Shown here: one piece after another, positions 1-64,000 of the stretch | Layout of the letters: the number at the start of each line of letters is the position of its first letter | How positions within the stretch are numbered: the stretch's first letter is position 1 | NCBI RefSeq assembly: GCF_024502345.1 | Contig: NZ_JALDNN010000001.1 | Length of the DNA stretch: 64,000 nucleotides | From: Escherichia coli | GTDB taxonomy: Bacteria > Pseudomonadota > Gammaproteobacteria > Enterobacterales > Enterobacteriaceae | Direction: 5' to 3' (one strand) | Made by a program: the position numbers and the translations under genes | The notes under the pieces: generated by a model | Databases searched by the model: none | The model's input: only the letters and a program-made list of their open reading frames with translations | Told to the model about the DNA's origin: nothing

Positions 1-214
1 TATACTTATCTTTTGGTGAACGACCGGTGAAGATCCCGGTATCGACGGCAACGGCACCCAGATTAGTTAACACCCCGCGCTCATAACCTGTCAGGCTCGG
101 ATCGAGCTCTTCCTGATACAGCAGGTCGTAGCTTGGGTTGTAAACGATATCATGTACGTCACTGATACCATAAGCCTCGAGTTCTTGCGGGGTCAAACCA
201 TTGTTAACGCGCAT
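1..214 (-). CDS. pckA: Phosphoenolpyruvate carboxykinase (ATP), 5' part only; gene runs off the window start
   Basis: Reverse strand from ATG at 214 reads [32 protein letters not shown]..., a recognisable Pck N-terminus; AGGAG Shine-Dalgarno just upstream. Confidence 0.9.
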
Positions 215-592
215 TTCACTGCTCCTTAGCCAATATGTATTGCCTGAATAGTAAAGTCTTTTTGGGGGTGTTAACCGCGACAAGGCTCATAGATTTACGT
301 ATCTGGAGAAATTCATATTTGACAAAAAACTCCGTGATTCCTGTCACGAAACGGTTGCTATTATCGCAGAAATAGCATTTTAGGTGTGGAAAATGTTCTC
401 AAAAGGTTAAATCTTGGTTTATATGGCGGGAATATTGTGAGTGGAATCGCATTCCTGAATGAAATTGATGCAAATTCAACCGGTAAAGTATCGATTCACC
501 ACGCTAACTTTTTTTGATTATTTTCTGAAAAAAGCAAAATACTACTGCCCGGATGCGATAATTAACCCACCTTTTGATTCTGGATAACCAAC

Positions 593-2094
593 ATGGATAA
601 CGTTGAACTTTCACCCGCAACACGCTGGGGGATGATTGCTACCGGATTACTTCAGGGTCTGGTTTGCTACCTGCTGATCGTCTGGCTTTCCGGAAAAAAT
701 CACAGTTGGATTGTTTATGGCGTGCCTGCGACCGTTGCGTTTTCATCCGTTTTACTCTTCTCCGTGATCTCTTTTAAACAGAAGCGCCTTTGGGGATGGC
801 TGGCGCTGGTGTTTATTGCCACGCTGGGGATGAGTGGCTGGTGCTTTTACTGTGGGGCGAGTTGTTTAAACTTGTTGGCATCACGTTTTTCAAAACGCTC
901 TTTTTTGCAACCGACTGGTTTATTTATCTCACGTTAGGTCTGGTTACCGCGCTGGCGGTGATCCTCGCGCGAACACAGTCACGTTTAATCGACTCTATTC
1001 AAAAGTTGTTCACGTTAATCGCCACGGGGTTGCTGCCGTTAGTCTCATTGCTAACCCTGATGTTTATCATCACCCTGCCGTTTACGGGCCTGAGCGCGAT
1101 TTCTCGCCACATCTCCGCCGCCGGGTTGCTGTTGACGCTGGCCTTTTTGCAATTGATCTTAATGGCTATTGTCCGCGATCCGCAAAAAGCGTCTCTTCCC
1201 TGGACGGGGCCGTTGCGTTGCCTGATTAAAACCGCTTTGCTGGTTGCTCCGCTGTATGTGTTCGTCGCCGCCTGGGCGTTATGGCTGCGGGTCGCTCAGT
1301 ACGGCTGGACTGTCGACCGCTTGCAGGGCGCGCTGGCGGTGCTGGTGTTACTGGTGTGGTCGCTGGGGTATTTTGTCAGCATTGTCTGGCGTAAAGGGCA
1401 AAATCCCCTTGTTCTTCAAGGCAAAGTGAACCTTGCGGTTTCGGTATTGGTGTTGGTGATACTGGTGCTTCTTAATTCGCCGGTGCTGGACAGTATGCGC
1501 ATTAGCGTGAACAGTCATATGGCGCGTTATCAGAGCGGTAAAAACACGCCAGACCAGGTAACTATCTACATGCTCGAACACAGCGGTCGCTATGGACGTG
1601 CGGCGCTTGAGTCGCTGAAAAGCGATGCCGAGTTTATGAAAGACCCGAAACGCTCGTGGGATCTGCTGATGGCGTTAGATGGGGAGCAAAGTCTTCAGAA
1701 GGTGGTGTCGGAAAAATCATTAGCCGAAAATGTGTTAATTGCCCCTGGTTCTGGTAAACCGGATGCGACATTCTGGTCGGCCTTAATCCAGGATCGCTAT
1801 AACGTGATGACCTGTATTGAAAAAGACGCCTGCGTACTGGTCGAGCAAGATCTGAATAGTGATGGCAGGGCAGAGCGGATCCTCTTTGCCTTTGATGATG
1901 AAAGATACATTGTCTATGGCTTTGATCCTGACAAGAAAGAATGGCAAGAGCTTACGATGAGTTTACTTCCGCGTGATATAACGAAAGAAAAATTACTCAC
2001 AGCTGCGAAGGATGGAAAACTGGGAACGAAGCCTAAAGCGTGGCGCGATCTTGTAGTGGATGGTGAAAGGCTGGGTGTGAATCTGAATGAGTGA
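593..2094 (+). pseudogene. yhgE: YhgE-like inner-membrane protein gene with interrupted reading frame (593..937 in one frame, 790..2094 in the next)
   Basis: Two consecutive overlapping ORFs, both hydrophobic and membrane-like; first frame opens at ATG 593 after TGA at 575 and stops at TAG 935-937; second frame is closed by TAA 775-777 and runs to TGA 2092-2094. Confidence 0.6.
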
Positions 2095-2125
2095 CAAAGC
2101 GCATCAGGTGTATTAGTCGTAAAAT

Positions 2126-2147
2126 CCGGCAGAGCCCTCTCTGCCGG
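2126..2147. terminator. Hairpin between convergent yhgE and hslO
   Basis: Perfect inverted repeat CCGGCAGAG-ccct-CTCTGCCGG; A/T-rich flank on the hslO side. Confidence 0.5.
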
Positions 2148-2156
2148 ACATACTCA

Positions 2157-3035
2157 TTAATGAACTTGCGGATCTGCCGGAGACGCGTTGTTGCGGATTT
2201 CAGCAATATCCATCGCATTGAACAGATAGTGGTTACCGCAGTAATCACAATGCATGTCAATTTCGCCATCTTCCGCCAGGATGCTATCGACTTCTTCATC
2301 AGGCAGCGTTTTCAGCGCATCGGCGCAACGTTCACGCGAGCAGGTGCATTTGAACTCCACATCCTGCGGATCGTAAACCGTCACCTCTTCTTCGTGATAC
2401 AAACGCCACAACACTTCGTTTGCCGGTAAGGTCAGCAGTTCTTCGGTTTTGATGGTTTCGGTTAGCGTCGCCAGGTGGTCGAAGTCGTCCTGCTGGGCAT
2501 TTTGCGCAGGCATTACCTGCAACAACATACCGCCCGCAGCCGGTTTGCCGTCTACGTCGCCGGTGCGAATAAACAGGCGCGTCGGCAGCTGTTCAGAACG
2601 CATAAAGTAATCTTCCAGGCAGGCCGCCAGGGTATCTCCTTCCAGACCCACCACGCCCTGATAGCGCTCACCTTCGCTCGGGGTAATGGTGATCACCACG
2701 TAACCATTGCCGACCAGCGTTTTCAGGTCGGCATTTTCTGGAATTTCGCCCTGCACGCGCGCCACACCGCGCATCTGCTGGTTGTTGTTACCGTTAATAA
2801 CCGCCAGATTCATCGGACCGTCGCCCTGCAGCTGTACGGTGATATCACCATCAAACTTCAGCGTAGCGGTTAACAGGCTGGTCGCAACCAGCAGTTCTGC
2901 CAGCACGTTTTTAACGGGCTGCGGATAATCGTGGTTCTCAAGGATCTGTTGCAGGGTTTCCGAAACGGTTACCAGTTCGCCGCGCACGGCAAAGTTTTCA
3001 AACAGATAGCGATGTAATTGGTCATGTTGCGGCAT
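2157..3035 (-). CDS. hslO: Redox-regulated chaperone Hsp33
   Basis: ORF 2157..3041 translates [21 protein letters not shown]... with C-terminal CxxC...CxxC zinc centre ([16 protein letters not shown]); start taken at the third Met (ATG at 3035) to give 292 aa. Confidence 0.93.
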
Positions 3036-3059
3036 AATCATCTCTCTTGCAGGTGACAG

Positions 3060-3461
3060 TTATTCACTGTCGCCGTGTTTAAATCGTAACAGGTCGCGGC
3101 GCTCTTTTTTGTCCGGGCGTCGGTCCGGGTGCGGCATGGTTAAGGCATTAAGTTTACGTGCCAGCGCCATTTTTTCGCGTTTCTCTACACTTTCCGCAGT
3201 CTCTTCATACAGCAAGGCAGCCTCGCTGGCGGGGCGACGCTGTTCAGTAATCGCCTTTACAATCACCGTGCGTTCGTCATTTCCCTGGCGCAGAGTGAGC
3301 GTGGCATTCAGCTCGACGATTTTGCTCGGCTTGCTGCGCTGCCCGTTGTAATGCACCTTACCGCCTTCAATCATTTCACGGGCCAGCGCGCGGGTTTTAT
3401 AAAAACGGGCAGCCCATAGCCATTTATCCAGTCGAACCTCAACAGCAGGTTTTTCTTTCAT
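3060..3461 (-). CDS. hslR: Heat-shock protein Hsp15, ribosome-associated S4-like RNA-binding protein
   Basis: 133-aa ORF MKEKPAVEVRLDKWLWAARFYKTRALAREMIEGGKV... Confidence 0.93.
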   Translation of the reverse strand: MKEKPAVEVRLDKWLWAARFYKTRALAREMIEGGKVHYNGQRSKPSKIVELNATLTLRQGNDERTVIVKAITEQRRPASEAALLYEETAESVEKREKMALARKLNALTMPHPDRRPDKKERRDLLRFKHGDSE

Positions 3462-3471
3462 GGCGTCTCCT

Positions 3472-4140
3472 TCACATTAGCGAGGGGATCAGGCGGCGGT
3501 AGTCATTCAGTGACGGATGGCGTTGATACTGTTTCTCGGCAATCCCTGAGTCAGGATTAGTCACGCCGAGGCAGTAACGAATACCAAATTGCGCGGCAGC
3601 ATCGAGAATCGCTTCGCTGTCATCAATAAACAGCGTTCTTTCAGCTTTCAGACCCGTAGCTTCGGCCACCGCATGCCATAACCGCTGATCCTCTTTCGGA
3701 TAACCAAATGTGTGGGTGGAAAGTAATAAATCAAGGTGTGCGTCCAGACCGGTATGCTCAAGTTTTACCGCCAGGTTGTGCGGATGCGCATTGGTGAGCA
3801 AAATTCGCTGCTTACCGCTGGCTTTCAGTGCCTCAAGAAACGGAATGGTATCTTCACGCAGTACGGCACGCGGTCCCATCTCGGTGGTCATCGCACAGAT
3901 ATCCAGACCCAGTTGCTCACTCCAGTAATCAAGACAGTACCAGTTTAGCGTATGCTGTACGTCGTGATATTGCTGGCGCATATATTCCATCGCTTCCTGT
4001 GGCGTAACCCCGTTTTTCGCGCCCCATGTTTCAGGCACCAGCTTTTGCCAGAAATAGTTATCGAAGGCGAGGTCGAGCAACGTGCCGTCCATATCCAGCA
4101 GAACGGTATCTACGTCCTGCCAGGCAATGTTGATATGCAT
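3472..4140 (-). CDS. yrfG: HAD-family nucleotidase (GMP/IMP phosphatase YrfG)
   Basis: ORF 3472..4185; HAD motif DMDGTLLD near N-terminus; start taken at internal Met MHINIAWQDVDTVLLDMDGTLLD (222 aa). Confidence 0.88.
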   Translation of the reverse strand: MHINIAWQDVDTVLLDMDGTLLDLAFDNYFWQKLVPETWGAKNGVTPQEAMEYMRQQYHDVQHTLNWYCLDYWSEQLGLDICAMTTEMGPRAVLREDTIPFLEALKASGKQRILLTNAHPHNLAVKLEHTGLDAHLDLLLSTHTFGYPKEDQRLWHAVAEATGLKAERTLFIDDSEAILDAAAQFGIRYCLGVTNPDSGIAEKQYQRHPSLNDYRRLIPSLM

Positions 4141-4204
4141 GAGGGAAATCTCCAGAGTGAAGCAATTTGCGCGACAGGGTAGCATAACCTGCCGCGCAAA
4201 CGTG

Positions 4205-6340
4205 TTATTCGATAAGGCTTTCTGAAGGGGTGATCAGTTGCGGGTTCAGGCAGCTTTCATAATAGGCCTGAATCTTCATCATGCGAGTGCGATGACGCTG
4301 GTAACGCCGCCAGGCCTGTACGCCATTGTAAATGGCGCTACCCAGCATCGTCAGTAGCAGCAGCGTGGTGCTGAGATAGCGCCACAGGCCGGAACGATCC
4401 GGGATCGGATGAAGGCCTATATGCTGCGTACCATTGGCGTTAGTGAAGATTTTTGTGACGATACCCTCGGCGTTAAACGGCGTATGCATCAGCATTTGTG
4501 CCAGTTTCTGGAAAGCGTTCCACTGTTCTTGCGGCGGGTAGTCGTAAAGTGATGCCGAAGGCCAGGGCTGATCAACAAAATCGCTGCCTTCGTCGCTGAC
4601 AATCAGGAATCCGCCGGGGGCCGGACTGTTTAGTGATTGTGCTGCTCGCGCCGTTTCATGCGTGATAAACGGCGCGGTGGAGGTTGCCACCAGGTTATCC
4701 AGCGATTCCGCACTCACCGGGCGTAATAACACATTCACGCCATCGAGCTTCCCGGCGTTGGCGCGTTTTACCAGCGCGTCCCAGTCTTTACTGTTGCCGA
4801 GATTGACCAGCGCATTTTTCAGTCGCACACAGTCATCTTTGGCAGAACACAGATCCGCTGTCTTCAGTACAATGTCGCCAAAATCATCAAGCAATACCAT
4901 GCCGGATTTTTGAATCGCTGAACGTAATGAGGCACTGACGCGAGATTCATCTTCCGGTTTAGGGTGCAGCTGGCGATTAACTGCTTCAGTCAATGCCGTC
5001 GCTTTGTTGACCAGCTCAGATTCTGGTAATGGTAATGAGCGGGCGTCATTCCAGATGATCTGCGAGCAGTCAAACGGTAAAAAAGGTGAATTGGTTTTCG
5101 CGCTCCAGGTTCCGGAAGTGCGAATATTACACATTCCCGTACCGCTAATACGCAATGTATCGCCTACCCGCACGCCAGCGTCAGCCAGTTGTTTTACGCT
5201 GGTGGCTTCAATGGTCTGCGCGCCTTTCATCCATGAGAGAGTGAATTTCAGCGGCATATCCAGCGGGATCCAGAATAACAGCATAAACAGCACCAGCAGC
5301 GAGCCCGCAGCGATAATCGTACTGCGCAGCCAGTGCTGTAACGGAAAGTTTTTTACTTCATCATGCAGCGAAAGATATCGTCCCTGACGCACTACATGGC
5401 GGTCGAGATAGATATCGATATCGGTTTGTTGACCGAGATCCTGAGCAATGTATGGCTGCCAGTGTGCGGGATAGACCAGGTCGATAATACCGAGTGAAAT
5501 ATTGTTGATCTGTTCCTGATCGTTTTCGCCAAACAATCCCCAACGACGGGGTGTACCGCGCAGACAATGAATTTCCCGCAGGGAGGATTTTGCCGGGGGG
5601 GCGAATAGCCCCCACAGACCTGCGCCCAGCAGCAGTAATGCGCCGCCTGCCAGCCACGGAACAAATACATCCGGGGTAATCAGGCAGAAAAAGAACATCA
5701 GAAAGGAGGCGACGATCAGCAACGCTTCACGCAGCCCGCGCGGACGACTCAGCGCATACTCTTCATGCGTTTCTTTGCGAATATTGAGTAGCTCGATTTG
5801 CTCACTCTCTTCCCCGCGAATCGACGCCTGCGTGGACGGAACAGGTTGCAAGGCATAGCCGCGCGTTTCCTGCATGTACTCCTGCAGCGTATGACCGTTG
5901 AGTGAAATAACCAACGGCAGCGAATCGGTATGAATCAGTTCAACGGTATTCTCATCGTTGATGTACTGTTCCCAGAAGGGGGGCAGGTGGACTTCTACCG
6001 AATCGAGGTAGTAACGCCATTTATTCGGATCGTCGGTAGAGATGCCGTAACGTGTGATAGCGTGTGTCAGCATCATGACGTTGTTGCTTTCGGCATTCAG
6101 CGCCAGAGAGATCGGTGCCGCGCTGGCTCCCGTTGGGCCAGGCACCTGTAATACCTGCGTCAGGCTCTCAAGATAATTTTCAACGGCGCTACGTTCTTCA
6201 GGTGTGAGTTTACGCGTTTGCGCATCCGCGAAGGCGTTGGTCCAGGGCAGCTGACGCCGTCTGGATCGCACTTTTATCAGCCATCCCGCAAGTAGTGAGC
6301 AGGCCAGCAAAGCAGCTAAAAAAATCACAATGGTGCTCAT
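4205..6340 (-). CDS. igaA: Inner-membrane regulator IgaA (negative regulator of the Rcs phosphorelay)
   Basis: 711-aa ORF with multiple hydrophobic segments, MSTIVIFLAALLACSLLAGWLIKVRSRRRQL... Confidence 0.92.
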   Translation of the reverse strand: MSTIVIFLAALLACSLLAGWLIKVRSRRRQLPWTNAFADAQTRKLTPEERSAVENYLESLTQVLQVPGPTGASAAPISLALNAESNNVMMLTHAITRYGISTDDPNKWRYYLDSVEVHLPPFWEQYINDENTVELIHTDSLPLVISLNGHTLQEYMQETRGYALQPVPSTQASIRGEESEQIELLNIRKETHEEYALSRPRGLREALLIVASFLMFFFCLITPDVFVPWLAGGALLLLGAGLWGLFAPPAKSSLREIHCLRGTPRRWGLFGENDQEQINNISLGIIDLVYPAHWQPYIAQDLGQQTDIDIYLDRHVVRQGRYLSLHDEVKNFPLQHWLRSTIIAAGSLLVLFMLLFWIPLDMPLKFTLSWMKGAQTIEATSVKQLADAGVRVGDTLRISGTGMCNIRTSGTWSAKTNSPFLPFDCSQIIWNDARSLPLPESELVNKATALTEAVNRQLHPKPEDESRVSASLRSAIQKSGMVLLDDFGDIVLKTADLCSAKDDCVRLKNALVNLGNSKDWDALVKRANAGKLDGVNVLLRPVSAESLDNLVATSTAPFITHETARAAQSLNSPAPGGFLIVSDEGSDFVDQPWPSASLYDYPPQEQWNAFQKLAQMLMHTPFNAEGIVTKIFTNANGTQHIGLHPIPDRSGLWRYLSTTLLLLTMLGSAIYNGVQAWRRYQRHRTRMMKIQAYYESCLNPQLITPSESLIE

Positions 6341-6659
6341 GCTTTCCCCATCTTACTTAGTCTGTCAGGCGTGGTCAGTCGCACCGGACACAATACATGA
6401 TTCTGCGGTTGGCTATCGGCAAGCGTGGAGTTTAACTTGAGCATCATTAAGCACATCACAGTAACCGCTGATCATAGCAAACCCTCTGAAGGCGGAATAT
6501 CAGCAAATTCCTGGAGTTATTTCAACCTATTGACTTTTAATTTGATTTGAGGACGATTATTTATTAAGTTACATAAATGTAAATAACATGCAATTCACAT
6601 TGCCGAAAGCGTGTCCGATATCGCACAATAACCGCTGATTTCACAGCATAGATCCCACG

Positions 6660-7220
6660 ATGAGCAAATCATTACAAAAACCCACCATTCTGAATGTTGA
6701 AACTGTAGCCCGTTCCCGACTGTTTACCGTCGAGAGCGTGGGTCTGGAGTTCAGCAATGGCGTGCGGCGTGTTTATGAACGAATGCGTCCAACCAACCGG
6801 GAAGCAGTGATGATTGTGCCGATTGTGGACGATCACCTGATCCTGATCCGCGAATACGCAGTGGGAACTGAATCCTACGAATTAGGTTTTTCGAAAGGAT
6901 TAATTGATCCGGGTGAAAGCGTCTACGAAGCCGCTAACCGCGAGCTAAAAGAAGAGGTTGGATTTGGTGCGAACGATCTGACTTTTTTGAAGAAGCTCAG
7001 CATGGCACCGTCTTACTTTTCCAGCAAAATGAATATCGTGGTAGCGCAAGATCTCTACCCGGAATCGCTGGAAGGCGATGAGCCAGAGCCGCTACCACAG
7101 GTGCGCTGGCCGCTGGCGCATATGATGGATTTGCTGGAAGACCCTGACTTCAACGAAGCGCGTAATGTCAGCGCGCTGTTCCTCGTGCGCGAATGGTTGA
7201 AAGGGCAGGGGCGAGTGTAA
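6660..7220 (+). CDS. nudE: ADP-compounds hydrolase NudE (Nudix family)
   Basis: 186-aa ORF; Nudix box region GLIDPGESVYEAANRELKEEVG. Confidence 0.92.
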   Translation: MSKSLQKPTILNVETVARSRLFTVESVGLEFSNGVRRVYERMRPTNREAVMIVPIVDDHLILIREYAVGTESYELGFSKGLIDPGESVYEAANRELKEEVGFGANDLTFLKKLSMAPSYFSSKMNIVVAQDLYPESLEGDEPEPLPQVRWPLAHMMDLLEDPDFNEARNVSALFLVREWLKGQGRV

Positions 7221-7233
7221 ATGCGTGAAGTTT

Positions 7234-7330
7234 GCCTGATGCACAACGCTTATCAGGCTTATGGGATTCCTGCAATATATTGAGTTTTCACGATTTTGTT
7301 AGCCGGATAACGCGTTCACCCGTATCCGGC
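7234..7330. repeat. Pair of REP-like palindromic units (BIME-like) between convergent nudE and mrcA
   Basis: GCCTGATGCACAACGCTTATCAGGC at 7234..7258 and GCCGGATAACGCGTTCACCCGTATCCGGC at 7302..7330, typical REP architecture. Confidence 0.6.
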
Positions 7331-7359
7331 ATAAACAAGTGCACTTTGTCAGCAAACTG

Positions 7360-7384
7360 AAAAGGCGCCGAAGCGCCTTTTTAA
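7360..7384. terminator. Bidirectional rho-independent terminator (nudE / mrcA)
   Basis: AAAAGGCGCC-gaa-GCGCCTTTTT hairpin with U-runs on both strands, directly after the mrcA stop. Confidence 0.75.
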
Positions 7385-9937
7385 TCAGAACAATTCCTGT
7401 GCCTCGCCATTATCGATAATGGTCGTTCCCACCTCGTGCACCGCCTGTTGTGTCGGCTGCGTACCTTCGATGAAATACTCTTCGCGGCTGTTGCCACCAT
7501 TAGCTAACTGCCCGGTGCTGCGATCGATTTTCACCGTCACAATACCTGGCGGCGGCGTCAGCGGCTGCTCCGGCACACCTTCAAGAACGGCTTTCATATA
7601 AGCGTCCCATGCAGGCTGGGCGCTCTTGGCACCGCCTTCGTAACCTGATATCTGATCTTTAATCGCTCCGGAAGCCGTTGTATGACCGAGATTACGACGG
7701 TGATCATCAAAGCCAATCCAGACCGAGGTCACAACGCCCGGACCGTAACCCGAGAACCACGCATCTTTCGAACTGTTAGTGGTACCGGTTTTCCCGCCGA
7801 TATCGCGACGCTGCAAATCACGACCTGCACGCCAGCCGGTACCCTGCCAGCCTGGCTCACCAAAGATATTGGTGTTCAAAGCACTCTTAATCAGGAATGC
7901 CAGCGGAGTGTTGATGACGTGCGGTGCGTACTCCTGCGCGCCAGTCTTCGCCACTAACGCCTGATTTGCCTGCTCCAGCTGCGGCATTGGTACAGAAACA
8001 TTCTGCTGCTCGCGGGAGATAGCGACATCTTCAACATCGTTATTTTCCAGCACGTTCGATTTCTGCGTATCACCGTAAATCACTGGAATATCGCATTCCG
8101 GGCAGGCTACTTTCGGTTTCGCTTCGAAAATCACGCCGCCCTGATCGTTTTCAATTTTGCTGATAAACCACGGGTCCACCAGGAAGCCGCCGTTCGCCAT
8201 GACCGCGTAGCCGCGCGCCACCTGCATTGGGGTGAAGGACGCTGAACCCAGCGCCAGCGATTCGGTGTGGACAATGTTTTGCGCCGGGAAGCCGAAGCGT
8301 TGCAGATATTCTGCAGCGTAGTCGACGCCCATCGCTCGCATTGCGCGTACCATCACCACGTTTTTCGACTGACCCAGCCCCTGACGTAAGCGAATTGGAC
8401 CGGCATACTGCGGTGGTGAGTTTTTCGGCTGCCAGTCAGAACCGGCACCTGCGTCCCAGCGAGAAATTGGCACATCGTTCAACATACTTGCCAGCGTCAG
8501 ACCTTTATCCATCGCCGCGGTGTAGAGGAACGGTTTGATGTTGGAACCCACCTGACGCAGTGCCTGGGTGGCGCGGTTAAACTTGCTCTGATTGAAATCA
8601 AAGCCACCGACCAGCGCCATAACGGCACCATTTTGCGGATTGATCGACACCAGTGCCGAGTTCACTTCCGGCACTTGTGCCAGCCACCATGCATCGCCAA
8701 CCTGACGAACCCAGATTTGCTGGCCCGTTTGCAGAACATCGGTCACTTTACGCGGCGTCGGTCCCTGCTGAGTATCCGAACGGTAAGGACGCGCCCAGCG
8801 AACGCCTTCCATACTCAATGCGACGGTCGACCCGTCCGCCAGCATTGCCGTCGCTTCCTGAGGATTGGCGCTGGTGACTGCGGCAGGCAGCAGCGGACCA
8901 TAGGTCGGCAGCGCCTTCAGCGTATCGGTAATCTTGTTGTTATCCCACGCCGACTCGCCCACTTTCCACAGCACATTTGCCGGGCCGCGATAGCCGTGGC
9001 GCATGTCGTAGTCCAGCACGTTATTACGTACCGCCTGCTGTGCGGCCTGCTGCACTTTGCGGGTGATGGTGGTGTAAATGCGATAACCGTCTTCATAGGC
9101 ACTTTCGCCATAACGGTTATACATCTCCTGGCGCACCATTTCGCTCAGGTACGGCGCAGAAAAAGCAATCTCCGGCGCGTGATAGTTAGCGTTAATCGCC
9201 TCAGTGCGTGTCTGATCGAACTGTTGTTGGGTGATATACCCTTCATCCAGCATCCGCGACAGTACGACGTTACGCCGCGCGACGGCACGATCCATTGAGT
9301 AGAGCGGATTAAAGGTGGAAGGCGCTTTCGGCAGCCCGGCGATCACAGCCATTTCGTTCAGCGTCAGTTGGTCGACCGTTTTACCGAAATAGACTTGTGC
9401 CGCAGCACCGACACCATAGGCGCGGTAACCAAGGTAAATCTTGTTCAGATAAAGCTCGAGGATCTCGTCTTTCGTCAGCAACTGTTCAATGCGAATCGCG
9501 AGGAAGACTTCCTTAATCTTACGCATCAGCGTGCGTTCTGGACTGAGGAAGAAATTTCTCGCCAGCTGCTGGGTAATGGTACTCGCCCCTTGTGACGCGT
9601 GGCCGGAGAACAGCGCCACACTTGCCGCACGGAAGATCCCCACCGGGTCAACGCCGTGATGCTCGTAGAAGCGGCTGTCTTCCGTCGCGATAAAGGCTTT
9701 CACCATCTCTGGCGGGATTTGATCCAGCGTAACCGGAATACGACGTTTCTCACCGTATTGAGCAATCAGCTCGCCATCGGCGCTGTAAATCTGCATCGGA
9801 ATTTGCAGGCGAACATCTTTTAATGTCGCCACATCCGGCAGTTGTGGCTCGATGTAGCGGTATAGGCCATAAATCGAGCCTGCTCCCAGCAGAATGCAAC
9901 AGACTGCAAGGATCAAAAAATACTTTACGAACTTCAC
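7385..9937 (-). CDS. mrcA: Penicillin-binding protein 1A (bifunctional transglycosylase/transpeptidase)
   Basis: ORF 7385..9961; glycosyltransferase motifs (EDSRFYEHHGVD, RIEQLLTKDEILELYLN) and SxxK transpeptidase region; probable GTG start at 9937 giving MKFVKYFLILAV... (850 aa). Confidence 0.93.
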   Translation of the reverse strand: MKFVKYFLILAVCCILLGAGSIYGLYRYIEPQLPDVATLKDVRLQIPMQIYSADGELIAQYGEKRRIPVTLDQIPPEMVKAFIATEDSRFYEHHGVDPVGIFRAASVALFSGHASQGASTITQQLARNFFLSPERTLMRKIKEVFLAIRIEQLLTKDEILELYLNKIYLGYRAYGVGAAAQVYFGKTVDQLTLNEMAVIAGLPKAPSTFNPLYSMDRAVARRNVVLSRMLDEGYITQQQFDQTRTEAINANYHAPEIAFSAPYLSEMVRQEMYNRYGESAYEDGYRIYTTITRKVQQAAQQAVRNNVLDYDMRHGYRGPANVLWKVGESAWDNNKITDTLKALPTYGPLLPAAVTSANPQEATAMLADGSTVALSMEGVRWARPYRSDTQQGPTPRKVTDVLQTGQQIWVRQVGDAWWLAQVPEVNSALVSINPQNGAVMALVGGFDFNQSKFNRATQALRQVGSNIKPFLYTAAMDKGLTLASMLNDVPISRWDAGAGSDWQPKNSPPQYAGPIRLRQGLGQSKNVVMVRAMRAMGVDYAAEYLQRFGFPAQNIVHTESLALGSASFTPMQVARGYAVMANGGFLVDPWFISKIENDQGGVIFEAKPKVACPECDIPVIYGDTQKSNVLENNDVEDVAISREQQNVSVPMPQLEQANQALVAKTGAQEYAPHVINTPLAFLIKSALNTNIFGEPGWQGTGWRAGRDLQRRDIGGKTGTTNSSKDAWFSGYGPGVVTSVWIGFDDHRRNLGHTTASGAIKDQISGYEGGAKSAQPAWDAYMKAVLEGVPEQPLTPPPGIVTVKIDRSTGQLANGGNSREEYFIEGTQPTQQAVHEVGTTIIDNGEAQELF

Positions 9938-10056
9938 TGGAAATTTCCCATTTAGTTTCATTTGGGCAGTTTATAAACAAACGCGCGGTAGTATAAAGGC
10001 AAGCCAGACGCATTGATATACCCGTCAGAGTGACGGGTGATAAGGAGATCATCACA

Positions 10057-10836
10057 ATGGCATTTAAGATCTGGCAAATTGGTTTGCATTTACAACAGCA
10101 AGAAGCGGTAGCGGTTGCTATCGTGCGGGGCGCAAAAGAATGCTTTTTGCAACGCTGGTGGCGGTTGCCGCTGGCGCACGACATTATCAAAGATGGGCGG
10201 ATTGTTGATGCGCAGCGGCTGGCTAAAACGTTGTTACCGTGGAGTCGCGAACTGCCGCAGCGCCATCACATCATGTTGGCATTTCCCGCCAGTCGCACAT
10301 TACAGCGGTCATTTCCGCGCCCGTCGATGTCCCTCGGTGAGCGGGAGCAAACGGCCTGGCTGTCCGGGACGATGGCTCGCGAGCTGGATATGGATCCGGA
10401 CTCCCTGCGCTTCGATTACAGCGAAGACTCACTCAGTCCCGCCTATAACGTGACTGCCGCGCAAAGCAAAGAGCTGGCAACGCTGCTTACTCTGGCAGAA
10501 AGGTTGCGTGTTCATGTTAGTGCGATCACCCCGGATGCCAGTGCATTACAGCGATTCCTGCCTTTTTTACCTTCTCATCAGCAATGTCTGGCCTGGCGTG
10601 ATAACGAACAGTGGCTGTGGGCGACACGCTATCGCTGGGGGCGCAAACTGGCGGTGGGGATGACTAGCGCGAAGGAGCTGGCGGCAGCGTTATCCGTTGA
10701 TCCCGAAAGCGTCGCGATATGTGGCGAAGGCGGATTTGATCCCTGGGAGGCCGTTTCTGTTCGTCAGCCGCCGCTACCGCCGCCTGGTGGAGACTTTGCC
10801 ATCGCGCTGGGGCTGGCGCTTGGGAAGGCGTACTGA
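10057..10836 (+). CDS. hofM: Type IV pilus / DNA-uptake assembly protein HofM (PilM-like)
   Basis: ORF 10030..10836; ATG at 10057 preceded by AAGGAG; MAFKIWQIGLHLQQQEAV... Confidence 0.88.
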   Translation: MAFKIWQIGLHLQQQEAVAVAIVRGAKECFLQRWWRLPLAHDIIKDGRIVDAQRLAKTLLPWSRELPQRHHIMLAFPASRTLQRSFPRPSMSLGEREQTAWLSGTMARELDMDPDSLRFDYSEDSLSPAYNVTAAQSKELATLLTLAERLRVHVSAITPDASALQRFLPFLPSHQQCLAWRDNEQWLWATRYRWGRKLAVGMTSAKELAAALSVDPESVAICGEGGFDPWEAVSVRQPPLPPPGGDFAIALGLALGKAY

Positions 10837-11375
10837 TGAACCCGCCAATTAATTTTTTGCCCTGGCGACAGCAACGCCGGACCGCTTTTCTTCGTTTCTG
10901 GTTGCTGATGTTCGTTGCGCCTCTGCTGCTGGCCGTCGGGATAACGCTAATACTGCGTCTGACAAGCAGCGCCGAAGCGCGCATAGACGCCGTTTTGCTT
11001 CAGGCGGAACAACAACTCGCCCGCAGCTTACAGATAACGAAACCACGTTTGCTGGAGCGCCAACAAATTCGTGAGCAGCGTTTGCAAAGGCAGCGCCAGC
11101 GACAATTTACCCGCGACTGGCAATCTGCGCTGGAAGCACTGGCGGCGCTTTTACCCGAGCACGCCTGGCTGACAACGATAAGCTGGCAGCAGGGAACGCT
11201 GGAGATCAAGGGGCTGACAACAAGCATTACCGCGTTAAACGCACTAGAAATGTCACTCCGCCAGGATGCGTCTTTTCATCTCAATCAGCGGGGAGCCACG
11301 CAGCAGGATGCGCAGGGACGCTGGCAATTTGAGTATCAGTTAACAAGGAAGGTTAGCGATGAACATGTTCTTTGA
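10836..11375 (+). CDS. hofN: DNA-uptake protein HofN (PilN-like)
   Basis: 179-aa ORF with N-terminal TM segment; start overlaps hofM stop (TGATG). Confidence 0.88.
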   Translation: MNPPINFLPWRQQRRTAFLRFWLLMFVAPLLLAVGITLILRLTSSAEARIDAVLLQAEQQLARSLQITKPRLLERQQIREQRLQRQRQRQFTRDWQSALEALAALLPEHAWLTTISWQQGTLEIKGLTTSITALNALEMSLRQDASFHLNQRGATQQDAQGRWQFEYQLTRKVSDEHVL

Positions 11376-11799
11376 CTGGTGGTTCGCCACATCACCCCGC
11401 CTCCGCCAGCTTTGCTGGGCAGTCTGGTTGCTGATGTTAGTTACGCTCATTTTTCTATCATCGACACACCATGAAGAGCGCGACGCATTAATTCGACTAC
11501 GGGCAAGTCATCACCAGCAGTGGGCCGCACTGTATCGCCTGGTAGACACCACTCCCTTCAGCGAGGAAAAAACGCTGCCCTTTTCGCCACTGGATTTTCA
11601 GTTATCCGGCGCGCAACTGGTTTCCTGGCATCCATCCGCGCAGGGAGGCGAGTTGGCGTTGAAAACGCTGTGGGAAGCAGTGCCGTCGGCATTTACACGG
11701 CTGGCAGAGCGCAACGTCAGCGTGAGCCGTTTTTCGTTAAGCGTGGAAGGTGATGATCTTTTGTTCACGCTACAACTGGAGACGCCGCATGAGGGTTAA
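11359..11799 (+). CDS. hofO: DNA-uptake protein HofO (PilO-like)
   Basis: 146-aa ORF, 17-nt overlap with hofN. Confidence 0.85.
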   Translation: MNMFFDWWFATSPRLRQLCWAVWLLMLVTLIFLSSTHHEERDALIRLRASHHQQWAALYRLVDTTPFSEEKTLPFSPLDFQLSGAQLVSWHPSAQGGELALKTLWEAVPSAFTRLAERNVSVSRFSLSVEGDDLLFTLQLETPHEG

Positions 11800-12193
11800 A
11801 CGCTGGTTGTTGGCAGGTATTGCATTGTGCCTTTTAACCGGTATGCGTGACCCTTTTAAACCGCCGGAAGATCTATGCCGGATTAGCGAACTTAGCCAGT
11901 GGCGCTATCAGGGGATGGTAGGGCGAGGCGAACGCATCATCGGTGTAATAAAAGACGGGCAAAAGAAATGGCGACGGGTGCAGCAAAACGATGTGCTGGA
12001 AAACGGCTGGACAATTTTACAGCTGACGCCAGACGTACTAACGCTGGGTACCGGGACAAACTGCGAACCGCCACAATGGTTGTGGCAACGGCAAGGAGAT
12101 ACAAATGAAGCAATGGATAGCCGCACTACTGTTGATGCTGATACCCGGCGTACAGGCGGCAAAGCCGCAAAAAGTGACGCTGATGGTGGATGA
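11789..12193 (+). CDS. hofP: DNA-uptake protein HofP (PilP-like)
   Basis: ORF 11750..12193; start at ATG 11789 (MRVKRWLLAGIALCLLTGM...), overlapping the hofO stop; 3' end overlaps hofQ by 89 nt in another frame. Confidence 0.8.
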   Translation: MRVKRWLLAGIALCLLTGMRDPFKPPEDLCRISELSQWRYQGMVGRGERIIGVIKDGQKKWRRVQQNDVLENGWTILQLTPDVLTLGTGTNCEPPQWLWQRQGDTNEAMDSRTTVDADTRRTGGKAAKSDADGG

Positions 12194-13343
12194 CGTTCCG
12201 GTAGCTCAGGTGTTGCAGGCGCTGGCTGAACAGGAGAAGTTGAACCTGGTGGTGTCGCCAGACGTCAGCGGTACGGTGTCGTTACATCTAACAGATGTTC
12301 CCTGGAAGCAGGCACTACAAACTGTAGTGAAAAGCGCCGGACTGATAACGCGCCAGGAGGGCAACATTCTCTCGGTGCATTCCGTTGCCTGGCAGAATGA
12401 CAATATCGCCCGTCAGGAGGCGGAGCAGGCGCGGGCGCAGGCAAATCTGCCGCTGGAAAATCGCAATATTACTCTGCAATACGCCGACGCCGGAGAGCTG
12501 GCGAAAGCGGGGGAGAAGCTACTGAGTGCCAAAGGGAGTATGACCGTCGATAAACGCACCAATCGCCTTTTGCTGCGAGATAACAAAACGGCGTTAAGCG
12601 CGCTTGAACAATGGGTAGCGCAAATGGATCTGCCGGTCGGGCAGGTTGAGCTGTCGGCGCATATTGTCACCATTAATGAAAAAAGTTTGCGTGAGTTAGG
12701 CGTGAAATGGACGCTGGCCGATGCGCAACACGCTGGTGGCGTTGGGCAAGTCACCACGCTTGGTAGCGACCTCTCCGTAGCGACGGCGACAACGCATGTC
12801 GGTTTTAACATTGGGCGCATCAACGGACGCTTGCTGGATCTTGAGCTTTCCGCGCTCGAACAAAAACAGCAGCTGGATATTATCGCCAGTCCGCGTCTGC
12901 TGGCCTCACATCTTCAGCCTGCCAGCATTAAACAGGGGAGCGAAATTCCATATCAGGTTTCCAGCGGGGAAAGTGGCGCGACGTCGGTGGAATTTAAAGA
13001 GGCCGTCCTGGGGATGGAGGTCACGCCCACGGTGTTACAAAAAGGTCGCATCCGGCTGAAATTACACATCAGCCAGAACGTTCCGGGGCAGGTGCTACAG
13101 CAGGCCGATGGCGAAGTGCTGGCGATTGATAAGCAGGAGATCGAAACGCAGGTCGAGGTCAAAAGCGGAGAAACGTTGGCGCTGGGCGGCATTTTTACCC
13201 GTAAAAATAAATCGGGTCAGGATAGCGTACCGTTGCTTGGCGACATTCCCTGGTTCGGGCAATTATTTCGTCATGACGGAAAAGAAGATGAACGACGCGA
13301 GTTAGTGGTGTTTATCACGCCACGACTGGTTTCCAGTGAGTAA
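12105..13343 (+). CDS. hofQ: Outer-membrane secretin HofQ (PilQ/ComE-type)
   Basis: 412-aa ORF with signal peptide MKQWIAALLLMLIPGVQA and secretin C-domain (GETLALGGIF...VPLLGDIPWFGQLF). Confidence 0.92.
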   Translation: MKQWIAALLLMLIPGVQAAKPQKVTLMVDDVPVAQVLQALAEQEKLNLVVSPDVSGTVSLHLTDVPWKQALQTVVKSAGLITRQEGNILSVHSVAWQNDNIARQEAEQARAQANLPLENRNITLQYADAGELAKAGEKLLSAKGSMTVDKRTNRLLLRDNKTALSALEQWVAQMDLPVGQVELSAHIVTINEKSLRELGVKWTLADAQHAGGVGQVTTLGSDLSVATATTHVGFNIGRINGRLLDLELSALEQKQQLDIIASPRLLASHLQPASIKQGSEIPYQVSSGESGATSVEFKEAVLGMEVTPTVLQKGRIRLKLHISQNVPGQVLQQADGEVLAIDKQEIETQVEVKSGETLALGGIFTRKNKSGQDSVPLLGDIPWFGQLFRHDGKEDERRELVVFITPRLVSSE

Positions 13344-13743
13344 ACAGCCGTAAAAGCGGTAATGTTTTTATGCTGAACGTGTTTCATCTATTTGACGCGC
13401 GCAGGTATTTAGCATACAAGGAGTACCGATTTGAGAGTTGGTGCTCTTCGCTGCCTGCGTTCCATGATGATGATTTATCATTCAGGCGGCATTTTGCTGT
13501 CTTTTTTACGCTAATCTTACCCGGTGATTTATCGCCAGAGCGGTGGTAGCAAGGCAGCGCGCTTGCAGCGACCAGATATGCAGAGGGATGGGTGATTTAT
13601 TCAGTTGCCAAACCCGCTGGAGTATTGAGATAATTTTCAGTCTGACTCTCGCAATATCTTATGAGGTTTCAGTTCATGTCCTGCGGCGCTCTCTGAGCGA
13701 AGCGGGTTTATCATTAACGAATAGTCTTAGTAGTACCGAAAAA

Positions 13744-14265
13744 ATGGCAGAGAAACGCAATATCTTTCTGGTTGGGCCTATGGGTGCCGGAAAAAGCACT
13801 ATTGGGCGCCAGTTAGCTCAACAACTCAATATGGAATTTTACGATTCCGATCAAGAGATTGAGAAACGAACCGGAGCTGATGTGGGCTGGGTTTTCGATT
13901 TAGAAGGCGAAGAAGGCTTCCGCGATCGCGAAGAAAAGGTCATCAATGAGTTGACCGAGAAACAGGGTATTGTGCTGGCTACTGGCGGCGGCTCTGTGAA
14001 ATCCCGTGAAACGCGTAACCGTCTTTCCGCTCGTGGCGTTGTCGTTTATCTTGAAACGACCATCGAAAAGCAACTTGCACGCACGCAGCGTGATAAAAAA
14101 CGCCCGTTGCTGCACGTTGAAACACCGCCGCGTGAAGTTCTGGAAGCGTTGGCCAATGAACGCAATCCGCTGTATGAAGAGATTGCCGACGTGACCATTC
14201 GTACTGATGATCAAAGCGCTAAAGTGGTTGCAAACCAGATTATTCACATGCTGGAAAGCAACTAA
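13744..14265 (+). CDS. aroK: Shikimate kinase I
   Basis: ORF 13543..14265; ATG at 13744 gives [25 protein letters not shown]... with Walker A; 173 aa. Confidence 0.93.
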
Positions 14266-14321
14266 TTCTGGCTTTATATACACTCGTCTGCGGGTACAGT
14301 AATTAAGGTGGATGTCGCGTT

Positions 14322-15410
14322 ATGGAGAGGATTGTCGTTACTCTCGGGGAACGTAGTTACCCAATTACCATCGCATCTGGTTTGTTTAATGAACCAGCTT
14401 CATTCTTACCGCTGAAATCGGGCGAGCAGGTCATGTTGGTCACCAACGAAACCCTGGCTCCTCTGTATCTCGATAAGGTCCGCGGCGTACTTGAACAGGC
14501 GGGTGTTAACGTCGATAGCGTTACCCTCCCTGACGGCGAGCAGTATAAAAGCCTGGCTGTACTCGATACCGTCTTTACGGCGTTGTTACAAAAGCCGCAT
14601 GGTCGCGATACTACGCTGGTGGCGCTTGGCGGCGGCGTAGTGGGCGATCTGACCGGCTTCGCGGCGGCGAGTTATCAGCGCGGTGTTCGTTTCATTCAAG
14701 TCCCGACGACGTTACTGTCGCAGGTCGATTCCTCCGTTGGCGGCAAAACTGCGGTCAACCATCCCCTCGGTAAAAACATGATTGGCGCGTTCTACCAGCC
14801 TGCTTCAGTGGTGGTGGATCTCGACTGTCTGAAAACGCTTCCCCCGCGTGAGTTAGCGTCGGGGCTGGCAGAAGTCATCAAATACGGCATTATTCTTGAC
14901 GGTGCGTTTTTTAACTGGCTGGAAGAGAATCTGGATGCGTTGTTGCGTCTGGACGGTCCGGCAATGGCGTACTGTATTCGCCGTTGTTGTGAACTGAAGT
15001 CAGAAGTTGTCGCCGCCGACGAGCGCGAAACCGGGTTACGTGCTTTACTGAATCTGGGACACACCTTTGGTCATGCCATTGAAGCTGAAATGGGGTATGG
15101 CAATTGGTTACATGGTGAAGCGGTCGCTGCGGGTATGGTGATGGCGGCGCGGACGTCGGAACGTCTCGGGCAGTTTAGTTCTGCCGAAACGCAGCGTATT
15201 ATAACCCTGCTCACGCGGGCTGGGTTACCGGTCAATGGGCCGCGCGAAATGTCCGCGCAGGCGTATTTACCGCATATGCTGCGTGACAAGAAAGTCCTTG
15301 CGGGAGAGATGCGCTTAATTCTTCCGTTGGCAATTGGTAAGAGTGAAGTTCGCAGCGGCGTTTCGCACGAGCTTGTTCTTAACGCCATTGCCGATTGTCA
15401 ATCAGCGTAA
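14322..15410 (+). CDS. aroB: 3-dehydroquinate synthase
   Basis: 362-aa [25 protein letters not shown]...; NAD-binding GGGVVGD motif. Confidence 0.95.
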
Positions 15411-15501
15411 CAACAAGAAAGGTCAGGCCGCTTATCAAGCGGTCTATTAGCTTCAGGTTAATTGCAACGTGGTAAGCATTAACCTTTTAGTGGGGTGTTA
15501 A

Positions 15502-16788
15502 ATGGATGAATTCAAACCAGAAGACGAGCTGAAACCCGATCCCAGCGATCGTCGTACTGGTCGTTCTCGTCAATCTTCTGAACGTTCTGAGCGTACTGAA
15601 CGTGGCGAACCGCAGATCAATTTTGATGATATTGAACTTGATGACACTGACGATCGCCGTCCGACTCGTGCGCAAAAAGAGCGCAATGAGGAACCGGAAA
15701 TCGAAGAAGAAATTGACGAATCCGAAGATGAAACCGTGGATGAAGAGCGCGTAGAGCGTCGTCCGCGTAAGCGCAAAAAAGCAGCCAGTAAACCCGCTTC
15801 TCGTCAGTATATGATGATGGGCGTCGGCATTCTGGTTCTACTGCTGTTGATCATCGGTATCGGTTCTGCGCTAAAAGCCCCCTCGACCACTTCCAGCGAT
15901 CAAACCGCGTCTGGCGAGAAGAGTATTGATCTTGCTGGCAATGCGACCGATCAGGCGAATGGCGTGCAGCCAGCGCCGGGAACCACGTCTGCGGAAAATA
16001 CTCAGCAGGATGTTTCTCTGCCACCGATCTCTTCTACGCCGACTCAAGGGCAAACCCCGGCGGCAACGGATGGTCAACAACGTGTTGAAGTGCAGGGTGA
16101 CCTGAACAATGCGCTGACCCAGCCACAAAATCAGCAACAGTTGAACAATGTGGCGGTCAATTCCACATTGCCGACCGAACCCGCGACTGTCGCGCCTGTT
16201 CGCAATGGCAATGCATCCCGTGAAACGGCGAAAACGCAAACCGCTGAACGTCCGGCCACTACGCGTCCAGCTCGCCAGCAGGCAGTGATTGAACCGAAAA
16301 AACCGCAAGCAACCGTGAAAACGGAGCCGAAGCCGGTAGCACAGACGCCGAAGCGTACTGAACCAGCTGCCCCTGTGGCGAGCACGAAGGCACCGGCTGC
16401 GACTTCTACGCCAGCACCAAAAGAGACGGCGACTACGGCTCCAGTACAGACGGCATCCCCGGCGCAAACCACGGCAACACCAGCCGCTGGAGGGAAGACC
16501 GCAGGTAATGTTGGTTCGTTGAAATCGGCACCGTCCAGCCATTACACTCTGCAGCTGAGCAGTTCCTCTAACTACGACAACCTGAACGGTTGGGCGAAGA
16601 AAGAGAATCTGAAAAACTACGTTGTCTATGAAACGACGCGTAATGGTCAGCCGTGGTATGTCCTGGTTTCTGGCGTGTACGCTTCGAAAGAAGAGGCGAA
16701 AAAAGCGGTATCTACATTGCCAGCAGATGTTCAGGCCAAAAACCCGTGGGCGAAACCGCTGCGTCAGGTACAGGCCGATCTGAAGTAA
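15502..16788 (+). CDS. damX: Cell-division protein DamX (SPOR domain)
   Basis: 428-aa ORF: acidic N-terminus, one TM segment, long P/T/A/Q-rich linker, C-terminal SPOR-like domain. Confidence 0.93.
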
Positions 16789-16894
16789 TCAAGGTTATCT
16801 CCCGCAATGGTTTATCGTTGCGGGAGTTGCCTGAAGCGCTGGATGCTGTCGGAGCTTTCTCCACAGCCGGAGAAGGTGTAATTAGTTAGTCAGC

Positions 16895-17731
16895 ATGAAG
16901 AAAAATCGCGCTTTTTTGAAGTGGGCAGGGGGCAAGTATCCCCTGCTTGATGATATTAAACGGCATTTGCCCAAGGGCGAATGTCTGGTTGAGCCTTTTG
17001 TAGGTGCCGGGTCGGTGTTTCTCAACACCGACTTTTCTCGTTATATCCTTGCCGATATCAATAGCGACCTGATCAGTCTCTATAACATTGTGAAGATGCG
17101 TACTGATGAGTACGTACAGGCCGCACGCGAGCTGTTTGTTCCCGAAACAAATTGCGCCGAGGTTTACTATCAGTTCCGCGAAGAGTTCAACAAAAGCCAG
17201 GATCCGTTCCGTCGGGCGGTACTGTTTTTATATTTGAACCGCTACGGTTACAACGGCCTGTGTCGTTACAATCTGCGCGGTGAGTTTAACGTGCCGTTTG
17301 GCCGCTACAAAAAACCCTATTTCCCGGAAGCAGAGTTGTATCACTTCGCTGAAAAAGCGCAGAATGCCTTTTTCTATTGTGAGTCTTACGCCGATAGCAT
17401 GGCGCGCGCAGATGATGCATCCGTCGTCTATTGCGATCCGCCTTATGCACCGCTGTCTGCGACCGCCAACTTTACGGCGTATCACACAAACAGTTTTACG
17501 CTTGAACAACAAGCGCATCTGGCGGAGATCGCCGAAGGTCTGGTTGATCGCCATATTCCTGTGCTGATCTCCAATCACGATACGATGTTAACGCGTGAGT
17601 GGTATCAGCGCGCAAAATTGCATGTCGTCAAAGTTCGACGCAGTATAAGCAGCAACGGCGGCACACGTAAAAAGGTGGACGAACTGCTGGCTTTGTACAA
17701 ACCAGGAGTCGTTTCACCCGCGAAAAAATAA
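16895..17731 (+). CDS. dam: DNA adenine methyltransferase (GATC)
   Basis: 278-aa [24 protein letters not shown]...; catalytic DPPY motif ([12 protein letters not shown]). Confidence 0.96.
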
Positions 17732-17748
17732 TTCTCAAGGAGAAGCGG

Positions 17749-18426
17749 ATGAAACAGTATTTGATTGCCCCCTCAATTCTGTCGGCTGATTTTGCCCGCC
17801 TGGGTGAAGATACCGCAAAAGCCCTGGCAGCTGGCGCTGATGTCGTGCATTTTGACGTCATGGATAACCACTATGTTCCCAATCTGACGATTGGGCCAAT
17901 GGTGCTGAAATCCTTGCGTAACTACGGCATTACCGCCCCTATCGACGTACACCTGATGGTGAAACCTGTCGATCGCATTGTGCCTGATTTCGCTGCCGCT
18001 GGTGCCAGCATCATTACCTTTCATCCAGAAGCCTCCGAGCATGTTGACCGCACGCTGCAACTGATTAAAGAAAATGGCTGTAAAGCGGGACTGGTATTTA
18101 ACCCGGCGACACCGCTGAGCTATCTGGATTACGTGATGGATAAGCTGGATGTGATCCTGCTGATGTCCGTCAATCCTGGTTTCGGCGGTCAGTCGTTCAT
18201 TCCTCAAACACTGGATAAACTGCGCGAAGTACGTCGTCGTATCGACGAGTCTGGCTTTGACATTCGTCTGGAAGTAGACGGTGGCGTGAAGGTGAACAAC
18301 ATTGGCGAAATCGCTGCGGCGGGCGCGGATATGTTCGTCGCCGGTTCGGCAATCTTCGACCAGCCAGACTACAAAAAAGTCATTGATGAAATGCGCAGTG
18401 AACTGGCAAAGGTAAGTCATGAATAA
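17749..18426 (+). CDS. rpe: Ribulose-phosphate 3-epimerase
   Basis: 225-aa [24 protein letters not shown]... Confidence 0.95.
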
Positions 18427-19177
18427 GTTTGAAGATATTCGCGGCGTCGCTTTTGATCTTGATGGTACGCTGGTCGACAGTGCTCCCGGTCTTGCTGCTG
18501 CGGTAGATATGGCGCTGTATGCGCTGGAGTTGCCCATCGCAGGTGAAGAACGCGTTATTACCTGGATTGGTAACGGCGCAGATGTTCTGATGGAGCGCGC
18601 ATTGACCTGGGCGCGTCAGGAACGTGCGACTCAGCGTAAAACAATGGGTAAACCGCCCGTTGATGACGACATTCCGGCAGAAGAACAGGTACGTATTCTG
18701 CGTAAACTGTTCGATCGCTACTATGGCGAGGTTGCCGAAGAGGGGACGTTTTTGTTCCCGCACGTTGCCGATACGTTGGGCGCGTTGCAGGCTAAAGGCC
18801 TGCCGCTAGGCCTGGTCACCAACAAACCGACGCCGTTCGTCGCGCCGCTGCTCGAAGCCTTAGATATTGCCAAATACTTTAGCGTGGTTATCGGCGGCGA
18901 TGATGTGAAAAACAAAAAACCGCATCCGGACCCGCTGTTACTGGTGGCTGAGCGGATGGGAATTGCCTCACAAGAGATGCTGTTTGTCGGCGACTCACGC
19001 AATGATATTCAGGCGGCAAAAGCGGCAGGTTGCCCATCAGTTGGCTTAACCTACGGATATAACTACGGCGAGGCTATCGATCTCAGCCAGCCTGATGTAA
19101 TTTATCAGTCTATAAATGACCTTCTGCCCGCATTAGGGCTTCCGCATAGCGAAAATCAGGAATCGAAAAATGACTAA
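18419..19177 (+). CDS. gph: Phosphoglycolate phosphatase (HAD family)
   Basis: 252-aa ORF with HAD motif I ([12 protein letters not shown]); 8-nt overlap with rpe. Confidence 0.94.
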
Positions 19178-20174
19178 GCCCATCGTTTTTAGTGGCGCAC
19201 AGCCCTCAGGTGAATTGACCATTGGTAACTACATGGGTGCGCTGCGTCAGTGGGTAAACATGCAGGATGACTACCATTGCATTTACTGTATCGTTGACCA
19301 ACACGCGATCACCGTGCGCCAGGATGCACAGAAGCTGCGTAAAGCGACGCTGGATACGCTGGCCTTGTATCTGGCTTGTGGTATCGATCCTGAGAAAAGC
19401 ACCATTTTTGTTCAGTCCCACGTACCAGAACATGCGCAGTTAGGCTGGGCACTGAACTGCTATACCTACTTCGGCGAACTGAGCCGCATGACCCAGTTTA
19501 AAGATAAATCTGCGCGTTATGCCGAGAACATCAACGCTGGTCTGTTTGACTATCCGGTGCTGATGGCTGCGGACATCCTGCTGTATCAAACTAATCTGGT
19601 ACCGGTGGGTGAAGACCAGAAACAGCACCTGGAACTGAGTCGCGATATCGCCCAGCGTTTCAACGCGCTGTATGGCGAGATCTTTAAGGTGCCGGAGCCG
19701 TTTATTCCGAAATCTGGCGCGCGCGTAATGTCGCTGCTGGAGCCGACCAAGAAGATGTCCAAGTCTGACGATAACCGCAATAACGTTATCGGCCTGCTGG
19801 AAGATCCGAAATCGGTAGTGAAGAAAATCAAACGCGCGGTCACTGACTCCGACGAGCCGCCGGTAGTTCGCTACGATGTGCAGAACAAAGCGGGCGTTTC
19901 CAACCTGCTGGATATCCTTTCTGCGGTAACGGGCCAGAGCATCCCAGAACTGGAAAAACAGTTCGAAGGCAAGATGTATGGTCATCTGAAAGGTGAAGTG
20001 GCTGATGCCGTTTCCGGTATGCTGACTGAATTGCAGGAACGCTATCACCGTTTCCGCAACGATGAAGCCTTCCTGCAACAGGTGATGAAAGACGGCGCAG
20101 AAAAAGCCAGTGTACACGCTTCCCGTACGCTGAAAGCGGTGTACGAAGCGATTGGTTTTGTGGCGAAGCCGTAA
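19170..20174 (+). CDS. trpS: Tryptophanyl-tRNA synthetase
   Basis: 334-aa ORF; class I HIGH-type (TIGNYMG) and KMSKS motifs. Confidence 0.96.
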
Positions 20175-20189
20175 TATCAAAACGCTCGG

Positions 20190-20232
20190 ACGGTCCCCTC
20201 GCCCCTTTGGGGAGAGGGTTAGGGTGAGGGGA
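20190..20232. repeat. GC-rich hairpin repeat, copy 1 (resembles E. coli boxC-class intergenic repeats)
   Basis: ACGGTCCCCTCGCCCCTTTGGGGAGAGGGTTAGGGTGAGGGGA; identical 43-mer recurs at 27897..27939. Confidence 0.8.
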
Positions 20233-20301
20233 GCAGGGAAGCGCCAGTGGGAATTACCCTTTGCTCGCATTGTCGAATAAATCACTTCGTCATCACTCTG
20301 A

Positions 20302-20327
20302 AACCGGGGAAACCCGGTTTTTTTATC
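20302..20327 (+). terminator. Rho-independent terminator downstream of trpS
   Basis: ACCGGGG-aaa-CCCGGT followed by TTTTTTTAT. Confidence 0.75.
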
Positions 20328-20392
20328 CTCATTTGCAATAATCCGAAAAAATGTGAAGCGCCTCGCCGTTTCCACATCTCACAGTTGCCACT

Positions 20393-20414
20393 TATCTTCA
20401 TTTTAATGAAGATA
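20393..20414. promoter_or_regulatory. Inverted repeat TATCTTCAT-N4-ATGAAGATA upstream of yhfZ (candidate operator)
   Basis: Perfect 9-bp arms, about 30 bp upstream of the yhfZ start codon in an AT-rich promoter-like region. Confidence 0.4.
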
Positions 20415-20442
20415 TAAACATTCATTTTATTGAAAATATATT

Positions 20443-21348
20443 ATGCGTCGAACGTTTATCAAAAAAGAAGGCGTCGTTATCACGACGCTGGCCCGTTATT
20501 TGTTGGGTGAAAAATGCGGTAATAGGTTGAAAACCATAGATGAGCTGGCAACTGAATGCCGTTCATCCGTTGGCCTGACGCAGGCCGCGTTGAAAACGCT
20601 GGAATCAAGCGGAGCGATACGGATTGAACGCCGTGGGCGCAATGGCAGTTATCTGGTCGAGATGGATAACAAAGCATTGCTGAGTCATGTGGATATCAAC
20701 AACGTGGTATGTGCGATGCCTTTGCCCTATACCCGCTTGTACGAAGGTTTAGCGAGCGGATTGAAAGCCCAGTTTGATGGCATTCCTTTTTACTATGCGC
20801 ATATGCGCGGCGCGGATATTCGCGTGGAGTGTTTACTTAACGGCGTGTATGACATGGCGGTGGTTTCCCGACTGGCGGCGGAAAGTTATCTCACGCAAAA
20901 AGGGTTTTGCCTCGCGCTGGAGTTGGGGCCGCACACCTACGTTGGCGAGCACCAGTTGATTTGCCGTAAAGGCGAGTCCGCAAACGTGAAGCGCGTGGGG
21001 CTGGATAACCGTTCGGCGGATCAGAAAATCATGACCGATGTTTTTTTTGGCGGTAGTGATGTGGAACGAGTCGATCTCTCTTATCACGAGAGTTTACAAC
21101 GCATTGTTAAAGGCGATGTCGATGCGGTGATCTGGAACGTGGTGGCGGAAAACGAACTGACCATGCTGGGATTAGAGGCGACGCCGCTCACAGACGATCC
21201 GCGATTTTTACAGGCCACCGAAGCCGTGGTCCTGACGCGAGTCGATGATTACCCAATGCAACAACTGCTGCGTGCCGTTGTAGATAAACACGCCCTGCTT
21301 GCCCATCAACAACGGGTGGTGAGTGGGGAACAGGAACCCAGTTATTAA
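20443..21348 (+). CDS. yhfZ: Putative transcriptional regulator YhfZ (N-terminal winged-HTH, C-terminal ligand-binding domain)
   Basis: 301-aa ORF; HTH-like segment TIDELATECRSSVGLTQAALKTLESSGAIRIERRGRNGSYLV. Confidence 0.85.
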   Translation: MRRTFIKKEGVVITTLARYLLGEKCGNRLKTIDELATECRSSVGLTQAALKTLESSGAIRIERRGRNGSYLVEMDNKALLSHVDINNVVCAMPLPYTRLYEGLASGLKAQFDGIPFYYAHMRGADIRVECLLNGVYDMAVVSRLAAESYLTQKGFCLALELGPHTYVGEHQLICRKGESANVKRVGLDNRSADQKIMTDVFFGGSDVERVDLSYHESLQRIVKGDVDAVIWNVVAENELTMLGLEATPLTDDPRFLQATEAVVLTRVDDYPMQQLLRAVVDKHALLAHQQRVVSGEQEPSY

Positions 21349-21364
21349 ACGAAAGGCATCTGAT

Positions 21365-21727
21365 ATGGAAACCAGACTCAACCTGCTTTGCGAGGCAGGC
21401 GTTATTGATAAGGACGTCTGCAAAGGCATGATGCAGGTCGTCAACGTACTGGAAAAAGAGTGCCATCTGCCGGTGCGCAGTGAGCAAGGAACGATGGCGA
21501 TGACACATATGGCGAGTGCACTGATGCGCAGTCGCCGTGGTGAAGAAATTGAGCCATTGGATAACGAGTTGCTGGCAGAACTGGCGCAATCCAGCCACTG
21601 GCAAGCCGTTGTGCAATTGCATCAGGTGTTGTTGAAGGAATTCGCACTGGAAGTTAACCCGTGTGAAGAAGGCTATTTGCTGGCCAACCTTTATGGATTA
21701 TGGATGGCTGCTAACGAAGAGGTTTGA
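21365..21727 (+). CDS. yhfY: PRD-domain protein YhfY
   Basis: ORF 21323..21727; start taken at ATG 21365 (METRLNLLCEAGVIDKD...), 120 aa. Confidence 0.8.
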   Translation: METRLNLLCEAGVIDKDVCKGMMQVVNVLEKECHLPVRSEQGTMAMTHMASALMRSRRGEEIEPLDNELLAELAQSSHWQAVVQLHQVLLKEFALEVNPCEEGYLLANLYGLWMAANEEV

Positions 21728-21757
21728 AGCTCCCGACAAATCCACGTCGCACAACCT

Positions 21758-33594: not shown

Positions 33595-34968
33595 TTAATG
33601 GTTGGAGAACCAGTTCAGTTTATCGCGCAGGCCAACAACCCGACCAATAATAATTAGCGATGGACTGTTCATTTGCTGAGCAAGTTCACCGAGTTGCGTG
33701 AGCGTACCGTCAATCACGCGCTGCGTGACTGCCGTTCCGTTTTCGACAATTGCCACCGGCATTTCGCCAGGCATACCGTGTTCAATCAGCTTTTGCTGAA
33801 TAGTCGCGGCCTGATTCAACCCCATATAGAACACCAGCGTCTGTTTTTCTGCCGCCAGGTTTTCCCAGTCCAGCTCGCCACCGGTTTTTAAGTGTCCGGT
33901 AATTAAGCGTACGCTCTGGGCATAATCGCGATGCGTGAGTGGAATACCCGAATAGGCAGAGCAACCAGAAGCTGCGGTAATACCCGGAACCACCGAGAAC
34001 GGAATACCCGCGTTGCACAGTGTTTCCAGCTCTTCGCCACCACGGCCAAAAATAAACGGATCGCCACCTTTCAGCCGCACCACGCGTTTGCCTTTTTGCG
34101 CTTCCCGCAGCAGGATCTGGTTAATCTCTTCCTGCGGTACACAGTGGTATCCCGCGCGTTTGCCGACGAAAACGCGATCAGCATCGCGGCGTACCAGATT
34201 CATAATATCGTCAGAAACCAGACGGTCGTAGACCACCACATCTGCCTGCTGAATTTGTTGCAGTCCTTTCAGCGTCAGCAGCCCGGCATCGCCCGGACCT
34301 GCACCAACCAGCACCACTTCACCGCGATGGTCGAGCGGTTCGTTGATTAACTGTTCGGTCGTTTCAGTAATGGCTTTCTGATCGTTGTTTGCCAGCGACT
34401 GCGCCAGGCGGTCGTTAACGAACAATTTCTCCCAGAAACGGCGACGCTCACTCATCGTGGCGAACTGTTGTTTCACTCGCCCGCGTAATTGCCCGGCATA
34501 TTTCGCCACCTGGCCCAGATGCAACGGCAGCAGTGATTCGAGTTTTTCGCGCAACAGGCGCGCCAGAACCGGAGAGGTGCCGCCAGAGGAGACCGCTACC
34601 ATTAGCGGTGAGCGGTCAATAATCGACGGCATAATAAAGCTGGCGGCTTTCGGCGCATCGACTACGTTACAGAAGATGCGACGAGCTTCAGCGGCTTCGC
34701 TGACGCGCTGGTTAAGCGTGTCATCATCCGTCGCTGCAATCGCCAGCCAGCAGGTGTCGAGAAGGCTTTCATCAAATGGCCCTTCGACGAGGGTTAACAT
34801 GCCTGCATCTGCCCATGCGGTGAACTGTGGAATAAACGCTAATGCATTCACCGTTAAGCGAGCGCCTGCGTCTAACAGCAACCTTGCTTTGCGTTCCGCG
34901 ACATCACCACCGCCGACAATCAGACAGTCGCGATCGCGTAATTGGCAAAATATAGGCAAATGATCCAC
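33595..34968 (-). CDS. cysG: Siroheme synthase (uroporphyrinogen-III methyltransferase / precorrin-2 dehydrogenase / ferrochelatase)
   Basis: 457-aa [34 protein letters not shown]...; SAM methyltransferase motif [15 protein letters not shown]. Confidence 0.95.
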
Positions 34969-34986
34969 GTAAAAACCCCTTAGTAA

Positions 34987-35793
34987 TTAACCGGCAGCCG
35001 TTTCAGTTTGATTAAATTTGTCCGCAACCGGACGATTCGCTTTCGGCGTAGCATACCAATAACCCAATCCCATGAATACGGCACCCGATAAAGTATTACC
35101 CAGCGTCACCCACAGCAGGTTATGACCAATACCCGCCAGCGTGTAGGCTTCGCTGTGGTTGCCGAACCAGGAGAGGGCGAACAGCGTCATGTTAGCGATG
35201 GAGTGCTCGTAGCCGGACGCGATAAATGCCAGCAGACACCACCAGATAGCGATAAATTTCGCCGCCCCTTCAGTGCGCAGCGCCATCCAGATTGCCAGGC
35301 AAACCAGCCAGTTACACAATGCACCTTTGAAGAAGAGTACCATTGCCGGTGCAGTGGTTTTAGCCAGCGCGACGGAGTGAACGATGCTGGTATCTACCGG
35401 CAGCAGGCTACCGCCGCCCCAGCTATAAAGCATGGCAACGAAGACGGAACCGACCAGGTTACCCAGCCAGGTTTGCGGCAGGATTGCCCACATTTGCCCG
35501 TGGCTGATGCTGCCCGCTTTTACCCCAAAGGTGAGGAACATGGTGTGTCCGGTGAACAGTTCAGAACCGGCGATAATCACCAGCGTTAAGGCGATACCAA
35601 AGGTCGCGCCCATCACCAGCGGACGTACGGACGGGTCGAGCAAATTACCGAGCGTGAAAATCAAGATGATCCCAAGACCCACATACGCGCCCGCCATGGC
35701 GGAGCTGACCCAAAAGCCGAGCGGGTTATTTGCCGACAGGCGTGCAATGCGCGCAGCGTTAGCCGCACACTTATTAATAGTGTCTGTAAACAT
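34987..35793 (-). CDS. nirC: Nitrite transporter (formate/nitrite transporter family)
   Basis: 268-aa hydrophobic ORF MFTDTINKCAANAARIARLSANNPLGFW... Confidence 0.94.
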   Translation of the reverse strand: MFTDTINKCAANAARIARLSANNPLGFWVSSAMAGAYVGLGIILIFTLGNLLDPSVRPLVMGATFGIALTLVIIAGSELFTGHTMFLTFGVKAGSISHGQMWAILPQTWLGNLVGSVFVAMLYSWGGGSLLPVDTSIVHSVALAKTTAPAMVLFFKGALCNWLVCLAIWMALRTEGAAKFIAIWWCLLAFIASGYEHSIANMTLFALSWFGNHSEAYTLAGIGHNLLWVTLGNTLSGAVFMGLGYWYATPKANRPVADKFNQTETAAG

Positions 35794-35919
35794 TTGATTA
35801 TCCTTTAAAAAATAAAAACAACAAAATAAAACAAAAAGTTTAAAAAATGTCCTGCAATATACCGAAGGTCATTACAGGACCATGCAAAAAGGGGAGGCAT
35901 TGCGCCTCCCGTTAAAACA

Positions 35920-36246
35920 TTAACCGCGCAGCTGCACCACGCCGTCTTTCACTCGCGCTTCGTAATGTTTGACGGAAAACTGTTCGTCTTCCATGCACAA
36001 GCCATCACTTAAGCGAAAACGCTGTTTTTTCAGCGGGCTGGCGACCCACAGCTCGCCCTGGTGTTCCGCAATCAGCCCGCGTGATAGCACGCTGGACTCG
36101 AAGAACGGATCAATGTTGCTGATCGCAAACACCTGGTCGCTGTGATACGGGCGGAAAATCGCTACCTGCTCGTCACCTAACAGCGCGCAGACGCCGGTTT
36201 CAGGCAGGATGTCATCGATTTTGCAGATGTCTTTCCACTGGCTCAT
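35920..36246 (-). CDS. nirD: Nitrite reductase (NADH) small subunit
   Basis: 108-aa ORF MSQWKDICKIDDILPETGVCALLGDEQVAIF..., Rieske-like fold lacking the cluster ligands. Confidence 0.94.
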   Translation of the reverse strand: MSQWKDICKIDDILPETGVCALLGDEQVAIFRPYHSDQVFAISNIDPFFESSVLSRGLIAEHQGELWVASPLKKQRFRLSDGLCMEDEQFSVKHYEARVKDGVVQLRG

Positions 36247-38786
36247 GCGTTGTCCTCCACCAGAGTTACCGGGATACGTTCATACGGCGTTGCCGGACGG
36301 TGCTGTTCGCGCTCTGGCACCATCTGTACGTTCGGGTCACGCTTGTCGCTGTTGATGAAGTGTTTGAAGCGAGTCTGCGCGGACGGTGTATTGACCGTTT
36401 CAGTCCACTCACACACTACCGCTTCACGCAGGCGCGCCATCTCTTCTTCCAGATGTGCGTTCAGCCCCAGTTTGTCGTCAATGATCACCGCTTTCAGATA
36501 ATCGATGCCGCCTTCGAGGTTTTCTAACCACGGCGCGGTACGCGTCAGTTTGTCGGCGGTACGGATGTAGAACATCATGAAGCGGTCGAGATATTTGATC
36601 AGCGTTTCGCGATCGATATCCGCTGCCAGCAGATCCGCATGACGCGGTTTCATGCCGCCGTTACCGCAAACATACAGGTTCCAGCCTTTTTCAGTGGCGA
36701 TAATACCCACGTCTTTACCCTGAGCTTCTGAACATTCACGGGTACAGCCGGAGACACCGAACTTCATTTTGTGCGGCGTACGGATGCCTTTGTAGCGGTT
36801 TTCCAGTTCCACGCCGAGGCCGACGCTATCGCCAACACCGTAGCGGCACCAGGTGCTACCCACGCAGGTTTTCGCCATACGCAGTGCTTTCGCATAGGCA
36901 TGACCGGTTTCGAAGCCAGCTTCAATCAGCTGACGCCAGATTTCCGGCAGATCGTCTTTCTGTGCGCCAAACATCGCCAGGCGCTGGGAGCCGGTGATTT
37001 TGGTGTAGAGATTAAATTCACGCGCGATACGACCCACTGCCATCAGCCCTTCCGGGGTGATTTCACCGCCCGGAGAACGCGGGATCACCGAGTAGGTGCC
37101 GTCTTTCTGGATGTTAGCGAGGAAGTTGTCGTTAGAATCCTGCAGCGGAGTATGTTCCGGCTTCAGAATGTATTCGTTCCAGCAGGAGGCCAGCAGCGAA
37201 CCGACGGTTGGTTTACAAACTTCACAACCGTAGCCTTTGCCGTGTTTCGCCAGCAGTTCTTCGAAGGTTTTAATGCCTTCAACGCGGATCAAATGGAACA
37301 GTTCCTGACGCGAATAAGCAAAGTGTTCGCACAGGTTGTTGTTAACTTCGATGCCCTGTTTCGCCAGTTCCGCGTTCAGTACCTGAGTGACCAGCGGGAT
37401 ACAGCCACCGCAGCCAGTACCCGCTTTGGTTTCAGCTTTCAGCGCCGCAACTGTGTGGCAGCCTTTGTTGATGGCAGCAATCAGATCACCTTTGGTGACG
37501 TCGAAGCAGGAGCAGATTTGCGCGCTGTCCGGCAGTTTATCAACACCGATAGACGGCTTGCCGCTACCAGAGTGTGCTGGCAGGATCAGGGAATCCGGGT
37601 TTTCCGGCAGTTCGATAGCGTTCAGCACCAGTTGCAGCAGGTTACCGTAGTCGCTGGTATCGCCCACCAGTACCGCACCGAGCAGGGTTTTGTTGTCTTC
37701 GCTGACAATCAGGCGTTTGTAGATCTCTTTACTTTCGTCGAGGTAAACGTAGCTACGTGCGCCAGGCGTGCGACCGTGCGCATCACCAATACCGCCTACG
37801 TCTACGCCCAGCAGTTTCAGCTTGGCGCTAAGGTCAGCACCTTCAAAGGCGTTTTCGCTACCGAGAATATGGTCAACGGCGACCTGCGCCATTTTGTAGC
37901 CAGGTGCTACCAGACCAAATACACGGTTGTTCCAGCTTGCGCATTCACCGATGGCGTAGATATCCGGATCGGAAGTCTGGCAGGAATCATTAATGACGAT
38001 ACCCCCACGCGGAGCAACGTCCAGACCACACTGGGTTGCCAGCTTATCGCGCGGACGGATACCGGTAGAGAAGACGATAAAGTCGACTTCCAGTTCGCTG
38101 CCGTCGGCAAAACGCATGGTTTTACGCGCTTCGACACCTTCCTGCACAATCTCAAGGGTGTTTTTGCTGGTGTGAACGCGCACGCCCATACTTTCGATTT
38201 TGCGACGCAGCTGCTCGCCACCCATCTGATCAAGCTGTTCCGCCATCAGCATAGGGGCAAATTCGATAACGTGGGTTTCAATACCTAAGTTTTTCAGCGC
38301 GCCAGCGGCTTCCAGACCTAACAGGCCGCCACCAACAACGGCACCGCGTTTGCTGCGACGGGCGCAGGATTCAATGGCGTTGAGGTCTTCAATGGTGCGA
38401 TAGACAAAGCAGTCCTGAGTATCAGAACCTTTGATTGGTGGGATCCACGGGTAGGAACCGGTTGCCATGATCAGCTTGTCATAAAAAACGGTACGTCCGG
38501 CGCTGGAGTGAATCACCTTCTCCTGACGGTTGATGGTGATAGCGCGTTCGCCGACCAGAACTTTGATGCCGTGTTTCTCGTAGAAGCCTTCGCGCACCAG
38601 CGACAGCTCTTCGGCGGTGTGGTGAGAGAAGTAAGACGAGAGGTGTACGCGGTCATAAGCGATGCGCGGTTCTTCACAGAAAACGGTAATATCAAAGTTG
38701 GCCGCATCAGATTTATCAAGAAGATCTTCGATAAAGCGATGGCCGACCATACCGTTACCGATAATTGCGAGTCTGACTTTGCTCAT
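36243..38786 (-). CDS. nirB: Nitrite reductase (NADH) large subunit
   Basis: 847-aa ORF MSKVRLAIIGNGMVGHRFIED...; FAD/NAD Rossmann motifs and siroheme/Fe-S cysteine clusters. Confidence 0.96.
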   Translation of the reverse strand: MSKVRLAIIGNGMVGHRFIEDLLDKSDAANFDITVFCEEPRIAYDRVHLSSYFSHHTAEELSLVREGFYEKHGIKVLVGERAITINRQEKVIHSSAGRTVFYDKLIMATGSYPWIPPIKGSDTQDCFVYRTIEDLNAIESCARRSKRGAVVGGGLLGLEAAGALKNLGIETHVIEFAPMLMAEQLDQMGGEQLRRKIESMGVRVHTSKNTLEIVQEGVEARKTMRFADGSELEVDFIVFSTGIRPRDKLATQCGLDVAPRGGIVINDSCQTSDPDIYAIGECASWNNRVFGLVAPGYKMAQVAVDHILGSENAFEGADLSAKLKLLGVDVGGIGDAHGRTPGARSYVYLDESKEIYKRLIVSEDNKTLLGAVLVGDTSDYGNLLQLVLNAIELPENPDSLILPAHSGSGKPSIGVDKLPDSAQICSCFDVTKGDLIAAINKGCHTVAALKAETKAGTGCGGCIPLVTQVLNAELAKQGIEVNNNLCEHFAYSRQELFHLIRVEGIKTFEELLAKHGKGYGCEVCKPTVGSLLASCWNEYILKPEHTPLQDSNDNFLANIQKDGTYSVIPRSPGGEITPEGLMAVGRIAREFNLYTKITGSQRLAMFGAQKDDLPEIWRQLIEAGFETGHAYAKALRMAKTCVGSTWCRYGVGDSVGLGVELENRYKGIRTPHKMKFGVSGCTRECSEAQGKDVGIIATEKGWNLYVCGNGGMKPRHADLLAADIDRETLIKYLDRFMMFYIRTADKLTRTAPWLENLEGGIDYLKAVIIDDKLGLNAHLEEEMARLREAVVCEWTETVNTPSAQTRFKHFINSDKRDPNVQMVPEREQHRPATPYERIPVTLVEDNA

Positions 38787-38844
38787 TTTTGCCTCGATTT
38801 CTTTTCTATTACCGCCTACCTTAACGATTCAGCAACCCCGCTTA

Positions 38845-38858
38845 TTGATGTAAATCAA
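38845..38858 (-). promoter_or_regulatory. FNR binding site of the nirB promoter
   Basis: TTGAT-gtaa-ATCAA matches FNR consensus TTGAT-N4-ATCAA; centre lies about 65 bp upstream of the nirB ATG, as expected for a class II FNR promoter. Confidence 0.75.
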
Positions 38859-38871
38859 ATTCACCTTTATA

Positions 38872-38887
38872 TACTCCTTAAGGGGTA
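38872..38887 (-). promoter_or_regulatory. NarL/NarP 7-2-7 heptamer pair upstream of the nirB FNR site
   Basis: TACCCCT-ta-AGGAGTA (reverse strand) inverted heptamers. Confidence 0.6.
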
Positions 38888-39047
38888 TATTGCTGATTTG
38901 TATAAATTTTCTTAAGTCACGGAATTGTCTGACATTTCATGTTTGTGCAAAAAATGGACATAATGAACGGGTTTATAGAAATAGATGCACGTAGCGGGGG
39001 AAGAGAGGAAAAGGCCGGACGACGATAGTGCCGTCCGGCATTAGCAA

Positions 39048-40229
39048 TTAATGAGAGGTCAGGGTGTTATGCTGACGGTGACGGCTGACGAAACCTAACA
39101 GGAAGCACATCACAAAGACGACAGCGTACAGACCGTTTGCTGTAAGCAGTGCCGCCTGCGGACCGCTATGTTCAACAATCGGGCCGGTAACCACAAAGGT
39201 CAACATAGTACCGATGGTTCCGCAGGTCAGGACAAAGTTAACCAGTTTTGGCGACGGTACTTTGGTCTGCTGTGAACCCAGGGTGATGATGGTGGTATAG
39301 ATCGCGCTGGAGAAGAAGCCCAGAGCGAGAATTGACCACGCCATATGTGCTGGTGTTCCGGTGTTAAAGACGTACATCAGAATCGCAGCCAGACCAGCCA
39401 GTACGGTCAGAATGCGTTGCAAATCAAAGAAGCGAAGAATAAAGCTGAACGCCCACATGCCGACCATGTATGACATCCAGAAGTTACTCACCAGCGTGCC
39501 CGCGTCGTTCAGGCTCATGCCCAGGCCTTTGGCATACTCAGGCACCCAGGAGATAAAACCTAACTGACCGAGGATGTAGCACAGCGCCGCAACAGAGAGA
39601 AACAGTACGCCGATCCCCCACTTTTCTTTCTCTACCGGAGCATCCGTTTTTGGTGCATGTTTGCCCAGTGCCGGGAACTCACAGCCGAAGGTCAGAATAA
39701 AAATAGCGACATACACCAGCCCGATGCAGGCATAAACCCAGTACCACTCAATGCTGCGCGCCAGTAGAAACGCGGCGATCATTGGGAAAATCATCCCAGC
39801 CATACTGAAGAAGGAGTCAGTAAATAACAGGCGGGAACCGCGCTGACGCCCTTCATACATTTGTGTTATCAGGAATGTACCAATCGACATAGTAATGCCG
39901 CTGACCACCCCGAGAATGAACATCGCCGTCGAGAACAGCGCCAGGCTGTGGCTGAACATCAAACCGGCAACCGCCAGCACCATCAGGAGAAAGCCAAAAC
40001 GTAACTGCGTTTTCAACGGGACGATTTCCATCAGCCAGGCGTTGAGGAAGATAGAGATTAAAATGCCGGCGTTGAGGAAGGTGAAGGTGTTACTCATACT
40101 GGAAACAGGCAGATTGAAATAATCGGCGATATTTCCCATCACCATCCCGGTGACAATAACCAACGCACCAGTCAGTGCGTAGGAGAGAAAGCTAATCCAT
40201 GTGAGCTTGATGCGATTGCTGTTAGTCAT
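39048..40229 (-). CDS. tsgA: MFS-family membrane protein TsgA
   Basis: 393-aa hydrophobic [31 protein letters not shown]... Confidence 0.92.
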
Positions 40230-40490
40230 GATTGGCCTGCGTTCAAAAATAAAATGGCATAGCGGGATATGCCGCGAGCGGGCGATTTTAGGTGATTTTG
40301 TGATCTGTTTAAATGTTTTATTGCAATCGGTTGCTAAATTGCATTTTAAGAGGTGATTTTGATCACTGAATAAAAAGTGATCGTCAGGTTACATATATTT
40401 CAGATACGTAAAATTAGGTAAAGGGATGGCCTTGTTCTTGAAGGCTATTTAGAATCTCTTCACTTGCTTTTTTTCTGCTCTGTTTGTTAA

Positions 40491-41072
<582 letters not shown>

Positions 41073-41080
41073 TGATTTCT

Positions 41081-41102
41081 CGCGCGGGCAATCTTGCCCG
41101 CG
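41081..41102 (+). terminator. Hairpin downstream of ppiA (possible terminator)
   Basis: GCGCGGGCA-atc-TTGCCCGCGC, weak T-tract after. Confidence 0.4.
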
Positions 41103-41176
41103 CTTCTGCTCTCCCGGCGTAACCCGGATTTGCCGCTTATACTTGTGGCAAATGGACACGTTCAGGGAGGCATCAA

Positions 41177-41344
41177 GTGAAGAAACTCACCGATAAGCAA
41201 AAGTCCCGTCTCTGGGAGCTTCAGCGTAATCGTAATTTTCAGGCCAGTCGCCGTCTTGAAGGCGTCGAGATGCCTTTAGTCACTCTTACTGCCGCAGAGG
41301 CTTTAGCGCGCCTTGAAGAGCTGAGGAGTCACTATGAGCGATAA
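41177..41344 (+). CDS. yhfG: Small protein YhfG (55 aa), upstream partner of fic; below the ORF-track cut-off
   Basis: GTG at 41177 (GGGAGG SD 7 nt upstream) to TAA 41342-41344: [55 protein letters not shown]; 11-nt overlap with fic. Confidence 0.8.
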
Positions 41345-41936
41345 ATTCGGCGAAGGGCGCGATCCGTATCTTTATCCAGGCCTTGATATCATGCGTAACC
41401 GGCTGAACATCCGCCAGCAGCAGCGGCTGGAACAGGCCGCTTACGAAATGACGGCGCTGCGTGCTGCGACCATTGAGCTTGGTCCGCTGGTGCGCGGTTT
41501 ACCGCATTTGCGAACTATCCATCGCCAGCTGTATCAGGATATTTTCGACTGGGCAGGGCAACTGCGTGAAGTTGATATTTATCAGGGTGATACGCCGTTC
41601 TGCCACTTTGCTTATATCGAAAAAGAGGGCAATGCCCTGATGCAGGATCTGGAGGAAGAAGGTTATCTGGTTGGCCTGGAGAAAACGAAGTTCGTCGAGC
41701 GGCTGGCGCATTACTATTGTGAAATCAACGTGCTGCATCCCTTCCGGGTGGGAAGTGGTCTGGCACAGCGGATCTTCTTCGAGCAACTGGCGATTCATGC
41801 CGGATATCAACTGAGCTGGCAGGGTATCGAAAAAGAGGCCTGGAATCAGGCAAATCAGAGTGGGGCAATGGGGGATCTCACCGCGTTGCAGATGATATTT
41901 AGCAAAGTGGTAAGCGAAGCCGGGGAATCTGAGTAA
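41334..41936 (+). CDS. fic: Fic-family protein
   Basis: 200-aa [27 protein letters not shown]...; Fic motif region reads [12 protein letters not shown]. Confidence 0.92.
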
Positions 41937-41967
41937 AATAGCGCGGTTATTTCGTACCGGAGCCGCC

Positions 41968-42531
41968 ATGATCCTGCTTATAGATAACTACGATTCTTTT
42001 ACCTGGAACCTCTACCAGTACTTTTGTGAACTGGGGGCGGATGTGCTGGTTAAGCGCAACGATGCGTTGACGCTGGCGGATATCGACGCCCTTAAACCAC
42101 AAAAAATTGTCATCTCACCTGGCCCCTGTACGCCAGATGAAGCCGGGATCTCCCTTGACGTTATTCGCCACTATGCCGGGCGCTTGCCGATTCTTGGCGT
42201 CTGCCTCGGTCATCAGGCAATGGCGCAGGCATTTGGCGGTAAAGTTGTGCGCGCCGCAAAGGTCATGCACGGCAAAACCTCGCCGATTACACATAACGGT
42301 GAGGGCGTATTTCGGGGGCTGGCAAATCCACTTACCGTGACACGCTACCATTCGCTGGTGGTGGAACCTGGCTCATTACCAGCGTGCTTTGACGTGACGG
42401 CCTGGAGCGAAACCCGCGAGATTATGGGGATTCGCCATCGCCAGTGGGATCTGGAAGGTGTGCAGTTCCATCCAGAAAGTATTCTTAGCGAACAAGGACA
42501 TCAACTGCTGGCTAATTTCCTGCATCGCTGA
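41968..42531 (+). CDS. pabA: Aminodeoxychorismate synthase glutamine amidotransferase component
   Basis: 187-aa [22 protein letters not shown]...; class I GATase catalytic Cys (GVCLGHQ). Confidence 0.95.
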
Positions 42532-42601
42532 TTTCTGATTGTCATTCAGTGATTTTTTATGCATATTTTGTGATTATAATTTCACATTTATTTATGCGTA
42601 A

Positions 42602-43837
<1,236 letters not shown>

Positions 43838-43861
43838 ATAAGACGCGTCAGGAAAAAGATG

Positions 43862-43889
43862 TCGGATGCGGCGTGAACACCTTATCCGA
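43862..43889. repeat. REP-like element between convergent argD and yhfK
   Basis: TCGGATGCGGCGTGAACACCTTATCCGA. Confidence 0.6.
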
Positions 43890-43903
43890 TAGTTTAGTCT
43901 GCA

Positions 43904-45994
43904 TTACGCCTTCGAATCCCGCAACTTGCGACTCAGCCAAATCCCGTGATGCGGTCGCTGACGCCATGCCATCGACGAAATGGTGTGCATGGTGTTCAGA
44001 TGACCAATAACCCGCTGTAAATGCTGCTCCAGCGTACCTGCCGCACCTTCGTGCGGCTGCATCTCCGGCGAATCCATGATATTGGCATCGCCAGAACTCC
44101 CCGGTTCGTCATATTCCAGTCGCTGCTGACAACGCTGAATGGCGATTTCACAAGACTGCAAATATTCTTGCGCCAGTTCAGGTGGCAATGCCCGGTGTTC
44201 CCGTGCCAGCGTGGTCATGGCATTAATATGTTCAACAATAAACTGACTGTGCGTTACCCACAGTTTCATATCTGCCAGATAATGGCTGTTGAATGCCGGT
44301 TCCTGCATCGCCTGATTCAATGAGTTATACAGAGTGTTATGCGCCTGATTTACCCGCATTCGCTGCCAGGCCAGTGGCGTTGGTTGCGGGTCCTCGCTCA
44401 GAATCAAGCGAATCGCTTCCTGATAGGCTTCTAAAGCGTCATGGGCGTTTTTACGCAATAACCCGCTCTGCCACTGCGGCCACAGCCAGACGGTACCACC
44501 GAAAGCAATTAAACAACCAATAATGGTATCGATAAGACGCGGAAGGATGTACTGCTCACCGTTCAGCCACAACAGTTGCAGGGTATACACTGCGGTAATA
44601 GTAAAACCGACCGTCGCCCAGCCGTAGTTTTTGCGCAATATCAGGTAGCTGGCAAGGGTGGTAATCAGCATCAAGGTCAGGGTGTAACCTTCGGGAATTT
44701 TAAAGTGCAGCGCCACGCCCGCAATGATTAACCCGACCACGGTTCCCACGGAGCGATTCACAATCCTCAGACGGGTTGCGCCATAGCCATTTTGCGTCAC
44801 CAGCAATACCGTCATCAGGATCCAGTACGACTTCGGTAGATGCAGCGCGGTGCCCATCAAGCTGGCAACGCTTAACATCACACTGAGTCGTCCGGCATTG
44901 CGTAGCGCCGGAGACTTTAGTGACAGATAACTTTTCAGCGCCGGAAGTAACGGCATTCGTCGCTGTTTATCGGCCAGTAAGTCACGCGCATAGAGCGGTT
45001 TTTGGGTGCGCAGCACGCGGGCAATGCGGCTGAAGTGCCAATAGCAGAATTGCCCAACCGGATTATCCGGATGCTGGCGGGCGATTTTTTCCAGTGCGCC
45101 AATTTGCTTTTCCATCGTAAAACGCGTCGGCAGGCGATGGTAAAGAATGTCATCAGCCAGCACGCGCAGGCGAGCGGCGACGGTTTGCGCATTCCAGCGG
45201 ATAACTTCTTCCGCATGGCTACGCTCGACCAGCTTTTGCACCTCTTCCGGCTGATGCAAACTGACCGAAATATGTTCCTGTAAATCCAGCGCCTCCTGGA
45301 AAATACGCAGCATCCGCTTGTAGTCAGTATTATTTTGCGCGGAAAGCATATGCATTTGCTGATAGCACTGGGTAATTAGATCGACCGCTTTTTGCTGGCG
45401 CACCAGCAGCGGCGGCAGCGCTTTTTCAGGGTCGGTGTGCTGGGTAAGCAGGCTGTATTTGGCTTCACAATAATCTGCCAGTTCACGGTACAGCAGACTT
45501 AGTGACTCGCGCAGCGGTTGTTCGCGCCAGATCCAGAACCAAAACCAGTTAAACAATCCGTACCAGAGAGTGCCCAACGCATAGATGAGCAACGGTTCCC
45601 AGACCGGCATGTATCCCGCCAGACTGAGGGTAAAAATGGCTGCCAGCAGCGATGCGGGAAGCAATTTTGCGTGCAATGGCCCCAACTCAGCAGTGACGCC
45701 AAGTACCAGCGTTAATCCGGTCAGCAAAAAGGGCAGGGGAACATCTTTTGCCAGTAGCAGCTGTGTCAGTAAGCTACAGGTGGCAAACAGCGACGCACCA
45801 ATGATTAAGCGTTTGAAAAAACGTTTATGAGGCGTATCAAGGCCCGCAATATTGCAACAGGCAGGAACGAGAGAGAAGAGCAGACCGAATCGTAATTCGC
45901 CAAGCATTAACCCAACGGCCACGGGCAAACATAGCACCAGCGTTTGTCGTAGTGCATAGTTGATATCGGGGTGATAAATCAGTCTGCGCCACAT
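43904..45994 (-). CDS. yhfK: Large inner-membrane protein YhfK
   Basis: ORF 43904..46006; start at Met of MWRRLIYHPDINYALRQTLVL... (696 aa); multiple TM segments in both halves. Confidence 0.88.
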   Translation of the reverse strand: MWRRLIYHPDINYALRQTLVLCLPVAVGLMLGELRFGLLFSLVPACCNIAGLDTPHKRFFKRLIIGASLFATCSLLTQLLLAKDVPLPFLLTGLTLVLGVTAELGPLHAKLLPASLLAAIFTLSLAGYMPVWEPLLIYALGTLWYGLFNWFWFWIWREQPLRESLSLLYRELADYCEAKYSLLTQHTDPEKALPPLLVRQQKAVDLITQCYQQMHMLSAQNNTDYKRMLRIFQEALDLQEHISVSLHQPEEVQKLVERSHAEEVIRWNAQTVAARLRVLADDILYHRLPTRFTMEKQIGALEKIARQHPDNPVGQFCYWHFSRIARVLRTQKPLYARDLLADKQRRMPLLPALKSYLSLKSPALRNAGRLSVMLSVASLMGTALHLPKSYWILMTVLLVTQNGYGATRLRIVNRSVGTVVGLIIAGVALHFKIPEGYTLTLMLITTLASYLILRKNYGWATVGFTITAVYTLQLLWLNGEQYILPRLIDTIIGCLIAFGGTVWLWPQWQSGLLRKNAHDALEAYQEAIRLILSEDPQPTPLAWQRMRVNQAHNTLYNSLNQAMQEPAFNSHYLADMKLWVTHSQFIVEHINAMTTLAREHRALPPELAQEYLQSCEIAIQRCQQRLEYDEPGSSGDANIMDSPEMQPHEGAAGTLEQHLQRVIGHLNTMHTISSMAWRQRPHHGIWLSRKLRDSKA

Positions 45995-46044
45995 CGGGGG
46001 AAACAAAATGGCGCGCTACCAGGTAACGCGCCACTCCGACGGGA

Positions 46045-46677
46045 TTAACGAGTGCCGTAAACGACGATGGTTTTACCGTGTGCGGAGATCAGGTTCTGAT
46101 CTTCAAGCATCTTCAGAATGCGTCCCACGGTTTCACGAGAACAGCCGACAATCTGACCGATTTCCTGACGGGTAATTTTGATTTGCATACCGTCCGGGTG
46201 AGTCATAGCGTCTGGTTGTTTTGCCAGATTCAGCAGAGTCTGTGCAATGCGGCCCGTCACGTCGAGGAACGCCAGGTTGCCCACTTTCTCTGAAGTGACT
46301 TGCAGACGACGCGCCATCTGTGCAGACAGACGCATCAGAATGTCCGGGTTTACCTGAATCAATTGGCGAAATTTTTTGTACGAAATTTCAGCCACTTCAC
46401 AGGCGGTTTTCGCACGTACCCATGCGCTACGTTCCTGGCCCTCTTCAAACAGGCCCAGTTCGCCAATAAAATCACCCTGATTCAGATAGGAGAGGATCAT
46501 TTCTTTACCCTCTTCGTCTTTGATCAGCACTGCCACAGAGCCTTTAACGATGTAGTACAGCGTTTCCGCTTTTTCACCCTGGTGAATAAGCGTGCTCTTG
46601 GATGGGTACTTATGAATGTGGCAATGAGACAAGAACCATTCGAGAGTCGGGTCTGTTTGCGGTTTGCCAAGCACCAT
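46045..46677 (-). CDS. crp: cAMP receptor protein (catabolite activator protein)
   Basis: 210-aa [80 protein letters not shown]...[17 protein letters not shown]. Confidence 0.98.
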
Positions 46678-46794
46678 GCGCGGTTATCCTCTGTTATAAG
46701 CTTTCTCCAGAGCCAGATAACGCCGCTGTCTCTGGATTGCCGAAATATGCTTCCCGCTACCTGGGAAGGGGCTATCAACTGTACTGCACGGTAA

Positions 46795-46810
46795 TGTGAC
46801 GTCCTTTGCA
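46795..46810 (-). promoter_or_regulatory. CRP-like site in the crp leader (autoregulatory site)
   Basis: TGTGACGTCCTTTGCA; reverse strand TGCAAaggacgTCACA resembles TGTGA-N6-TCACA; lies about 120 bp upstream of the crp ATG. Confidence 0.5.
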
Positions 46811-46978
46811 TACATGCAGTACATCAATGTATTACTGTAGCATCCTGACTGTTTTAGCATAGCTTTCGCTTTGTGTCTCCTGGTGTCTCGCTTCAGCATG
46901 ACCCAGGTCGCCTTCCGTTGCGCGATTTGGTTAGTACGCGTACTCTGTCAGGAAAATTGACGCAGTGGAGTAGCAAAA

Positions 46979-47383
46979 ATGCAAGCGCGAGTGAAGTGGG
47001 TCGAAGGGTTAACTTTTCTGGGCGAATCCGCCTCTGGTCACCAGATTTTAATGGACGGCAACTCAGGCGATAAAGCACCAAGTCCGATGGAAATGGTGTT
47101 GATGGCGGCGGGTGGTTGCAGTGCCATCGATGTGGTTTCGATCCTGCAAAAAGGGCGTCAGGATGTGGTCGATTGTGAAGTAAAATTGACCTCTGAACGC
47201 CGCGAAGAGGCACCACGCCTGTTTACGCACATTAATCTGCATTTTATCGTCACCGGTCGCGACCTGAAAGACGTAGCGGTTGCGCGTGCGGTTGATCTCT
47301 CTGCTGAGAAATATTGTTCAGTGGCGTTGATGCTGGAAAAAGCGGTGAATATTACTCACTCGTATGAAGTGGTTGCCGCGTGA
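46979..47383 (+). CDS. yhfA: OsmC-family protein YhfA
   Basis: 134-aa ORF MQARVKWVEGLTFLGESASGHQILMDGNSGDKAPSPMEMVLMAAGGCSAIDVVSILQK... Confidence 0.9.
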   Translation: MQARVKWVEGLTFLGESASGHQILMDGNSGDKAPSPMEMVLMAAGGCSAIDVVSILQKGRQDVVDCEVKLTSERREEAPRLFTHINLHFIVTGRDLKDVAVARAVDLSAEKYCSVALMLEKAVNITHSYEVVAA

Positions 47384-47437
47384 TTTAACTATCCCGTTGT
47401 GAAGCCGGATAGTATTTTATCCGGCGTAATAGCAGAG

Positions 47438-48307
47438 TTACTCGATTTTCTTTCCTTCCATCAATCGTTGCACCAGCGGCAGCATAATTAATTCCATTGC
47501 CAGACCCATTTTGCCGCCGGGCACCACTAACGTATTGATGTGGGAAATGAATGAGCCTTGCAACATCGCCAGCAGCCAGGGGAAATCGATCCCTTCCAGA
47601 TTACGAAAATGGATCACCACAAAGCTTTCATCCAGCGACGGGATACCTTTTGCCGCGAACGGGTTTGAAGTGTCGACGGTGGGAACGCGCTGGAAGTTAA
47701 GATGGGTGCGGGAAAACTGCGGTGTGATGTAGTTGATATAGTCTTCCATTGAACGCACTACTGAGTCCATCACTGCTTCTCGTGAGTGACCGCGCTCGCT
47801 GGTGTCGCGGATCAGTTTTTGAATCCACTCAAGGTTAACGATAGGCACCACGCCGACCAGTAAGTCCACATGCTGCGCAACGTTATGCTGTGGCGTGACT
47901 ACGCCGCCGTGTAAACCTTCATAAAACAGTACATCAGTGGGTTCTGGTAAAGGTTGCCAGGGGGTGAATGTTCCCGGTACCTGATTCCACGGTACGGCTT
48001 CATCGTAGGTATGCAGATATTTGCGAGATTTCCCTTTGCCGCTCTGACCGTATTCAATGAAGGTTTGTTCCAGCAGGCCGAAGTCGTTCGCTTCGGGGCC
48101 GAAGTAGCTGATATGCCGCCCGGCGTCGCGCGCTTTGCGGATCGCCATGTCCATTTCCGGGCGGGTGTAACGGTGAAAACTGTCGCCTTCCACCTCAGCT
48201 GCATGCAGATTTAACTGCGCGAATATTTTACGAAACGCGAGGCTGGTGGTGGTGGTCCCCGCGCCGCTGGATCCTGTTACCGCAATGACCGGATGTTTGG
48301 CAGACAT
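47438..48307 (-). CDS. prkB: Phosphoribulokinase homologue
   Basis: 289-aa ORF MSAKHPVIAVTGSSGAGTTTTSLAF... with P-loop. Confidence 0.92.
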   Translation of the reverse strand: MSAKHPVIAVTGSSGAGTTTTSLAFRKIFAQLNLHAAEVEGDSFHRYTRPEMDMAIRKARDAGRHISYFGPEANDFGLLEQTFIEYGQSGKGKSRKYLHTYDEAVPWNQVPGTFTPWQPLPEPTDVLFYEGLHGGVVTPQHNVAQHVDLLVGVVPIVNLEWIQKLIRDTSERGHSREAVMDSVVRSMEDYINYITPQFSRTHLNFQRVPTVDTSNPFAAKGIPSLDESFVVIHFRNLEGIDFPWLLAMLQGSFISHINTLVVPGGKMGLAMELIMLPLVQRLMEGKKIE

Positions 48308-48360
48308 AGTAACTCCATGACTTAGCTATCATTATTATCTCGTCCGCCGACGGTTGCAGG

Positions 48361-48579
48361 TTATTCGCGAAACTGACTGCGCGGCATAATATTGACCGTT
48401 TCGTGCAGCTCCGACCATACCAGCACCGCTTCTCCGCACTGTAGCTGGCGTTTGACGTCGGCGACTTTCTGTTCAAGTGTACGCTCATGTTCACCATAAT
48501 CGGTGCCTTCACGTAACACAAAGCTTTCAATTAAATTTTCCAGCGTTTCGGGGGAGAGGTCTTGCCACGGAATCAACAT
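48361..48579 (-). CDS. yheU: Small protein YheU
   Basis: 72-aa [75 protein letters not shown]. Confidence 0.88.
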
Positions 48580-49595
48580 GATTTCGCCTCCAGATACGTT
48601 GTTAACCAGTCAGGAATGCGTGACTCCAGCCACATTTGCGGATGAAGTAATGTACCGCCAATAAAGCCAACATGACCGCCATGTTCAGTCAGTTGATACT
48701 CCACCTGCGGGGGGAGACTTTCCGGTTTCGGGATCACCTGATGATCCATAAACGGATCGTCTTTGGCGTGAATAATCAGCGTCGGTTTGGCGATCCGATT
48801 GAGCATCGGCATGGCGCTACACTGACGATAATAGTCGATAGCGTCAGCGTAGCCGTGAATTCTGGCGGTGATGAGATCGTCAAATTCACGGATGCGACGT
48901 ACCGATTTTAACTGCGCGAGATTAATCGGCAGTGTTCCGGGGTAGGCTGCCAGCTTGCGCGCGGCATTGGCTTTTAACAGGTTCAGCAAGTAACGCTGAT
49001 AAACGCGGGAAAAGCCCTTTTCCATATGGTAACTACAGGCCTCCAGCATAAACGGCGCAGAGACAATCACCGCCGCATCAACCGGGAGATCATTGCCTTC
49101 TTTTGCCAGCAAACAGGCCAGCATATTACCGCCGAGCGAATAGCCGACGGCAGCCGTTGGCGCATGACCAAATTCGCGTTGCAGCCAGCGTAAAAACCAA
49201 CTGGCGTCTTCGGTTTCGCCCGAATGGTAAATGCGGTGCATACGGTTTGGTTCACCGCTGCATCCGCGAAAATGCATCACCACGCCCAGCCAGCCGCGCT
49301 TTTGCGCCGCCTCAACCAGACCGTGGGCGTAAGGGCTATTGAGACTGCCTTCCAGCCCGTGAAATACCACTAAACGCGGTTTATGCCGCGCCTGTGCAGG
49401 GTTTTCACTCCACGCGAGATCGACAAAATCGCCGTCGGGCAACTCCAGCCGCTGCCAGTACGGGGTGAATTTCACCTGACGACGAAACAGACGCGGCAGC
49501 ATAGTTTGTAGATGACAATTGCTAAAGCCGCGCATAGGGGTGAATTCAGCACTGCTGCTGAATTCATTGGCATCGGTCGTCGTTATCTGCGCCAT
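48573..49595 (-). CDS. yheT: Alpha/beta-hydrolase-fold protein YheT
   Basis: 340-aa ORF; GxSxG nucleophile elbow (VGYSLGGNM). Confidence 0.9.
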
Positions 49596-51508
49596 CAGTT
49601 GCTTTGGCCTTCCAGCAGCATCTGCTCAAGCTGCTCCTGGGCTTCCAGCCACGCCATTTCGCACTCTTCCAGGCCGGATTTGGCGCTGGCTTGCTGTTGC
49701 AGGCAGGCGGTCAACTCCGCTTTACGGCTCTGGTCATACAGTTCGCTGTCGCCGAGTTTCTCTTCCGCCTGCGCCAGTTGCGCGTTCAGCTTCTCCATCT
49801 CTTTTTCCAGACGGGCAATCTCTTTACGCAGTGGCTGGGTTTGCGCACGCAGCTCCGCTTCCCGGCGCTTCTGATCTTTACGTGCCTGGGCGCTGTTCGC
49901 GTTCTCTTTTGGCGCTTCGTCGGTCTGGTTTTCCTGCTTTTGTACGTCGCTCAACCACTGTTGATAATCTTCCAGATCGCCGTCGAACGGTTCGACTTTA
50001 CGATCGTGAACCAGGTAGAGGTCGTCAGTGGTGGAACGCAGCAAATGACGGTCGTGCGAAACGACAACCAGCGCGCCTTCAAACTCGATTAATGCTTCGG
50101 TGAGTGCCTGACGCATGTCGAGGTCAAGGTGGTTAGTCGGTTCGTCGAGCAGCAGCAGATTCGGCCGCTGCCAGACAATTAATGCCAGCACCAGGCGGGC
50201 TTTTTCCCCACCTGAGAAGCGGCGCGTTTCTTCGGTTACTTTATCGCCCTGGAAACCAAAGCCGCCGAGGTAGTCACGCAGTTTTTGCTCCAGTTCCTGC
50301 GGTGCTAAACGTGCCAGATGTTGAATAGGCGATTCGTCGGCGCGCAGGTATTCAAGTTGATGCTGGGCGAAGTAGCCGAGCTTGATCCCTTTCGCCAGAC
50401 CAATTTCTCCGCTGACAGGCGCAAGTTCGCCAGCTAACAGTTTGATTAATGTCGATTTACCCGCGCCGTTGCGGCCTAACAGACCAATGCGCGAGCCGGG
50501 GACCAGATTCAATTTAATTGAGTCGAGAATAATGCGATCGCCATAGCCCGCGCTGACTTTTTCCATCTTCAGTAACGGATTTGGCAGGCTTTCCGGCGCG
50601 CGGAAGCTAAAGCGGAACGGGTTGTCGACGTGCGCGGGGGCAATCAGCTCCATACGCTCGAGCATCTTAATGCGGCTCTGGGCCTGCTTCGCTTTGGTGG
50701 CTTTGGCACGGAAACGGTCGATATAACTTTGCAGATGCGCTACGCGTTCCTGCTGGCTTTCGTACATCGCTTGTTGCTGCGCCAGACGGGTGGCGCGCTG
50801 TACTTCAAACGAACTGTAGTTGCCGGTGTACTCGAACATGCTTTGTTGTTCGATATGAATAATTTTATCGACGATCGGATCGAGGAAGTCGCGGTCGTGA
50901 GAGATCAGGATCAGCGTGCCCTGATAGCTCTTCAGCCATTTTTCCAGCCAGATAACGGCATCGAGATCGAGGTGGTTAGTCGGTTCGTCGAGCAGCAGCA
51001 ATTCTGAACGGCAAATCAGCGCCTGGGCAAGGTTAAGACGCATACGCCAGCCCCCGGAAAAATCACTTACCGGGCGCTCCAGTTGTTCATTGCTGAAACC
51101 GAGGCCGTGCAGCAGGCTGGCGGCACGGGAGCGAATACTCCATGCGTCAATAGCATCCAGCTTGCCATGAATGGTCGCAATGGCATGCCCGTCGTTACGT
51201 TCGTTGGCGTCGTGCAACTGCGCTTCCAGTTGACGATATTCACGGTCGCCGTCAATGACATATTCCAGCGCCGCTTGCGGTAACGCCGGCGTTTCCTGAT
51301 TCACCCACGCCAGTTGCCAGCTTCCCGGAAAGGTGTAGCTGCCGCCGTCGGCGCTGATTTCATTTTTCAGCAATGCCAGCAGGGTAGATTTACCACAGCC
51401 GTTTTTACCCACCAGGCCGACTTTCTGCCCGGGGTTGATGGTGGCGGTGGCATTATCCAGCAGGACGCGCACGCCGCGACGAATTTGTAACGAGGAGAAA
51501 ACAATCAT
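49595..51508 (-). CDS. yheS: ABC-F family ATPase (two ABC domains, no TM domain)
   Basis: 637-aa ORF; two Walker A boxes (GLVGKNGCGKST, GLLGRNGAGKST), two LSGG signatures, coiled-coil C-terminus. Confidence 0.93.
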   Translation of the reverse strand: MIVFSSLQIRRGVRVLLDNATATINPGQKVGLVGKNGCGKSTLLALLKNEISADGGSYTFPGSWQLAWVNQETPALPQAALEYVIDGDREYRQLEAQLHDANERNDGHAIATIHGKLDAIDAWSIRSRAASLLHGLGFSNEQLERPVSDFSGGWRMRLNLAQALICRSELLLLDEPTNHLDLDAVIWLEKWLKSYQGTLILISHDRDFLDPIVDKIIHIEQQSMFEYTGNYSSFEVQRATRLAQQQAMYESQQERVAHLQSYIDRFRAKATKAKQAQSRIKMLERMELIAPAHVDNPFRFSFRAPESLPNPLLKMEKVSAGYGDRIILDSIKLNLVPGSRIGLLGRNGAGKSTLIKLLAGELAPVSGEIGLAKGIKLGYFAQHQLEYLRADESPIQHLARLAPQELEQKLRDYLGGFGFQGDKVTEETRRFSGGEKARLVLALIVWQRPNLLLLDEPTNHLDLDMRQALTEALIEFEGALVVVSHDRHLLRSTTDDLYLVHDRKVEPFDGDLEDYQQWLSDVQKQENQTDEAPKENANSAQARKDQKRREAELRAQTQPLRKEIARLEKEMEKLNAQLAQAEEKLGDSELYDQSRKAELTACLQQQASAKSGLEECEMAWLEAQEQLEQMLLEGQSN

Positions 51509-51635
51509 AAGGCGCCGTATGTTCAGACTATGTTAACTTATCATTATGATAATGTAATGTATGGGCGAGCTGCCGCACCGGGCGCAATGGTAGCCCAAAA
51601 CAGCGACTATACACAAAAACCATACCGGGAGGGGG

Positions 51636-52190
51636 ATGATGTCTCAGCCAGCGAAAGTTTTGCTGCTGTATGCCCATCCGGAATCTCAGGACTCGGTGGC
51701 AAACCGGGTGCTGCTTAAACCGGCTACGCAGCTCAGCAATGTTACCGTGCACGACCTTTACGCGCACTATCCCGATTTTTTTATTGATATCCCCCGTGAG
51801 CAGGCATTACTGCGCGAGCACGAGGTGATTGTCTTTCAGCATCCTCTTTATACCTATAGCTGCCCGGCGCTACTGAAAGAGTGGCTGGACCGGGTATTAA
51901 GCCGTGGTTTTGCCAGCGGGCCGGGGGGAAACCAACTGGCGGGAAAGTACTGGCGTAGCGTGATTACCACCGGCGAGCCGGAAAGTGCTTACCGTTATGA
52001 CGCGTTGAATCGCTACCCGATGAGCGATGTCCTGCGCCCCTTTGAACTGGCGGCGGGCATGTGCCGGATGCATTGGTTAAGTCCCATCATTATTTACTGG
52101 GCGAGACGGCAAAGCGCACAGGAGCTGGCGAGCCACGCCAGAGCCTACGGTGACTGGCTGGCAAATCCGCTGTCTCCAGGAGGCCGCTGA
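51636..52190 (+). CDS. kefG: K+ efflux system ancillary protein KefG (flavodoxin-like oxidoreductase fold)
   Basis: 184-aa [27 protein letters not shown]... Confidence 0.93.
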
Positions 52191-53995
52191 TGGAAGGTTC
52201 CGATTTTTTACTTGCAGGAGTGCTGTTTCTCTTCGCGGCGGTGGCTGCGGTGCCGTTGGCATCGCGGCTGGGTATTGGCGCTGTGTTGGGATATTTGCTG
52301 GCAGGGATTGCAATTGGCCCGTGGGGGCTGGGGTTTATTAGCGACGTCGATGAGATCCTCCACTTTTCGGAACTCGGCGTGGTGTTCCTGATGTTTATCA
52401 TCGGCCTTGAGTTGAATCCCTCCAAGCTTTGGCAACTGCGGCGTTCGATTTTTGGCGTAGGCGCGGCACAGGTGCTGTTAAGCGCGGCGTTGCTGGCGGG
52501 ATTATTGATGCTGACGGATTTCGCCTGGCAGGCGGCGGTGGTCGGTGGCATTGGCCTTGCGATGTCTTCGACCGCAATGGCGTTGCAATTGATGCGTGAG
52601 AAAGGGATGAATCGCAGCGAATCCGGGCAGCTCGGGTTTTCGGTACTGCTGTTTCAGGATCTGGCGGTGATCCCGGCACTGGCGTTAGTGCCGTTGTTGG
52701 CGGGTTCGGCAGACGAACATTTCGACTGGATGAAGATCGGCATGAAGGTGCTGGCGTTTGTCGGCATGCTGATTGGCGGGCGCTATTTATTGCGTCCGGT
52801 ATTCCGTTTTATTGCAGCTTCTGGCGTGCGGGAAGTGTTTACCGCCGCGACGCTGCTGCTGGTGTTGGGTTCCGCATTGTTTATGGATGCGCTGGGGCTG
52901 TCGATGGCGCTCGGTACGTTTATTGCAGGCGTGCTGCTGGCGGAAAGTGAATATCGCCATGAACTGGAAACGGCTATCGATCCGTTTAAGGGGTTGCTGC
53001 TCGGTTTGTTCTTTATCTCTGTCGGCATGTCGCTCAATCTCGGGGTGCTTTATACCCATCTGTGGTGGGTAGTGATAAGCGTGGTTGTGCTGGTGGCGGT
53101 GAAAATTCTCGTGTTGTATCTGCTGGCGCGATTGTATGGCGTGCGTAGCTCAGAGCGGATGCAGTTTGCTGGCGTGTTGAGTCAGGGCGGCGAGTTTGCC
53201 TTTGTCCTCTTTTCTACCGCTTCTTCGCAACGGTTGTTTCAGGGCGACCAGATGGCGCTGTTGCTGGTGACGGTGACGCTTTCCATGATGACCACGCCGT
53301 TGCTGATGAAGCTGGTGGATAAATGGCTATCCCGCCAGTTTAACGGACCGGAAGAAGAAGACGAAAAACCGTGGGTCAACGATGATAAACCCCAGGTCAT
53401 TGTCGTGGGCTTCGGGCGTTTTGGTCAGGTGATTGGTCGTTTGCTGATGGCAAATAAAATGCGCATTACCGTGCTGGAGCGGGATATCAGCGCCGTTAAC
53501 CTGATGCGTAAATATGGCTACAAAGTTTATTACGGCGACGCTACGCAGGTAGATCTTTTACGTTCTGCGGGTGCAGAGGCCGCTGAGTCTATCGTCATTA
53601 CCTGTAACGAGCCGGAAGACACCATGAAGCTGGTGGAAATATGCCAGCAGCACTTTCCGCATTTGCATATTCTTGCGCGAGCGCGCGGACGTGTGGAAGC
53701 GCATGAGTTATTACAGGCAGGGGTGACGCAGTTTTCCCGTGAAACATTCTCCAGTGCGTTAGAGCTGGGGCGCAAGACGCTGGTCACGCTTGGCATGCAT
53801 CCGCATCAGGCACAGCGGGCGCAACTGCATTTTCGCCGCCTGGATATGCGGATGCTGCGAGAGCTCATCCCAATGCATACCGATACCGTACAAATTTCTC
53901 GCGCCAGGGAAGCCCGACGCGAACTGGAAGAGATTTTCCAGCGTGAAATGCAACAAGAACGACGCCAGCTGGACGGCTGGGATGAATTTGAGTAG
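52190..53995 (+). CDS. kefB: Glutathione-regulated K+ efflux antiporter KefB
   Basis: 601-aa ORF; N-terminal CPA2 membrane domain, C-terminal KTN/RCK Rossmann ([11 protein letters not shown]); start overlaps kefG stop. Confidence 0.95.
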
Positions 53996-54004
53996 AGGGT
54001 AAAG

Positions 54005-54205
54005 ATGGCAATCCGAAAACGTTTTATTGCGGGCGCAAAATGCCCGGCCTGTCGGGCACAGGATTCAATGGCGATGTGGCGCGAAAATAATATTGATATT
54101 GTTGAATGTGTTAAGTGTGGACACCAGATGCGAGAAGCAGACAAAGAAGCCCGCGATCACGTTCGCAAAGATGAGCAAGTGATCGGGATTTTTCATCCGG
54201 ACTAG
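54005..54205 (+). CDS. yheV: Small zinc-ribbon protein YheV
   Basis: 66-aa ORF with CPAC...CVKCGH. Confidence 0.85.
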   Translation: MAIRKRFIAGAKCPACRAQDSMAMWRENNIDIVECVKCGHQMREADKEARDHVRKDEQVIGIFHPD

Positions 54206-54299
54206 CGATATGCGCCGAGTTTTTTTAAGCTAGTGAGTACACGGCTGCAGAATTCCGCTACAATCTGCGCCACTATTCTTCCCATGCTCAGGAGATATC

Positions 54300-54890
54300 A
54301 TGAAAGTAGCAAAAGACCTGGTGGTCAGCCTGGCCTATCAGGTACGTACAGAAGACGGTGTGTTGGTTGATGAGTCTCCGGTGAGTGCGCCGCTGGACTA
54401 CCTGCATGGTCACGGTTCCCTGATCTCTGGCCTGGAAACGGCGCTGGAAGGTCATGAAGTTGGCGACAAATTTGATGTCGCTGTTGGCGCGAACGACGCT
54501 TACGGTCAGTACGACGAAAACCTGGTGCAACGTGTGCCTAAAGACGTATTTATGGGCGTTGATGAACTGCAGGTAGGTATGCGTTTCCTGGCTGAAACCG
54601 ACCAGGGTCCGGTACCGGTTGAAATCACTGCGGTTGAAGACGATCACGTCGTGGTTGATGGTAACCACATGCTGGCCGGTCAGAACCTGAAATTCAACGT
54701 TGAAGTTGTGGCGATTCGCGAAGCGACCGAAGAAGAACTGGCTCATGGCCACGTTCACGGCGCGCACGATCATCACCACGATCACGACCACGACGGTTGC
54801 TGCGGCGGTCATGGCCACGATCACGGTCATGAACACGGTGGCGAAGGCTGCTGTGGCGGTAAAGGCAACGGCGGTTGCGGTTGCCACTAA
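54300..54890 (+). CDS. slyD: FKBP-type peptidyl-prolyl isomerase / metallochaperone SlyD
   Basis: 196-aa ORF MKVAKDLVVSLAYQVRTEDGVLVDESPVSAPLDYLHGHGSLISGLE... with His/Cys/Gly-rich C-terminal tail. Confidence 0.96.
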   Translation: MKVAKDLVVSLAYQVRTEDGVLVDESPVSAPLDYLHGHGSLISGLETALEGHEVGDKFDVAVGANDAYGQYDENLVQRVPKDVFMGVDELQVGMRFLAETDQGPVPVEITAVEDDHVVVDGNHMLAGQNLKFNVEVVAIREATEEELAHGHVHGAHDHHHDHDHDGCCGGHGHDHGHEHGGEGCCGGKGNGGCGCH

Positions 54891-54904
54891 TACCGAAAAA
54901 GTGA

Positions 54905-54936
54905 CAAAAAAGCGGGGAATCCCCGCTTTTTTTACG
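54905..54936. terminator. Bidirectional rho-independent terminator between slyD and slyX
   Basis: AAAAAAGCGGGGA-at-CCCCGCTTTTTTT, U-runs on both strands. Confidence 0.8.
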
Positions 54937-54938
54937 CC

Positions 54939-55157
54939 TCAATAATGTGGCGGTGGCGTTTCTTCAGCCTGCGACGCGATGTTCGACGGCTGGCTGGCTT
55001 TTAACTTCTCGGTCAGCAGACGCAGATGATCGCGCAGTTTCGCCATCTCCATTTCATGAGCGGTCACCGTGACGTTCAGTTCTTCAATGGTGATTTCCTG
55101 AAAAGCCAGTCGGCTCTCCAGCTCTGCCAGGCGTGCTTCCAATGATAAATCCTGCAT
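54939..55157 (-). CDS. slyX: Protein SlyX
   Basis: 72-aa coiled-coil [31 protein letters not shown]... Confidence 0.9.
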
Positions 55158-55377
55158 GATTCACCTCTTTTGTCGAATGGTCGCCGCGGATTCTACTTAA
55201 CTTTGCTGCCCGAGACAGCACTCATTTCGCGGTCATCGAAACTAATTTAAACAAAAAGAGTCTGAAAATAGATGATAATAGGGCGTGTCTGTATGTAGAT
55301 TTGTTCGACAACGCTTTATAGTACCCTTCTGATAATAGTTAACCTTGGGGTGAGATGCCCCGATCCTGGAGATATGG

Positions 55378-56190
55378 ATGAAATCACTGTTTAAAGTAAC
55401 GCTGCTGGCGACCACAATGGCCGTTGCCCTGCATGCACCAATCACTTTTGCTGCTGAAGCTGCAAAACCTGCTACAACTGCTGACAGCAAAGCAGCGTTC
55501 AAAAATGACGATCAGAAGTCAGCTTATGCACTGGGTGCCTCGCTGGGTCGTTACATGGAAAACTCTCTAAAAGAACAAGAAAAACTGGGCATCAAACTGG
55601 ATAAAGATCAGCTGATCGCTGGTGTTCAGGATGCATTTGCTGATAAGAGCAAACTCTCCGACCAAGAGATCGAACAGACTCTGCAAGCATTCGAAGCTCG
55701 CGTGAAGTCTTCTGCTCAGGCGAAGATGGAAAAAGACGCGGCTGATAACGAAGCAAAAGGTAAAGAGTACCGCGAGAAATTTGCCAAAGAGAAAGGTGTG
55801 AAAACCTCTTCAACTGGTCTGGTTTATCAGGTAGTAGAAGCCGGTAAAGGCGAAGCACCGAAAGACAGCGATACTGTTGTAGTGAACTACAAAGGTACGC
55901 TGATCGACGGTAAAGAGTTCGACAACTCTTACACCCGTGGTGAACCGCTCTCTTTCCGTCTGGACGGTGTTATCCCGGGTTGGACAGAAGGTCTGAAGAA
56001 CATCAAGAAAGGCGGTAAAATCAAACTGGTTATTCCACCAGAACTGGCTTACGGCAAAGCGGGTGTTCCGGGGATCCCACCGAATTCTACCCTGGTGTTT
56101 GACGTAGAGCTGCTGGATGTGAAACCAGCGCCGAAGGCTGATGCAAAGCCGGAAGCTGATGCGAAAGCCGCAGATTCTGCTAAAAAATAA
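55378..56190 (+). CDS. fkpA: Periplasmic FKBP-type peptidyl-prolyl isomerase / chaperone FkpA
   Basis: 270-aa ORF with signal peptide and FKBP domain (GVIPGWTEGLKNIKKGGKIKLVIPPELAYG). Confidence 0.96.
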   Translation: MKSLFKVTLLATTMAVALHAPITFAAEAAKPATTADSKAAFKNDDQKSAYALGASLGRYMENSLKEQEKLGIKLDKDQLIAGVQDAFADKSKLSDQEIEQTLQAFEARVKSSAQAKMEKDAADNEAKGKEYREKFAKEKGVKTSSTGLVYQVVEAGKGEAPKDSDTVVVNYKGTLIDGKEFDNSYTRGEPLSFRLDGVIPGWTEGLKNIKKGGKIKLVIPPELAYGKAGVPGIPPNSTLVFDVELLDVKPAPKADAKPEADAKAADSAKK

Positions 56191-56199
56191 GCATTAAGA

Positions 56200-56231
56200 A
56201 CCGCCGCCTGACCAGGCGGCGGTTTTTTTAT
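56200..56231 (+). terminator. Rho-independent terminator of fkpA
   Basis: ACCGCCGCCTG-accag-GCGGCGGT followed by TTTTTTTAT. Confidence 0.8.
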
Positions 56232-56356
56232 TACAGGCCGGATATAATTAGTGCTGGAAAGCGGAACCTCCGCTGTATTAATTTAGTTACCCGCATCATT
56301 AATGAGCCTGCCCTGAAAAGTTAACGACAGGCTCCTGAAAAGGAGTGTTTTTTTTC

Positions 56357-57464
<1,108 letters not shown>

Positions 57465-57465
<1 letters not shown>

Positions 57466-57824
57466 TGAAACGAATTGCGTTTGTTTTTTCTACTGTGCCT
57501 CATGGTACCGCTGCCGGGCGGGAAGGTTTAGATGCTTTACTGGCAACTTCCGCGTTAACTGACGAGCTGGCCGTCTTCTTTATTGCTGATGGCGTTTTTC
57601 AGCTACTGCCAGGACAAAAGCCCGGTGCGGTGCTGGCGCGTGATTACATTGCCACTTTTAAATTGTTGGGTCTGTACGACATTGAACAGTGCTGGGTTTG
57701 TGCGGCTTCACTGCGCGAACGTGGGTTAGATCCGCAGACACCCTTTGTTGTCGAAGCCACGCCGCTCGAAGCAGATGCCTTACGCCGCGAACTTGGCAAC
57801 TACGATGTAATTTTGAGGTTTTGA
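57465..57824 (+). CDS. tusC: Sulfurtransferase subunit TusC
   Basis: 119-aa [30 protein letters not shown]... Confidence 0.93.
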
Positions 57825-57831
57825 GGCGTTT

Positions 57832-58119
57832 ATGCTGCACACATTACATCGCTCACCCTGGCAGACGGATTTTGCTGCGCTGCTGCGTCTGCTCAGTGAA
57901 GGCGACGAACTGCTGTTATTGCAAGATGGTGTAACTGCCGCAGTTGACGGTAACCGCTACCTTGAAAGTCTGCGTAATGCCCCCATTAAGGTCTATGCCC
58001 TGAACGAAGACCTTATTGCCCGCGGTTTGACTGGTCAAATTTCGAACGACATCATTCTCATTGACTATACTGATTTCGTCAGACTTACGGTTAAGCACTC
58101 CAGCCAGATGGCCTGGTGA
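57832..58119 (+). CDS. tusB: Sulfurtransferase subunit TusB
   Basis: 95-aa [37 protein letters not shown]... Confidence 0.93.
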
Positions 58120-58141
58120 TGGCGGGATCGTTGTATATTTC

Positions 58142-58619
<478 letters not shown>

Positions 58620-58700
58620 TGGTTCTCCGTTAAGTAAGGCCAAACGTTTTAACTTAAATGTCAAACTAAACTCGTAGAGTTTTGGACAATCCTGAATTAA

Positions 58701-59186
<486 letters not shown>

Positions 59187-59270
59187 TCCCTTCGGAGTTT
59201 TAGTCACCAGGCGGGCGCTTCCAGTAAGCAGCCCGCTTTGGGCTACTTAAATTGAACGCCTAAAAGATAA

Positions 59271-61397
<2,127 letters not shown>

Positions 61398-61410
61398 GCC
61401 TAAGGGTTAA

Positions 61411-62652
<1,242 letters not shown>

Positions 62653-62678
62653 TTACACGTTAATTAGTTTTGAATTGA

Positions 62679-62703
62679 AAAGGGCGCTTCGGCGCCCTTT
62701 TTG
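62679..62703 (+). terminator. Rho-independent terminator of the str operon (after tufA)
   Basis: AAAGGGCGC-ttcg-GCGCCCTTTTT. Confidence 0.85.
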
Positions 62704-62779
62704 CTGCCCGTAATTTGAGCTCGAAATATTTAGTCGTAATTTTGCTCGCTGAACTATGGCGCAAATAAAACTGTGCTAT

Positions 62780-62798
62780 TGTAATCATAACTATTCTC
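62780..62798 (+). promoter_or_regulatory. Possible Fur box in the bfd promoter region
   Basis: TGTAATCATAACTATTCTC matches about 13 of 19 positions of GATAATGATAATCATTATC; about 40 bp upstream of bfd. Confidence 0.35.
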
Positions 62799-62834
62799 AT
62801 TTACACTTTGCGCAGAATTTGAACGGGAGCAATC

Positions 62835-63029
62835 ATGTACGTTTGTTTGTGTAATGGTGTAAGTGACAAAAAAATTCGCCAGGCAGTCCGTCAGTTTCAT
62901 CCGCAATCTTTCCAACAATTGCGTAAGTTTATTCCTGTGGGAAATCAATGTGGTAAGTGCATTCGCGCCGCGCGCGAAGTGATGCAGGACGAGTTGATGC
63001 AGATGCCAGAATTTAAAGAGATTGCTTGA
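62835..63029 (+). CDS. bfd: Bacterioferritin-associated ferredoxin
   Basis: 64-aa ORF MYVCLCNGVSDKKIRQAVRQ... with CxC...CxxC [2Fe-2S] ligands. Confidence 0.95.
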   Translation: MYVCLCNGVSDKKIRQAVRQFHPQSFQQLRKFIPVGNQCGKCIRAAREVMQDELMQMPEFKEIA

Positions 63030-63101
63030 AGCCCACGCTTATTTTTTGACAACCAGCTAGCCCCATCTACGCTCTAATAGTGGAAGCGGAGGGACTATAA
63101 A

Positions 63102-63578
63102 ATGAAAGGTGATGTTAAAATCATAAATTATCTCAATAAACTATTGGGAAATGAGCTTGTCGCAATCAATCAGTATTTTCTCCATGCCCGGATGTTTAAA
63201 AACTGGGGGCTGATGCGTCTCAATGACGTTGAATACCATGAATCCATCGATGAGATGAAACACGCTGATAAGTATATCGAGCGTATTTTGTTTTTAGAAG
63301 GAGTCCCCAACTTACAGGATTTAGGCAAACTGGGGATTGGTGAAGATGTCGAAGAGATGCTGCAATCCGACCTGCGATTAGAGCTGGAAGGCGCGAAGGA
63401 TCTGCGTGAGGCTATCGCATATGCCGACAGCGTTCATGACTATGTTAGCCGCGATATGATGATCGAGATCCTTGCTGATGAAGAAGGTCATATCGACTGG
63501 CTCGAAACTGAACTGGATCTCATCGGTAAAATCGGCCTACAAAATTACCTGCAATCACAAATTAAAGTTAAAGATTAA
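63102..63578 (+). CDS. bfr: Bacterioferritin
   Basis: 158-aa [40 protein letters not shown]... Confidence 0.97.
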
Positions 63579-64000
63579 CGGCCTATCAGCAAACTATCCC
63601 AGCCTATAACGAAACCCGCAGCCGCCAGAAATGGCCCAAAGGGCAGCGGGTTTTTTAATGATTCTTTTCCTCTCATGAGCAGACCAATAACTACGGCTCC
63701 GCAAGCGAATGAGGCAGCAAGGAAAACCAGTCGTGGTAAGAAGGCCCATGAATGCCAGGCGCCAAGGGCGGCGAGAAACTTCACATCACCATAGCCTAAT
63801 CCTTCTTTATGGCGCAGTATACGATACCCCCAGTAAATGACAGCGAATGTGCCGTAACCAACAATTGCCCCCCATAACGCATCGGCTAAACCATCAGGAT
63901 GACAAACTTGATAGAACAAAAGACCTGACCAGAGTAACGGGCACGTAAATCTGTCAGGTAACAAGCCATGCTTTGCATCCCAGAAAAAAAGTAGGGCTGA
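63575..64000 (-). CDS. hofD: Prepilin-peptidase-like leader peptidase HofD/HopD, 3' part; start lies beyond the window end
   Basis: Reverse-strand frame open to the window edge; hydrophobic ...[30 protein letters not shown]...[17 protein letters not shown]..., typical of A24 prepilin peptidases. Confidence 0.8.

Follow-up and report, generated by a model that had tools for sequence, protein, structure and literature searches.

A putative lineage-specific yhgE pseudogene formed by a 223-bp deletion in Escherichia coli

The yhgE gene in the 64,000-nucleotide stretch of Escherichia coli DNA analysed here (the window, to which all positions refer unless stated otherwise) lacks 223 bp and is split into two overlapping reading frames. 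It is very probably a lineage-specific pseudogene, derived from an ancestor with a normal 1725-nt gene by a single deletion between short imperfect repeats. Judged from sequence comparison, the break appears to be a real and ordinary lineage-specific gene loss.

The interrupted yhgE locus

The region 593-2094 corresponds to E. coli yhgE, which encodes a DUF4153 inner-membrane protein, and the remnant lies between pckA and hslO, the orthologous position of the YhgE/DUF4153 gene. The features of the locus are as follows.

Start of the window, minus strand: 5' end of pckA (from the ORF map)
593..2094, plus strand: yhgE remnant, 1502 nt versus 1725 nt, aligning to intact yhgE in two blocks with a 223-nt gap
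593..937, plus strand: N-terminal remnant ORF, 114 aa, from ATG to TAG 935-937
790..2094, plus strand: second ORF, 434 aa, in a frame open from 778 (after TAA 775-777) to TGA 2092-2094
796..2094, plus strand: ORF of the gene callers, 432 aa, with its ATG at 796 upstream of the junction and in a non-native frame
834..842, plus strand: deletion junction with the retained GTGGCTGGT, one copy of an imperfect 9-bp direct repeat
835..2094, plus strand: C-terminal remnant with native codons 156-574 (835-2091) and the native TGA, open but cut off from the native start
3' of the second yhgE ORF, minus strand: hslO, hslR, yrfG and igaA (from the ORF map)

The segment 400-2300 (1,901 bases) was compared by megablast with 5,426 complete E. 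coli genomes. It matched 5,425 of them, with the locus labelled "yhgE: DUF4153 domain-containing protein" in the matches, and at least 80% of the query was covered in 5,424; yhgE is near-universal in E. coli. Among the matches listed, the query was found in two or more pieces that together extend over at least 2,124 bases versus its own 1,901, the window being 223 bp shorter. As this is a direct structural difference from more than 5,400 reference genomes, chance plays no part in it. The intact gene is 1,725 nt long and encodes 574 aa in strains K-12, 504239, A30, AHM8C212RI, 536 and F9792. In the window, no yhgE ORF runs without interruption for about 574 codons.

Three-way and six-way alignments showed one clean 223-nt gap in the window, at gene nt 242-464 (codons 81-155). 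By BLAST, K-12 nt 1-249 match window 593-841 and K-12 nt 465-1725 match window 834-2094, the two blocks overlapping by 8 nt (834-841). The junction was placed at 834/835, and the alignment allows the breakpoint to be either 833/834 or 834/835. Because 223 equals 74 x 3 + 1, the reading frame is shifted. The ends of the missing segment carry the direct repeat G[C/T]GGCTGGT, with a match of 8/9 (7 exact nt and one G). In the intact alleles the left end reads GATGA-GCGGCTGGT-TGAAG (K-12: GCGGCTGGC) and the right end TTGAC-GTGGCTGGT-GCTTT, and the window at 834-842 reads GATGA-GTGGCTGGT-GCTTT, the downstream version of the repeat having been kept. The yhgE flanks are otherwise collinear with the intact orthologues, in which the deleted sequence is present. 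Alignments with the intact alleles revealed no mobile-element or foreign sequence at the junction, where the flanks abut directly. Disruption by an IS element was also considered and rejected, since neither mobile-element sequence nor a target-site duplication occurs at the break.

These results confirm every part of what the first-pass annotation, made without database searches, had observed. The ORF map bears out its two frames (ATG 593 to TAG 935-937, and 778 to TGA 2092-2094) with their 160-bp overlap, and its view that both parts come from the same membrane protein is borne out by the alignment of both to intact yhgE. Its figure of 574 aa for K-12 YhgE was correct (1725 nt / 574 aa), and the alignment of 593..2094 with references, which it had recommended for locating the indel, turned its estimate of about 220 missing bp into exactly 223 bp and fixed the 1-mod-3 shift, predicted between 778 and 937, at 834/835. 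It had also considered that intact genes might have the same sequence and use a programmed event; the intact genes instead carry 223 extra bases.

The two yhgE ORFs are in different frames (-1) and overlap at 778-937, i.e., by 160 bp. Translation of the 114-aa ORF gives 83 native residues, of which the last three (SGW, 81-83) come from the repeat copy left at the junction, followed by 31 out-of-frame missense residues (84-114). A simple hydropathy scan of K-12 YhgE showed about 11 hydrophobic segments in residues 12-380 and then a soluble C-terminal region. On this scale, the native part of the 114-aa ORF comprises approximately the first three hydrophobic segments, the third being cut short, and the deletion cuts into the DUF4153 membrane domain, where the end of segment 3, segment 4 as a whole, a loop and the greater part of segment 5 are gone. 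In the C-terminal remnant (835..2094), alignment to the intact alleles showed no further stops or indels. Residues 52-415 of intact K-12 YhgE match the Pfam DUF4153 model continuously (model 3-372/373, E = 2.6e-31), whereas the 432-aa ORF matches only model positions 113-372/373 (E = 3e-21); therefore, the deleted segment is taken to be ancestral family sequence.

The opposite polarity, in which the short yhgE is ancestral and the 223 bp are an insertion in other strains, exists as a formal possibility, but its probability is vanishingly small: the 223 bp lie in frame inside a continuous ORF and within a Pfam DUF4153 model built from diverse bacteria, and they are present in essentially all sampled E. 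coli phylogroups. A programmed frameshift, or a functional split gene with two subunits, would fit the 160-nt overlap of ORFs that differ by -1 and the open state of the 419 native C-terminal codons. However, every orthologue inspected, the top-ranked matches included, is a gene of 1725 nt in one frame, and the window differs from these genes by a clean deletion with no conserved shift site. Even a perfect shift would yield a protein short of 74 residues in the conserved DUF4153 domain (model ~33-112), and the state is limited to a rare lineage, so that this explanation is extremely unlikely and is rejected. With 223 nt absent, the frame shifted at 834/835 and a stop at 935-937, the remnant is best regarded as a pseudogene of the family and not as a functional member.

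Occurrence of the junction in other genomes and assemblies

Searches for exact copies of the proteins predicted from the two remnant ORFs revealed carriers of the same junction. The junction 44-mer is common to four other public assemblies (one NCBI, one SRA-run and two ENA metagenome assemblies), among which GCA_050022275.1 and SRR24000611 possibly represent the same isolate, the former possibly not being independent of the window itself. The 114-aa product is encoded in the ENA metagenome ERZ27268145 on contig k141_46626, which matches window 1-1016 at 100% identity. Three assemblies encode the 432-aa product: GCA_050022275.1, the Logan assembly of SRR24000611, and ENA ERZ28657917. Both contig JBAOKM010000007.1 of GCA_050022275.1 (160.6 kb) and the Logan assembly show 100% identity to the window over 5,094 bp. 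In ERZ28657917 the junction is present with one mismatch to the window in 1,363 bp; at this site, window 1044, it has the ancestral A found in all six intact alleles versus a private synonymous C in the window. The deletion is therefore older than the private C and was inherited, and hence is no artefact. At least two slightly diverged strains have it in common. A literature search on the sample and assembly accessions of the junction carriers returned nothing relevant. Contig k141_46626 of ERZ27268145 terminates within yhgE, at window 1016; the assembly graph of this sample may have been broken by a mixture of E. coli strains that differ in their yhgE alleles.

Across the 64-kb window, 62 of 62 other K-12 genes compared show neither gaps nor premature stops, which argues that the window assembly is not indel-prone. 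Among the genes compared in the window, neither IS elements nor further pseudogenes occur, and identity to ordinary E. coli is about 99%. A Shigella source, which the lack of any fully identical match might suggest, is therefore not supported.

The junction is nevertheless rare, and its rarity is what could be said for an artefact in which the genome has an intact yhgE and 223 bp were lost in assembly. None of the best-ranked matches among the 5,426 complete E. coli genomes has the junction in one piece, all those listed having two pieces and 223 additional bp, and the 25-nt junction gave zero matches in JGI metagenome contigs and in GTDB species-representative genomes. Against such a loss, however, the identical junction occurs in four assemblies from different pipelines (a MEGAHIT-style k141 contig, Logan, NCBI and an ENA scaffold), one carrier has the ancestral base at a nearby SNP, a repeat of 7-9 bp is far too short for assembly collapse, and no other indel occurs among the 62 neighbouring genes. 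An artefact is therefore very unlikely, and a sequencing error behind the yhgE break can be excluded for practical purposes. Among the three options offered by the first-pass annotation, strain-specific pseudogene and internal deletion both stand, as one and the same event, whereas sequencing error is not supported, given the four other assemblies and the 62 clean genes. The deleted yhgE state seems to be confined to a rare E. coli lineage.

Origin of the deletion and history of the locus

The deletion reading, which we prefer, starts from an ancestor with an intact 1725-nt yhgE. A single deletion between the two G[C/T]GGCTGGT copies removed 223 bp (gene nt 242-464) and left one copy, and translation from the native start now gives a 114-aa peptide ending at TAG 935-937. 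The route may have been replication slippage or another RecA-independent, microhomology-mediated deletion. Slipped-strand mispairing and microhomology-driven illegitimate recombination are a well-known source of spontaneous E. coli deletions, and a short direct repeat at both ends, of which one copy is kept, is the classic signature of slippage or microhomology-mediated RecA-independent deletion. As a mechanism this is plausible but unproven, for slippage, other end-joining and illegitimate recombination routes would all leave the same sequence. An ancestor with a perfect repeat (left copy AGT for AGC) was also considered; the corresponding hypothetical 61-mer had no 100% match in the 5,426 genomes, the best matches having one mismatch. 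Another 16 families of chance direct repeats, of at least 9 nt, occur in intact yhgE. The segment between the repeats forms no significant hairpin (DNA fold z = -1.56). In addition, no Chi site is found at the junction, only a 7/8 Chi-like GCTGGTGC, the nearest true Chi being at 5198. Chi sites (GCTGGTGG) are distributed unevenly over the window, with 14 on the plus strand and one on the minus strand; this skew is consistent with the plus strand being the leading strand, in which case yhgE would be transcribed co-directionally with replication.

The C-terminal remnant is 95% identical to K-12, versus 98-100% for the neighbouring genes. This lower identity seems to reflect allelic mosaicism and not decay. 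In a block comparison, the remnant is almost the same as alleles of the A30/F9792 type over gene nt 451-900 and 1351-1725, and identical to the allele of the B2 strain 536 over gene nt 901-1200. The yhgE alleles diverge by up to 10-17% in 150-nt blocks in the C-terminal soluble region. Touchon et al. listed the YhgE region among the E. coli hotspots of recombination and phylogenetic incongruence and attributed them to diversifying selection (PMC2617782), and the mosaic pattern observed here fits that listing.

Compared with six alleles, the remnant has five private sites, one synonymous and four nonsynonymous. As a test of relaxed selection, the private nonsynonymous to synonymous ratio of 4:1 was compared with 25:28 for the private changes of the pooled intact alleles, and the difference was not significant (Fisher p = 0.35). 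Alignment to the intact alleles revealed no second disabling mutation in the yhgE remnant. Since no further disabling mutations and only five private substitutions have accumulated, the deletion is probably recent, and so, probably, is the loss of yhgE.

Three other loci of the window were also recorded. At 62653-64000, no chiA follows tuf, and a prepilin peptidase gene comes after bfd and bfr, which are 78% and 83% identical to K-12, respectively. The bfd/bfr locus is one of two deeply diverged haplotypes: the version in the window occurs at 95% identity or more in 2,254 of the 5,426 complete E. coli genomes, and 3,156 match it at only about 79% (K-12-like). The rpsG gene (58716-59186) is of the 156-codon form, and the K-12-derived RefSeq record used for comparison marks rpsG as an incomplete pseudogene; S7 of K-12 is longer through a stop-codon change. 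The tusC gene (57465-57824) is 95.3% identical to K-12, with 17 differences in 360 nt and four amino-acid changes, and its neighbours tusD and tusB are 99.5% and 98.3% identical, which suggests a small recombined patch at tusC.

Consequences of the loss and comparison with known systems

In the deleted lineage, yhgE is most likely functionally dead. Its loss would be tolerated if, as we infer, the gene is dispensable and monocistronic, and no polar effect is expected because yhgE is monocistronic and convergent with hslO. Our literature search found no functional study on DUF4153. The deletion might be real and some function, partial or altered, might still survive in a truncated C-terminal product of 378-432 aa, whose translation would begin at an internal start or re-initiate past TAG 935-937. 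The native frame is indeed open over 419 codons with no stop or indel, gene callers predict a 432-aa protein, and a GTG at 958 sits 21 nt past the stop of the upstream ORF. However, the starts at 796, 841, 862 and 958 were judged by eye to lack a convincing upstream Shine-Dalgarno sequence, and the open frame is explained equally well by a recent deletion with only five private substitutions. Such a protein would also have lost 4-5 hydrophobic segments at its N-terminal end, along with about 110 of 373 DUF4153 positions, so its topology would probably be wrong, and we regard a working truncated product as unlikely.

The same low probability is given to the broader idea that the loss was adaptive (for example by removing a variable envelope protein that a phage or colicin exploits, or by contributing to beta-lactam tolerance) or that a re-initiated truncated YhgE took an altered role. 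The hints for an adaptive loss are the hotspot and its diversifying selection (PMC2617782), persistence in at least two slightly diverged sublineages, and a yhgE start-codon mutation in the evolved K-12 population Evo3A (PMC7394356). In this ampicillin-tolerant population, which evolved under drug cycling, a change of the yhgE start codon to Leu gave a null allele (PMC7394356). However, the authors attributed the phenotype to a co-occurring cyaA nonsense mutation, and no role of yhgE was shown (PMC7394356). The literature search found no other experimental mention of yhgE.

The 114-aa and 432-aa ORFs are better annotated as one yhgE pseudogene than as two proteins. Both are stored as ordinary proteins in public collections, where the 432-aa entry is clustered with 12,731 full-length YhgE sequences, and they form a small example of pseudogene fragments in protein databases. 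The junction GGGGATGAGTGGCTGGTGCTTTTAC would make a handy lineage marker for a rare E. coli clade, and the strain, as a natural yhgE null, could be used for studies of DUF4153 function. Outside annotation, the importance of the finding is slight.

When compared with K-12 YhgE (b3402; PF13687; 574 aa), the window has the same locus order of pckA, yhgE and hslO, and the retained parts are 95-98% identical at the nucleotide level; however, it is without nt 242-464 and frameshifted, so that the full protein cannot be encoded. The Evo3A null allele (PMC7394356) resembles the present case in that yhgE is inactivated and the cells are viable, but the Evo3A lesion arose as a point mutation during drug cycling of K-12, whereas that of the window is a 223-bp deletion. 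The remnant also resembles pseudogenes formed by deletion between short direct repeats: the missing yhgE segment is bounded by repeat copies in the intact allele, and the junction, where one copy is left, is free of mobile-element sequence. Unlike the case of a perfect repeat, the yhgE repeat is imperfect (8/9).

Follow-up and report, generated by a model that had tools for sequence, protein, structure and literature searches.

Three intergenic sites in a 64-kb stretch of an Escherichia coli chromosome (the whole of which is referred to here as the window) are very probably vertically inherited copies of the REP family (palindromic units), located in the 3' spacers of convergent genes, probably serving the kind of function usual for that family, and left behind by a REP-associated tyrosine transposase (RAYT) system. 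The three sites are not equivalent. Judged by its sequence organisation, the element between nudE and mrcA is a single-copy BIME-1 (RIP/RIB), whereas the yhfS/frlR spacer contains a solitary z2-like REP and the argD/yhfK spacer the remains of a y-z REP pair. All features discussed are collected in Table 1.

REP and BIME repeats, their bias for 3' ends and convergent gene pairs, the binding of IHF to BIME-1, the cleavage of BIME-2 by gyrase and the stabilisation of mRNA have been known since the 1980s-1990s. The three loci are already known E. coli features of this type, orthologous in K-12 and without any anomaly in structure or context, and their significance beyond correct annotation is small. 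The main value of the analysis lies in corrections to an earlier, sequence-only reading of the same DNA: the window has one BIME, which is of the IHF type and not of the gyrase type, REPs are present at under half of its convergent junctions, and K-12 data put Rho termination downstream of the REPs, not at the REPs.

Table 1. Positions in the window of the REP-family elements and of the neighbouring repeats and hairpins
Feature	Position	Strand	Sequence and remarks
Left conserved flank of BIME-1	7221-7233	+	aligns to flank aAACGCaAAAtT of the 38-copy consensus; directly 3' of the nudE stop TAA (7218-7220)
y-type REP, inverted (iREP) orientation	7234-7258	+	GCCTGATGCACAACGCTTATCAGGC; 13 nt past the nudE stop
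L linker of BIME-1, ~43 nt	7259-7301	.	aligned column-wise to the L linkers of the 38 copies (Escherichia, Pseudocitrobacter)
z1-type REP	7302-7330	+	GCCGGATAACGCGTTCACCCGTATCCGGC; strict pattern and profile alignment
Right conserved flank of BIME-1	7331-7342	+	ATAAACAAGTGC, compared to consensus ATGAACAAAGCG
Bidirectional intrinsic terminator, outside the repeat	7358-7383	.	AAAAGGCGCC-GAAG-GCGCCTTTTT; abuts the mrcA stop (7385-7387)
BoxC / TMECO type A intrastrand-triplex repeat	27897-27939	+	43-nt exact direct repeat, copy at 20190-20232
Partial inverted REP half	27961-27973	+	GTGCGCCGGCATC; 13 nt
Solitary z2-like REP	27974-28009	-	GCCGGATGCGATGCTGGCGCATCTTATCCGGCCTAC (window strand); GTAGGCCGGATAAGATGCGCCAGCATCGCATCCGGC (minus strand); 36 nt
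Remnant of inverted y REP	43838-43853	+	ATAAGACGC^GTCAGG; 11-bp internal deletion
Degenerate z1-like REP	43861-43890	-	GTCGGATGCGGCGTGAACACCTTATCCGAT; GTCGGAT...ATCCGAT; profile E=1.3e-6
REP-foot-like minimal hairpin, yhfA/prkB	47404-47425	.	GCCGGATA-GTATTT-TATCCGGC; 22 nt

Distribution over gene junctions and family membership

Over its whole length the window corresponds collinearly, in reverse-complement orientation, to K-12 MG1655 between 3.466 and 3.532 Mb (~98.5% identity), and it is also collinear with strain AHM8C212RI (98.8% identity). Gene names and strands were taken from the annotations of these two genomes, and translation served to verify the stop codons. There are 66 gene junctions, of which 7 are convergent, 6 divergent and 53 co-directional. 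REP-family elements are found at three of the seven convergent junctions compared to none of the 59 others (Fisher p=7.6e-4); when only spacers of at least 35 bp are considered, the numbers are three of six and none of 31, respectively (p=2.6e-3). The enrichment of REPs at convergent junctions of the window is real. The claim that REP/BIME palindromes sit at every convergent junction, on the other hand, does not hold, and reflects the fact that only three junctions had been examined.

All three REP junctions (nudE/mrcA, yhfS/frlR and argD/yhfK) are truly convergent, with the units placed between the two stop codons, and each of the loci has its ortholog in K-12, where the REPs are at coordinates 3525478-3525575, 3504790-3504825 and 3488907-3488936. 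In megablast searches, window positions 6800-7700 were recovered as nudE/mrcA in 5,425 of 5,426 complete E. coli genomes (95-99.9% identity), and matches span the nudE/mrcA and argD/yhfK junctions in 5,422 or more of these genomes. The organisation is indeed a typical enterobacterial one, as had been supposed, with REP units at convergent junctions of a typical, K-12-collinear E. coli chromosome.

Elsewhere in the window, the convergent yhgE/hslO junction has a hairpin that is not a REP, slyD/slyX has a classical bidirectional terminator (~54900-54930), and the bfr and prepilin-peptidase genes overlap, so that their spacer is zero. The slyD/slyX terminator and the one next to mrcA (7358-7383) are both bidirectional and Rho-independent, consisting of a GC-rich hairpin flanked by A-runs and T-runs. 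They differ from the REPs in having no REP sequence and in being unique rather than repeated. Convergent junctions in the window are often closed by such ordinary terminators, either instead of REPs or beside them.

A REP was defined as an imperfect palindrome of 20-40 nt with the consensus GCCKGATGCG...CGYMTTATCMGGC, and the pattern GCCKGAT-N8-30-ATCMGGC was used as a strict description of the REP hairpin. This strict pattern has four matches in the window, compared to a mean of 0.03 in 200 dinucleotide-preserving shuffles. The pattern search that had been suggested as a check thus bears out the REP-like units reported earlier, the sequences of which were confirmed and which occur far beyond chance. 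Three of the matches are within the REP loci (7234-7258, 7302-7330 and 27974-28005). The argD/yhfK unit is recognised by the family profile (see below) but not by the strict pattern, because its foot reads GTCGGAT/ATCCGAT. The hairpin in the spacer of yhfA/prkB, likewise a convergent junction, shows the opposite behaviour, as it matches the strict pattern but not the profile; it has neither a GTAG nor a U-run, folds with -14.6/-13.7 kcal/mol, and is identical in K-12. Since it has the foot pattern only, it was rejected as a fourth REP.

For the family profile, BIME-1 copies were fetched with a degenerate L-linker pattern from one representative genome per species. Chance matches in AT-rich genomes without REP arms were discarded, and 38 distinct enterobacterial copies with REP arms were kept, originating from Escherichia albertii, E. 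whittamii, other Escherichia lineages and Pseudocitrobacter. Their consensus, ...TTGCCTGATGCGCTACGCTTATCAGGCCTAC-(8 variable nt)-TGCAATATATTGAATTTGCAYGATTTTGTAGGCCGGATAAGGCGTTCACGCCGCATCCGGCATGAACAAAGCG, is a textbook BIME-1. With nhmmer, positions 8-118 of the 124 profile positions were aligned to 7229-7338 (E=7.6e-28), a match which is partly circular for the linker, as the fetching pattern was derived from the linker of the window itself, but not for the arms and the flanks. Two further matches are on the minus strand, one of 43859-43888 to the z1 arm (E=1.3e-6) and one of 27969-28009 (E=2.4e-3). No other match with E<0.01 to the 38-copy profile was found anywhere in the 64-kb window, and the three loci therefore represent its complete REP complement.

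Copy number leads to the same classification. The 106-nt nudE/mrcA element has a median of at least 35 matching places per E. coli genome, and is therefore a dispersed repeat; for the yhfS/frlR spacer a median of 8 matching places per genome was found even with megablast. No Rfam family matches any part of the window. The REP units can fold on either strand into stable hairpins of about -11 to -22 kcal/mol, and among them the GTAG tetranucleotide is intact only in 27974-28009. The units without GTAG are best read as degenerate members of the family, and not as non-members, because the remainder of each unit aligns.

A different kind of evidence is provided by strain 09A19CPO009, in which an IS1397-family element, flanked by a TCAC duplication, is present in the z1 REP loop of the orthologous BIME. 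The palindromic units of BIMEs are a known, specific insertion target of IS1397 (PMC1525189). This insertion, although a single event in another allele, independently supports the z1 unit as a bona fide palindromic unit.

Structure and variation of the three spacers

BIME-1 elements are composed of a y and a z1 REP in inverse orientation, separated by a long conserved L linker that often contains an IHF site, and occur as single copies (PMC3333891, Ton-Hoang et al.). The nudE/mrcA element resembles them in all its parts, i.e. an inverted y REP, an L linker of ~43 nt with an IHF core, a z1 REP and conserved outer flanks, as well as in being single-copy, extragenic and located at the 3' end of transcription units. 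Including the flanks it exceeds the segment 7234-7330 and extends from about 7221 to 7342. One y-L-z1 unit is present in the 164-bp spacer, and likewise in K-12 and four other alleles. The y REP matches the strict pattern, lies inside the profile alignment and has an RNA hairpin of -11.5 kcal/mol; the z1 REP hairpin has -14.7 kcal/mol on the plus strand and -16.9 kcal/mol on the minus strand.

The copy differs from a typical BIME-1 in being decayed. The CTAC tail of the y REP has degenerated to TTAT (7259-7262) and the 5' GTAG of the z1 REP to GTTA (7298-7301), while these tetranucleotides are kept in 32 and 34 of the 38 family copies, respectively. In addition, the z1 REP has a 1-nt deletion in its loop relative to K-12. 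The identity to the consensus is 82% (family median 91%, range 81.5-96%), which places this BIME-1 at the degenerate edge of the family. The GTAG is needed for both binding and cleavage by TnpA_REP, and its mutation abolishes both (PMC3333891). Because both tetranucleotides are mutated here, the element is probably no longer mobilisable.

The L linker contains a predicted IHF core, ACTCAATATATTG (7273-7285, minus strand), that matches WATCAANNNNTTR in 12 of 13 positions and is positioned as in the family, 30 or more members of which have a core with the same position and score. A match this good is found in only 2.5% of the 44-nt tiles of the window. The IHF sites that had been attributed to the REP units in general can be retained in this single case, as IHF binding seems plausible only for the BIME-1 linker.

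At its distal side, 28 nt beyond the BIME, the spacer has a separate terminator with U-runs on both strands. In a 50-nt context it folds with -15.5 kcal/mol on the plus strand and -17.3 kcal/mol on the minus strand (z=-3.2 in both cases), and as a 34-nt hairpin on the minus strand with -15.3 kcal/mol. It was found by folding, and was missed in a consensus terminator scan because the A/T-extended stem swallows the U-run. Alignment of six alleles shows that substitutions are concentrated in the BIME and not in the terminator, which is near-invariant apart from one A/C difference at the outer edge and a single substitution in the stem of EC17CM6. In this strain and in strain B, the z1 foot is partly disrupted. 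The y foot stem is kept in all six alleles except that of R14, which has an A for the first G, and the IHF core in the L linker is kept in all six. The nudE/mrcA junction as a whole has 90-99.6% identity between genomes, with most genomes in the 90-99% bands, compared to 95-99% or above for the 901-nt, mostly coding query.

The yhfS/frlR spacer is the border of two variable islands. Its z2-like REP resembles the single REPs, which account for 84 of the 584 REPs of K-12 (PMC3333891), in being an imperfect palindrome with an intact 5' GTAG, and in its extragenic position just past a stop codon. The GTAG is found on the minus, frlR-sense strand (28006-28009), 2 nt from the frlR stop, and the hairpin foot is 6 nt from that stop. 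The hairpin has a bulged stem and a folding energy of -22 kcal/mol, and paralogues of 97.6% identity are present elsewhere in other E. coli genomes. The unit differs from a simple solitary REP by the additional half-palindrome upstream, which can pair with the REP loop region to form a competing 13-bp hairpin (-25.7 kcal/mol in its extended form). In the K-12 ortholog this region is a perfect 13-bp inverted repeat.

A second and separate repeat family, BoxC, shares the yhfS/frlR spacer with the REP, and had been overlooked in the sequence-only reading. Both BoxC copies of the window fit the TMECO consensus for BoxC/PIT/TMECO repeats (CCCTCNCCC-N3-6-GGGNGAGGG-N3-GGGNGAGGG; PMC4666352) exactly, with TTA as the second loop. 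They also resemble these repeats in being located in variable intergenic regions, and paralogues with 100% identity are present at other places in E. coli genomes. The two identical 43-nt direct repeats bracket the yhfZ-yhfS island in the window. Strain PSUO2 is without the frl operon, whereas the O157 strain PA2 is without yhfZ-yhfS and retains exactly one BoxC and the REP. In strain 06-00048 the BoxC is deleted and its neighbours are unaffected.

The z1-like REP of the argD/yhfK spacer, 13 nt past the yhfK stop and 23 nt past the argD stop, has a hairpin of -13.5 kcal/mol and carries ATAG/CTAT where CTAC/GTAG is expected. It is similar to a solitary REP in matching the z1 arm and in its extragenic position just past a stop codon, but differs by the loss of both GTAG and the outer G-C foot pairs, and as the survivor of a former pair. 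In strain AST85 both partners are still present at this junction, a full inverted y REP (ATAAGACGCGTCAGCGTCGCATCAGGC) and a z REP with CTAC (...ATCCGACCTAC), and 43838-43853 can therefore be recognised as what is left of a y REP after an internal deletion of 11 bp. We read the locus as a ruined y-z REP pair, in which the y REP is internally deleted and the z REP has become degenerate. The 7-nt linker (AAAAGAT) between the y and z REPs of AST85 is BIME-2-like or atypical. BIME-2 elements consist of tandem y/z2 pairs with short S/s/l/r linkers; the argD/yhfK spacer of the window differs from these by its deleted y REP and by the lack of a tandem array, and no BIME-2 array was found within the window with either the strict pattern or the profile.

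The earlier designation REP/BIME is thus correct for all three loci with respect to the REP family, but as a BIME only for nudE/mrcA, the other two being a solitary REP and a decayed pair. The three spacers are hotspots of strain variation, as is evident from the IS1397-family insertion, the gain and loss of islands at BoxC/REP borders, and the internal deletions.

Transcript ends, proposed function and neutral decay

The REPs had been taken to mark likely transcript 3' ends, for which 3'-end RNA mapping was suggested as a check. Published Term-seq data of K-12 for three growth conditions (PMC7815308 supplements) do not bear this out, as no dominant 3' end is reported inside any of the three orthologous spacers, although this absence is weak evidence because the genes at nudE/mrcA, yhfS/frlR and argD/yhfK are weakly expressed. 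Rho termination regions of K-12 have been mapped downstream of all three REPs (PMC7815308, Adams et al. 2021, supplementary file 2), at 3524915(-), antisense to mrcA and with a Rho score of 9.9, at 3504972(+), antisense to yhfS, and at 3489306(+), antisense to argD. According to the model put forward by Peters et al. and by Dar and Sorek, Rho stops transcription downstream, after which 3'-5' exonucleases trim the transcript back to a hairpin (PMC6061677); REP hairpins have been described as a shield against PNPase and RNase II for transcripts terminated by Rho (PMC6061677). The lack of 3' ends in the spacers together with the downstream Rho regions fits this model. Given the missing Term-seq ends, the downstream position of Rho termination and the presence of a separate terminator (7358-7383) at nudE/mrcA, the REPs are at best processed-end or stabiliser hairpins, and not termination sites.

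We propose that the REPs act at two levels, by analogy with other members of the family. As DNA, the BIME-1 linker would bind IHF. As RNA, the REPs would form hairpins of -11 to -22 kcal/mol in the 3' UTRs of nudE, frlR and yhfK, which, with Rho-dependent termination occurring further downstream as the K-12 data indicate, could block the 3'-5' exonucleases. At each junction only one gene has a REP hairpin 6-13 nt past its stop codon, i.e. nudE (13 nt), frlR (6 nt) and yhfK (13 nt). All these distances are inside the reported range of stop-codon distances (<16 nt) at which REPs lower translation (Liang et al. 2015, as summarised in PMC12306157), and the units could damp translation termination of that one gene. 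A more speculative extension, which we regard as rather unlikely, is that the retained REPs would stall terminating ribosomes and tune the output of nudE, frlR and yhfK via trans-translation, and that an IHF-bound BIME-1 would insulate nudE from mrcA. With respect to origin, the copies are in all likelihood non-autonomous relics of the TnpA_REP (RAYT) system. The GTAG needed by TnpA_REP has been lost at two loci out of three, which are therefore probably immobile fossils.

A serious rival for function is that the REP copies do nothing for the host, and are decaying selfish remnants of TnpA_REP (RAYT) that persist where insertion is harmless. We consider this a real possibility, albeit one towards which we do not incline. 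The variability of the spacers, the decay of the BIME and the deletion at argD/yhfK fit neutral decay as well as they fit function. Both tetranucleotides of the BIME-1 are mutated (to GTTA and TTAT) where 34 and 32 of the 38 copies have kept them, its identity of 82% to the consensus is at the family minimum, and the nudE/mrcA spacer is a polymorphism hotspot with hairpin-weakening changes in some lineages, such as the broken z1 foot of strain B. The 11-bp internal deletion in the y REP at argD/yhfK, the loss of BoxC from strain 06-00048 without effect on its neighbours, and the lack of K-12 Term-seq 3' ends at REP sites point in the same direction, and it has been argued that convergent spacers are harmless landing sites (PMC1525189). 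What neutral decay explains less readily is that the BIME-1 junction is covered in 5,422 or more of the 5,426 genomes although the element seems immobile, that the y foot stem is intact in all alleles but R14 and the IHF core in six out of six, and that at every locus one stop codon has a hairpin less than 15 nt away. None of these points settles the matter.

REPs as terminators, gyrase sites or chance palindromes

It is improbable that the REPs themselves are the transcription terminators of the convergent genes. Their location would be appropriate, as all three directly follow stop codons, and an attenuating effect of REPs/BIMEs on transcription has been reported for some contexts (Espeli et al. 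2001, cited in PMC6061677; introduction of PMC3333891). However, no U-run directly follows any REP hairpin in the window, as would be expected of a Rho-independent terminator, and at nudE/mrcA a bidirectional intrinsic terminator is available 28 nt beyond the BIME. Moreover, the bicyclomycin-sensitive (Rho) regions of K-12 are found downstream of the REPs, antisense to mrcA, yhfS and argD, implying that transcription passes through the REPs. According to Dar and Sorek, such hairpins define processed ends and not termination points (PMC6061677).

Little credence can also be given to the view that DNA gyrase prefers these palindromes and there removes positive supercoils between convergent units; gyrase binding sites were among the features they had been taken to mark. 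Positive supercoils do accumulate at convergent junctions (PMC1525189), and binding of gyrase to REP DNA in vitro as well as cleavage of BIMEs in vivo have been reported (Yang and Ames 1988; Espeli and Boccard 1997, both as cited in PMC6379681). In genome-wide Topo-seq, however, in vivo gyrase cleavage sites were over-represented in BIME-2, chiefly within the y REPs, and a little scarcer than expected at IHF sites (PMC6379681). The window has one BIME-1 of the IHF type, a solitary z2-like REP, and a degenerate z REP whose y partner carries a deletion, and BIME-2 is absent. The gyrase behaviour documented for BIME-2 should not be carried over to the REPs of this window.

That the three loci are chance palindromes or gene-specific hairpins merely resembling REPs, for which the yhfA/prkB hairpin (47404-47425) with its REP-like foot and no detectable family membership provides an example, is refuted by the four strict matches where 0.03 are expected, the profile E-values of 7.6e-28 to 2.4e-3, the at least 35 matching places per genome of the nudE/mrcA element, and the insertion into the z1 loop of 09A19CPO009 of an IS element that targets palindromic units.

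BoxC repeats and variation at the REP-bearing junctions

The 7.7-kb cluster yhfZ-yhfY-yhfX-yhfW-php-yhfU-yhfT-yhfS carries one copy of a BoxC/TMECO repeat on each side (see table). In the O157 strain PA2, precisely this cluster is absent and a single BoxC is left, the outcome that recombination of one copy with the other would be expected to produce. In strain 06-00048 the BoxC at yhfS/frlR is missing, and in strain PSUO2 the entire frl operon. In the 3' spacer of yhfS, the window has 8 nt (TTCGGAAA, 27867–27874) that are not present in K-12. Since strain 06-00048 carries a similar stretch, TTCGGCAA, at this place, the difference probably reflects a small deletion in K-12.

The argD/yhfK junction (43770–43970) has its closest counterpart among 5,426 genomes at 97.0% identity, the majority being 90–95% identical. 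The spacer itself shows 89.7% identity to K-12, and the identity of the junction is far lower than the window mean of about 98.5%. This allele is unusual, which suggests either an uncommon lineage or local recombination at this place. At the nudE/mrcA BIME, strain 09A19CPO009 contains an IS3 element of the IS1397 family within the loop of the z1 REP (positions 1640–3090 of its sequence L115, orthologous to window 7302–7330), flanked by a TCAC duplication.

Hairpins and transcript ends outside the three REP loci

Repeat, hairpin and 3'-end features of the window
Feature	Window position	Strand/orientation	Location	Details
BoxC/TMECO (intrastrand-triplex) repeat, 43 nt	20190-20232	direct		identical to second copy
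BoxC/TMECO (intrastrand-triplex) repeat, 43 nt	27897-27939	direct		identical to first copy
Term-seq 3' end	about 6745	- (K-12)	nudE-internal	K-12 3526061-3526064; Adams et al., PMC7815308
GCCGGATAGTATTTTATCCGGC hairpin	47404-47425		between convergent yhfA and prkB	perfect 8-bp stem, identical to REP foot
CCGGCAGAG...CTCTGCCGG hairpin, non-REP	2124-2150		yhgE/hslO convergent junction	11 bp; -20.6 kcal/mol

The yhfA/prkB hairpin, which has the same sequence in K-12, contains neither GTAG nor a U-run and gave no match with the BIME-1 profile (built from 38 copies of other Enterobacteriaceae); it may be a REP of which the top has been deleted, or else an independent hairpin. On the hslO-sense strand, AUUUU comes after the hairpin at the yhgE/hslO junction, and in K-12 a Rho termination region has been reported antisense to yhgE at 3530894(+) (Adams et al., PMC7815308). 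In two growth conditions of the same study, the nudE ORF showed a strong Term-seq 3' end lying about 85 nt inside it; this end, which has no connection with the REPs, is a hint of premature termination or of processing inside the gene.

A probable pseudogene and absent genes towards the ends of the window

Relative to both K-12 and strain AHM8C212RI, yhgE (593–2094) has a net internal deletion of 223 bp near 805–842. The deletion changes the frame and leaves two ORFs (593–937 and 790–2094), and yhgE is therefore probably a pseudogene in this strain. At the other end (62653–64000), the window lacks chiA, which in K-12 separates bfd from tufA, so that tufA is directly followed by bfd and bfr. 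Strain AHM8C212RI has the same tuf-bfd-bfr-prepilin layout, with rpsJ after the prepilin peptidase gene; hence most of the gsp cluster, past the window end, is probably missing in the window's strain too. The bfd-bfr stretch (62778–63559) shows only 79% identity to K-12.

Follow-up and report, generated by a model that had tools for sequence, protein, structure and literature searches.

The hofMNOPQ genes of this Escherichia coli strain most probably encode the envelope-spanning core of a chromosomal type IVa pilus/DNA-uptake machine under Sxy/CRP control, with the overlap of hofP and hofQ as a by-product; we put the probability of this reading at roughly 0.85. The operon itself is well known, and its regulation by Sxy through CRP-S sites and its part in taking up DNA and assembling pili have already been published. 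The present analysis established the gene structure, the protein folds, the degree of conservation, the action of purifying selection, and the reason why the overlap is so long, whereas regulation, uptake, and pilus assembly are taken from the literature.

Organization and prevalence of the hofMNOPQ operon

Five intact genes were identified, from the open reading frame listing and by script, on the + strand of the window (the whole 64,000-nt stretch of DNA analyzed):

10057..10836, + strand: hofM, 259 aa, short-form PilM-like cytoplasmic actin-fold protein
10836..11375, + strand: hofN, 179 aa, PilN-type bitopic inner-membrane protein
11359..11799, + strand: hofO, 146 aa, bitopic membrane protein at the PilO position, with a GspM-like C-terminal domain
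11789..12193, + strand: hofP, 134 aa, PilP-like periplasmic protein
12105..13343, + strand: hofQ, 412 aa, PilQ-family outer-membrane secretin

Successive genes overlapped by 1, 17, 11, and 89 nt, each start after hofM being situated within the preceding gene. The RefSeq annotation of GF3-3, the closest genome (99.4% identical), contained exactly the same five CDS, and the five overlapping genes of the original prediction were confirmed with the same coordinates in the open reading frame listing and in RefSeq. The entire hofMNOPQ stretch was found in 5425 of 5426 complete E. coli genomes, only 11 of which reached at least 99% identity over it. An unusual divergence of the operon in this strain was considered and rejected, since the 97-98.8% spread corresponds to ordinary between-phylogroup variation and mrcA was similar in this respect. 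The neighborhood mrcA(ponA)-pilM...Q-aroK-aroB was common to this strain and distant relatives, and is also that of Pseudomonas. When positions 9500..13800 were scanned against Rfam, the sole match was 26 nt of the asponA antisense RNA at 14.7 bits (E 0.34), which was treated as a chance match because it fell far under the gathering score of 113.

Similarity of the Hof proteins to pilus and secretion components

Profiles and predicted folds supported the predicted identity of the cluster as far as PilM-, PilN-, and PilP-like proteins and a secretin are concerned, whereas for HofO a relationship to PilO could not be demonstrated. The AF2 model of HofM (pLDDT 90) displayed the cytoplasmic actin-like (FtsA/MreB-type) fold of PilM, and a Foldseek search with it retrieved P. 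aeruginosa PilM (5eoy, 1.4e-13), PilM 2ych (2e-11), and, almost as well, cyto-GspL/EpsL (4e-12 and 1e-11). The HofM family profile likewise matched PilM (3jc8_M, 4.7e-7); single-sequence Pfam and TIGR matches remained under their cut-offs (TIGR01175, 15.9 bits vs 133). HofN matched the Pfam PilN domain (PF05137, 36.5 bits; cut-off 22.8), and its translation begins with MNPPINFLPWR followed by one hydrophobic helix, giving it the N-terminal motif, the single transmembrane helix, and the domain of a PilN protein. On the basis of the PilM:PilN entries 2ych and 5eou, we take INFLPWR to be the PilM-binding motif. For HofO, the only match was to its own Pfam family model (HofO PF25319, described as EpsM-like; 89.6 bits), and a family profile built from 33 sequences found no match among solved structures in the PDB, PilO included. 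By gene position and topology, HofO may be the PilO equivalent.

HofP matched its Pfam model with 266.7 bits. Its folded core spans residues ~30-103 (pLDDT >90 for ~31-100 in the AF2 model), and residues 106-134, which are coded within hofQ, form a predicted disordered tail (pLDDT <50). The top 11 Foldseek matches were all either PilP (3jc8_P, 2ivw, 2lc4, 2y4x/y) or GspC/LspC HR domains (3oss_C); the core superposed on the GspC HR domain 3oss_C with a TM score of 0.74 and an rmsd of 2.8, and the family profile matched PilP 3jc8_P at 0.0024. The predicted fold is accordingly the beta-sandwich (HR) domain typical of PilP, through which PilP contacts the secretin N0 domain and HofP may likewise contact HofQ. 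Across 32 HofP sequences, no conserved cysteine that could correspond to the lipobox of PilP lipoproteins was found in the signal-peptide region; C30 and C92 were invariant, and the E. coli C14 was not conserved.

HofQ was aligned over its entire length (1-412 of 412) with the NCBIfam HofQ model NF007851 (856 bits; cut-off 598). It scored 448.5 bits against TIGR02515 PilQ, well over the cut-off of 284, and 193 bits against the GspD model, far under the cut-off of 351. Pfam recognized the STN (N0), Secretin_N (N1), and Secretin domains of a PilQ-family secretin; AMIN (peptidoglycan-binding) domains, as in PilQ, were not found in HofQ by Pfam. The best solved relative was the PilQ-family secretin 6w6m (9e-75), which we take to be that of V. 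cholerae, and a solved chain named HofQ, 2y3m, also matched. HofQ aligned with residues 158-569 of 6w6m and 322-737 of 4av2.

Taken together with an identical M-N-O-P-Q gene order, these features resemble PilMNOPQ, the type IVa pilus alignment subcomplex and secretin of Pseudomonas aeruginosa, Neisseria, and Myxococcus. The Hof set differs from it in a HofM about 95 aa shorter than PilM (a size equally close to cyto-GspL), in a HofP with two invariant cysteines instead of the lipobox, in a HofQ of 412 aa vs 714-745 aa that lacks AMIN domains, in a HofO whose sequence matched no solved PilO, and in the extension of hofP by 38-140 nt into hofQ. Likeness to the type II secretion proteins GspL/GspM/GspC/GspD is seen in the HofM fold, the EpsM-like HofO domain, and the superposition of the HofP core on the HR domain; however, HofQ falls on the PilQ side of the two cut-offs, and the parts that GspL combines in one chain are divided between HofM and HofN, which is the arrangement of pilus systems.

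Origin of the hofP/hofQ overlap

The longest overlap of the operon occupies the following segment:

12105..12193, + strand: hofP/hofQ overlap, 89 nt, the hofQ frame being the hofP frame +1

It comprises the first 29 hofQ codons plus two bases of codon 30, corresponding to HofP residues 106-134 in the hofP frame; in the hofQ frame, the signal peptide and the first mature residues are coded. An overlap of 38-140 nt (mode 89), always in this one frame, was present in 81 of 81 sequences, comprising this window and 80 loci from Enterobacteriaceae and Erwiniaceae, and the 89-nt different-frame overlap that had been predicted is real. In distant relatives with the same synteny, hofP and hofQ either overlapped by 4 nt or were separated by 38-65 nt.

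When a bacterial annotation shows a very long overlap between genes on one strand, misprediction is often the cause, and the original prediction had itself named a downstream hofQ start as the sign of an annotation artefact. In-frame ATGs do occur at hofQ codons 11 (M11, 12135) and 27 (M27, 12183), from which translation might begin, or hofP might end earlier. However, AAGGAG (12093..12098) stands 6 nt before the ATG at 12105, and the start with an SD-like AAGGA/GGAG was kept in 78 of the 80 loci, the remaining two using GTG. The gene opens with a canonical signal peptide, MKQWIAALLLMLIPGVQA; a signal peptide opens every HofQ among the sequences examined, and a start at M27 would strip off this peptide, which is needed for secretin export. 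The NCBIfam alignment from residue 1 and the absence of an in-frame hofP stop before 12191 also speak against an artefact, which we regard as highly improbable.

The overlap looks like a by-product of the coding of the hofQ signal peptide, and it is real and old. When HofQ was recoded synonymously, the overlap never fell below 59 nt, and 89 nt was both its commonest and its median length; with the HofQ amino-acid sequence fixed, the hofP frame is therefore unable to stop before nt 59, and its likeliest end is at 89. The description of the overlap as unusually long holds insofar as it is long, but the length is not mysterious, since it follows from the composition of the HofQ signal peptide. 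The hofQ ribosome-binding site lies in the last conserved hofP codons (QG-D/E), and beyond these a hofP stop is possible only where an NNT codon of hofQ comes directly before one that specifies K, N, S, R, D, or E. Because the hydrophobic signal peptide of HofQ offers no such site, HofP gains an unconserved tail that is predicted to be disordered. The last conserved column of HofP was G103, and the tail, 12-47 aa in length, contained no conserved column.

Alternatively, the overlap may be functional: ribosomes that translate hofP across the hofQ start could set the HofP:HofQ ratio (with either sign), or the tail could act at the secretin, and selection would keep the overlap. The lack of any exception among 81 sequences from two families, in one frame and never below 38 nt, would fit this view. 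Within Escherichia, synonymous divergence of hofQ was also lower in codons 2-30 (9/95) than over the remaining codons (377/1459), and NG86 dS in codons 1-30 was 2-4x lower than in the rest. In 73 more distant loci, codons 2-30 and the rest were nearly equal (0.46 vs 0.51). However, the 5' drop in synonymous divergence was shared by the control genes aroK, aroB, and hofM, so low dS was rejected as evidence for a functional HofP tail. Conservation of both frames, as in dual coding, was not observed: the hofQ frame was kept and the hofP tail, predicted to be disordered, was not. The overlap length, moreover, is that of random synonymous recoding, the junction RNA showed no unusual structure (z = -0.5) with the SD and ATG unpaired, and relatives having a 4-nt overlap or a gap retain the same operon. 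A functional overlap is therefore unlikely in our view.

A little less likely still is that the overlap was retained throughout the history of Enterobacteriaceae and Erwiniaceae as a regulatory device that gates hofQ or sets the HofP:secretin ratio, or through an action of the tail on the channel; the absence of overlap loss in any lineage of the two families would fit either selection or inertia. Apart from the origin of the overlap as a by-product, the tight packing of the hof genes would suit coupled, stoichiometric translation, if such coupling takes place.

Upstream region and reported regulation by Sxy and CRP

Three features precede hofM:

9781..9906, + strand: fragment reported to bind CRP, upstream of hofM (yrfD) and within the 5' part of the divergent mrcA coding sequence
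9963..10020, no strand assigned: mrcA-hofM intergenic core, nearly invariant
10020..10038, + strand: hairpin ACCCGTCA-gag-TGACGGGT, a few nt 5' of the hofM Shine-Dalgarno AAGGAG (10042-10047)

The EMSA primers yrfDF and yrfDR (Cameron & Redfield 2006, PMC1635313) had perfect matches in the window, at 9781-9800 and 9885-9906. The fragment was reported to contain two CRP-S sites, at its ends, and to be bound by CRP; Sxy induced yrfD/hofM 16-fold in a CRP-dependent manner, and basal transcription of the operon in laboratory culture was poor or undetectable (PMC1635313). A search for TGCGA-N6-TCGCA with up to 2 mismatches, which is uninformative for weak E. coli CRP-S sites, gave nothing upstream of hofM, consistent with the weak sites described; the whole window contained 34 matches vs 48 expected by chance. 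Transcription of hofM-Q would normally be very low and would be switched on by Sxy (TfoX) and CRP-cAMP via the non-canonical CRP-S sites upstream. In addition, the sRNA fimR2 raises hofQ mRNA.

The operon has been reported to be orthologous to comABCDE (comA-E) of Haemophilus influenzae, to be controlled by Sxy and CRP at CRP-S sites, and to be required for DNA uptake (PMC1635313, PMC3330819). It thereby resembles this system and the competence PilMNOPQ of Vibrio cholerae, both of the Sxy/TfoX-CRP-S regulon. E. coli differs in having two weak CRP-S sites rather than one, in the lack of a known natural condition inducing sxy, and in very low transformation frequencies (PMC1635313, PMC3330819).

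The intergenic core, aligned across 12 genera and then with 28 further upstream regions, contains TTTATA (9970-9975) and TATAAA (9992-9997) separated by a 16-nt spacer, which read as a -35/-10 pair on both strands. It was kept as far as Erwinia and Pantoea, where HofM is only 27-29% identical, and probably represents a shared divergent promoter region of mrcA and hofM, judging from the sequence. The hofM leader (10003-10075) folded with z = -2.4; only 4 consensus pairs with weak covariation were recovered across genera.

Proposed function of the machine and evidence for its maintenance

In the proposed machine, cytoplasmic, actin-like HofM would bind the HofN N-terminus, HofP would link the bitopic inner-membrane proteins HofN and HofO to the secretin as a periplasmic beta-sandwich, and HofQ would form the outer-membrane channel. 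The remaining parts are encoded at other loci, namely ppdD-hofBC, ppdAB-ygdB-ppdC for the minor pilins, and the gene of a prepilin peptidase; together with the Hof proteins they would assemble the PpdD pilus and pass DNA across the outer membrane. Sxy-dependent DNA uptake requires hofQ (PMC3330819), PpdD pili have been assembled using the hof genes and gspO (bioRxiv 856302), and a UPEC hofQ mutant was defective in kidney colonization (PMC2649431). The portrayal of these genes as cryptic, in an organism that is not naturally transformable in the laboratory, is partly outdated in view of the published induction by Sxy and hofQ-dependent uptake of DNA (PMC1635313, PMC3330819).

The poor basal transcription (PMC1635313) could also be that of a decaying relic without present function, on its way to pseudogenes. 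HofN, HofO, and HofP do evolve fast (identity to E. fergusonii is 64% for HofP vs 86% for HofQ), and lesions occur in individual lineages, such as an internal stop in E. albertii hofP and a frameshift in C. koseri hofQ. However, dN/dS values near 1 or frequent frameshifts across strains, as predicted for a relic, were not found. All five genes are intact in this strain and nearly universal in E. coli, and each is under purifying selection out to other genera (dN/dS 0.03-0.45, with hofQ lowest at 0.03-0.11), contrary to the pseudogene status considered in the original prediction. With the hofQ mutant phenotypes also published (PMC3330819, PMC2649431), we attach very little probability to decay.

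The prepilin peptidase at the end of the window

A second locus encodes a prepilin peptidase:

63575..64000, - strand: 3' 426 nt of the orphan prepilin peptidase gene hopD, convergent with bfr

The window contains the last 141 of 155 codons and the stop, the start lying beyond its edge, and 50,232 nt separate the hofQ stop from hopD. The fragment carries the A24A peptidase domain (Pfam Peptidase_A24 PF01478, 78.9 bits), and its WD...LLPD and GYGD motifs aligned with K-12 GspO (41% identity over 138 aa). The aspartates of D...LLPD and GYGD are presumably the catalytic pair. In a 99.8%-identical strain, the full gene codes for 155 aa and has bfr and rpsJ as its neighbors; unlike in K-12, gsp genes are absent there. 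This 155-aa allele occurred in 2255 of 5426 E. coli genomes, O157:H7 included, and a matching orphan group is named HopD in Salmonella, Citrobacter, Enterobacter, and other genera.

The original prediction had named this gene hofD. The peptidase and its distance of about 50 kb are real; given the 41% identity and the absence of a gsp cluster at the site in the closest strains, however, it is not the orthologue of K-12 hofD/gspO (b3335), for which high identity and gspC-M linkage would be expected. HopD resembles K-12 GspO (HofD/HopD, b3335) and PppA in the Peptidase_A24 domain and both aspartate motifs, and it occupies the same chromosomal slot as GspO, convergent with bfr; it differs in its length (155 aa vs 225 aa) and in being unattached to a gsp operon. 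Its designation as the cognate peptidase is plausible but not established; the literature names PppA, reported to process pre-PpdD, and gspO, employed alongside the hof genes in PpdD pilus reconstitution (bioRxiv 856302). HopD is a plausible candidate peptidase for the Ppd pilins and may be the one actually used.

Implications

Our analysis adds a simple account of the length and age of the hofP/hofQ overlap, and the finding that the peptidase of this strain is an orphan HopD allele rather than K-12 gspO. The current picture of the operon is unchanged: it matters for natural competence, the use of DNA as a nutrient, and pilus-mediated colonization in E. coli, roles that are already in the literature.

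Gene models and conservation of the hof operon

An ORF listing and direct reading of the sequence placed five genes in the window:

10057..10836, hofM, 259 aa
10836..11375, hofN, 179 aa
11359..11799, hofO, 146 aa
11789..12193, hofP, 134 aa
12105..13343, hofQ, 412 aa

Successive genes overlap by 1, 17, 11, and 89 nt, so the coordinates of the original prediction and its figure of 89 nt for hofP/hofQ were exact, and its identification of the well-studied operon hofMNOPQ was correct. The window is E. coli chromosome, and 5425 of the 5426 complete E. coli genomes matched 10057..13343 over its full length, with a top identity of 99.4%. Most genomes matched the operon at 97-98.8% identity and only 11 at 99% or above, compared with 5416 genomes showing at least 99% identity for the neighboring aroK-aroB segment (13744..15410). 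Against other Escherichia lineages, the synonymous divergence of hofQ was 1.2-7 times that of aroB; mrcA was intermediate in divergence between the hof operon and aroK-aroB.

The hofP/hofQ overlap

A HofQ-alignment scan using one genome per species yielded 80 loci from Enterobacteriaceae and Erwiniaceae. The hofP frame extended past the hofQ start in all 80, always in the same relative frame, and the overlap (12105..12193 in the window) ranged from 38 to 140 nt; with the window included, 33 of 81 sequences had a value of exactly 89 nt. In these loci the hofQ start codon was ATG with two exceptions, it was preceded by an AAGGA/GGAG motif embedded in the last conserved hofP codons, and it always began a signal peptide. 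One alternative considered was that the overlap is an annotation artifact, with the true hofQ start lying downstream; since the overlap occurs in every locus and the start, the Shine-Dalgarno-like motif, and the signal peptide are conserved, the 89-nt overlap is real.

Conserved HofP columns stop at G103; past this residue the tail, 12 to 47 residues long, lacks any conserved column, and exactly residues 106-134 had a pLDDT below 50 in the AlphaFold2 model. For the hofP frame to terminate, a hofQ codon with T in its third position must immediately precede AAN, AGN, or GAN, a combination that the E. coli HofQ sequence makes impossible before nt 59. When HofQ was randomly recoded with synonymous codons, the hofP frame ended at nt 59 (16%), 86 (22%), or 89 (39%); the median was 89. 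The synonymous rate was reduced in the first 30 codons of hofQ, and this was considered as a sign of a constrained HofP tail; the reading was rejected because aroK, aroB, and hofM show the same effect. The RNA at the hofP/hofQ junction was unstructured. Among relatives further removed that share the mrcA...aroB synteny, the two genes overlapped by 4 or 62 nt or were separated by gaps of 38 and 65 nt. The long overlap is therefore a derived feature, lineage-wide yet variable in length, and the most plausible reading is that it is a by-product of a hofQ start that falls within the last part of hofP.

Identity of the Hof proteins

HofQ contains STN, Secretin_N, and Secretin domains (Pfam) and no AMIN domains. 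It exceeded the cut-offs of the TIGR PilQ and NCBIfam HofQ models and fell below those of the GspD and type III secretin models; its closest solved structure was the PilQ-family secretin 6w6m (9e-75). HofN carries a Pfam PilN domain, and HofO and HofP each match a Pfam family of their own. As a single sequence, HofM gave only sub-threshold matches to Pfam and TIGR/NCBIfam models. A 29-sequence HofM profile reached PilM (3jc8) at 4.7e-7, and the confident AlphaFold2 model (pLDDT 90) matched P. aeruginosa PilM at 1e-13, with the cytoplasmic GspL/EpsL domain matching nearly as well. The HofO profile found no match among solved structures, and its equivalence to PilO therefore rests on gene position and topology.

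The HofP model was confident at residues ~31-100, and its top structural matches were all PilP or the related GspC HR domain. No lipobox was found in HofP, nor was a lipobox cysteine conserved among 32 sequences; Cys30 and Cys92 were invariant in all 32. From these sequence features, HofP, unlike the lipoprotein PilP, may reside in the periplasm as a soluble or signal-anchored protein held by a disulfide.

Selection and gene integrity

Pairwise dN/dS values were obtained with four other Escherichia lineages, Salmonella, two Citrobacter, Intestinirhabdus, and Enterobacter, and were 0.03-0.11 for hofQ and 0.08-0.45 for hofM-P. These values, with identities between E. fergusonii and E. coli of 64% for HofP and 86% for HofQ, mark the small Hof proteins as fast-evolving but constrained. 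The hof genes of the window are not pseudogenes. An in-frame stop within hofP of the E. albertii type strain (locus L003, 3622..4089) and a frameshift near the hofQ start of C. koseri NCTC10786 (locus L037, about 3890) represent either sporadic inactivations or errors of assembly; the operons are otherwise conserved.

Enterobacterial-type hof genes also appeared in records labeled Chryseobacterium sp. 18061, Acinetobacter baumannii, and Providencia rettgeri (L051, P0058, and P0032). Identity to E. coli was 71% for HofQ and 70-79% for HofP; the records are likely contaminated or mislabeled.

The region upstream of hofM

The intergenic region between mrcA and hofM has a core (9963..10020) that hardly varies between E. 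coli and genera as distant as Erwinia and Pantoea, despite HofM identities of only 27-29% between these two genera and E. coli. It holds TTTATA-N16-TATAAA, in which either strand offers a -35/-10 pair, and this suggests a putative divergent promoter common to mrcA and hofM. A perfect 8-bp hairpin, ACCCGTCA gag TGACGGGT (10020..10038), precedes the hofM Shine-Dalgarno sequence by 3 nt; compensatory changes were seen in some genera (C. youngae, C. braakii, UBA5654), and the consensus fold retained only 4 pairs. A weak match at 9783..9808 to the Rfam family asponA, a Pseudomonas aeruginosa RNA that is antisense to ponA (mrcA), was dismissed as chance, since it scored 14.7 bits where the gathering score is 113.

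The same window contains, at 46045..46677 (minus strand) and about 33 kb from hofQ, the gene crp, with a 100% match to the K-12 CRP sequence; the crp product activates hofMNOPQ with Sxy. CRP binds a fragment upstream of hofM (yrfD), and Sxy raises yrfD/hofM expression 16-fold in a CRP-dependent manner (PMC1635313). The published fragment maps to 9781..9906, within mrcA.

The prepilin peptidase at the window end

Translation and a domain match identified one further gene:

63575..64000, minus strand, Peptidase_A24 protein, last 141 residues

In a 99.8%-identical strain the full gene encodes 155 aa and sits between bfr and rpsJ, with neither the gsp operon nor chiA at the site; K-12 has gspC-M-gspO and chiA in this region. 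The window's strain type (62650..64000) lacks chiA between bfd and tufA and, judging from 99.8%-identical genomes, has none of the type II secretion genes of the gspAB/gspC-M cluster between the peptidase gene and rpsJ. The gene had been called hofD, the cognate prepilin peptidase. A Peptidase_A24 gene does lie there, but its product shares only 41% identity with K-12 GspO/HofD, the two aspartate motifs aligning, and the gene is instead a HopD allele, corresponding to the "leader peptidase HopD" of Salmonella, Citrobacter, Enterobacter, and others. The 155-aa allele occurs in 2255 of 5426 E. coli genomes (about 42% of complete genomes), O157:H7 included. K-12 has two prepilin peptidases, and pre-PpdD is processed by PppA according to the literature; gspO was used in rebuilding the pilus (bioRxiv 856302). 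A role of HopD as the cognate peptidase of the hof system is plausible because several genera with hof also have HopD.

Known roles of the operon

hofMNOPQ is a well-studied operon; its long overlap is genuine and of old date, but it has an explanation. The level of hofQ mRNA is raised by the sRNA fimR2 in stationary phase. hofQ is required for Sxy-dependent DNA uptake (PMC3330819), and UPEC hofQ mutants colonize the kidney poorly (PMC2649431).

Follow-up and report, generated by a model that had tools for sequence, protein, structure and literature searches.

Stable hairpins that lack a U-tract have been documented at the 3' end of stabilised cistrons (Dar & Sorek 2018, PMC5927463), in a study where the dam operon was among those analysed, after removal of operons with intergenic terminator motifs or internal promoters. 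Palindromes of the REP/BIME kind are also found between the genes of enterobacterial operons and can stabilise the upstream mRNA, and the RNase III hairpins of rpsO-pnp and phage T7 R1.1 are intercistronic stems with internal loops. The amount of Dam methylase affects the timing of replication, mismatch repair and epigenetic switches, and dam itself is expressed at a low level. Any element lying directly upstream of dam therefore merits a check. Here we describe one such element, a hairpin in the damX-dam spacer that we call H1, in a stretch of 64,000 nucleotides of Escherichia coli DNA (hereafter, the window). Our results show that H1 is a real, stable RNA hairpin.

The spacer is internal to an operon transcribed in the order aroK-aroB-damX-dam-rpe-gph-trpS. 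In the ORF list of the window, damX occupies 15502..16788 on the + strand (RefSeq annotation 'cell division protein DamX'), with its TAA stop at 16786-16788 (+), and dam occupies 16895..17731 (+; 'adenine-specific DNA-methyltransferase'); the K-12 RefSeq annotation places nothing between the two genes. The intervening sequence has two parts. The first is a slot of variable length that runs from the damX stop to the conserved leader of dam (16789..16835, +) and that in E. coli is a 47-nt insert folding as one closed hairpin. The second is the near-invariant dam leader (16836..16894, +), which is not part of the hairpin. E. coli is the organism of the window, and a 251-nt query around the site found a match in 5425 of 5426 complete E. 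coli genomes. A single genome was without a match to the damX-dam junction, one had two places matching the query, and one copy was on a plasmid record.

H1 was described in a first-pass annotation of this DNA as a perfect 9-bp stem with a 10-nt spacer at 16799-16826, and this holds: the arms, CTCCCGCAA (16799-16807) and TTGCGGGAG (16818-16826), are 9 nt each and 100% complementary, with 10 nt between them. Its placement in the damX-dam spacer is equally correct, since the hairpin begins 10 nt past the damX stop and lies 68 nt ahead of the dam ATG (16895). When folded as RNA, the stem is extended by a U16808-G16817 pair and by a G-C pair (G16809), that is, to 11 bp closing a 6-nt loop. The resulting 5' arm (CTCCCGCAATG) spans 16799..16809 (+), the loop (GTTTAT), which is polymorphic in E. 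coli, 16810..16815 (+), and the 3' arm (CGTTGCGGGAG) 16816..16826 (+). The free energy of this structure is -19.5 kcal/mol, compared with -7.1 +/- 2.2 kcal/mol for shuffled sequences (z -5.67; 0/200 shuffles as good), and its pair probabilities in a 401-nt context are 0.98-1.0. In the minimum-free-energy fold, a second helix, weaker than H1 (pair probabilities 0.2-0.9), pairs 16789..16795 (+) with 16829..16834 (+) and closes the entire 47-nt insert. The total structure therefore amounts to ~17 bp with internal loops, 11 bp from H1 and 6 bp from this outer helix.

The + strand folds better than the - strand, both in E. coli (-25.0 vs -18.2 kcal/mol) and in Citrobacter (-19.0 vs -8.7 kcal/mol), because of G-U pairs. 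This strand specificity implies that the structure matters, if at all, in the damX-dam mRNA. Past the stem, the + strand reads TTGCCTGAAG and the - strand ATAACCTTGA, and neither contains a T-run. An intrinsic terminator is rejected for both strands, as the stem has no U-tract behind it in either direction. The earlier judgement that the hairpin, lacking a U-tract, is unlikely to be a simple terminator was thus sound; a terminator scan was likewise silent on both strands, and the dam operon was retained by the terminator filter of PMC5927463.

A 9-bp inverted repeat is not rare in 64 kb. The window contains 29 nested perfect repeats of this length (~15 loci, mostly terminator-like), compared with 3.1 +/- 2.4 in dinucleotide shuffles, and H1 is one of 23 + strand loci at <= -19.5 kcal/mol, which places it in the top 0.2% of 38-nt windows. 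The case for something more than chance therefore rests on the conservation of pairing in related genera, and not on the stem alone. H1 is present in single copy, at one place per genome in the 5425 E. coli genomes even at E<=10, and this rules out a repeated or mobile element. Rfam covariance models run on positions 14000-20000 of the window at E<=10 yielded nothing except a chance HIV-1_SL4 match at 19234, and the spacers of six other genera had no match either. A full-text literature search returned nothing on a hairpin in the damX-dam spacer.

To delimit the range of H1 we compared the dam locus across 80 Enterobacteriaceae species. Slot lengths fall into three groups, of 5-10 nt (44 species), 17-21 nt (18) and 47-126 nt (the remaining 18); H1 is absent, the slot being only 5-21 nt long, in 62/80 species (in Enterobacter it is the 8-nt spacer TGTTTAAA). 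Within this sample H1 was found only in Escherichia (four species besides the window), in Intestinirhabdus and in seven species of the Citrobacter freundii group, and in diverged form in Salmonella. The form carried by Intestinirhabdus and the Citrobacter freundii group is longer than that of Escherichia, and Salmonella enterica subsp. arizonae has a diverged, expanded form of 121 nt folding at -51.8 kcal/mol (L006, 2321-2441). Similarity between the E. coli insert and those of Intestinirhabdus and Citrobacter reaches z 5.3-6.1; the Salmonella insert scores z 5.7 against Intestinirhabdus and just 1.1 against E. coli directly. Since most Enterobacteriaceae are without H1 and yet the 59-nt dam leader is nearly invariant across the 80 species, H1 cannot belong to the general control of dam.

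The same slot holds strong hairpins different from H1 in Phytobacter (64 nt; L014/L018/L025, 2378-2441), P. massiliensis (126 nt; L028, 2316-2441) and Kluyvera georgiana (58 nt; L076, 2384-2441), none of them followed by a T-run. An outer TTGCCTGAA motif is common to Phytobacter and E. coli (z 4.0) and hints at an older outer palindrome into which differing inner sequences were built. An outer CAGGC...GCCTGAA-like palindrome is common to several of the slot hairpins, and the slot therefore seems to grow nested hairpins.

Where H1 is present, its pairing is kept. In an alignment of 12 distinct sequences, pairing is retained at 98.3% over the 10 inner pairs that they share, compared with 31-46% in slid controls, and an independent RNAalifold prediction gives the same helix. 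The closing pair is C-G in E. coli, U-A in other Escherichia and G-C in Citrobacter and Intestinirhabdus (four sequences each). Between Escherichia species the stem has changed at 2/22 positions, which together form one compensated pair, and the insert outside the stem at 3-5/25 positions (12-20%), the divergence at 4-fold sites being 15-29%; non-stem positions of the insert evolve at a roughly neutral rate. The outer helix retains every pair in the 8 Escherichia sequences, whereas in Citrobacter and Intestinirhabdus it does not. Within E. coli, the haplotype of the window is the reference (2975/5425 genomes; -19.5 kcal/mol), and 809/5425 genomes carry a loop change, T16811G (-20.3 kcal/mol). 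A G16817A haplotype turns the U-G pair into U-A (-19.9 kcal/mol), and a G16817A + A16825C haplotype, found in 438/5425 genomes (Nissle 1917 and the type strain, ATCC 11775, among them), has the second base pair broken (-15.4 kcal/mol). Taken over the Escherichia, Citrobacter freundii and Intestinirhabdus group, in which pairing is maintained, the structure is constrained, but loosely, and the independent evolutionary events are few.

The reading that we favour, to which we give a probability of roughly 35%, is that H1 is a stem-loop that is transcribed and read through, inserted in one clade and held in its fold by weak selection on the mRNA, most likely with a passive role. RNA polymerase would pass H1, between the damX and dam cistrons, without stopping; the insertion is specific to Escherichia, Intestinirhabdus and the Citrobacter freundii group, Salmonella having a diverged form; and selection on the + strand RNA would maintain the pairing. 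H1 would make the 47 additional nucleotides compact, as a closed hairpin marking where the damX cistron ends on its 3' side, and there it could be at most a modest brake on 3'->5' exonucleases; it would also prevent the insert from mispairing with the conserved dam leader. We infer this role as a barrier or insulator, and also its small size. H1 would then neither halt transcription nor set Dam levels. This reading draws on the stability of the stem in context, its position just past a stop codon inside an operon, the retained pairing, the strand preference and the slow change of the stem; it has against it the lack of an entry for H1 in published lists of 3' ends and of differential decay (see below), the short slot of 62/80 species and the E. 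coli haplotype with the second pair broken.

A possible, if somewhat doubtful, alternative is that H1 is an inert palindromic insertion, ancestral to the Escherichia-Salmonella-Citrobacter group, which persists because it is harmless and which owes the renewal of its symmetry to template-switch mutation and not to selection on RNA. Template-switch (quasi-palindrome) mutation can indeed yield compensated pairs in DNA palindromes without any selection on RNA. Several of the observations above fit such an origin: H1 is confined to a single clade, most genera having an empty slot, the other hairpins found there in Phytobacter, P. massiliensis and Kluyvera suggest a site tolerant of insertions, non-stem positions change near the neutral rate, alleles that break a pair segregate in E. 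coli, and neither Term-seq nor a decay screen gave a signal at H1 (see below). The comparison between E. coli and Citrobacter speaks for selection on the RNA instead. Indeed, despite a divergence of 43% at the 4-fold sites of dam, the 20 shared stem positions show 5 changes, none of which breaks a pair. Furthermore, two of the pairs have gone from C-G to U-G in Citrobacter, and a further one alternates between U-G and U-A; the two C->T changes, held as G-U in all seven Citrobacter, fit pairing in RNA and not symmetry in DNA, and they make the - strand fold poorly.

The dam leader, and not H1, is the strongly constrained part of the spacer, with 0/59 differences at 16836-16894 among Escherichia species compared with 15-29% at 4-fold sites. 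It has no Rfam match. The leader can form two mutually exclusive hairpins, both using CUCC 16859-16862: hairpin one, GCUGUCGGAG-CUUU-CUCCACAGC (16845-16867, -10.8 kcal/mol), and hairpin two, GCUUUCUCC-ACAGCC-GGAGAAGGU (16854-16877, -11.9 kcal/mol), which dominates at equilibrium. Column by column, no covariation was found for either of them, since there is too little variation in the region and the register is shifted in the divergent lineages. Inspection by eye shows register-shifted compensation for hairpin one in Atlantibacter subterranea (L046) and in a group of three loci (L074/L077/L081). The leader also contains a possible 12-codon ORF, from an ATG at 16843 to a TAA at 16879-16881 (MLSELSPQPEKV), and TAATTAGTTAG (16879-16889) holds stops in all three frames.

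These features of the leader bear on another explanation, namely that H1 gates ribosome traffic, either looping out the 47 nt so that a termination-reinitiation relay from damX through the leader ORF to dam can work, or damping that relay. The arrangement of the locus is suggestive in this respect: the damX stop precedes a conserved start-like codon by 15-17 nt in most genera, this codon (ATG, GTG or TTG) is found at the position of 16843 in 81/81 sequences, the ORF usually ends 13 nt (or 5-9 nt) before dam, stops in all three frames lie at 16879-16889, the dam ATG has no purine-rich Shine-Dalgarno within the 12 nt upstream, and most of the longer slot inserts fold with both ends paired. We nonetheless consider this role improbable. 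Frameshifts abolish the conservation of the leader peptide, and in several species the ORF is cut short or left open; it lacks a Shine-Dalgarno of its own and does not appear in the small-ORF list obtained by ribosome profiling (Stringer 2021); the conservation of the leader could be equally well explained by RNA structure or by another signal; and nothing ties H1 directly to translation. A broader version of the same idea, which we hold to be more improbable still, is that slot, invariant leader and SD-less dam ATG together form a termination-reinitiation relay that sets a low level of Dam, the slot hairpins being structured spacers under selection. If so, ribosomes leaving damX would restart on the ~12-codon ORF (16843-16881) and then on dam, and the slot hairpins of different genera would loop out the inserted RNA or tune the efficiency of the relay in a lineage-specific manner.

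We then turned to published transcript data, in which H1 corresponds to K-12 coordinates 3515982-3516009. Adams et al. 2021 (PMC7815308) provide curated Term-seq 3' ends for three growth conditions; their thresholded lists contain no 3' end at K-12 35159xx-35160xx, and no Rho termination region of that study falls there either. A Term-seq 3' end is listed inside damX, at K-12 3516762 (-), that is, window ~16046 (+) (PMC7815308). As for mRNA decay, damX is neither among the 47 differentially decaying operons (Table S6) nor among the Term-seq sites of Dar & Sorek 2018 (PMC5927463), and the damX-dam pair is not flagged at the 2-fold differential-decay threshold of that study. A quantification of DamX protein exists, at ~100 units (Esquerre 2015 supplement); we found no entry for dam there. 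The first-pass annotation had proposed a site of RNase processing or stabilisation, or an attenuator of dam relative to the upstream genes, and had named the absence of transcript ends or differential abundance at H1 as refuting. The published lists support none of these proposals and give that outcome: they show no 3' end, no differential-decay flag for damX-dam and no Rho termination region, with the proviso that these are look-ups in threshold-limited lists and not a dedicated experiment. Since the lists are limited by their thresholds, a small effect of H1 is compatible with them.

A sigma-70-like site, TTGAAA-18-TACACT, was detected by a promoter scan at 16519-16548 (+), in the 3' part of damX, and is the sole promoter-like site of the + strand near dam. 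A promoter within damX is mentioned in PMC4981707, and the site at 16519-16548 may be that promoter. Transcripts starting from it would carry H1 in their 5' leader.

With these data in hand, the explanations that attribute a stronger activity to H1 can be weighed. One is that an endonuclease processes the mRNA at H1, either RNase III cutting the stem or RNase E cutting beside it, and so separates the damX segment from that of dam. A structure of ~17 bp broken by internal loops, as obtained here when the outer helix is included, resembles some RNase III substrates. The uninterrupted helix is, however, of just 11 bp, and the lack of a listed 3' end and of a differential-decay flag further reduces this explanation to a quite unlikely one. 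Less likely again, to the point of being hardly tenable, is that H1 acts as a transcription attenuator or partial terminator that lowers dam relative to damX. A GC-rich stem directly upstream of a low-expressed gene invites this thought, but the stem has no U-tract, no Term-seq 3' end or Rho termination region is listed at it, the operon passed a screen that excluded intergenic terminators (PMC5927463), and the essential trpS lies downstream in the same operon. Finally, that a dimeric regulator uses the palindrome as its DNA operator, as the perfect 9-bp inverted repeat might suggest, is the least credible of all and is unlikely because the spacing of the arms varies (4-6 nt in Escherichia, ~13 nt in Citrobacter and Intestinirhabdus, roughly 85 nt in Salmonella) and the Citrobacter arms are complementary only if G-U is allowed, and the promoter scan found no promoter-like site overlapping H1.

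A second hairpin lies inside dam, at 17009-17046 (+), over codons ~39-50, and reads GGGTCGGTGTT-TCTC-AACACCGACTT followed by TTTCTCGTTATAT. The hairpin proper (17009-17034) has a 9-bp perfect core and is followed by TTTTCTCGTTAT; it is the sole terminator-like call near the start of dam. It is 91.7% paired across 65 distinct Enterobacteriaceae sequences, and three of its pairs covary at synonymous third positions; double changes are counted in 45 cells, compared with 10.5 +/- 6.2 in shuffles (0/500 reach this value) and 1-10 in slid controls. Kosakonia and Phytobacter have lost its lower stem. The in-dam hairpin may be a translation-sensitive attenuator for dam-rpe-gph-trpS, and the idea of an attenuator near dam would fit it better than H1. 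Given that H1 has no detectable effect in the 3'-end and decay data searched, it is unlikely to explain the low level of Dam, and the places to look for post-transcriptional control of dam are the 59-nt leader and the covarying in-dam hairpin rather than H1.

H1 can finally be set against the systems with which we began. Like REP/BIME elements, it is an intergenic palindrome in an enterobacterial operon; unlike them, for they are present in many copies, it occurs once per genome, and by eye it does not resemble the REP consensus. Like the RNase III hairpins of rpsO-pnp and phage T7 R1.1, it is intercistronic and comes with internal loops, but its continuous helix (11 bp) is far shorter than theirs. 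It resembles intrinsic terminators in its GC-rich hairpin of comparable strength (11 bp, -19.5 kcal/mol), placed where a gene ends; in contrast to them, it has neither a U-tract nor a mapped 3' end, and transcription must go on into dam, rpe, gph and trpS. H1 thus fails the definitions of terminator and REP outright. The protective hairpins of the malE-malF type (PMC5927463) come closer, H1 being, as they are, stable, free of a U-tract, located just past the upstream stop and on the transcribed strand of a polycistronic mRNA. It departs from them in having no listed 3' end immediately downstream and no listed difference of at least 2-fold in stability and abundance between the neighbouring genes, and, contrary to most published cases of protective hairpin (PMC5927463), it is not conserved in Klebsiella or Enterobacter. 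We do not file H1 in the protective class, because neither that 3' end nor a difference in stability of at least 2-fold was found for it in the published lists. H1 is an ordinary stem-loop, specific to its lineage and lying between two genes of the same operon, and the protective intercistronic hairpins without U-tract are, by analogy, the kind that it would work most like.

Follow-up and report, generated by a model that had tools for sequence, protein, structure and literature searches.

We propose that the palindrome just upstream of yhfZ in Escherichia coli (20393-20414) is one of three operators for YhfZ. Comparisons of sequence make it likely that YhfZ represses its own expression from a CRP-dependent promoter at this location, and that the third operator serves yhfX-yhfS, farther downstream in the same gene cluster. 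All coordinates refer to the window, the whole stretch of DNA that was analysed (64 kb).

The palindrome upstream of yhfZ is longer than originally described. The letters of the window at this location (site 1, no strand assigned) are TATCTTCATTTTAATGAAGATA. As the sequence-only reading had stated, they form a perfect 9-bp inverted repeat with a 4-nt spacer, and a repeat search of the sequence extended the arms to 10+10 perfect positions around a 2-nt spacer (TATCTTCATT-TT-AATGAAGATA), with the core TTCA-N6-TGAA. The end of site 1 is 28 nt from the ATG of yhfZ, in agreement with the distance of about 30 bp given in that reading.

It is extremely improbable that site 1 is a functionless palindrome that arose by chance in AT-rich promoter DNA. 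Short palindromes are commoner in AT-rich intergenic DNA than in average sequence, but when the 268-nt intergenic region was shuffled 2000 times with its dinucleotides preserved, arms of at least 10 bp with a spacer of no more than 8 nt were obtained only 6 times (and arms of at least 9 bp 21 times). Perfect inverted repeats with arms of 9 bp or more and a spacer of no more than 8 nt number only 12 in all 64 kb of the window. Ten of these are GC-rich, and the only two that are AT-rich are 20393-20414 and 21757-21782 (site 3, below). In addition, there are three copies of the dyad per locus, and the half-sites were conserved in dozens of genera while the flanks diverged. These conservation data, from sequence comparison, effectively refute the chance reading. 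Other long, perfect inverted repeats in the window include ACGTTGGCGTGA-AGATGC-TCACGCCAACGT (28808-28837; 12-bp arms), at the junction of two minus-strand open reading frames, and TGAATTCAGCA-CTGC-TGCTGAATTCA (49541-49566; 11-bp arms), within a minus-strand open reading frame.

The genes around the palindrome include one for a predicted DNA-binding regulator and those for its predicted targets. In the window, dam-rpe-gph-trpS are followed by yhfZ (20443-21348, plus strand), which encodes a protein of 301 amino acids with a Pfam HTH_41 winged helix (aa 24-71) and a solute-binding-like YhfZ_C domain (aa 75-301). YhfZ matches the NCBIfam equivalog YhfZ_full with 372 bits and is named GntR family transcriptional regulator YhfZ. 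The Pfam GntR model PF00392 did not match E. coli YhfZ, even when its N-terminal 76 aa were searched with E-values of up to 10 allowed, and its matches to distant YhfZ homologues were weak or faint. The recognition helix starts with S42-V43-G44-L-T-Q47, and the available structure (PDB 2OZZ) spans aa 74-301 only. The next gene, yhfY (21365-21727, plus strand), is co-transcribed with yhfZ and encodes a small PRD-domain protein (weak PRD match; RefSeq annotation); PRD genes also come after yhfZ homologues at distant loci. The predicted target operon, yhfX, yhfW, php, yhfU, yhfT, and yhfS (21811-27852, plus strand), encodes, by domain search, PLP racemase-like, metalloenzyme mutase, PTE, DUF2620, YhfT membrane, and PLP aminotransferase-like proteins. 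The same yhfX-yhfS gene set adjoins distant yhfZ homologues.

There are two more copies of the dyad at this locus. The sequence-only reading had noted further half-sites after the palindrome, and these were indeed present: positions 20421-20440 are a direct copy of 20397-20416 (90% identity, offset 24 nt), and this region contains a second, imperfect dyad, AACATTCA-TTTTAT-TGAAAATA (site 2, 20417-20438, no strand assigned). Site 2 is exactly 24 nt after site 1 and ends 4 nt before the ATG of yhfZ, and is predicted to be a YhfZ operator that would cover the transcription start and the short 5' UTR. Site 3 (21757-21782, no strand assigned) is a perfect 10+10 dyad, TAAATATTCA-AAAAAA-TGAATATTTA, in the yhfY-yhfX intergenic region, inside the gene cluster and approximately 1.37 kb downstream of the promoter dyads. 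It is a predicted YhfZ operator for yhfX-yhfW-php-yhfU-yhfT-yhfS. We found no sigma70-like promoter near site 3 with a promoter scan.

The three sites have the core TTCA-N6-TGAA in common, and their consensus is about wATmTTCA-N6-TGAAkATw. Using a scoring matrix trained on non-Escherichia loci only, we obtained scores of 32.6 bits for site 1, 31.7 for site 3, and 27.4 for site 2; the next best score in the 64 kb was 7.9. The pattern TTCA-N6-TGAA itself had one extra match in the window, at 46569, with approximately one expected by chance. This match was taken as chance because it is in the coding sequence of crp and has a GC-rich spacer. Across 383 kb of loci, the pattern was found almost only at the three syntenic places.

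The half-sites of the dyads are conserved among Enterobacterales. A genome scan recovered yhfZ orthologues from Escherichia, Citrobacter, Klebsiella, Pluralibacter, Buttiauxella, Cedecea, Lelliottia, Chimaeribacter, Superficieibacter, Serratia, and Photorhabdus, and 37 distinct upstream sequences, anchored at the ATG, made up a footprint profile (loci L028, L033, L034, and L036 were left out). In the upstream part of these 37 sequences, the columns TGTGA (20353-57), TC.C (20364-67), TTT (20370-72), and TTG (20385-87) were fully conserved. In the dyads, full or almost full conservation was found for TA-T.TTCA and TGAAGATA at site 1 and for ATTCA and TGAA at site 2. In contrast, the N6 spacers varied, as did the DNA around the sites, so that the orthologous promoters have conserved half-sites with a variable spacer. 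The offset from site 1 to site 2 was exactly 24 nt in every sequence with both exact cores. The orthologues from Serratia and Photorhabdus, which are outside the profile, each retain one of sites 1 and 2. Site 3 was nearly invariant across all of the Enterobacterales loci, including its A7 spacer, and its flanks diverged completely.

The same pattern was found within E. coli. The allele in the window and a K-12-type allele (L001, positions 2596-2653) are 83% identical over the 58-nt promoter stretch (20385-20442), and all 10 of the differences between them are in dyad spacers and flanks, with none in the TTCA/TGAA half-sites. This stretch is unusually polymorphic within E. coli: the best match was only 80-90% identical in 2388 of 5081 matching records.

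The dyads are found in different places when the gene order is different. In loci of the Pluralibacter gergoviae type (L033, L096, L097), the order is yhfY-yhfZ-yhfX, and the dyads are before yhfY (L033, position 3521) and between yhfZ and yhfX (L033, position 4959). The motif moves with the gene order, and therefore it marks the heads of gene units and not one particular gene. A separate TTCA-N6-TGAA match, with a GC-containing spacer (ACGCTTCATsnnAATGAAGAGG), is in the 3' end of yhfY in Citrobacter and Buttiauxella (at about 1389/5207 in L009-L011 and about 1338-5214 in L025, L026, L028, and L032) and is absent from E. coli. This match may reflect a coincidence of codons or an additional, weak site.

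The pattern of substitutions indicates that the dyads are recognized by a protein. There were no compensatory double changes among the distinct sequences of site 1 (n=18) or site 2 (n=21), and pair 4/19 was mismatched in 7 of the 18 and in all 21, respectively. At site 3, many genera have TGATT in place of TGAAT in the right arm, and the left arm does not change to match. Half-sites that are kept, spacers that vary, and the absence of compensation are together the signature of a protein site and not of a hairpin, and they support, at the level of sequence, the suggestion in the sequence-only reading that the palindrome is bound by a dimeric regulator.

We consider it very improbable that the inverted repeat works as a nucleic-acid hairpin, be it a structure in the 5' UTR that hides the ribosome-binding site, a BIME-related attenuator or terminator, or a sequence targeted by YhfY, the PRD protein. 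Site 1 does form a 9-bp stem in the predicted fold of RNA from 20385-20450 (-9.8 kcal/mol, z = -1.9), and YhfY has a PRD domain, like BglG-type antiterminators. However, this fold is modest, and beyond the frequent uncompensated mismatches, the stems are AT-only, there is no T-run, and a terminator scan called no terminator at either dyad region. That is, the palindrome has neither the GC-rich stem and T-run nor the compensated pairing of a terminator or attenuator. Based on the promoter proposed below, site 1 would be upstream of the transcription start and outside of the RNA. Lastly, YhfY matched PRD only, and other domains (e.g., RNA-binding) were not matched.

The one mention of regulation found in the searchable literature is from a published screen that placed the region upstream of yhfZ in a cluster of BIME-type attenuator candidates (PMC2965389), a further point in favor of a hairpin. 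We rejected this grouping as an account of the palindrome as it concerns a GC-rich repeat upstream instead. That repeat is an imperfect palindrome at about 20190-20235, after trpS (TCCCCTCGCCC...GGGTGAGGGGA), and corresponds to the BIME upstream of yhfZ in PMC2965389. A 326-nt query that included it matched E. coli genomes at a median of 5 places each, with query positions 1-58 as the multi-copy part, and the repeat is missing from the trpS-yhfZ spacer in many strains. Unlike this BIME, the 58-nt stretch with sites 1 and 2 (20385-20442) was found at a median of 1 place per genome, and it does not belong to the REP/BIME repeats. Between the two, the terminator scan called a terminator-like hairpin with a T-run after trpS (20300-20321, plus strand), which bounds the yhfZ control region on its upstream side.

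Site 1 appears to overlap the core promoter of yhfZ. A -35-like hexamer, TTGCCA (20385-20390, plus strand), matches TTGACA at 5 of 6 positions, and its TTG is invariant across loci. The hexamer that follows after 17 nt, GAAGAT (20408-20413, plus strand), has an A at position 2 and a T at position 6, and we infer from this geometry that it is the -10. The putative -10 coincides with the right half of site 1, such that site 1 would cover the -10 as well as the promoter spacer, and the implied transcription start would be at about 20420-20422. TTGCCA-17-GAAGAT matches at 8 of 12 positions, below the threshold of the scan (9 of 12). On the plus strand, the scan called only TAAACA-16/18-TATATT/TATTAT, ending at or inside the ATG. 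These calls were rejected as the yhfZ promoter because the start would fall within the coding sequence.

Promoter elements with this geometry were also found in other lineages. Those without site 1 retain TTGCC, 17 nt, and a hexamer, as seen by eye: GAAGAT in L102, CATGAT in L113, and CATCAT in L122. Three loci with both sites 24 nt apart (L105, L106, L111) have TTGATT-17-GAATAT, also by eye. Several distant lineages keep site 2 as the sole site. Near-consensus promoters are present in L124 (TTGACA-16-TATCAT), L131 (TTGACA-17-TATATT), and L050 (TTGACA-16-TAAACT), and in these the core of the dyad begins 7-17 nt past the -10. The dyad in these three loci is thus at or just past the transcription start, and therefore in the position of a repressor.

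A conserved CRP-like element is upstream of the putative promoter. This predicted site, AAATGTGA-AGCGCC-TCGCCGTT (20350-20371, no strand assigned), matches the left half of the CRP consensus at 5 of 5 positions and the right half at 3 of 5. Across the 37 sequences, TGTGA was invariant, and the right half, TCGCC, had its T, C, and C conserved. The center of the element (20360.5) would be at approximately -61.5 from the proposed start, the position of a class I CRP site. L102, L113, and L122 have TGTGA-N6-TCnCA at about the same distance from TTGC, and the CRP-like site was kept in all of the enterobacterial loci and in several more distant gammaproteobacterial-like loci. The crp gene itself is in the same window (46045-46677, minus strand). 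The sequence-only reading had overlooked this conserved CRP-like site, the third site before yhfX, and the probable overlap of the palindrome with the core promoter.

We suggest a mechanism in which YhfZ is a negative autoregulator. A YhfZ dimer would place one wing-helix in each half-site, with the centers of the half-sites 10 bp apart, or one helical turn. At site 1, it would occupy the promoter spacer and the -10, and at site 2 the region from +1 to about +18 together with the weak ribosome-binding region. Bound YhfZ would cover the promoter and start, and so would exclude or trap RNA polymerase, repressing yhfZ-yhfY. Site 3 could mediate the same repression of yhfX-yhfS, or DNA looping to these genes, although looping is speculative. 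CRP-cAMP bound near -61.5 would activate the promoter, and some ligand of YhfZ_C would relieve repression, perhaps with a contribution from YhfY, the PRD protein.

Two features of the dyads are not explained by this simple arrangement. If binding were cooperative in a simple, side-by-side manner, then sites 1 and 2 would be expected to be in phase, but they are 24 nt apart (approximately 2.3 helical turns). The invariance of the A7 spacer at site 3 is a constraint outside the operator model. The conserved offset, or the constraint at site 3, may reflect overlapping signals, higher-order oligomers, or looping.

YhfZ might bind these operators as an activator, or with a dual function, for example by remodeling a suboptimal promoter from a position between the -35 and the -10, or by recruiting RNA polymerase at site 3. 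The scan did not pick up the weak core promoter of E. coli, and a promoter is unrecognisable near site 3, such that yhfX might depend on an activator for its transcription. If the -10 were GATATA or TATAAA, then the spacer would be 20-22 nt, resembling that of promoters that need DNA distortion. However, the dyad is just past the -10 or start in three independent lineages with near-consensus promoters, site 2 is over the proposed start and the ribosome-binding region, and the conserved CRP-like site already supplies an activator. Based on these observations, we think that activation by YhfZ is unlikely.

The motif accompanies genes for distant relatives of YhfZ. The 120 matches listed in a search for homologous proteins were all at least 71% identical, and the distant relatives were drawn from a HMMER search that gave 668 family representatives. 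Contigs were recovered for several of these, and more came from a metagenome scan. Relatives with 33-61% identity, on contigs with 27-59% GC, have TTCA-N6-TGAA directly upstream (e.g., L042, L043, L044, L046, L050, and L100-L124), often with a second or third copy before the next gene. Viral contigs were also scanned for YhfZ relatives, and none were confirmed.

The sequence of the motif co-varies with the recognition helix. The relatives have two main classes of helix, S-V/I-G-x-x-Q, as in E. coli, and (A/G/S)-R-G-T-V/I-Q. Within 200 nt upstream of the gene, TTCA-N6-TGAA was present at 59 of the 62 loci of the V/I class and at none of the 12 loci of the R class, whereas TACA-N6-TGTA was present at 0 of 62 and 7 of 12, respectively. 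The three exceptions in the V/I class are the Pluralibacter-type loci, in which the site is before yhfY. Near matches were found in two of the five R-class loci that lack an exact TACA-N6-TGTA: L129 (AACA..TGTA) and L049. These loci are phylogenetically non-independent, and we estimate that they represent approximately 15 lineages of the V class and 8-9 of the R class. In the loci compared, the switch of the motif from TTCA/TGAA to TACA/TGTA accompanies the change from Val/Ile to Arg in the first turn of the recognition helix. The motif thus co-occurs with the regulator gene in distant taxa and co-varies with residues that read DNA, and both findings support, from comparative evidence, the earlier suggestion of autoregulation by YhfZ.

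The operators of the Arg class have the form (G)TACA-N6-TGTA(C) and were seen in L045, L047, L048, L126, L128, L131, and L132. In L047, the next gene encodes a PTS IIB (sorbose-type) component and not one of the yhf enzymes. There is also a third class of helix, G/S-N-G-T-I-Q, with Asn for Arg/Val, in L051 (GC 67%) and 10 representatives. Neither a TTCA- nor a TACA-type dyad was recognizable upstream in L051, and the Asn class may have a third specificity. A clear dyad was not found in L052 (in which yhfZ is last in the operon), L130, or L127.

The change in the motif is consistent with contacts made by related regulators. In FadR-DNA complexes, a helix Arg is in contact with a guanine in the GT/AC core. 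When an R-class homologue is aligned to a FadR-family winged helix (PDB 8pqm, E = 9e-4), its helix Arg falls at the S-R of the latter. The contact between Arg and guanine in FadR fits the change of the half-site from G to A (TGTA to TGAA) when Arg becomes Val.

Binding of the palindromes by another protein, either a global regulator (the CRP/FNR family, ArgR, or a nucleoid protein) or another product of the cluster, is improbable. The geometry of the dyads, 4/5-N6-4/5, is that of CRP sites, and AT-rich sequence could attract nucleoid proteins. However, the half-sites are unlike those of CRP (TGTGA/TCACA) or FNR (TTGAT/ATCAA), and their orientation is opposite to that in ARG boxes (TGAAT-N4-ATTCA). 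The motif stays with yhfZ-family genes in unrelated organisms, both AT-rich and GC-rich, and its sequence co-varies with a residue in the helix of YhfZ, and the 64 kb, which includes other operons, has no further matches to the matrix. By domain search, YhfZ is the sole product of the cluster with a DNA-binding domain. We also compared the dyads by eye to the known E. coli motifs of CRP, FNR, ArgR, Cra, KdgR, MetR, TyrR, NsrR, IHF, EvgA, and RcsB, and none fits in both orientation and spacing.

The proposed YhfZ system resembles the systems of the GntR/FadR family. In systems of the FadR, PdhR, and NanR type, a winged-helix dimer sits on an inverted repeat at its own promoter or that of a target. 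YhfZ likewise has an N-terminal winged helix, a C-terminal effector domain, and a predicted palindromic operator that would overlap the promoter and is consistent with autoregulation. A GT/AC signature is typical of the operators of this family. The Arg-class relatives of YhfZ, which align to the FadR-family winged helix, have it in their motif, GTACA-N6-TGTAC, whereas the E. coli sites do not (TTCA/TGAA), and the canonical helix Arg is Val43 in E. coli YhfZ; a GT...AC core was found only with the Arg-class relatives. Additionally, the effector domain of YhfZ is like a solute-binding protein (YhfZ_C; PDB 2OZZ) and not of the FadR, HutC, MocR, or YtrA type, the E. coli protein matches HTH_41 and not PF00392, and YhfZ has a stand-alone PRD partner.

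The dyads also share features with other well-known sites. CRP sites have the same two half-sites of 4-5 bp and 6-bp gap, a geometry that suits an HTH dimer bound along one DNA face, but the palindrome is not a CRP site: cTTCA/TGAAg matches at only 2 of 5 positions per half, and the CRP-like element is a separate one, 30 bp upstream. The operators of lac (O1/O2/O3), gal (OE/OI), and deo likewise include several dyads per locus with a CRP-dependent promoter, which in yhf is predicted. In contrast to those systems, the regulator is from a different family, looping is speculative, and the tandem sites are 24 bp apart, a non-integral number of turns. ARG boxes are also AT-rich, with TGAAT/ATTCA words in tandem near the promoter. 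The yhf dyads are nevertheless not ARG boxes: the half-sites are reversed, the internal gap is 6 nt and not 4, and the tandem spacing is 24 nt and not 21 bp. A reading of TGAA...TTCA across sites 1 and 2 has a gap of 10 nt, not 4, and the motif tracks yhfZ and not arginine genes.

We found nothing on binding by YhfZ, or on its operator or regulon, the transcription start, or control by CRP, in the searchable literature, and no report there of an inducer or substrate of the yhfZ-yhfS cluster. The predicted YhfZ operator is thus absent from the searchable literature and is an element of an ordinary kind. More tentatively, YhfZ and its relatives may be a distinct GntR-like branch that combines a winged helix with a sensor like a solute-binding protein and a stand-alone PRD partner. 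In this branch, one change in the helix would have reprogrammed specificity (Arg for TGTA, Val/Ile for TGAA), and in Enterobacterales three operators, two of them 24 bp apart over the core promoter and an invariant one 1.4 kb downstream, would control yhfZYXW-php-yhfUTS, possibly with looping and possibly coupled to PTS phosphorylation through YhfY.

The conservation of the yhfZ-yhfS cluster extends from E. coli to distant bacteria, both AT-rich and GC-rich, and the cluster includes the gene for the structurally solved, functionally orphan protein Php ('phosphotriesterase homology protein'). If our proposal is correct, then the operators would be a direct handle on the inducer, and hence on the substrate of Php and its neighbors. 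The motif gives a predicted regulon, yhfZY and yhfX-yhfS, and a design for reporters in screens for inducers. It also gives a specificity rule for the family, Val/Ile with TTCA versus Arg with TACA, that is testable with a point mutant and a base swap. The mechanism would be that of an ordinary repressor and operator, and we believe that its value is practical rather than conceptual, as a handle on an orphan and widely conserved operon.

Follow-up and report, generated by a model that had tools for sequence, protein, structure and literature searches.

The 64-kb window (the whole stretch of DNA analysed here) almost certainly contains, between tsgA and nirB, the native nirBDC-cysG promoter (pnir, also nirBp) of a chromosome of E. 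coli type; the promoter lies on the minus strand. This nir promoter is a known and ordinary one and can validly serve as an internal control. The direction of reading follows from the genes: nirB is a minus-strand ORF with nirD, nirC and cysG downstream and tsgA upstream of it, and the site sits between tsgA and nirB, where it drives nirBDC-cysG. The nirB, nirD, nirC and cysG ORFs are intact and have the same lengths as their K-12 counterparts (Table 1). The genes fnr, narL and narP are located outside the window.

K-12 MG1655 is the strain in which the nir promoter was characterised, and its pnir (nirBp) has been the subject of work in the Busby, Cole and Browning laboratories. As the characterised reference we used the tsgA-nirB genomic region of K-12 MG1655, which was aligned to the window, together with secondary citations.

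Elements and spacing of the promoter

The FNR box, a perfect TTGAT-N4-ATCAA inverted repeat at 38845..38858, reads TTGATGTAAATCAA on the plus strand and TTGATTTACATCAA on the gene strand, and is the one match to the pattern TTGATNNNNATCAA in the 64-kb window, versus 0.08 expected. In a table of FNR-regulated operons, FNR is placed at -41.5 for nirBDC-cysG (PMC3688515). With the centre of the box (38851.5) set at this published position, the transcription start, which is thereby computed and not mapped, is the A at 38810. On this numbering the centre of the NarL/NarP 7-2-7 site (38879.5) comes to lie at -69.5, exactly as published, and 28 bp centre-to-centre from the FNR site. This second site, at 38872..38887, reads TACTCCTTAAGGGGTA on the plus strand and TACCCCTTAAGGAGTA on the gene strand; the pattern TACYYMTNNAKRRGTA has this single match in the window versus 0.00 expected. 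NarL bound at -69.5 displaces IHF from -88 and lifts the repression by Fis (PMC10853779). The earlier note had located both sites at these coordinates, with the NarL/NarP site upstream of the FNR box and the latter centred about 41.5 bp upstream of the start, and our analysis agrees with it on each of these points. The letters it gave for the motifs, however, mixed the two strands: the FNR box was written as it stands on the plus strand, and the NarL/NarP site and the -10 element as they stand on the minus strand.

The TAAGGT hexamer that the note had described as -10-like is indeed present, at 38823..38818 on the minus strand. The promoter pairs a weak -10 element with the lack of a -35 consensus; a promoter scanner found no full sigma-70 consensus match in 38600..39200, and none is to be expected, since the promoter is activator-dependent and has no -35 element. 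The FNR site is at the class II position, overlapping the place where a -35 element would lie. PMC9314961 quotes a spacing rule for class II promoters, by which the site of the FNR dimer overlaps the -35 region, some 29 bp upstream of the -10 element. In the window, 28 bases separate the FNR centre from the first T of TAAGGT, so that the hexamer begins at the 29th base, consistent with a class II FNR-activated promoter.

The interval 38787..38900, within which these elements were first noticed, corresponds to +24 to -90. It takes in the core promoter and the IHF I core, and leaves out the Fis and IHF sites further upstream, which reach about -150. An IHF site is known at -88 of the nir promoter (PMC10853779), and the window has at this place a conserved AAATCAG, which contains the WATCAR half of the IHF consensus; the full consensus, WATCARNNNNTTR, has no match in the promoter, and the WATCAR half alone is present, as is likewise the case in K-12. 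For Fis, the window and K-12 were scanned with a simple consensus, GNNYAWWWWWTRNNC, in which 11 positions are specified. The best hits are at -142 (11/11), -97 and +23, and are the same in the window and in K-12. We take these three to be the positions of Fis I, Fis II and Fis III, respectively, and -115 to be that of IHF II; the Fis I, II and III positions of the nir promoter are said to go back to work by Browning et al. in 2000, 2004 and 2008. Since the Fis hits fall on the literature positions -142, -97 and +23, they lend support to the numbering too. The agreement of the IHF I, Fis II, IHF II, Fis I and Fis III sites with those of pnir is one of letters and positions only.

Table 1. Features of the nir promoter region and the adjoining genes. 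Positions are those of the window; promoter numbering is relative to the computed start.
Feature	Position	Strand	Basis or remark
nirB CDS, 847 aa, first gene of nirBDC-cysG	36243..38786	-	ORF list; matched E. coli records annotated nirB
nirD	35920..36246	-	ORF list; 3' of nirB
nirC	34987..35793	-	ORF list; 3' of nirD
cysG	33595..34968	-	ORF list; 3' of nirC
tsgA, upstream neighbour of nirB	39048..40229		ORF list
Inferred 24-nt 5' leader, +1 (38810) to the base before the ATG (38786)	38787..38810	-	Computed from -41.5; identical to K-12
Shine-Dalgarno GAGG	38795..38792	-	In the inferred nirB leader
-10 hexamer TAAGGT, -13 to -8	38818..38823	-	Sequence read on both strands; cross-genus conservation
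FNR site TTGATttacATCAA, perfect inverted repeat, centre -41.5	38845..38858	-	Only match in 64 kb; identical to K-12
NarL/NarP 7-2-7 site TACCCCTtaAGGAGTA, TACCCCT-ta-AGGAGTA on the gene strand, centre -69.5	38872..38887	-	Only match in the window
Conserved AAATCAG, -89 to -83, WATCAR half of the IHF consensus	38893..38899	-	Identical to K-12; published IHF I position
Fis-consensus match, centre -97	38900..38914	-	9/11 specified positions; same score in the window and K-12
Fis-consensus match GTCCATTTTTTGCAC, centre -142	38945..38959	-	11/11 in the window and K-12
Intrinsic-terminator-like hairpin and T-run, 3' of tsgA	39014..39039	-	10-pair stem with 8 G-C, then CTTTTCCTCT

Comparison with K-12 and with other genera

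The window and K-12 have identical letters from -71 onwards, across the start codon and into nirB, and the two also share the FNR site at -41.5, the NarL/NarP site at -69.5, the TAAGGT element, the leader, the flanking genes and the tsgA terminator. Within the 261 nt between tsgA and nirB they differ by six SNPs, at -232, -157, -151, -146, -123 and -72. The last of these is the sole one listed between -122 and +30 and the only difference inside a named element: an A-to-C change in the distal NarL heptamer, which is TACCCAT in K-12 and TACCCCT in the window, both fitting TACYYMT. With the sequence identical from -71 onwards and the -72 change staying within this consensus, the claim of the earlier note that the nirB promoter is intact is supported. 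A 60-mer with the -72 allele of the window is found identically in 3806 of 5422 complete E. coli genomes; here it is K-12 that has the minority allele of E. coli, and the window the majority one. More uniform still is the 79-nt core that runs from the FNR box to the ATG, which 5352 of 5426 E. coli records carry without a difference.

The SNPs at -123, -146 and -151 sit within the regions of IHF II and Fis I or close to them. At -146, T is changed to C at a Y position of the Fis consensus, and the score stays at 11/11. At -151 (38961) the gene strand has A in the window and T in both K-12 and the closest E. coli, FORC_069. The 60-mer around this A has no 100% identical copy among 5426 complete E. 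coli genomes, making the SNP private; it is 2 nt outside the 15-bp Fis-consensus core centred at -142. Outside the chromosomal setting, short fragments (50-112 nt) that are 100% identical to the 5' end of nirB are present on a few plasmids (E. coli records NZ_AP027533.1 and NZ_AP027687.1).

Beyond E. coli, we scanned one genome per species for an FNR box and a NarL 7-2-7 site separated by a gap of 12-14 nt. This returned 115 loci, among which there was no Escherichia or Shigella locus, though both E. coli alleles fit the pattern. In 77 of the 115 the gap is 13 nt and a NirB N-terminus starts 57-59 nt after the FNR box: at 58 nt, as in the window, in 64 loci, at 57 nt in 12 and at 59 nt in one. 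At least four further loci from Erwinia and Pantoea are also linked to nirB, with differing N-termini. About 20 genera are represented among the nirB-linked loci, including Citrobacter, Kluyvera, Buttiauxella, Cedecea, Pantoea, Erwinia, Pectobacterium, Raoultella, Atlantibacter and Franconibacter, as well as Salmonella enterica subsp. arizonae. As the loci were selected by the FNR and NarL motifs, the conservation of these motifs among them is circular, and the independent evidence in this set is confined to the columns outside the pattern and to the distance to nirB. Among 75 distinct nirB promoter sequences, T-13, A-12, G-9 and T-8 (TAnnGT), which are outside the search pattern, are invariant, as are C-16 and G-15; TAA at -34..-32 is conserved at 96-100% and AAATCA at -89..-84, the published IHF I site, at 97-100%. 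The promoters of other Enterobacterales agree with that of the window in the NarL 7-2-7 site, the 13-nt gap, the FNR box, the 57-59 nt to the nirB start, TAnnGT and AAATCA, whereas their spacer and upstream sequences have diverged and the identity of NirB itself is down to ~66-80% in Erwinia and Pantoea. What is conserved as a footprint across genera is thus the -10 hexamer, the IHF I core and the distance to nirB. For Yersinia and Vibrio, an earlier comparative study likewise predicted FNR and NarP sites in front of nirBDC-cysG (PMC1805755, Table 1). A comparable architecture is that of the E. coli nrfA promoter (pnrf), the other nitrite-reductase promoter under FNR and NarL/NarP, which likewise has FNR at -41.5 and a NarL/NarP site upstream, and is modulated by IHF and Fis (PMC5434802); pnrf differs in belonging to another operon (that of the periplasmic NrfA), in its sequence and in lying outside the window.

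The same scan returned a further class of composites, with a 14-nt gap between the NarL 7-2-7 site and the FNR box, in Rheinheimera, Arsukibacterium, Alishewanella and Alkalimonas, where they are not at nirB. These comprise the locus L009 (5401..5444) and about 25 similar ones (L008, L022, L023, L027, L030, L045, L053, L057, L060, L063, L065, L116 and others). In most of these loci the composite is ~58-76 nt upstream of a gene for a ~125-aa DGC-domain protein (PF08859). Its neighbours are nnrS, a ThiF/MoeB-like gene, one for a NorR-like sigma-54 activator, and scdA/ytfE. The 14-nt-gap composite is a candidate for an anaerobic, nitrate- or NO-linked promoter of a protein of unknown function.

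Genomic context and alternative readings

By BLAST the window is collinear with K-12 3533031..3470093 over 62.7 kb at ~98.5% identity, with no insertion relative to K-12 near the promoter. The placement of the promoter between tsgA and a full-length nirB is the same in 5424 of 5426 E. coli genomes. The terminator-like hairpin 3' of tsgA has the same letters in the aligned K-12 sequence, and would insulate the nir promoter from upstream transcription. The suggestion that the region can serve as a native control is therefore well founded in its native flanking genes, its collinearity with K-12 and the lack of insertions near the promoter. Against 5426 complete E. coli genomes, the best identity of the window is only 98.8-99.3% per 21-22 kb; together with the lack of an Escherichia or Shigella locus in the species scan, this leaves room for a source lineage outside the complete-genome set, which may be, for example, Shigella or a divergent E. 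coli. A search with Rfam detected no RNA family at the gathering threshold anywhere in the 64-kb window.

Several differences from K-12 are found elsewhere in the window. In yhgE (plus strand, ORF start ~593) there is a 211-bp deletion at ~831..842, where K-12 3531980..3532190 is missing and 11 bp at the junction are shared by the two BLAST pieces; as 211 bp is not a multiple of 3, yhgE should be frameshifted. The 101-mer across the deletion junction has no one-piece match among the 5426 complete E. coli genomes, and the deletion is private in this sense. An apparent 6-kb indel in the first third of the window was rejected, direct BLAST showing only the 211-bp yhgE deletion. In the trpS-yhfZ intergenic region, ~110 nt (20180..20289) do not align with the 132 nt that K-12 has there. 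The last 1.3 kb, downstream of tufA (62705..64000), are unmatched in the corresponding K-12 region, where chiA lies. Other E. coli genomes cover this part at ~99%, which suggests a junction that varies naturally between strains.

One alternative reading is that of a nir promoter in which natural SNPs (candidates are those at -72, -146, -151 and -123) have tuned its strength or its nitrate response away from those of K-12. In favour of such tuning are the six intergenic differences, the absence of the -151 A in its local 60-mer from all 5426 complete genomes, and the binding of repressing nucleoid proteins to the upstream region (PMC10853779). We nevertheless consider it unlikely: A and C at -72 both fit the heptamer consensus and C is the majority allele, the -146 change leaves the Fis score at its maximum of 11/11, the -151 change is outside the 15-bp Fis core, and everything from -71 downstream is identical to K-12. 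A slightly less probable proposal concerns the private SNP in particular, namely that the T-to-A change at -151 might weaken repression by Fis and IHF or shift the affinity for NarL/NarP, either alone or along with the common alleles at -146, -123 and -72. Were this the case, the lineage would differ from K-12 in its level of NirBD or in its nitrate/nitrite threshold.

That the motifs co-occur by chance, or belong to a decayed and non-functional promoter, is hardly credible. A match to a consensus is admittedly no proof of function, a caveat that is general to such sites; yet both versions are at odds with the expected counts of 0.08 and 0.00 per window, a sequence identical to the characterised K-12 promoter, a position relative to nirB that is kept across about 20 genera, and intact downstream ORFs, and chance was rejected. 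Equally far-fetched is a non-native insertion, be it an engineered pnirB expression cassette or a transferred fragment: a few plasmid records do hold short nirB 5' fragments, but the site is placed between tsgA and a full-length nirB as in nearly all E. coli genomes and nothing is inserted near it, and the engineered cassette was rejected on the collinearity with K-12.

Expected regulation and use as a control

In K-12 the nir promoter is activated by FNR and suppressed by IHF and Fis, with relief of the suppression by phosphorylated NarL or NarP (PMC10853779, PMC3688515, PMC8139620). Because the sequence is the same, we carry this published mechanism over to the native nir promoter of the present strain, in which the binding of the proteins and the regulation are inferred from identity to K-12. 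In the absence of oxygen, dimeric [4Fe-4S] FNR would occupy its perfect TTGAT-N4-ATCAA site at -41.5 and, bound in the class II manner, would recruit and activate RNA polymerase at a promoter whose -10 (TAAGGT) is weak and which lacks a -35 element. Bound upstream, at -88 and -142 respectively, IHF and Fis would suppress this activation by FNR. When nitrate or nitrite is available, phosphorylated NarL or NarP would bind the 7-2-7 site at -69.5 and displace IHF; since the displacement of IHF would lift the repression, full expression would need both anaerobiosis and nitrate or nitrite.

As to mechanism, the analysis reveals nothing new. Its value is solely that of a control: the regulatory region is native, uninterrupted and essentially of the reference sequence, and the window can therefore be read here as an ordinary E. 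coli-type chromosome.

Follow-up and report, generated by a model that had tools for sequence, protein, structure and literature searches.

The question raised by this locus is what the Fic protein of E. coli does with an active site in which three residues of the canonical AMP transferase motif have been replaced, and what part is played by YhfG, the small protein encoded just upstream of it. EcFicT, as the Fic protein has been renamed, was the protein on which the Fic family was founded, and for about 40 years the question of its biochemical function has stood open; a paper of June 2026 states that its mechanism 'remains elusive'. Both the observation and the reading given below are already known for this exact pair, having been published in 2016 by Stanger, Harms, Dehio and Schirmer (PLoS One; PMC5033356), who reported the structures 5JFF and 5JFZ and gave the genes the names ecficT and ecficA. 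Our analysis of a 64,000-nt stretch of E. coli DNA, referred to here as the window, adds nothing beyond that structure paper and does not make the question of the founding Fic protein more testable.

The gene pair and its expression signals

Two open reading frames read from the window make up the pair, one of 55 amino acids with a GTG start (41177-41344, plus strand) and one of 200 amino acids with an ATG start (41334-41936, plus strand). The original prediction of a GTG-initiated, 55-codon yhfG that overlaps fic by 11 nt is therefore borne out. The features on which the argument rests are given below, where "six loci" stands for the window and five other enterobacterial loci.

41082..41103, plus strand: terminator-like hairpin of ppiA with a 9-bp GC-rich stem and a 4-nt loop, which parts ppiA from yhfG-fic (-21.6 kcal/mol, z = -3.3)
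41130..41151, plus strand: promoter-like block TTGCCGCTTATACTTGTGGCAA, with the -10 hexamer TATACT at 41138-41143 and no good -35 (cross-genus alignment)
41164..41170, plus strand: Shine-Dalgarno sequence of yhfG, AGGGAGG, 6 nt before the GTG; CAGGGAGG (41163-41170) is invariant in the six loci
41177..41344, plus strand: yhfG (EcFicA), a FicA-type small inhibitory protein (PF10832, PRK10204, identity to 5JFF chain B, dN/dS)
41246..41263, plus strand: inhibitory motif SRRLEG of YhfG, residues 24-29, which fits [S/T]xxxE[G/N]; S24 and E28 contact R146 of Fic
41323..41328, plus strand: Shine-Dalgarno sequence of fic, GAGGAG, within the yhfG coding sequence; its GGAG core is kept in 6/6 loci
41334..41344, plus strand: the 11-nt overlap ATGAGCGATAA, from the fic start codon to the yhfG stop codon, identical in 6/6 loci
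41334..41936, plus strand: fic (EcFicT), a class I Fic-fold protein (PF02661, PRK10347, PDB 5JFZ/5JFF, dN/dS)
41736..41771, plus strand: degenerate Fic signature, residues 135-146, compared with HxFx[D/E]GNGRxxR
41968..42531, plus strand: pabA, 31 nt 3' of fic on the same strand; context outside the pair (ORF calls, RefSeq annotation)

An open reading frame of 55 codons is by itself no proof of a gene, and the ORF list of the window holds dozens of that size. We take yhfG to be a real gene because its product has full-length matches to Pfam PF10832 (E=5e-24, 84 bits, cut-off 22.6) and to the NCBIfam equivalog PRK10204 (E=2e-37, 127 bits, cut-off 77), because chain B of PDB 5JFF has the identical sequence (E=6e-31), and because the Shine-Dalgarno sequence is invariant and dN/dS is about 0.09. 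The larger protein matches the Fic/DOC family PF02661 (E=1.3e-13, 52 bits, cut-off 24), NCBIfam PRK10347 (E=1e-129) and chain A of 5JFZ/5JFF (E=1e-133), from which, as crystallised from a K-12-derived sequence, it departs by only two natural differences, H27R and A118T. The gene names that had been proposed, yhfG and fic, are thus right by family model and by structure. As the window protein has the wild-type G55, its gene is not the fic-1 allele.

Antisense to fic, a reading frame of 156 amino acids (41499-41969, minus strand) extends as far as the start codon of pabA. Pfam gave no match for it, and among the six loci the longest stretch without an antisense stop ranges from 96 to 225 amino acids; we regard this frame as most likely a mere consequence of the sense reading frame. 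No RNA element came up when the entire window was scanned with Rfam and for tRNAs.

Upstream of yhfG, the hairpin stem CGCGGG/CCCGCG is invariant in the six loci and its loop varies, and TTGCCGCTTATACTTGTGGCAA is almost invariant there, whereas the rest of the ppiA-yhfG intergenic region is variable. A sigma-70 consensus scan called no promoter upstream of yhfG, and the TATACT block was seen only by alignment across genera. The pair has been reported to belong to the RpoS regulon (PMC2907692, PMC5098033). Its conservation and sequence suggest that the TATACT block is probably a conserved RpoS-type promoter of yhfG-fic, which fits the reported RpoS dependence. From the 11-nt overlap and the fic ribosome-binding site inside yhfG, translational coupling from yhfG to fic is probable, and such coupling would favour a 1:1 complex of the two products. 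A scan of the 31-nt gap between fic and pabA found no terminator-like site, and pabA is likely to be co-transcribed; in our reading yhfG and fic share one transcript, with pabA downstream.

Inheritance and selection of the pair

The gene order at the locus is nirB-tsgA-ppiA-yhfG-fic-pabA-argD-yhfK, and yhfG, fic and pabA are all annotated in E. coli RefSeq records. Of 5426 complete E. coli genomes, 5425 carry the ppiA-yhfG-fic-pabA region, nearly always as a single chromosomal copy. The same order, the adjacency of fic and pabA included, recurs in Salmonella, Klebsiella, two Citrobacter lineages and Leclercia, and all five other enterobacterial loci carry a 55-aa yhfG with the same 11-nt overlap. 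Stanger and colleagues likewise described the close homologs of EcFicT as belonging to enterobacteria, as lying syntenically between ppiA and pabA and as passed on vertically (PMC5033356).

Both genes are clearly under strong purifying selection. Pairwise Nei-Gojobori dN/dS is about 0.09 for yhfG and about 0.06 for fic, next to 0.06 for pabA and 0.03 for ppiA, values that are approximate since dS is saturated between genera. These ratios of 0.06-0.09, together with the 92 of 200 Fic positions that are invariant in 113 homologs, rule out a decaying pseudogene.

The original prediction had also called the arrangement toxin-antitoxin-like. That holds for its architecture, which is that of class I FicT/FicA: a small upstream gene encodes a [S/T]xxxE[G/N] motif within a PF10832 protein, and by sequence match to the 5JFF/5JFZ chains the inhibitory Glu sits on the last Arg of the Fic motif (R2). 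It does not hold for a mobile module, as the pair is core-chromosomal, syntenic and vertically inherited. An ordinary mobile TA module was ruled out on the same grounds, EcFicT-type genes being nearly absent from plasmids and phages, and the pair is not distributed in the patchy, mobile manner that is usual for type II TA modules. At an identity of at least 95%, an EcFicT-type gene occurs in only four plasmid records; canonical Fic genes, by contrast, are frequent on plasmids and phages. The matches of high identity that are labelled 'phage' or 'plasmid' turned out to be contigs of chromosomal origin or very small fragments placed in such collections. One record, an 11-kb Klebsiella oxytoca 'plasmid' (NZ_CP069919.1), holds a yhfG-fic pair whose Fic is 99.5% identical in protein sequence to that of the window; Fic encoded on Klebsiella chromosomes is about 84% identical to it. 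This record looks like a misfiled E. coli chromosomal fragment or a contamination.

Relatives with the canonical motif (37-40% identity) are also paired with YhfG-family antitoxins, in which the motif reads SLRLEG, and the 11-nt overlap occurs once among them. Their genomic contexts are unrelated, and defence or TA genes lie near two of three loci (HigB/HTH in one, AbiEii and Toprim in the other). Because the canonical relatives sit in unrelated contexts and EcFicT-type genes are rare on plasmids and phages, we judge the enterobacterial FicTA to be domesticated: yhfG-fic looks like a vertically inherited descendant of a class I FicTA module in which the active site was reshaped in situ. As a separate observation, the Fic reading frame (41334-41933, plus strand) matches the PADLOC model PDLC04838 of PDC-S04 over its full length (E=4e-75), PDC-S04 being no more than a candidate defence system; this fic lies between the housekeeping genes ppiA and pabA, not in a defence island.

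The remodelled active site and its possible function

The canonical signature of Fic AMP transferases, HxFx[D/E]GNGRxxR, is not found in EcFicT. At residues 135-146 the motif has V in place of D/E at position 5, S in place of N at position 7 and L in place of the first Arg (R1) at position 9, and it retains the His, the Phe, both Gly and R2. These are the three replacements (acidic residue, Asn and first Arg) to which the original prediction had pointed. They are not peculiar to one strain: HPF[RC][LIVF]G[SNC]G[LMI][AV]QR describes all 120 of the closest database homologs (at least 79% identity), and R1 is an Arg, or position 5 an acid, in 0 of these 120. We also took the representatives of clusters at 50% identity, 128 of which bear the motif among the best 150. 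In this distant set R1 is kept in 120 of the 128, the acidic residue in 119 and the Asn in 123, and the exceptions are sequences of the EcFicT clade and one unrelated protein of 511 amino acids.

An alignment against other Fic proteins, of the kind put forward as one way to check the claim, was made column by column with 113 full-length EcFicT-like and 107 canonical class I proteins. Besides position 139 (hydrophobic in place of E/D) and position 143 (hydrophobic in place of R), the EcFicT clade has A36 where the canonical proteins have E, Y67 where they have F, F71 where they have Y and Q84 where they have K; in the flap, which is the target dock, its E79, Y83 and Q84 stand against T/S, S/A and K. 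This comparison reproduces the published specificity positions (PMC5033356). Common to both groups are H135, G140, G142, R146 and N132 of the adenine pocket, and within the 113 full-length EcFicT-like homologs H135, the glycines of the anion nest, R146 and N132 are invariant.

Two side observations concern proteins with altered motifs. The first (P0122; 1011-1613 of a Logan contig from ERR4228981, L007) occupies the ppiA-[x]-pabA-argD locus of an E. coli relative as a single reading frame of 200 amino acids, in which approximately the first 30 residues of YhfG are fused to Fic from about residue 35, with a net deletion of about 157 nt. Its Fic motif HPFFVGSGRAQR keeps R1 and already has the V and the S, and its antitoxin motif reads SSRLDI, with Asp in place of Glu. 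It could be a natural conversion of a class I pair into a class II-like single chain and at the same time an intermediate in the degeneration of the motif, though it is known from one contig and is maybe an assembly artefact. Judged by this protein, the replacements of D/E, N and R1 are suggested to have come stepwise. The second (P0248; L008:2768-4536, JGI metagenome 3300002504) is a distant FicT of 511 amino acids with a C-terminal KfrB-like domain and, upstream with a 4-nt overlap, an antitoxin gene of the VbhA family. Its motif HPFRRGNGLAIR represents an independent loss of R1 outside the enterobacterial clade, with Arg replacing the acidic residue.

The changes at these positions bear directly on the view that EcFicT is a canonical FicT toxin, one that AMPylates gyrase and topoisomerase IV, inhibits growth and is neutralised by YhfG. 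Two reviews list the protein in this way (the table of PMC8097203 and section 4.2 of PMC10886550), with no new data there, and the same assumption is built into the NCBI product name 'putative adenosine monophosphate-protein transferase Fic'. It would seem that the reviews extend to EcFicT what holds for VbhT and YeFicT. The authors of the primary work found no adenylylation and call EcFicT 'toxin-like' (PMC5033356), the whole clade lacks R1 and the Mg ligand, and the locus is core and syntenic rather than mobile; we consider a canonical toxin the least probable of all the readings weighed here, and very improbable in itself.

What is known of the complex comes largely from the same study (PMC5033356). 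EcFicT assembles with EcFicA into a stable 1:1 complex in the crystal and in solution, with a Tm of 63 C; YhfG wraps Fic, and its SRRLEG motif reaches the active site, where E28 forms a salt bridge with R146 (R2). The motif is degenerate in that R1 has become Leu and the Mg-binding acid a hydrophobic residue, and the authors could demonstrate neither auto-adenylylation nor adenylylation of a target, not even when the inhibition motif carried a mutation (E28G). The E28G antitoxin lowers the Tm of the complex by 10 C. A conserved hydrophobic groove is lined by subgroup-specific residues, and the new pocket was taken to suggest a substrate that is still to be found. Across the six loci the YhfG motif is kept as S-R-[R/L]-L-E-G. 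The conservation of E28 is no proof of catalytic gating, because E28 also stabilises the complex.

These observations lead us to the reading that we favour, at a probability of roughly 0.55: EcFicT may be a Fic-fold enzyme, gated by YhfG, that acts on a phosphate-containing substrate other than ATP, one without the Mg-pyrophosphate part, and on a new target. The proposal would work as follows. SRRLEG of YhfG would occupy the active site, and the clamp between Glu28 and Arg146 would gate Fic. Binding of ATP and Mg would have been lost, given that R1, which holds the ATP beta-phosphate, is Leu, Met or Ile in the clade, that the Mg-binding acid is Val, Leu or Ile, and that the Glu that partners R1 is Ala36; EcFicT would then not be an ATP-dependent AMP transferase, in keeping with the published assays. 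His135, the Gly-x-Gly anion nest, Arg146, Asn132 and the clade-specific residues of the pocket and the flap would serve the new reaction, with the inhibitory motif kept in YhfG. The enzyme would be active in stationary phase or under stress, and its target would be something other than GyrB or ParE. We favour an enzyme because the His, the anion nest, R2, the base pocket and the YhfG motif are invariant, and because the replaced positions are fixed as hydrophobic residues and do not drift. Against it stand the loss of three catalytic residues of canonical Fic, which fits a non-catalytic binding protein too, and the fact that no activity of EcFicT was found in the published assays (PMC5033356). 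The original prediction of altered or absent AMPylation, or of a different substrate chemistry, finds support in that paper, in which none was detected and a new pocket was described, and in the loss of the motif in 120 of 120 homologs.

If catalysis has been lost altogether, EcFicT would be a pseudoenzyme whose complex with YhfG only binds or scaffolds, for instance to keep a ligand or a partner sequestered in stationary phase. We see this as a possible but rather unlikely explanation. The silent assays agree with it, as does the loss of R1, the Mg-binding acid and E36 together, and a fic knockout is viable and behaves like the wild type (PMC5033356 introduction). It has more difficulty with the invariance of His135, the anion-nest glycines, R146 and N132 in the 113 full-length homologs, with an equally invariant S24/E28 motif directed into the active site, and with a dN/dS of 0.06 for fic: residues of the active site could drift if the fold or the surface alone mattered, although some of them have structural roles.

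Another way to account for what was lost and what was kept is that the complex might only erase, stripping an AMP-type or related nucleotide modification in the manner of a deAMPylase in stationary phase, with the 'writer' half-reaction gone. The parallel is the Pseudomonas Fic-1-AntF complex, for which deAMPylation of GyrB was reported in 2026, a reaction that uses Glu28 of AntF and needs a divalent metal. Fic-1 (PDB 8wt0) is the closest canonical homolog of solved structure, and the numbering of H135/R146 in Fic-1 and S24/E28 in AntF matches that of EcFicT and YhfG. The residues lost from EcFicT are the holders of the beta- and gamma-phosphates of ATP and of Mg; the protein retains Asn132 of the adenine pocket, the alpha-phosphate nest and His135, YhfG retains E28, and the EcFicT-YhfG complex is very stable. 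However, EcFicT has no acidic ligand at 139 for the divalent metal that the Pseudomonas reaction needs, and its flap residues E79, Y83 and Q84 differ from the canonical ones, which argues against AMPylated GyrB or ParE as the substrate. We therefore hold this eraser role to be improbable. If it were true, such a complex could possibly counteract foreign FicT toxins.

A Fic protein that is core, conserved and induced through RpoS, and whose active site has been rebuilt, probably conceals a post-translational chemistry or a target that has yet to be described.

Comparison with known Fic systems

The nearest system is the K-12 pair EcFicT/EcFicA (5JFF, 5JFZ), which is the same pair with the same motif, overlap and genomic context, and only strain-level polymorphism separates the two. 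Fic-1/AntF of Pseudomonas bijieensis 2P24 (8wt0) matches EcFicT with E=8e-49 over residues 1-196. It differs in its motif, HPFREGNGRAQR, and in that Fic-1 AMPylates GyrB and the complex with AntF deAMPylates it.

VbhT/VbhA of Bartonella schoenbuchensis (PDB 3SHG, 3ZC7, 3ZCB) shares the Fic fold (E=3e-33), a small upstream inhibitor whose [S/T]xxxE[G/N] Glu pairs with R2, and an N-terminal DPY segment. VbhT, in contrast, has the canonical HPFREGNGR, AMPylates GyrB and ParE, is plasmid-borne and carries a BID domain. The inhibitors belong to different families as well, VbhA to PF18495 with three helices and YhfG to PF10832 with two helices and a loop.

Doc has the motif HxFx[D/N][A/G]NKR and AnkX has HPFRDANGR, and both keep R1 and the acidic residue. 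Their motifs are variants of another kind than that of EcFicT, whose hydrophobic replacements are distinct. The two proteins, a kinase and a phosphocholine transferase, respectively, are nevertheless precedents within the Fic fold for a change of motif that redirects the chemistry (PMC5033356 introduction).

Follow-up and report, generated by a model that had tools for sequence, protein, structure and literature searches.

The sequence TGTGACGTCCTTTGCA, which occupies exactly positions 46795..46810 in the spacer between crp and yhfA, forms the core of CRP site I. Most likely (we put the probability at about 0.93), CRP bound at this site activates a divergent promoter that occludes the crp promoter P1, resulting in negative autoregulation of crp. 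In this study, we established which locus this is, its coordinates, how the site is positioned with respect to the published transcription starts, and the pattern of conservation; for CRP binding, the divergent start and the occlusion mechanism, we rely on the literature. All positions are those of the window, i.e., the whole 64-kb stretch of E. coli DNA that was analysed.

The crp/yhfA locus and its transcription starts

A 501-bp query spanning the gap between crp and yhfA had a match in 5425 of the 5426 complete genomes of E. coli (identity of at least 99% in 5391), and crp and yhfA (OsmC family) are what RefSeq annotates under the matches in E. coli genomes. The window is the reverse complement of the MG1655 sequence (window position = 3532797 - MG1655 position). 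Across crp, the spacer and yhfA, there are six base differences from MG1655, three in yhfA and three in crp. As all six are within the two coding sequences, the spacer (46678..46978, 301 bp) is base-for-base that of K-12 MG1655. This is the E. coli crp/yhfA control region, a long studied, textbook locus that is already annotated. The features of the region are as follows.

46045..46677, minus strand: crp coding sequence, 210 aa (list of open reading frames; RefSeq "cAMP-activated global transcriptional regulator CRP")
46979..47383, plus strand: yhfA coding sequence, OsmC family, 134 aa (list of open reading frames; RefSeq annotation)
46678..46844, minus strand: crp 5' untranslated leader, 167 nt (PMC3950509); the P1 start at 46844 is a G on the minus strand
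46847..46978, plus strand: divergent transcript, being the yhfA leader (PMC9600491)
46566..46844, plus strand: AsCRP, an RNase III-sensitive antisense RNA (RefSeq ncRNA ascrp b4841, MG1655 3485953..3486231)
46792..46813, no strand assigned: CRP site I (autoregulatory), 22-mer TAATGTGACGTCCTTTGCATAC, with its core at 46795..46810 and its centre at 46802.5
46851..46856, minus strand: candidate -10 element of crp P1, TAAAAC (-12..-7), placed by its distance to the published start
46833..46838, plus strand: candidate -10 element of the divergent CRP-activated promoter, TACTGT, placed using the sequence together with the published start of the divergent transcript
46894..46915, no strand assigned: candidate CRP site II (weak, activating), crp-sense GAAGGCGACCTGGGTCATGCTG, a weak match in our own weighted scan
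46882..46897, no strand assigned: Cra-like box, crp-sense GCTGAAGCGAGACACC, matching 12 of the 16 positions of GCTGAATCGATTCAGC

The crp leader of E. coli has been reported to be 167 nt long (PMC3950509), which puts the P1 start at 46844. The end of AsCRP, as given in RefSeq and in PMC9600491, maps to the same base. The centre of site I at 46802.5 is located 41.5 bp downstream of this start, and this matches the published position of site I for E. coli crp. We take +41.5 to be also the position listed in RegulonDB.

A second start, directed towards yhfA, has been described on the opposite strand, 3 nt upstream of that of crp (PMC9600491); for this start, the authors cite Okamoto and Freundlich 1986 and Hanamura and Aiba 1991, and their own reads are found there too. 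The centre of site I is 44.5 bp upstream of this divergent start (46847), the canonical spacing being 41.5 bp. If TACTGT served as the -10 element, the divergent start would be near 46845 and CRP would be centred at about -42.5, in a class-II-like arrangement. At 42.5 to 44.5 bp upstream of the divergent start, site I is at a position fitting known, class-II-like CRP action.

A scan for consensus promoters and terminators over 46400..47200 detected no promoter on either strand of the spacer, missing both P1 and the divergent promoter. Both promoters are poor matches to the consensus, as activator-dependent promoters are expected to be.

The antisense RNA AsCRP spans the whole crp leader, site I included, and the first 112 nt of the crp coding sequence. 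It is documented by Northern blot and RNA-seq and accumulates in an RNase III (rnc) mutant (PMC9600491).

The first-pass annotation had described this stretch as a divergent crp/yhfA (OsmC) control region, and the 301-bp spacer between the two RefSeq-annotated genes bears this out. It had also taken the region for the divergent promoter of yhfA, in agreement with the start described 3 nt from that of crp (PMC9600491), and had placed the CRP site where an autoregulatory site downstream of the crp start would be expected, which the 41.5 bp derived from the 167-nt leader confirm. Its suggestion of a divergent or antisense transcript was right twice, as both the RNA towards yhfA (PMC9600491) and AsCRP (RefSeq b4841) have been described.

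CRP site I and the autoregulation of crp

In the published account, which is the best supported one, CRP-cAMP would bind to site I, about 42 bp into the crp leader, and from there, at roughly -42 to -45 of the back-to-back promoter, it would act as a class-II-type activator towards yhfA by recruiting RNA polymerase to the divergent promoter. As the two starts are only 3 bp apart, polymerase at the divergent promoter would cover the crp P1 core, and crp transcription would consequently drop, i.e., crp would be negatively autoregulated. The weaker upstream site II (-60.5) would activate P1 at intermediate CRP-cAMP levels, thereby providing positive autoregulation, and Cra and Fis would be additional inputs at crp. 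The first-pass annotation is supported in its overall reading, but it named neither the accepted occlusion mechanism nor the activating CRP site II. As summarized in PMC9600491, crp is repressed by way of RNA polymerase being recruited to the divergent promoter. A systems study found that, under its conditions, autoregulation made a small contribution to crp promoter dynamics (PMC3564261), indicating that the physiological weight of the loop depends on the conditions.

This is the same locus as the published E. coli crp P1/divergent promoter module (site I at +41.5, site II at -60.5): the spacer is that of MG1655, with no difference, and the site position, the divergent start and the mechanism are as published. 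The arrangement shares with class II CRP promoters, such as galP1, a CRP site that overlaps the -35 region of a promoter with a weak -35 element. At galP1, CRP is centred near -41.5. In contrast to such promoters, the spacing for crp/yhfA is -44.5 when the literature start at 46847 is used, and the output usually discussed at crp is repression of the opposing promoter rather than expression of the activated gene.

A simple roadblock, in which CRP bound at +42 would itself stop RNA polymerase as a steric repressor, with the divergent promoter playing no role, is improbable. Site I does lie within the transcribed leader, and, according to the literature citing it, a roadblock was the first reading of crp autoregulation (Aiba 1983). 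However, later work, as it has been summarized, credits the repression to polymerase recruited to the divergent promoter, which overlaps P1. With CRP bound 42 bp downstream of the start, there is also no overlap with the P1 core promoter.

Even less probable is that the divergent RNA acts as the repressor, its 5' end pairing with the beginning of the crp mRNA so as to halt transcription, a model stated in the title of the 1986 paper by Okamoto and Freundlich; Hanamura and Aiba reportedly supplied the RNA in trans in 1991 and saw no inhibition. The divergent RNA is indeed made, with a start 3 nt from that of crp (PMC9600491), but the two RNAs would overlap by only about 3 nt, and the summary in the same paper ascribes the repression to polymerase recruitment rather than to the RNA. 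According to such later summaries, both the roadblock and the repressing-RNA models have been superseded, and we favour occlusion of P1 by polymerase at the CRP-activated divergent promoter.

The motif itself gives little statistical leverage. Site I reads TGTGA-CGTCCT-TTGCA, compared with TGTGA-N6-TCACA for the consensus, and carries 2 mismatches in 10 positions, the TGTGA half being perfect and the TTGCA half agreeing at 3 of 5. A CRP half-site pair had initially been read on the crp strand; the site is present at 46795..46810, but its TGTGA half actually reads on the plus (yhfA-sense) strand, the crp-sense reading being TGCAAAGGACGTCACA. The strand of this half is functionally meaningless, as a CRP site is two-fold symmetric. 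With up to 2 mismatches allowed, the consensus has 28 matches in the 64-kb window versus 25.0 +/- 4.8 in dinucleotide-preserving shuffles; about 0.12 matches are expected per 301-bp stretch, and the site I motif is therefore not significant by itself. For a positional window of 4 bp, the expectation falls to about 0.002 chance matches. What places site I above chance is: its position relative to independently mapped starts; its partial conservation; and the published binding and autoregulation. A literature search with the site sequence TGTGACGTCCTTTGCA gave no match. Elsewhere in the window, two sequences match the CRP consensus best, with one mismatch each: TGTGAGTGGAATCGCA at 436..451 and TGGGAATTGCCTCACA at 18957..18972.

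That site I is a functionless chance match is scarcely credible: the count in the window, the poor second half-site and the loss of TGTGA from 18 of 30 related species would be compatible with it, but two starts that were mapped independently are in accord with its position, the TGTGA offset is shared among 12 species (with a shift in one of them, see below), and binding of CRP-cAMP and autoregulation at crp are reported in published summaries, including PMC9600491, with a CRP-cAMP footprint at 46792..46813 already in the literature as so summarized.

Predicted hairpins in the crp leader

Downstream of site I, the crp leader may form two hairpins, which covariation supports, located just upstream of an invariant ribosome-binding stretch, TTATAACAGAGGATAA.

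46750..46768, minus strand: leader hairpin B, CTTCCC / GGGAAG (covariation count)
46707..46735, minus strand: leader hairpin C, CCAGAGACAG / CTGGCTCTGG (RNAalifold and pair counts)

Hairpin C ends 29 nt before the crp ATG. A third, upstream hairpin (helix A) is found in other species and is weak in E. coli itself. Helices A, B and C were drawn on an alignment of 29 Enterobacteriaceae species, in which 87.3% of the cells of the three helices form standard pairs, as compared with 26-53% when the partners are slid. Double-change cells numbered 35, versus 13.8 +/- 3.0 in shuffles, with none of 500 shuffles reaching 35, and compensatory change was seen in 11 of the 21 pairs of the three helices. 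RNAalifold alone retains helix C only. In this helix, 31 G-U cells versus 8 A-C cells favour the crp-sense RNA over AsCRP as the molecule that folds.

The structure is visible in the comparative test only, as the E. coli crp leader, folded as a single sequence, has an unremarkable z-score of -0.48. The main stem of this single-sequence fold is a perfect 9-bp inverted repeat, TGTACTGCA (46780..46788) and TGCAGTACA (46815..46823), which flanks site I in E. coli and is partly retained in Citrobacter; its centre at 46801.5 is 1 bp from that of the CRP site. At a permissive threshold over 46300..47300, Rfam provided no family for the hairpins, its sole match being a chance snoRNA inside the crp coding sequence. 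No description of leader hairpins in E. coli crp was found in the literature searched, and the related literature found concerns unrelated Yersinia leaders only.

On the comparative evidence, the hairpins at 46707..46768 might constitute an undescribed element for post-transcriptional control of crp in the Enterobacteriaceae, a suggestion that we consider tentative and rather doubtful at present. Such an element could be a docking structure for a protein or a small RNA, or a stability element. Hairpin B was considered as a CsrA site, but this was dropped as unsupported; a CsrA review contained no statement on crp.

In Pectobacterium, Serratia, Yersinia, Rahnella, Dickeya and Erwinia, a different conserved hairpin, ACAGGGAACTCTGAGCCCTGT, is present about 30-50 nt upstream of crp. 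It directly precedes the ribosome-binding stretch, at a place equivalent to that of helix C in the Enterobacteriaceae.

Conservation of site I and of the promoter block

A sample of 80 crp loci from different species was examined, Salmonella and Klebsiella pneumoniae not being among them, and spacers were compared for 30 Enterobacteriaceae species. The divergent yhfA-crp arrangement is found in most of the Enterobacterales sampled and in Aliivibrio (245 bp), with spacers of 245-426 bp, mostly about 280-380 bp. The TGTGA of site I is kept in 12 of the 30 Enterobacteriaceae species. In 11 of these, it is at an identical offset of 39 nt from the crp -10 block (three Escherichia, four Citrobacter, Kluyvera, Phytobacter, Pseudocitrobacter and one "Enterobacter sp."), and in the twelfth, a Cedecea, the offset is shifted by 8 nt.

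In the Enterobacter cloacae complex, Lelliottia and a Pluralibacter species, the TGTGA half is replaced by TTTGA or TCTGA, which predicts that negative autoregulation of crp would be weak or absent in those genera. At the loci of Enterobacter cloacae, E. asburiae, Lelliottia and Pluralibacter sp., the altered half is located about 130 nt upstream of crp, with its flanks and the promoter block retained. Site I was unrecognisable in the more distant genera of the Enterobacterales sampled.

In the Yersinia species sampled (Y. aldovae and Y. thracica), yhfA and crp are likewise divergent and the crp protein is more than 98% identical, but there is no TGTGA site at the equivalent place. For Y. pestis, which is not among the sampled loci, neither a CRP footprint nor autoregulation was observed at crp; the leader is 79 nt long and subject to Hfq-dependent control (PMC3950509). 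The absence of site I from distant genera is in line with the situation in Y. pestis and points to site I as a clade-specific layer.

Across all 30 species, there is hardly any variation between about 46850 and 46925, a stretch far better conserved than site I. It holds the crp -10 region, the Cra-like box and the weak candidate for CRP site II. The candidate -10 element TAAAAC sits inside the near-invariant block AAAGCTATGCTAAAACA of the 30 species. The site II candidate came from a weighted CRP scan with weights set by us rather than a curated matrix, which was used solely to locate candidates. It is centred at -60.5 relative to the crp start, and almost all of the 30 species conserve the block around it. 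Presumably, -60.5 is the position of site II given by RegulonDB and by Hanamura and Aiba in 1992. The existence of an activating CRP site II at crp is stated in a published summary.

Within the Cra-like box, GCTGAA.CGAGACA is invariant in the 30 species. Binding of Cra upstream of crp has been detected by ChIP-exo (PMC5888115), and, judging from the sequence, we infer that this binding would belong to the box at 46882..46897. Further upstream, at 46924..46933 (80-89 bp upstream of the crp start), there is a perfect 10-bp palindrome, GTACGCGTAC, within a conserved stretch whose crp-sense sequence is ACAGAGTACGCGTAC; other species retain the block but not the palindrome, a candidate for a Fis site or for an upstream promoter element.

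Since earlier work has already described the autoregulatory CRP site as well as the divergent promoter and the antisense RNA, no new biology emerges at this locus. Its value here is that of a positive control, in which a functional site was recognised that motif statistics alone would miss. The conserved leader hairpins are a small lead, and the comparison of site I across clades is modestly useful. The crp gene codes for the master regulator of catabolite repression, and the crp/yhfA spacer sets its level. Within this spacer, site I is limited to the Escherichia/Citrobacter/Kluyvera group and the block with the promoter, site II and the Cra-like box is near-invariant, a pattern which suggests that negative autoregulation of crp may be a recent, clade-specific layer.

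Follow-up and report, generated by a model that had tools for sequence, protein, structure and literature searches.

The DNA analyzed here, a window of 64,000 nucleotides, includes an E. coli-type chromosome segment with the gene order argD, yhfK, crp, yhfA, prkB, yheU, yheT, yheS, kefG and kefB (Table 1). The preliminary description had placed prkB at 47438-48307, and this interval is exactly the 289-codon open reading frame (ORF) of the minus strand, which starts with ATG, ends with TAA and encodes 289 aa. It had also named an OsmC-like protein, a 72-aa protein, an alpha/beta hydrolase and an ABC-F ATPase as the neighbors, which profile matches identify as YhfA, YheU, YheT and YheS, respectively. 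Over 1.8 kb, the prkB region is 99.7% identical to E. coli chromosomes, in which the genes are annotated as prkB, yhfA, yheU and yheT, and a search of 5426 complete E. coli genomes found the region in 5425; this agreement goes far beyond chance. Both gene and annotation are already known, and the locus is not a new kind of system; in a proteomics table of 2024, the protein carries the UniProt label 'Probable phosphoribulokinase' (P0AEX5; PE=3, inferred from homology). Our analysis adds that catalytic residues are fully retained, how strong purifying selection is, that the yheT-yheU-prkB-crp block is old and fixed, that an arginine cluster has decayed, and that a serine in the lid is diagnostic of the clade.

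Table 1. Features of the prkB locus, with positions counted in the 64,000-nucleotide window.
Feature	Position	Strand	Basis
crp, co-oriented with prkB and downstream of it	46045..46677	-	ORF list
yhfA, OsmC-like, PF02566, 134 aa; convergent with prkB, divergent from crp	46979..47383	+	ORF list, profile matches
Hairpin in the convergent yhfA/prkB spacer	47396..47433	.	RNA fold
prkB CDS, class I (bacterial-type) phosphoribulokinase homologue	47438..48307	-	ORF, Pfam, NCBIfam, PDB 1a7j, AF2 model
Lid segment, codons K164-S186 (KLIRDTSERGHSREAVMDSVVRS)	47750..47818	-	translation and column statistics
P-loop, codons G12-S-S-G-A-G-T-T-T20 (lysine-less Walker A typical of class I PRK)	48248..48274	-	translation
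yheU-prkB spacer, 53 bp	48308..48360	.	promoter, CRP and terminator scans; cross-genus comparison
Shine-Dalgarno GGAG, 5 nt upstream of the prkB ATG	48313..48316	-	spacer sequence
yheU, UPF0270, 72 aa; directly upstream of prkB	48361..48579	-	ORF list, profile matches
yheT, alpha/beta hydrolase, 340 aa; stop overlaps the yheU start	48573..49595	-	ORF list, profile matches
yheS, ABC-F ATPase, 637 aa; first in the co-oriented run yheS-yheT-yheU-prkB	49595..51508	-	ORF list, profile matches

The spacer between yheU and prkB contains neither a sigma-70-like promoter nor a terminator-like site, and no CRP-like site within 2 mismatches was found in it; across the whole window, CRP-like sites numbered 28 against 25 expected, which is the chance level. 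When the spacer was compared between genera, a purine-rich Shine-Dalgarno region recurred and the rest was not conserved. A promoter of its own or control by CRP was considered for prkB and rejected, as the spacer lacks such sites. In a study of ABC-F paralogues, yheT, yheU and prkB were treated as co-cistronic with yheS (bioRxiv 10.1101/2023.06.11.543863). This treatment and the lack of signals in the spacer together suggest that prkB is probably the last gene of a yheS-yheT-yheU-prkB transcript. Beyond the prkB stop codon, the convergent spacer toward yhfA can fold into a hairpin (-19.5 kcal/mol as plus-strand RNA and -15.0 as minus-strand RNA) that has no U-tract and was not called by the terminator scan; it is possibly a bidirectional 3'-end structure. 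An Rfam scan of the whole window returned no family at threshold. The protein itself has been detected in the proteome of E. coli BW25113, at low intensity and with 5 peptides; the PrkB intensities are about 1.3-2.6e7, as compared with about 1.6e8 for UvrD and about 2e9 for LeuA.

Scanning one genome per species yielded at least 598 confirmed relatives of PrkB, and the best 80 of these were used for the comparison of loci. These 80 show 74-99% protein identity and come from Enterobacterales, Aeromonadales and Vibrionales. In 74 of the 80 related loci, yheU lies on the same strand directly upstream of prkB at a distance of 23-323 bp (median about 70), and crp lies on the same strand downstream of prkB in 75, four of the five exceptions being loci that end too soon. 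In 72 of the 80, yhfA separates prkB from crp and is encoded on the other strand; some loci of Vibrio, Budvicia and Xenorhabdus are without yhfA, and there prkB directly precedes crp. The prkB gene has been passed on vertically within a fixed yheT-yheU-prkB-(yhfA)-crp block from the ancestor shared by Enterobacterales, Aeromonadales and Vibrionales. No cbb genes occur among the ORFs around prkB or in the 80 related loci. Two genera carry extra genes between prkB and yhfA, namely two small lipoprotein-like ORFs in Aeromonas and genes for an amidohydrolase, an MFS transporter and a LysR protein in Serratia; we considered these as linked users of ribulose 1,5-bisphosphate (RuBP), an idea that we rejected, as they look like unrelated insertions.

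The coding sequence of prkB is under very strong purifying selection. Pairwise comparison with ten Enterobacteriaceae gave a dN/dS of 0.024 for prkB, the second-lowest value locally after crp (0.003) and followed by yhfA (0.030), argD (0.054) and yheT (0.081); dS was near saturation in these comparisons, so that all of the values are rough. Over larger distances, the median identity of E. coli PrkB to its Vibrio and Aeromonas orthologues is 75-77%, and the corresponding medians are 50% for YheT, about 60% for YheU and YhfA, 66% for YheS, 58% for ArgD and KefB, and 89-95% for Crp. Moreover, in Ca. Pantoea persica, a symbiont with a reduced genome, prkB is intact at 289 aa, and no full match to yheT or yhfA was found in this genome.

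PrkB matches the Pfam model of the PRK/uridine kinase family (PF00485) with E = 1.3e-76 and 257.3 bits (cut-off 22), and the NCBIfam equivalog 'phosphoribulokinase' (NF011997) with 524.7 bits (cut-off 362) over residues 1-288. Its earlier placement in the P-loop phosphoribulokinase/uridine-kinase family thus holds at scores above both curated cut-offs. Against R. sphaeroides phosphoribulokinase (PRK; PDB 1a7j), phmmer gave E = 7.8e-94 over residues 1-288, with 50% identity. An AF2 model of PrkB, built on a 31-sequence alignment, has a mean pLDDT of 92.3 and superposes on 1A7J with TM scores of 0.91/0.94 and an rmsd of 1.8 A over 285 columns, the C-terminal domain included. In the structural ranking for this model, class II PRKs and uridine kinases follow far behind 1A7J. 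The class II PRKs of cyanobacteria, plants and archaea (6H7G, 6HZK, 5B3F and 9QKO) belong to the same Pfam family as PrkB and share with it the P-loop kinase core and the Arg/Asp/Arg lid motif for ribulose 5-phosphate (Ru5P), whereas their identity to PrkB is only 18-23%, their TM scores are 0.5-0.66, and their C-terminal domain and dimeric assembly differ; regulation of class II enzymes is by redox state and CP12. Uridine/cytidine kinases (Udk, UCK2) have the PF00485 P-loop kinase core in common with PrkB, but the structural match covers about 200 residues at TM 0.4-0.5, and PrkB adds a PRK-specific C-terminal domain and the Ru5P residues. We considered PrkB as a uridine kinase and rejected this identity, its scores being 27.5 bits with NF004018 (cut-off 180) and 22.7 bits with TIGR00235 (cut-off 220.3).

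A tblastn search of plasmids with PrkB retrieved PRK genes located within complete cbb operons. PrkB is 58.7% identical to CbbP of C. necator H16 pHG1, which is encoded in a cbbLSX-rpe-fbp-prk-tkt operon and flanked by the genes of the large and small RuBisCO subunits, cbbX, rpe, fbp, tkt, gph, gap, pgk and fba. With the PRK of an Acidovorax cbb operon PrkB shares 61% identity, and 55-60% with the corresponding PRKs of Paraburkholderia, Azoarcus, Afipia, Nitrobacter and a Mycobacterium plasmid. The cbb-linked PRKs are 53-90% identical among themselves, a range into which the identities of PrkB to them fall, so that PrkB has not diverged from this set further than its members have from each other. 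In a neighbour-joining tree, the PrkB sequences group as a single clade next to the cbb-linked PRKs, and the stem of this clade is not unusually long. Among more distant PRK representatives, P0129 is linked to RuBisCO, and P0126 and P0133 are without cbb genes in the flanks that were read.

The alignment comprised 30 heterotroph-type PrkB sequences, 9 PRKs whose genes adjoin those of RuBisCO or other cbb genes, 1A7J, and another 9 cluster representatives. Twelve positions, in R. sphaeroides (Rs) numbering S14, T18, D42, H45, R49, H100, E131, K165, R168, D169, R173 and R186, are invariant in the 30 heterotroph-type and the 9 cbb-linked sequences. They comprise, within the GSSGAGTTT ATP site, S14 and T18, together with E. 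coli (Ec) E130 (Rs E131); the catalytic residues Ec D42, K164 and D168 (Rs D42, K165 and D169); and the Ru5P-binding residues Ec H45, R49, H99, R167 and R172 (Rs H45, R49, H100, R168 and R173). The lid segment combines conserved catalytic and Ru5P residues (K164, R167, D168 and R172) with the clade-specific H174 and S186. The roles given to Rs D42, E131 and D169 reportedly go back to Charlier et al. 1994. To judge from the titles of the Miziorko/Harrison mutagenesis series listed in PMC5241800, K165 is catalytic and invariant basic residues bind Ru5P, and further titles of the series name invariant arginines of the mobile lid, a histidine of the mobile loop and the P-loop Ser/Thr; Runquist et al. 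1999 likewise name the role of K165 in their title. In plant PRK, which agrees with this picture, the equivalent residues Arg64, Tyr103 and His105 hold a sulfate at the position of the Ru5P phosphate, and Arg159, Asp160 and Arg164 are lid residues for Ru5P binding and catalysis (bioRxiv 10.1101/422709).

Because the catalytic, P-loop and Ru5P-binding residues are invariant, the simplest reading is that PrkB would be a real PRK, one that continues to bind a ketose 5-phosphate and to transfer phosphate to its C1 hydroxyl. We strongly favor Ru5P as the probable substrate in vitro. As judged from its sequence and its predicted structure, PrkB is a class I phosphoribulokinase (EC 2.7.1.19) with respect to family models, fold, ATP site, catalytic residues and Ru5P site. 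With the class I CbbP/PrkA enzymes (1A7J; C. necator CbbP), it shares the predicted fold, the lysine-less P-loop, the Walker B Glu, the catalytic Asp/Lys/Asp and the Ru5P-binding His/Arg residues. These enzymes are encoded in cbb operons of hosts that possess RuBisCO, whereas neither applies to PrkB.

Against this background of retention, PrkB differs from the class I enzymes of the Calvin cycle at two sets of positions. The first is a group of arginines (Rs 30, 31, 221, 234 and 257) that is invariant or nearly so in the cbb-linked enzymes but variable in the PrkB clade. Arg is present at Rs 31, 221, 234 and 257 in 9/9 cbb-linked PRKs and at Rs 30 in 8/9. In the PrkB clade, Rs 31 is Q, L or M in 30/30 sequences, Rs 30 is A, Q, H or N, and Rs 221 is mostly K; Rs 234 and 257 have remained R in Vibrio and Aeromonas, and are H or other residues in most Enterobacterales. 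The arginine cluster is thus constrained in the Calvin-cycle enzymes and relaxed in the heterotroph clade. Type I PRKs have been described as octamers that NADH activates and AMP inhibits. The five arginines presumably correspond to the NADH/AMP effector site that was reportedly described by Kung et al. 1999.

The second set consists of four substitutions that are fixed throughout the PrkB clade (Rs H69Y, L76D, Y175H and R187S), two of which are located in the substrate-binding lid; Y175H lies two residues past the Ru5P-binding R173. At Rs 187, Ser is present in 30/30 PrkB sequences and Arg in 9/9 cbb-linked PRKs. Among the 108 cluster representatives that cover this position, 84 have Arg and 13 have Ser, all of the latter being PrkB-like, and the equivalent residue is Arg in the cyanobacterial and Chlamydomonas class II PRK structures. 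R187 is presumably a lid arginine that affects the handling of ATP, as reportedly found by Runquist et al. 1998.

The metabolic setting of PrkB is one in which RuBP is regarded as foreign. The conserved neighborhood of prkB in the 80 related loci holds no RuBP consumer, and we know of no RuBP-consuming enzyme in E. coli. A plasmid collection, into which enterobacterial chromosomes can be misfiled, was screened for RuBisCO or RuBisCO-like genes; 60 of 374 matches were sampled, and no record of Escherichia, Klebsiella, Proteus or Aeromonas was among these 60. E. coli is without a Calvin cycle, and in work on RuBisCO-dependent E. coli strains RuBP is stated to be neither made nor needed natively, and a heterologous prk is always added (PMC10942610; bioRxiv 10.1101/2024.05.15.594374); this argues for a negligible native RuBP flux under laboratory conditions. 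The metabolite tables of PMC10942610 do not include RuBP. In the same literature (PMC10942610 / bioRxiv 10.1101/2024.05.15.594374), Synechococcus Prk was toxic in E. coli even when weakly expressed, and detuned active-site mutants of it were tolerated.

Our preferred reading, to which we assign a probability of roughly 0.6, is that PrkB would be a true but deregulated Ru5P kinase that produces RuBP at low flux. PrkB would transfer the gamma-phosphate of ATP to the C1-OH of D-ribulose 5-phosphate, yielding RuBP. The enzyme may have descended from a Calvin-cycle cbbP and, along this line of descent, would have lost the arginine cluster of the presumed effector site; the near-universal lid arginine of PRKs would have been replaced by serine, and the enzyme would probably have been slowed. 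Given the loss of the cluster and the Arg-to-Ser change in the lid, PrkB would probably be an unregulated, kinetically 'detuned' PRK with a low output of RuBP. A PRK of low activity and low abundance could be tolerable to the cell, which would fit both the toxicity of highly active heterologous PRKs and the scarcity of the PrkB protein. Candidate fates of the RuBP are service as a regulatory ligand, passage through an unrecognized route as an intermediate, and turnover by bisphosphatases. We also considered the conversion of RuBP to a phospho-AI-2-like diketone via beta-elimination and set it aside, as our own stereochemical considerations predict a product that is the mirror image of natural P-DPD. 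A more far-reaching proposal, which we put forward only tentatively and regard as less likely than not, is that the three orders purposely make RuBP, or a close ketose bisphosphate, with a PRK that has shed its control, for a RuBisCO-independent use as a regulatory ligand or as an intermediate of an undescribed route.

PrkB might instead have retained the PRK scaffold and the phosphate pocket and come to act on another phosphorylated ketose or metabolite, such as xylulose 5-phosphate, sedoheptulose 7-phosphate, or a deoxy- or hexulose phosphate, or to use another phosphoryl donor. We consider such a change of function rather unlikely. The clade-fixed substitutions speak for it: the four residues separate PrkB from all of the cbb-linked PRKs, and two of them (Y175H and R187S) lie in the substrate-binding lid, so that an altered acceptor or donor is possible. 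The confinement of Ser at Rs 187 to PrkB-type sequences among the 108 representatives (84 with Arg), and the Arg at the equivalent position in the alignments of cyanobacterial and Chlamydomonas PRKs, point the same way, as do the lack of a RuBisCO partner and the statement that E. coli does not make RuBP natively. However, all of the known residues that bind Ru5P and catalyze the transfer are invariant, the divergence between PrkB and the cbb PRKs is no larger than that among the cbb PRKs, and no neighboring gene points to another sugar pathway. We retain the reading of PrkB as a probable deregulated Ru5P kinase as the best explanation.

Much less probable is that PrkB serves mainly as a binding or regulatory protein, for instance in the sensing of pentose phosphates or adenylates or as a partner of YheU, YheS or CRP-related functions, with its kinase chemistry being secondary. 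The general base, the Walker B residue and the P-loop Ser/Thr are fully invariant over three orders, as expected of an active enzyme and not of a pseudoenzyme; the tight and ancient linkage to yheU and crp, which would otherwise suit such a role together with the scarcity of the protein and the loss of the arginines presumed to form the canonical effector site, is weak evidence because long syntenic blocks are common among these orders. That prkB is an evolutionary relic of an ancestral Calvin-cycle operon, without present function, is scarcely credible despite the lack of a known use of RuBP in these bacteria and the isolation of prkB from other cbb genes: prkB is a functional gene and not a relic because its dN/dS is low (0.024), it is conserved over three orders (74-99% protein identity among the best 80 relatives), 5425 of 5426 E. 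coli genomes carry it, a genome-reduced symbiont retains it intact, and its protein is detected.

These considerations bear on E. coli as a host for synthetic metabolism. In E. coli and its relatives, prkB belongs to the core genes; it is better conserved than neighbors such as argD and has no assigned role, and engineers of CO2-fixing E. coli treat RuBP as both foreign and toxic. If PrkB makes RuBP natively, then RuBP would be a native E. coli metabolite, contrary to the assumption made in synthetic autotrophy; this would bear on RuBisCO-selection strains with respect to background RuBP, escape routes and the regulation of toxicity, and would point to an unrecognized use of a 'photosynthetic' metabolite by heterotrophs. 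If the substrate of PrkB is new, the protein would be a clean case of an enzyme recruited out of a lost pathway. In either event, PrkB presents a modest but real puzzle in a model organism, and from the residues retained, this puzzle would concern the physiological role and the fate of RuBP rather than the substrate in vitro.

In the literature, mainly open-access PMC and bioRxiv, we found no biochemical or genetic study of enterobacterial PrkB and no substrate assignment, and a paper in a subscription journal is possible. The view of the preliminary description that the physiological substrate of PrkB is unresolved accordingly stands after a search for a published assignment in this mainly open-access literature, and it agrees with the PE=3 status in UniProt. 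The name 'prkB', where it appears in the literature, mostly denotes the gene of the R. sphaeroides cbb II operon or an entry in metagenome gene lists.

The conserved core of the prkB block is yheT-yheU-prkB-crp and yhfA is a variable insertion in it, because yhfA is missing from the corresponding loci of Vibrio (L076, L079), Budvicia (L058, L059) and Xenorhabdus (L056). At these loci, crp lies directly downstream of prkB on the same strand, separated from it by a gap of approximately 230-430 bp. The reduced-genome symbiont Candidatus Pantoea persica (L032) retains an intact prkB (6001-6870; 289 aa, 90% identical); in this genome, the search recovered just a fragment of yheU, and neither yheT nor yhfA gave a full-length match.

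PRK homologues sharing 49-53% identity with PrkB were found in marine metagenome contigs (L082-L084) and at two further loci (L086-L087). These proteins carry Arg at the lid position (Rs R187), and their genes adjoin a leuS/uvrD or a YkuD/pseudouridine synthase neighbourhood, with no cbb genes within 6 kb. Thus, PRKs without cbb genes within that distance also occur beyond the PrkB clade.

RNA folding placed a hairpin of -19.5 kcal/mol between the convergent yhfA and prkB genes; its inner stem is GCCGGATAG/TTATCCGGC, it lacks a U-tract on both strands, and it is absent from the terminator scan calls. The Rfam scan of window 1-64000 returned zero families at the gathering threshold. Antisense to prkB, CTTCCAGATTACGAAAATGGA is prkB-as, a TadA-dependent A-to-I editing site reported from E. 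coli K-12 (NC_000913.3:3485194), where the editing level is 0-6%. This editing site, on the + strand, implies that an antisense transcript spans the 3' part of prkB.

Features at and around prkB (window coordinates)
Feature	Position	Strand	Detail
yhfA/prkB spacer hairpin	47396-47433		
prkB-as editing site	47592-47612	+	CTTCCAGATTACGAAAATGGA
Edited A of prkB-as	47603	+	within CTTCCAGATTACGAAAATGGA
Further TTACGAA motif	48226-48232	+	
yheT/yheU stop-start overlap	48573-48579		7 nt
yheS/yheT stop-start overlap	49595		1 nt
kefG/kefB stop-start overlap	52190		1 nt

'Plasmid' matches for chromosomal genes such as prkB are inflated, since PLSDB lists as plasmids some entire chromosomes, 4-5.4 Mb in size, that belong to E. 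coli, Klebsiella, Proteus and Aeromonas (NZ_CP141089.1, NZ_CP134663.1, NZ_OL790696.1, CP125156.1, NZ_OL790811.1 and NZ_AP026896.1). Within the window, the overlap of stop and start codons suggests translational coupling inside the yheS/yheT/yheU and kefG/kefB runs.
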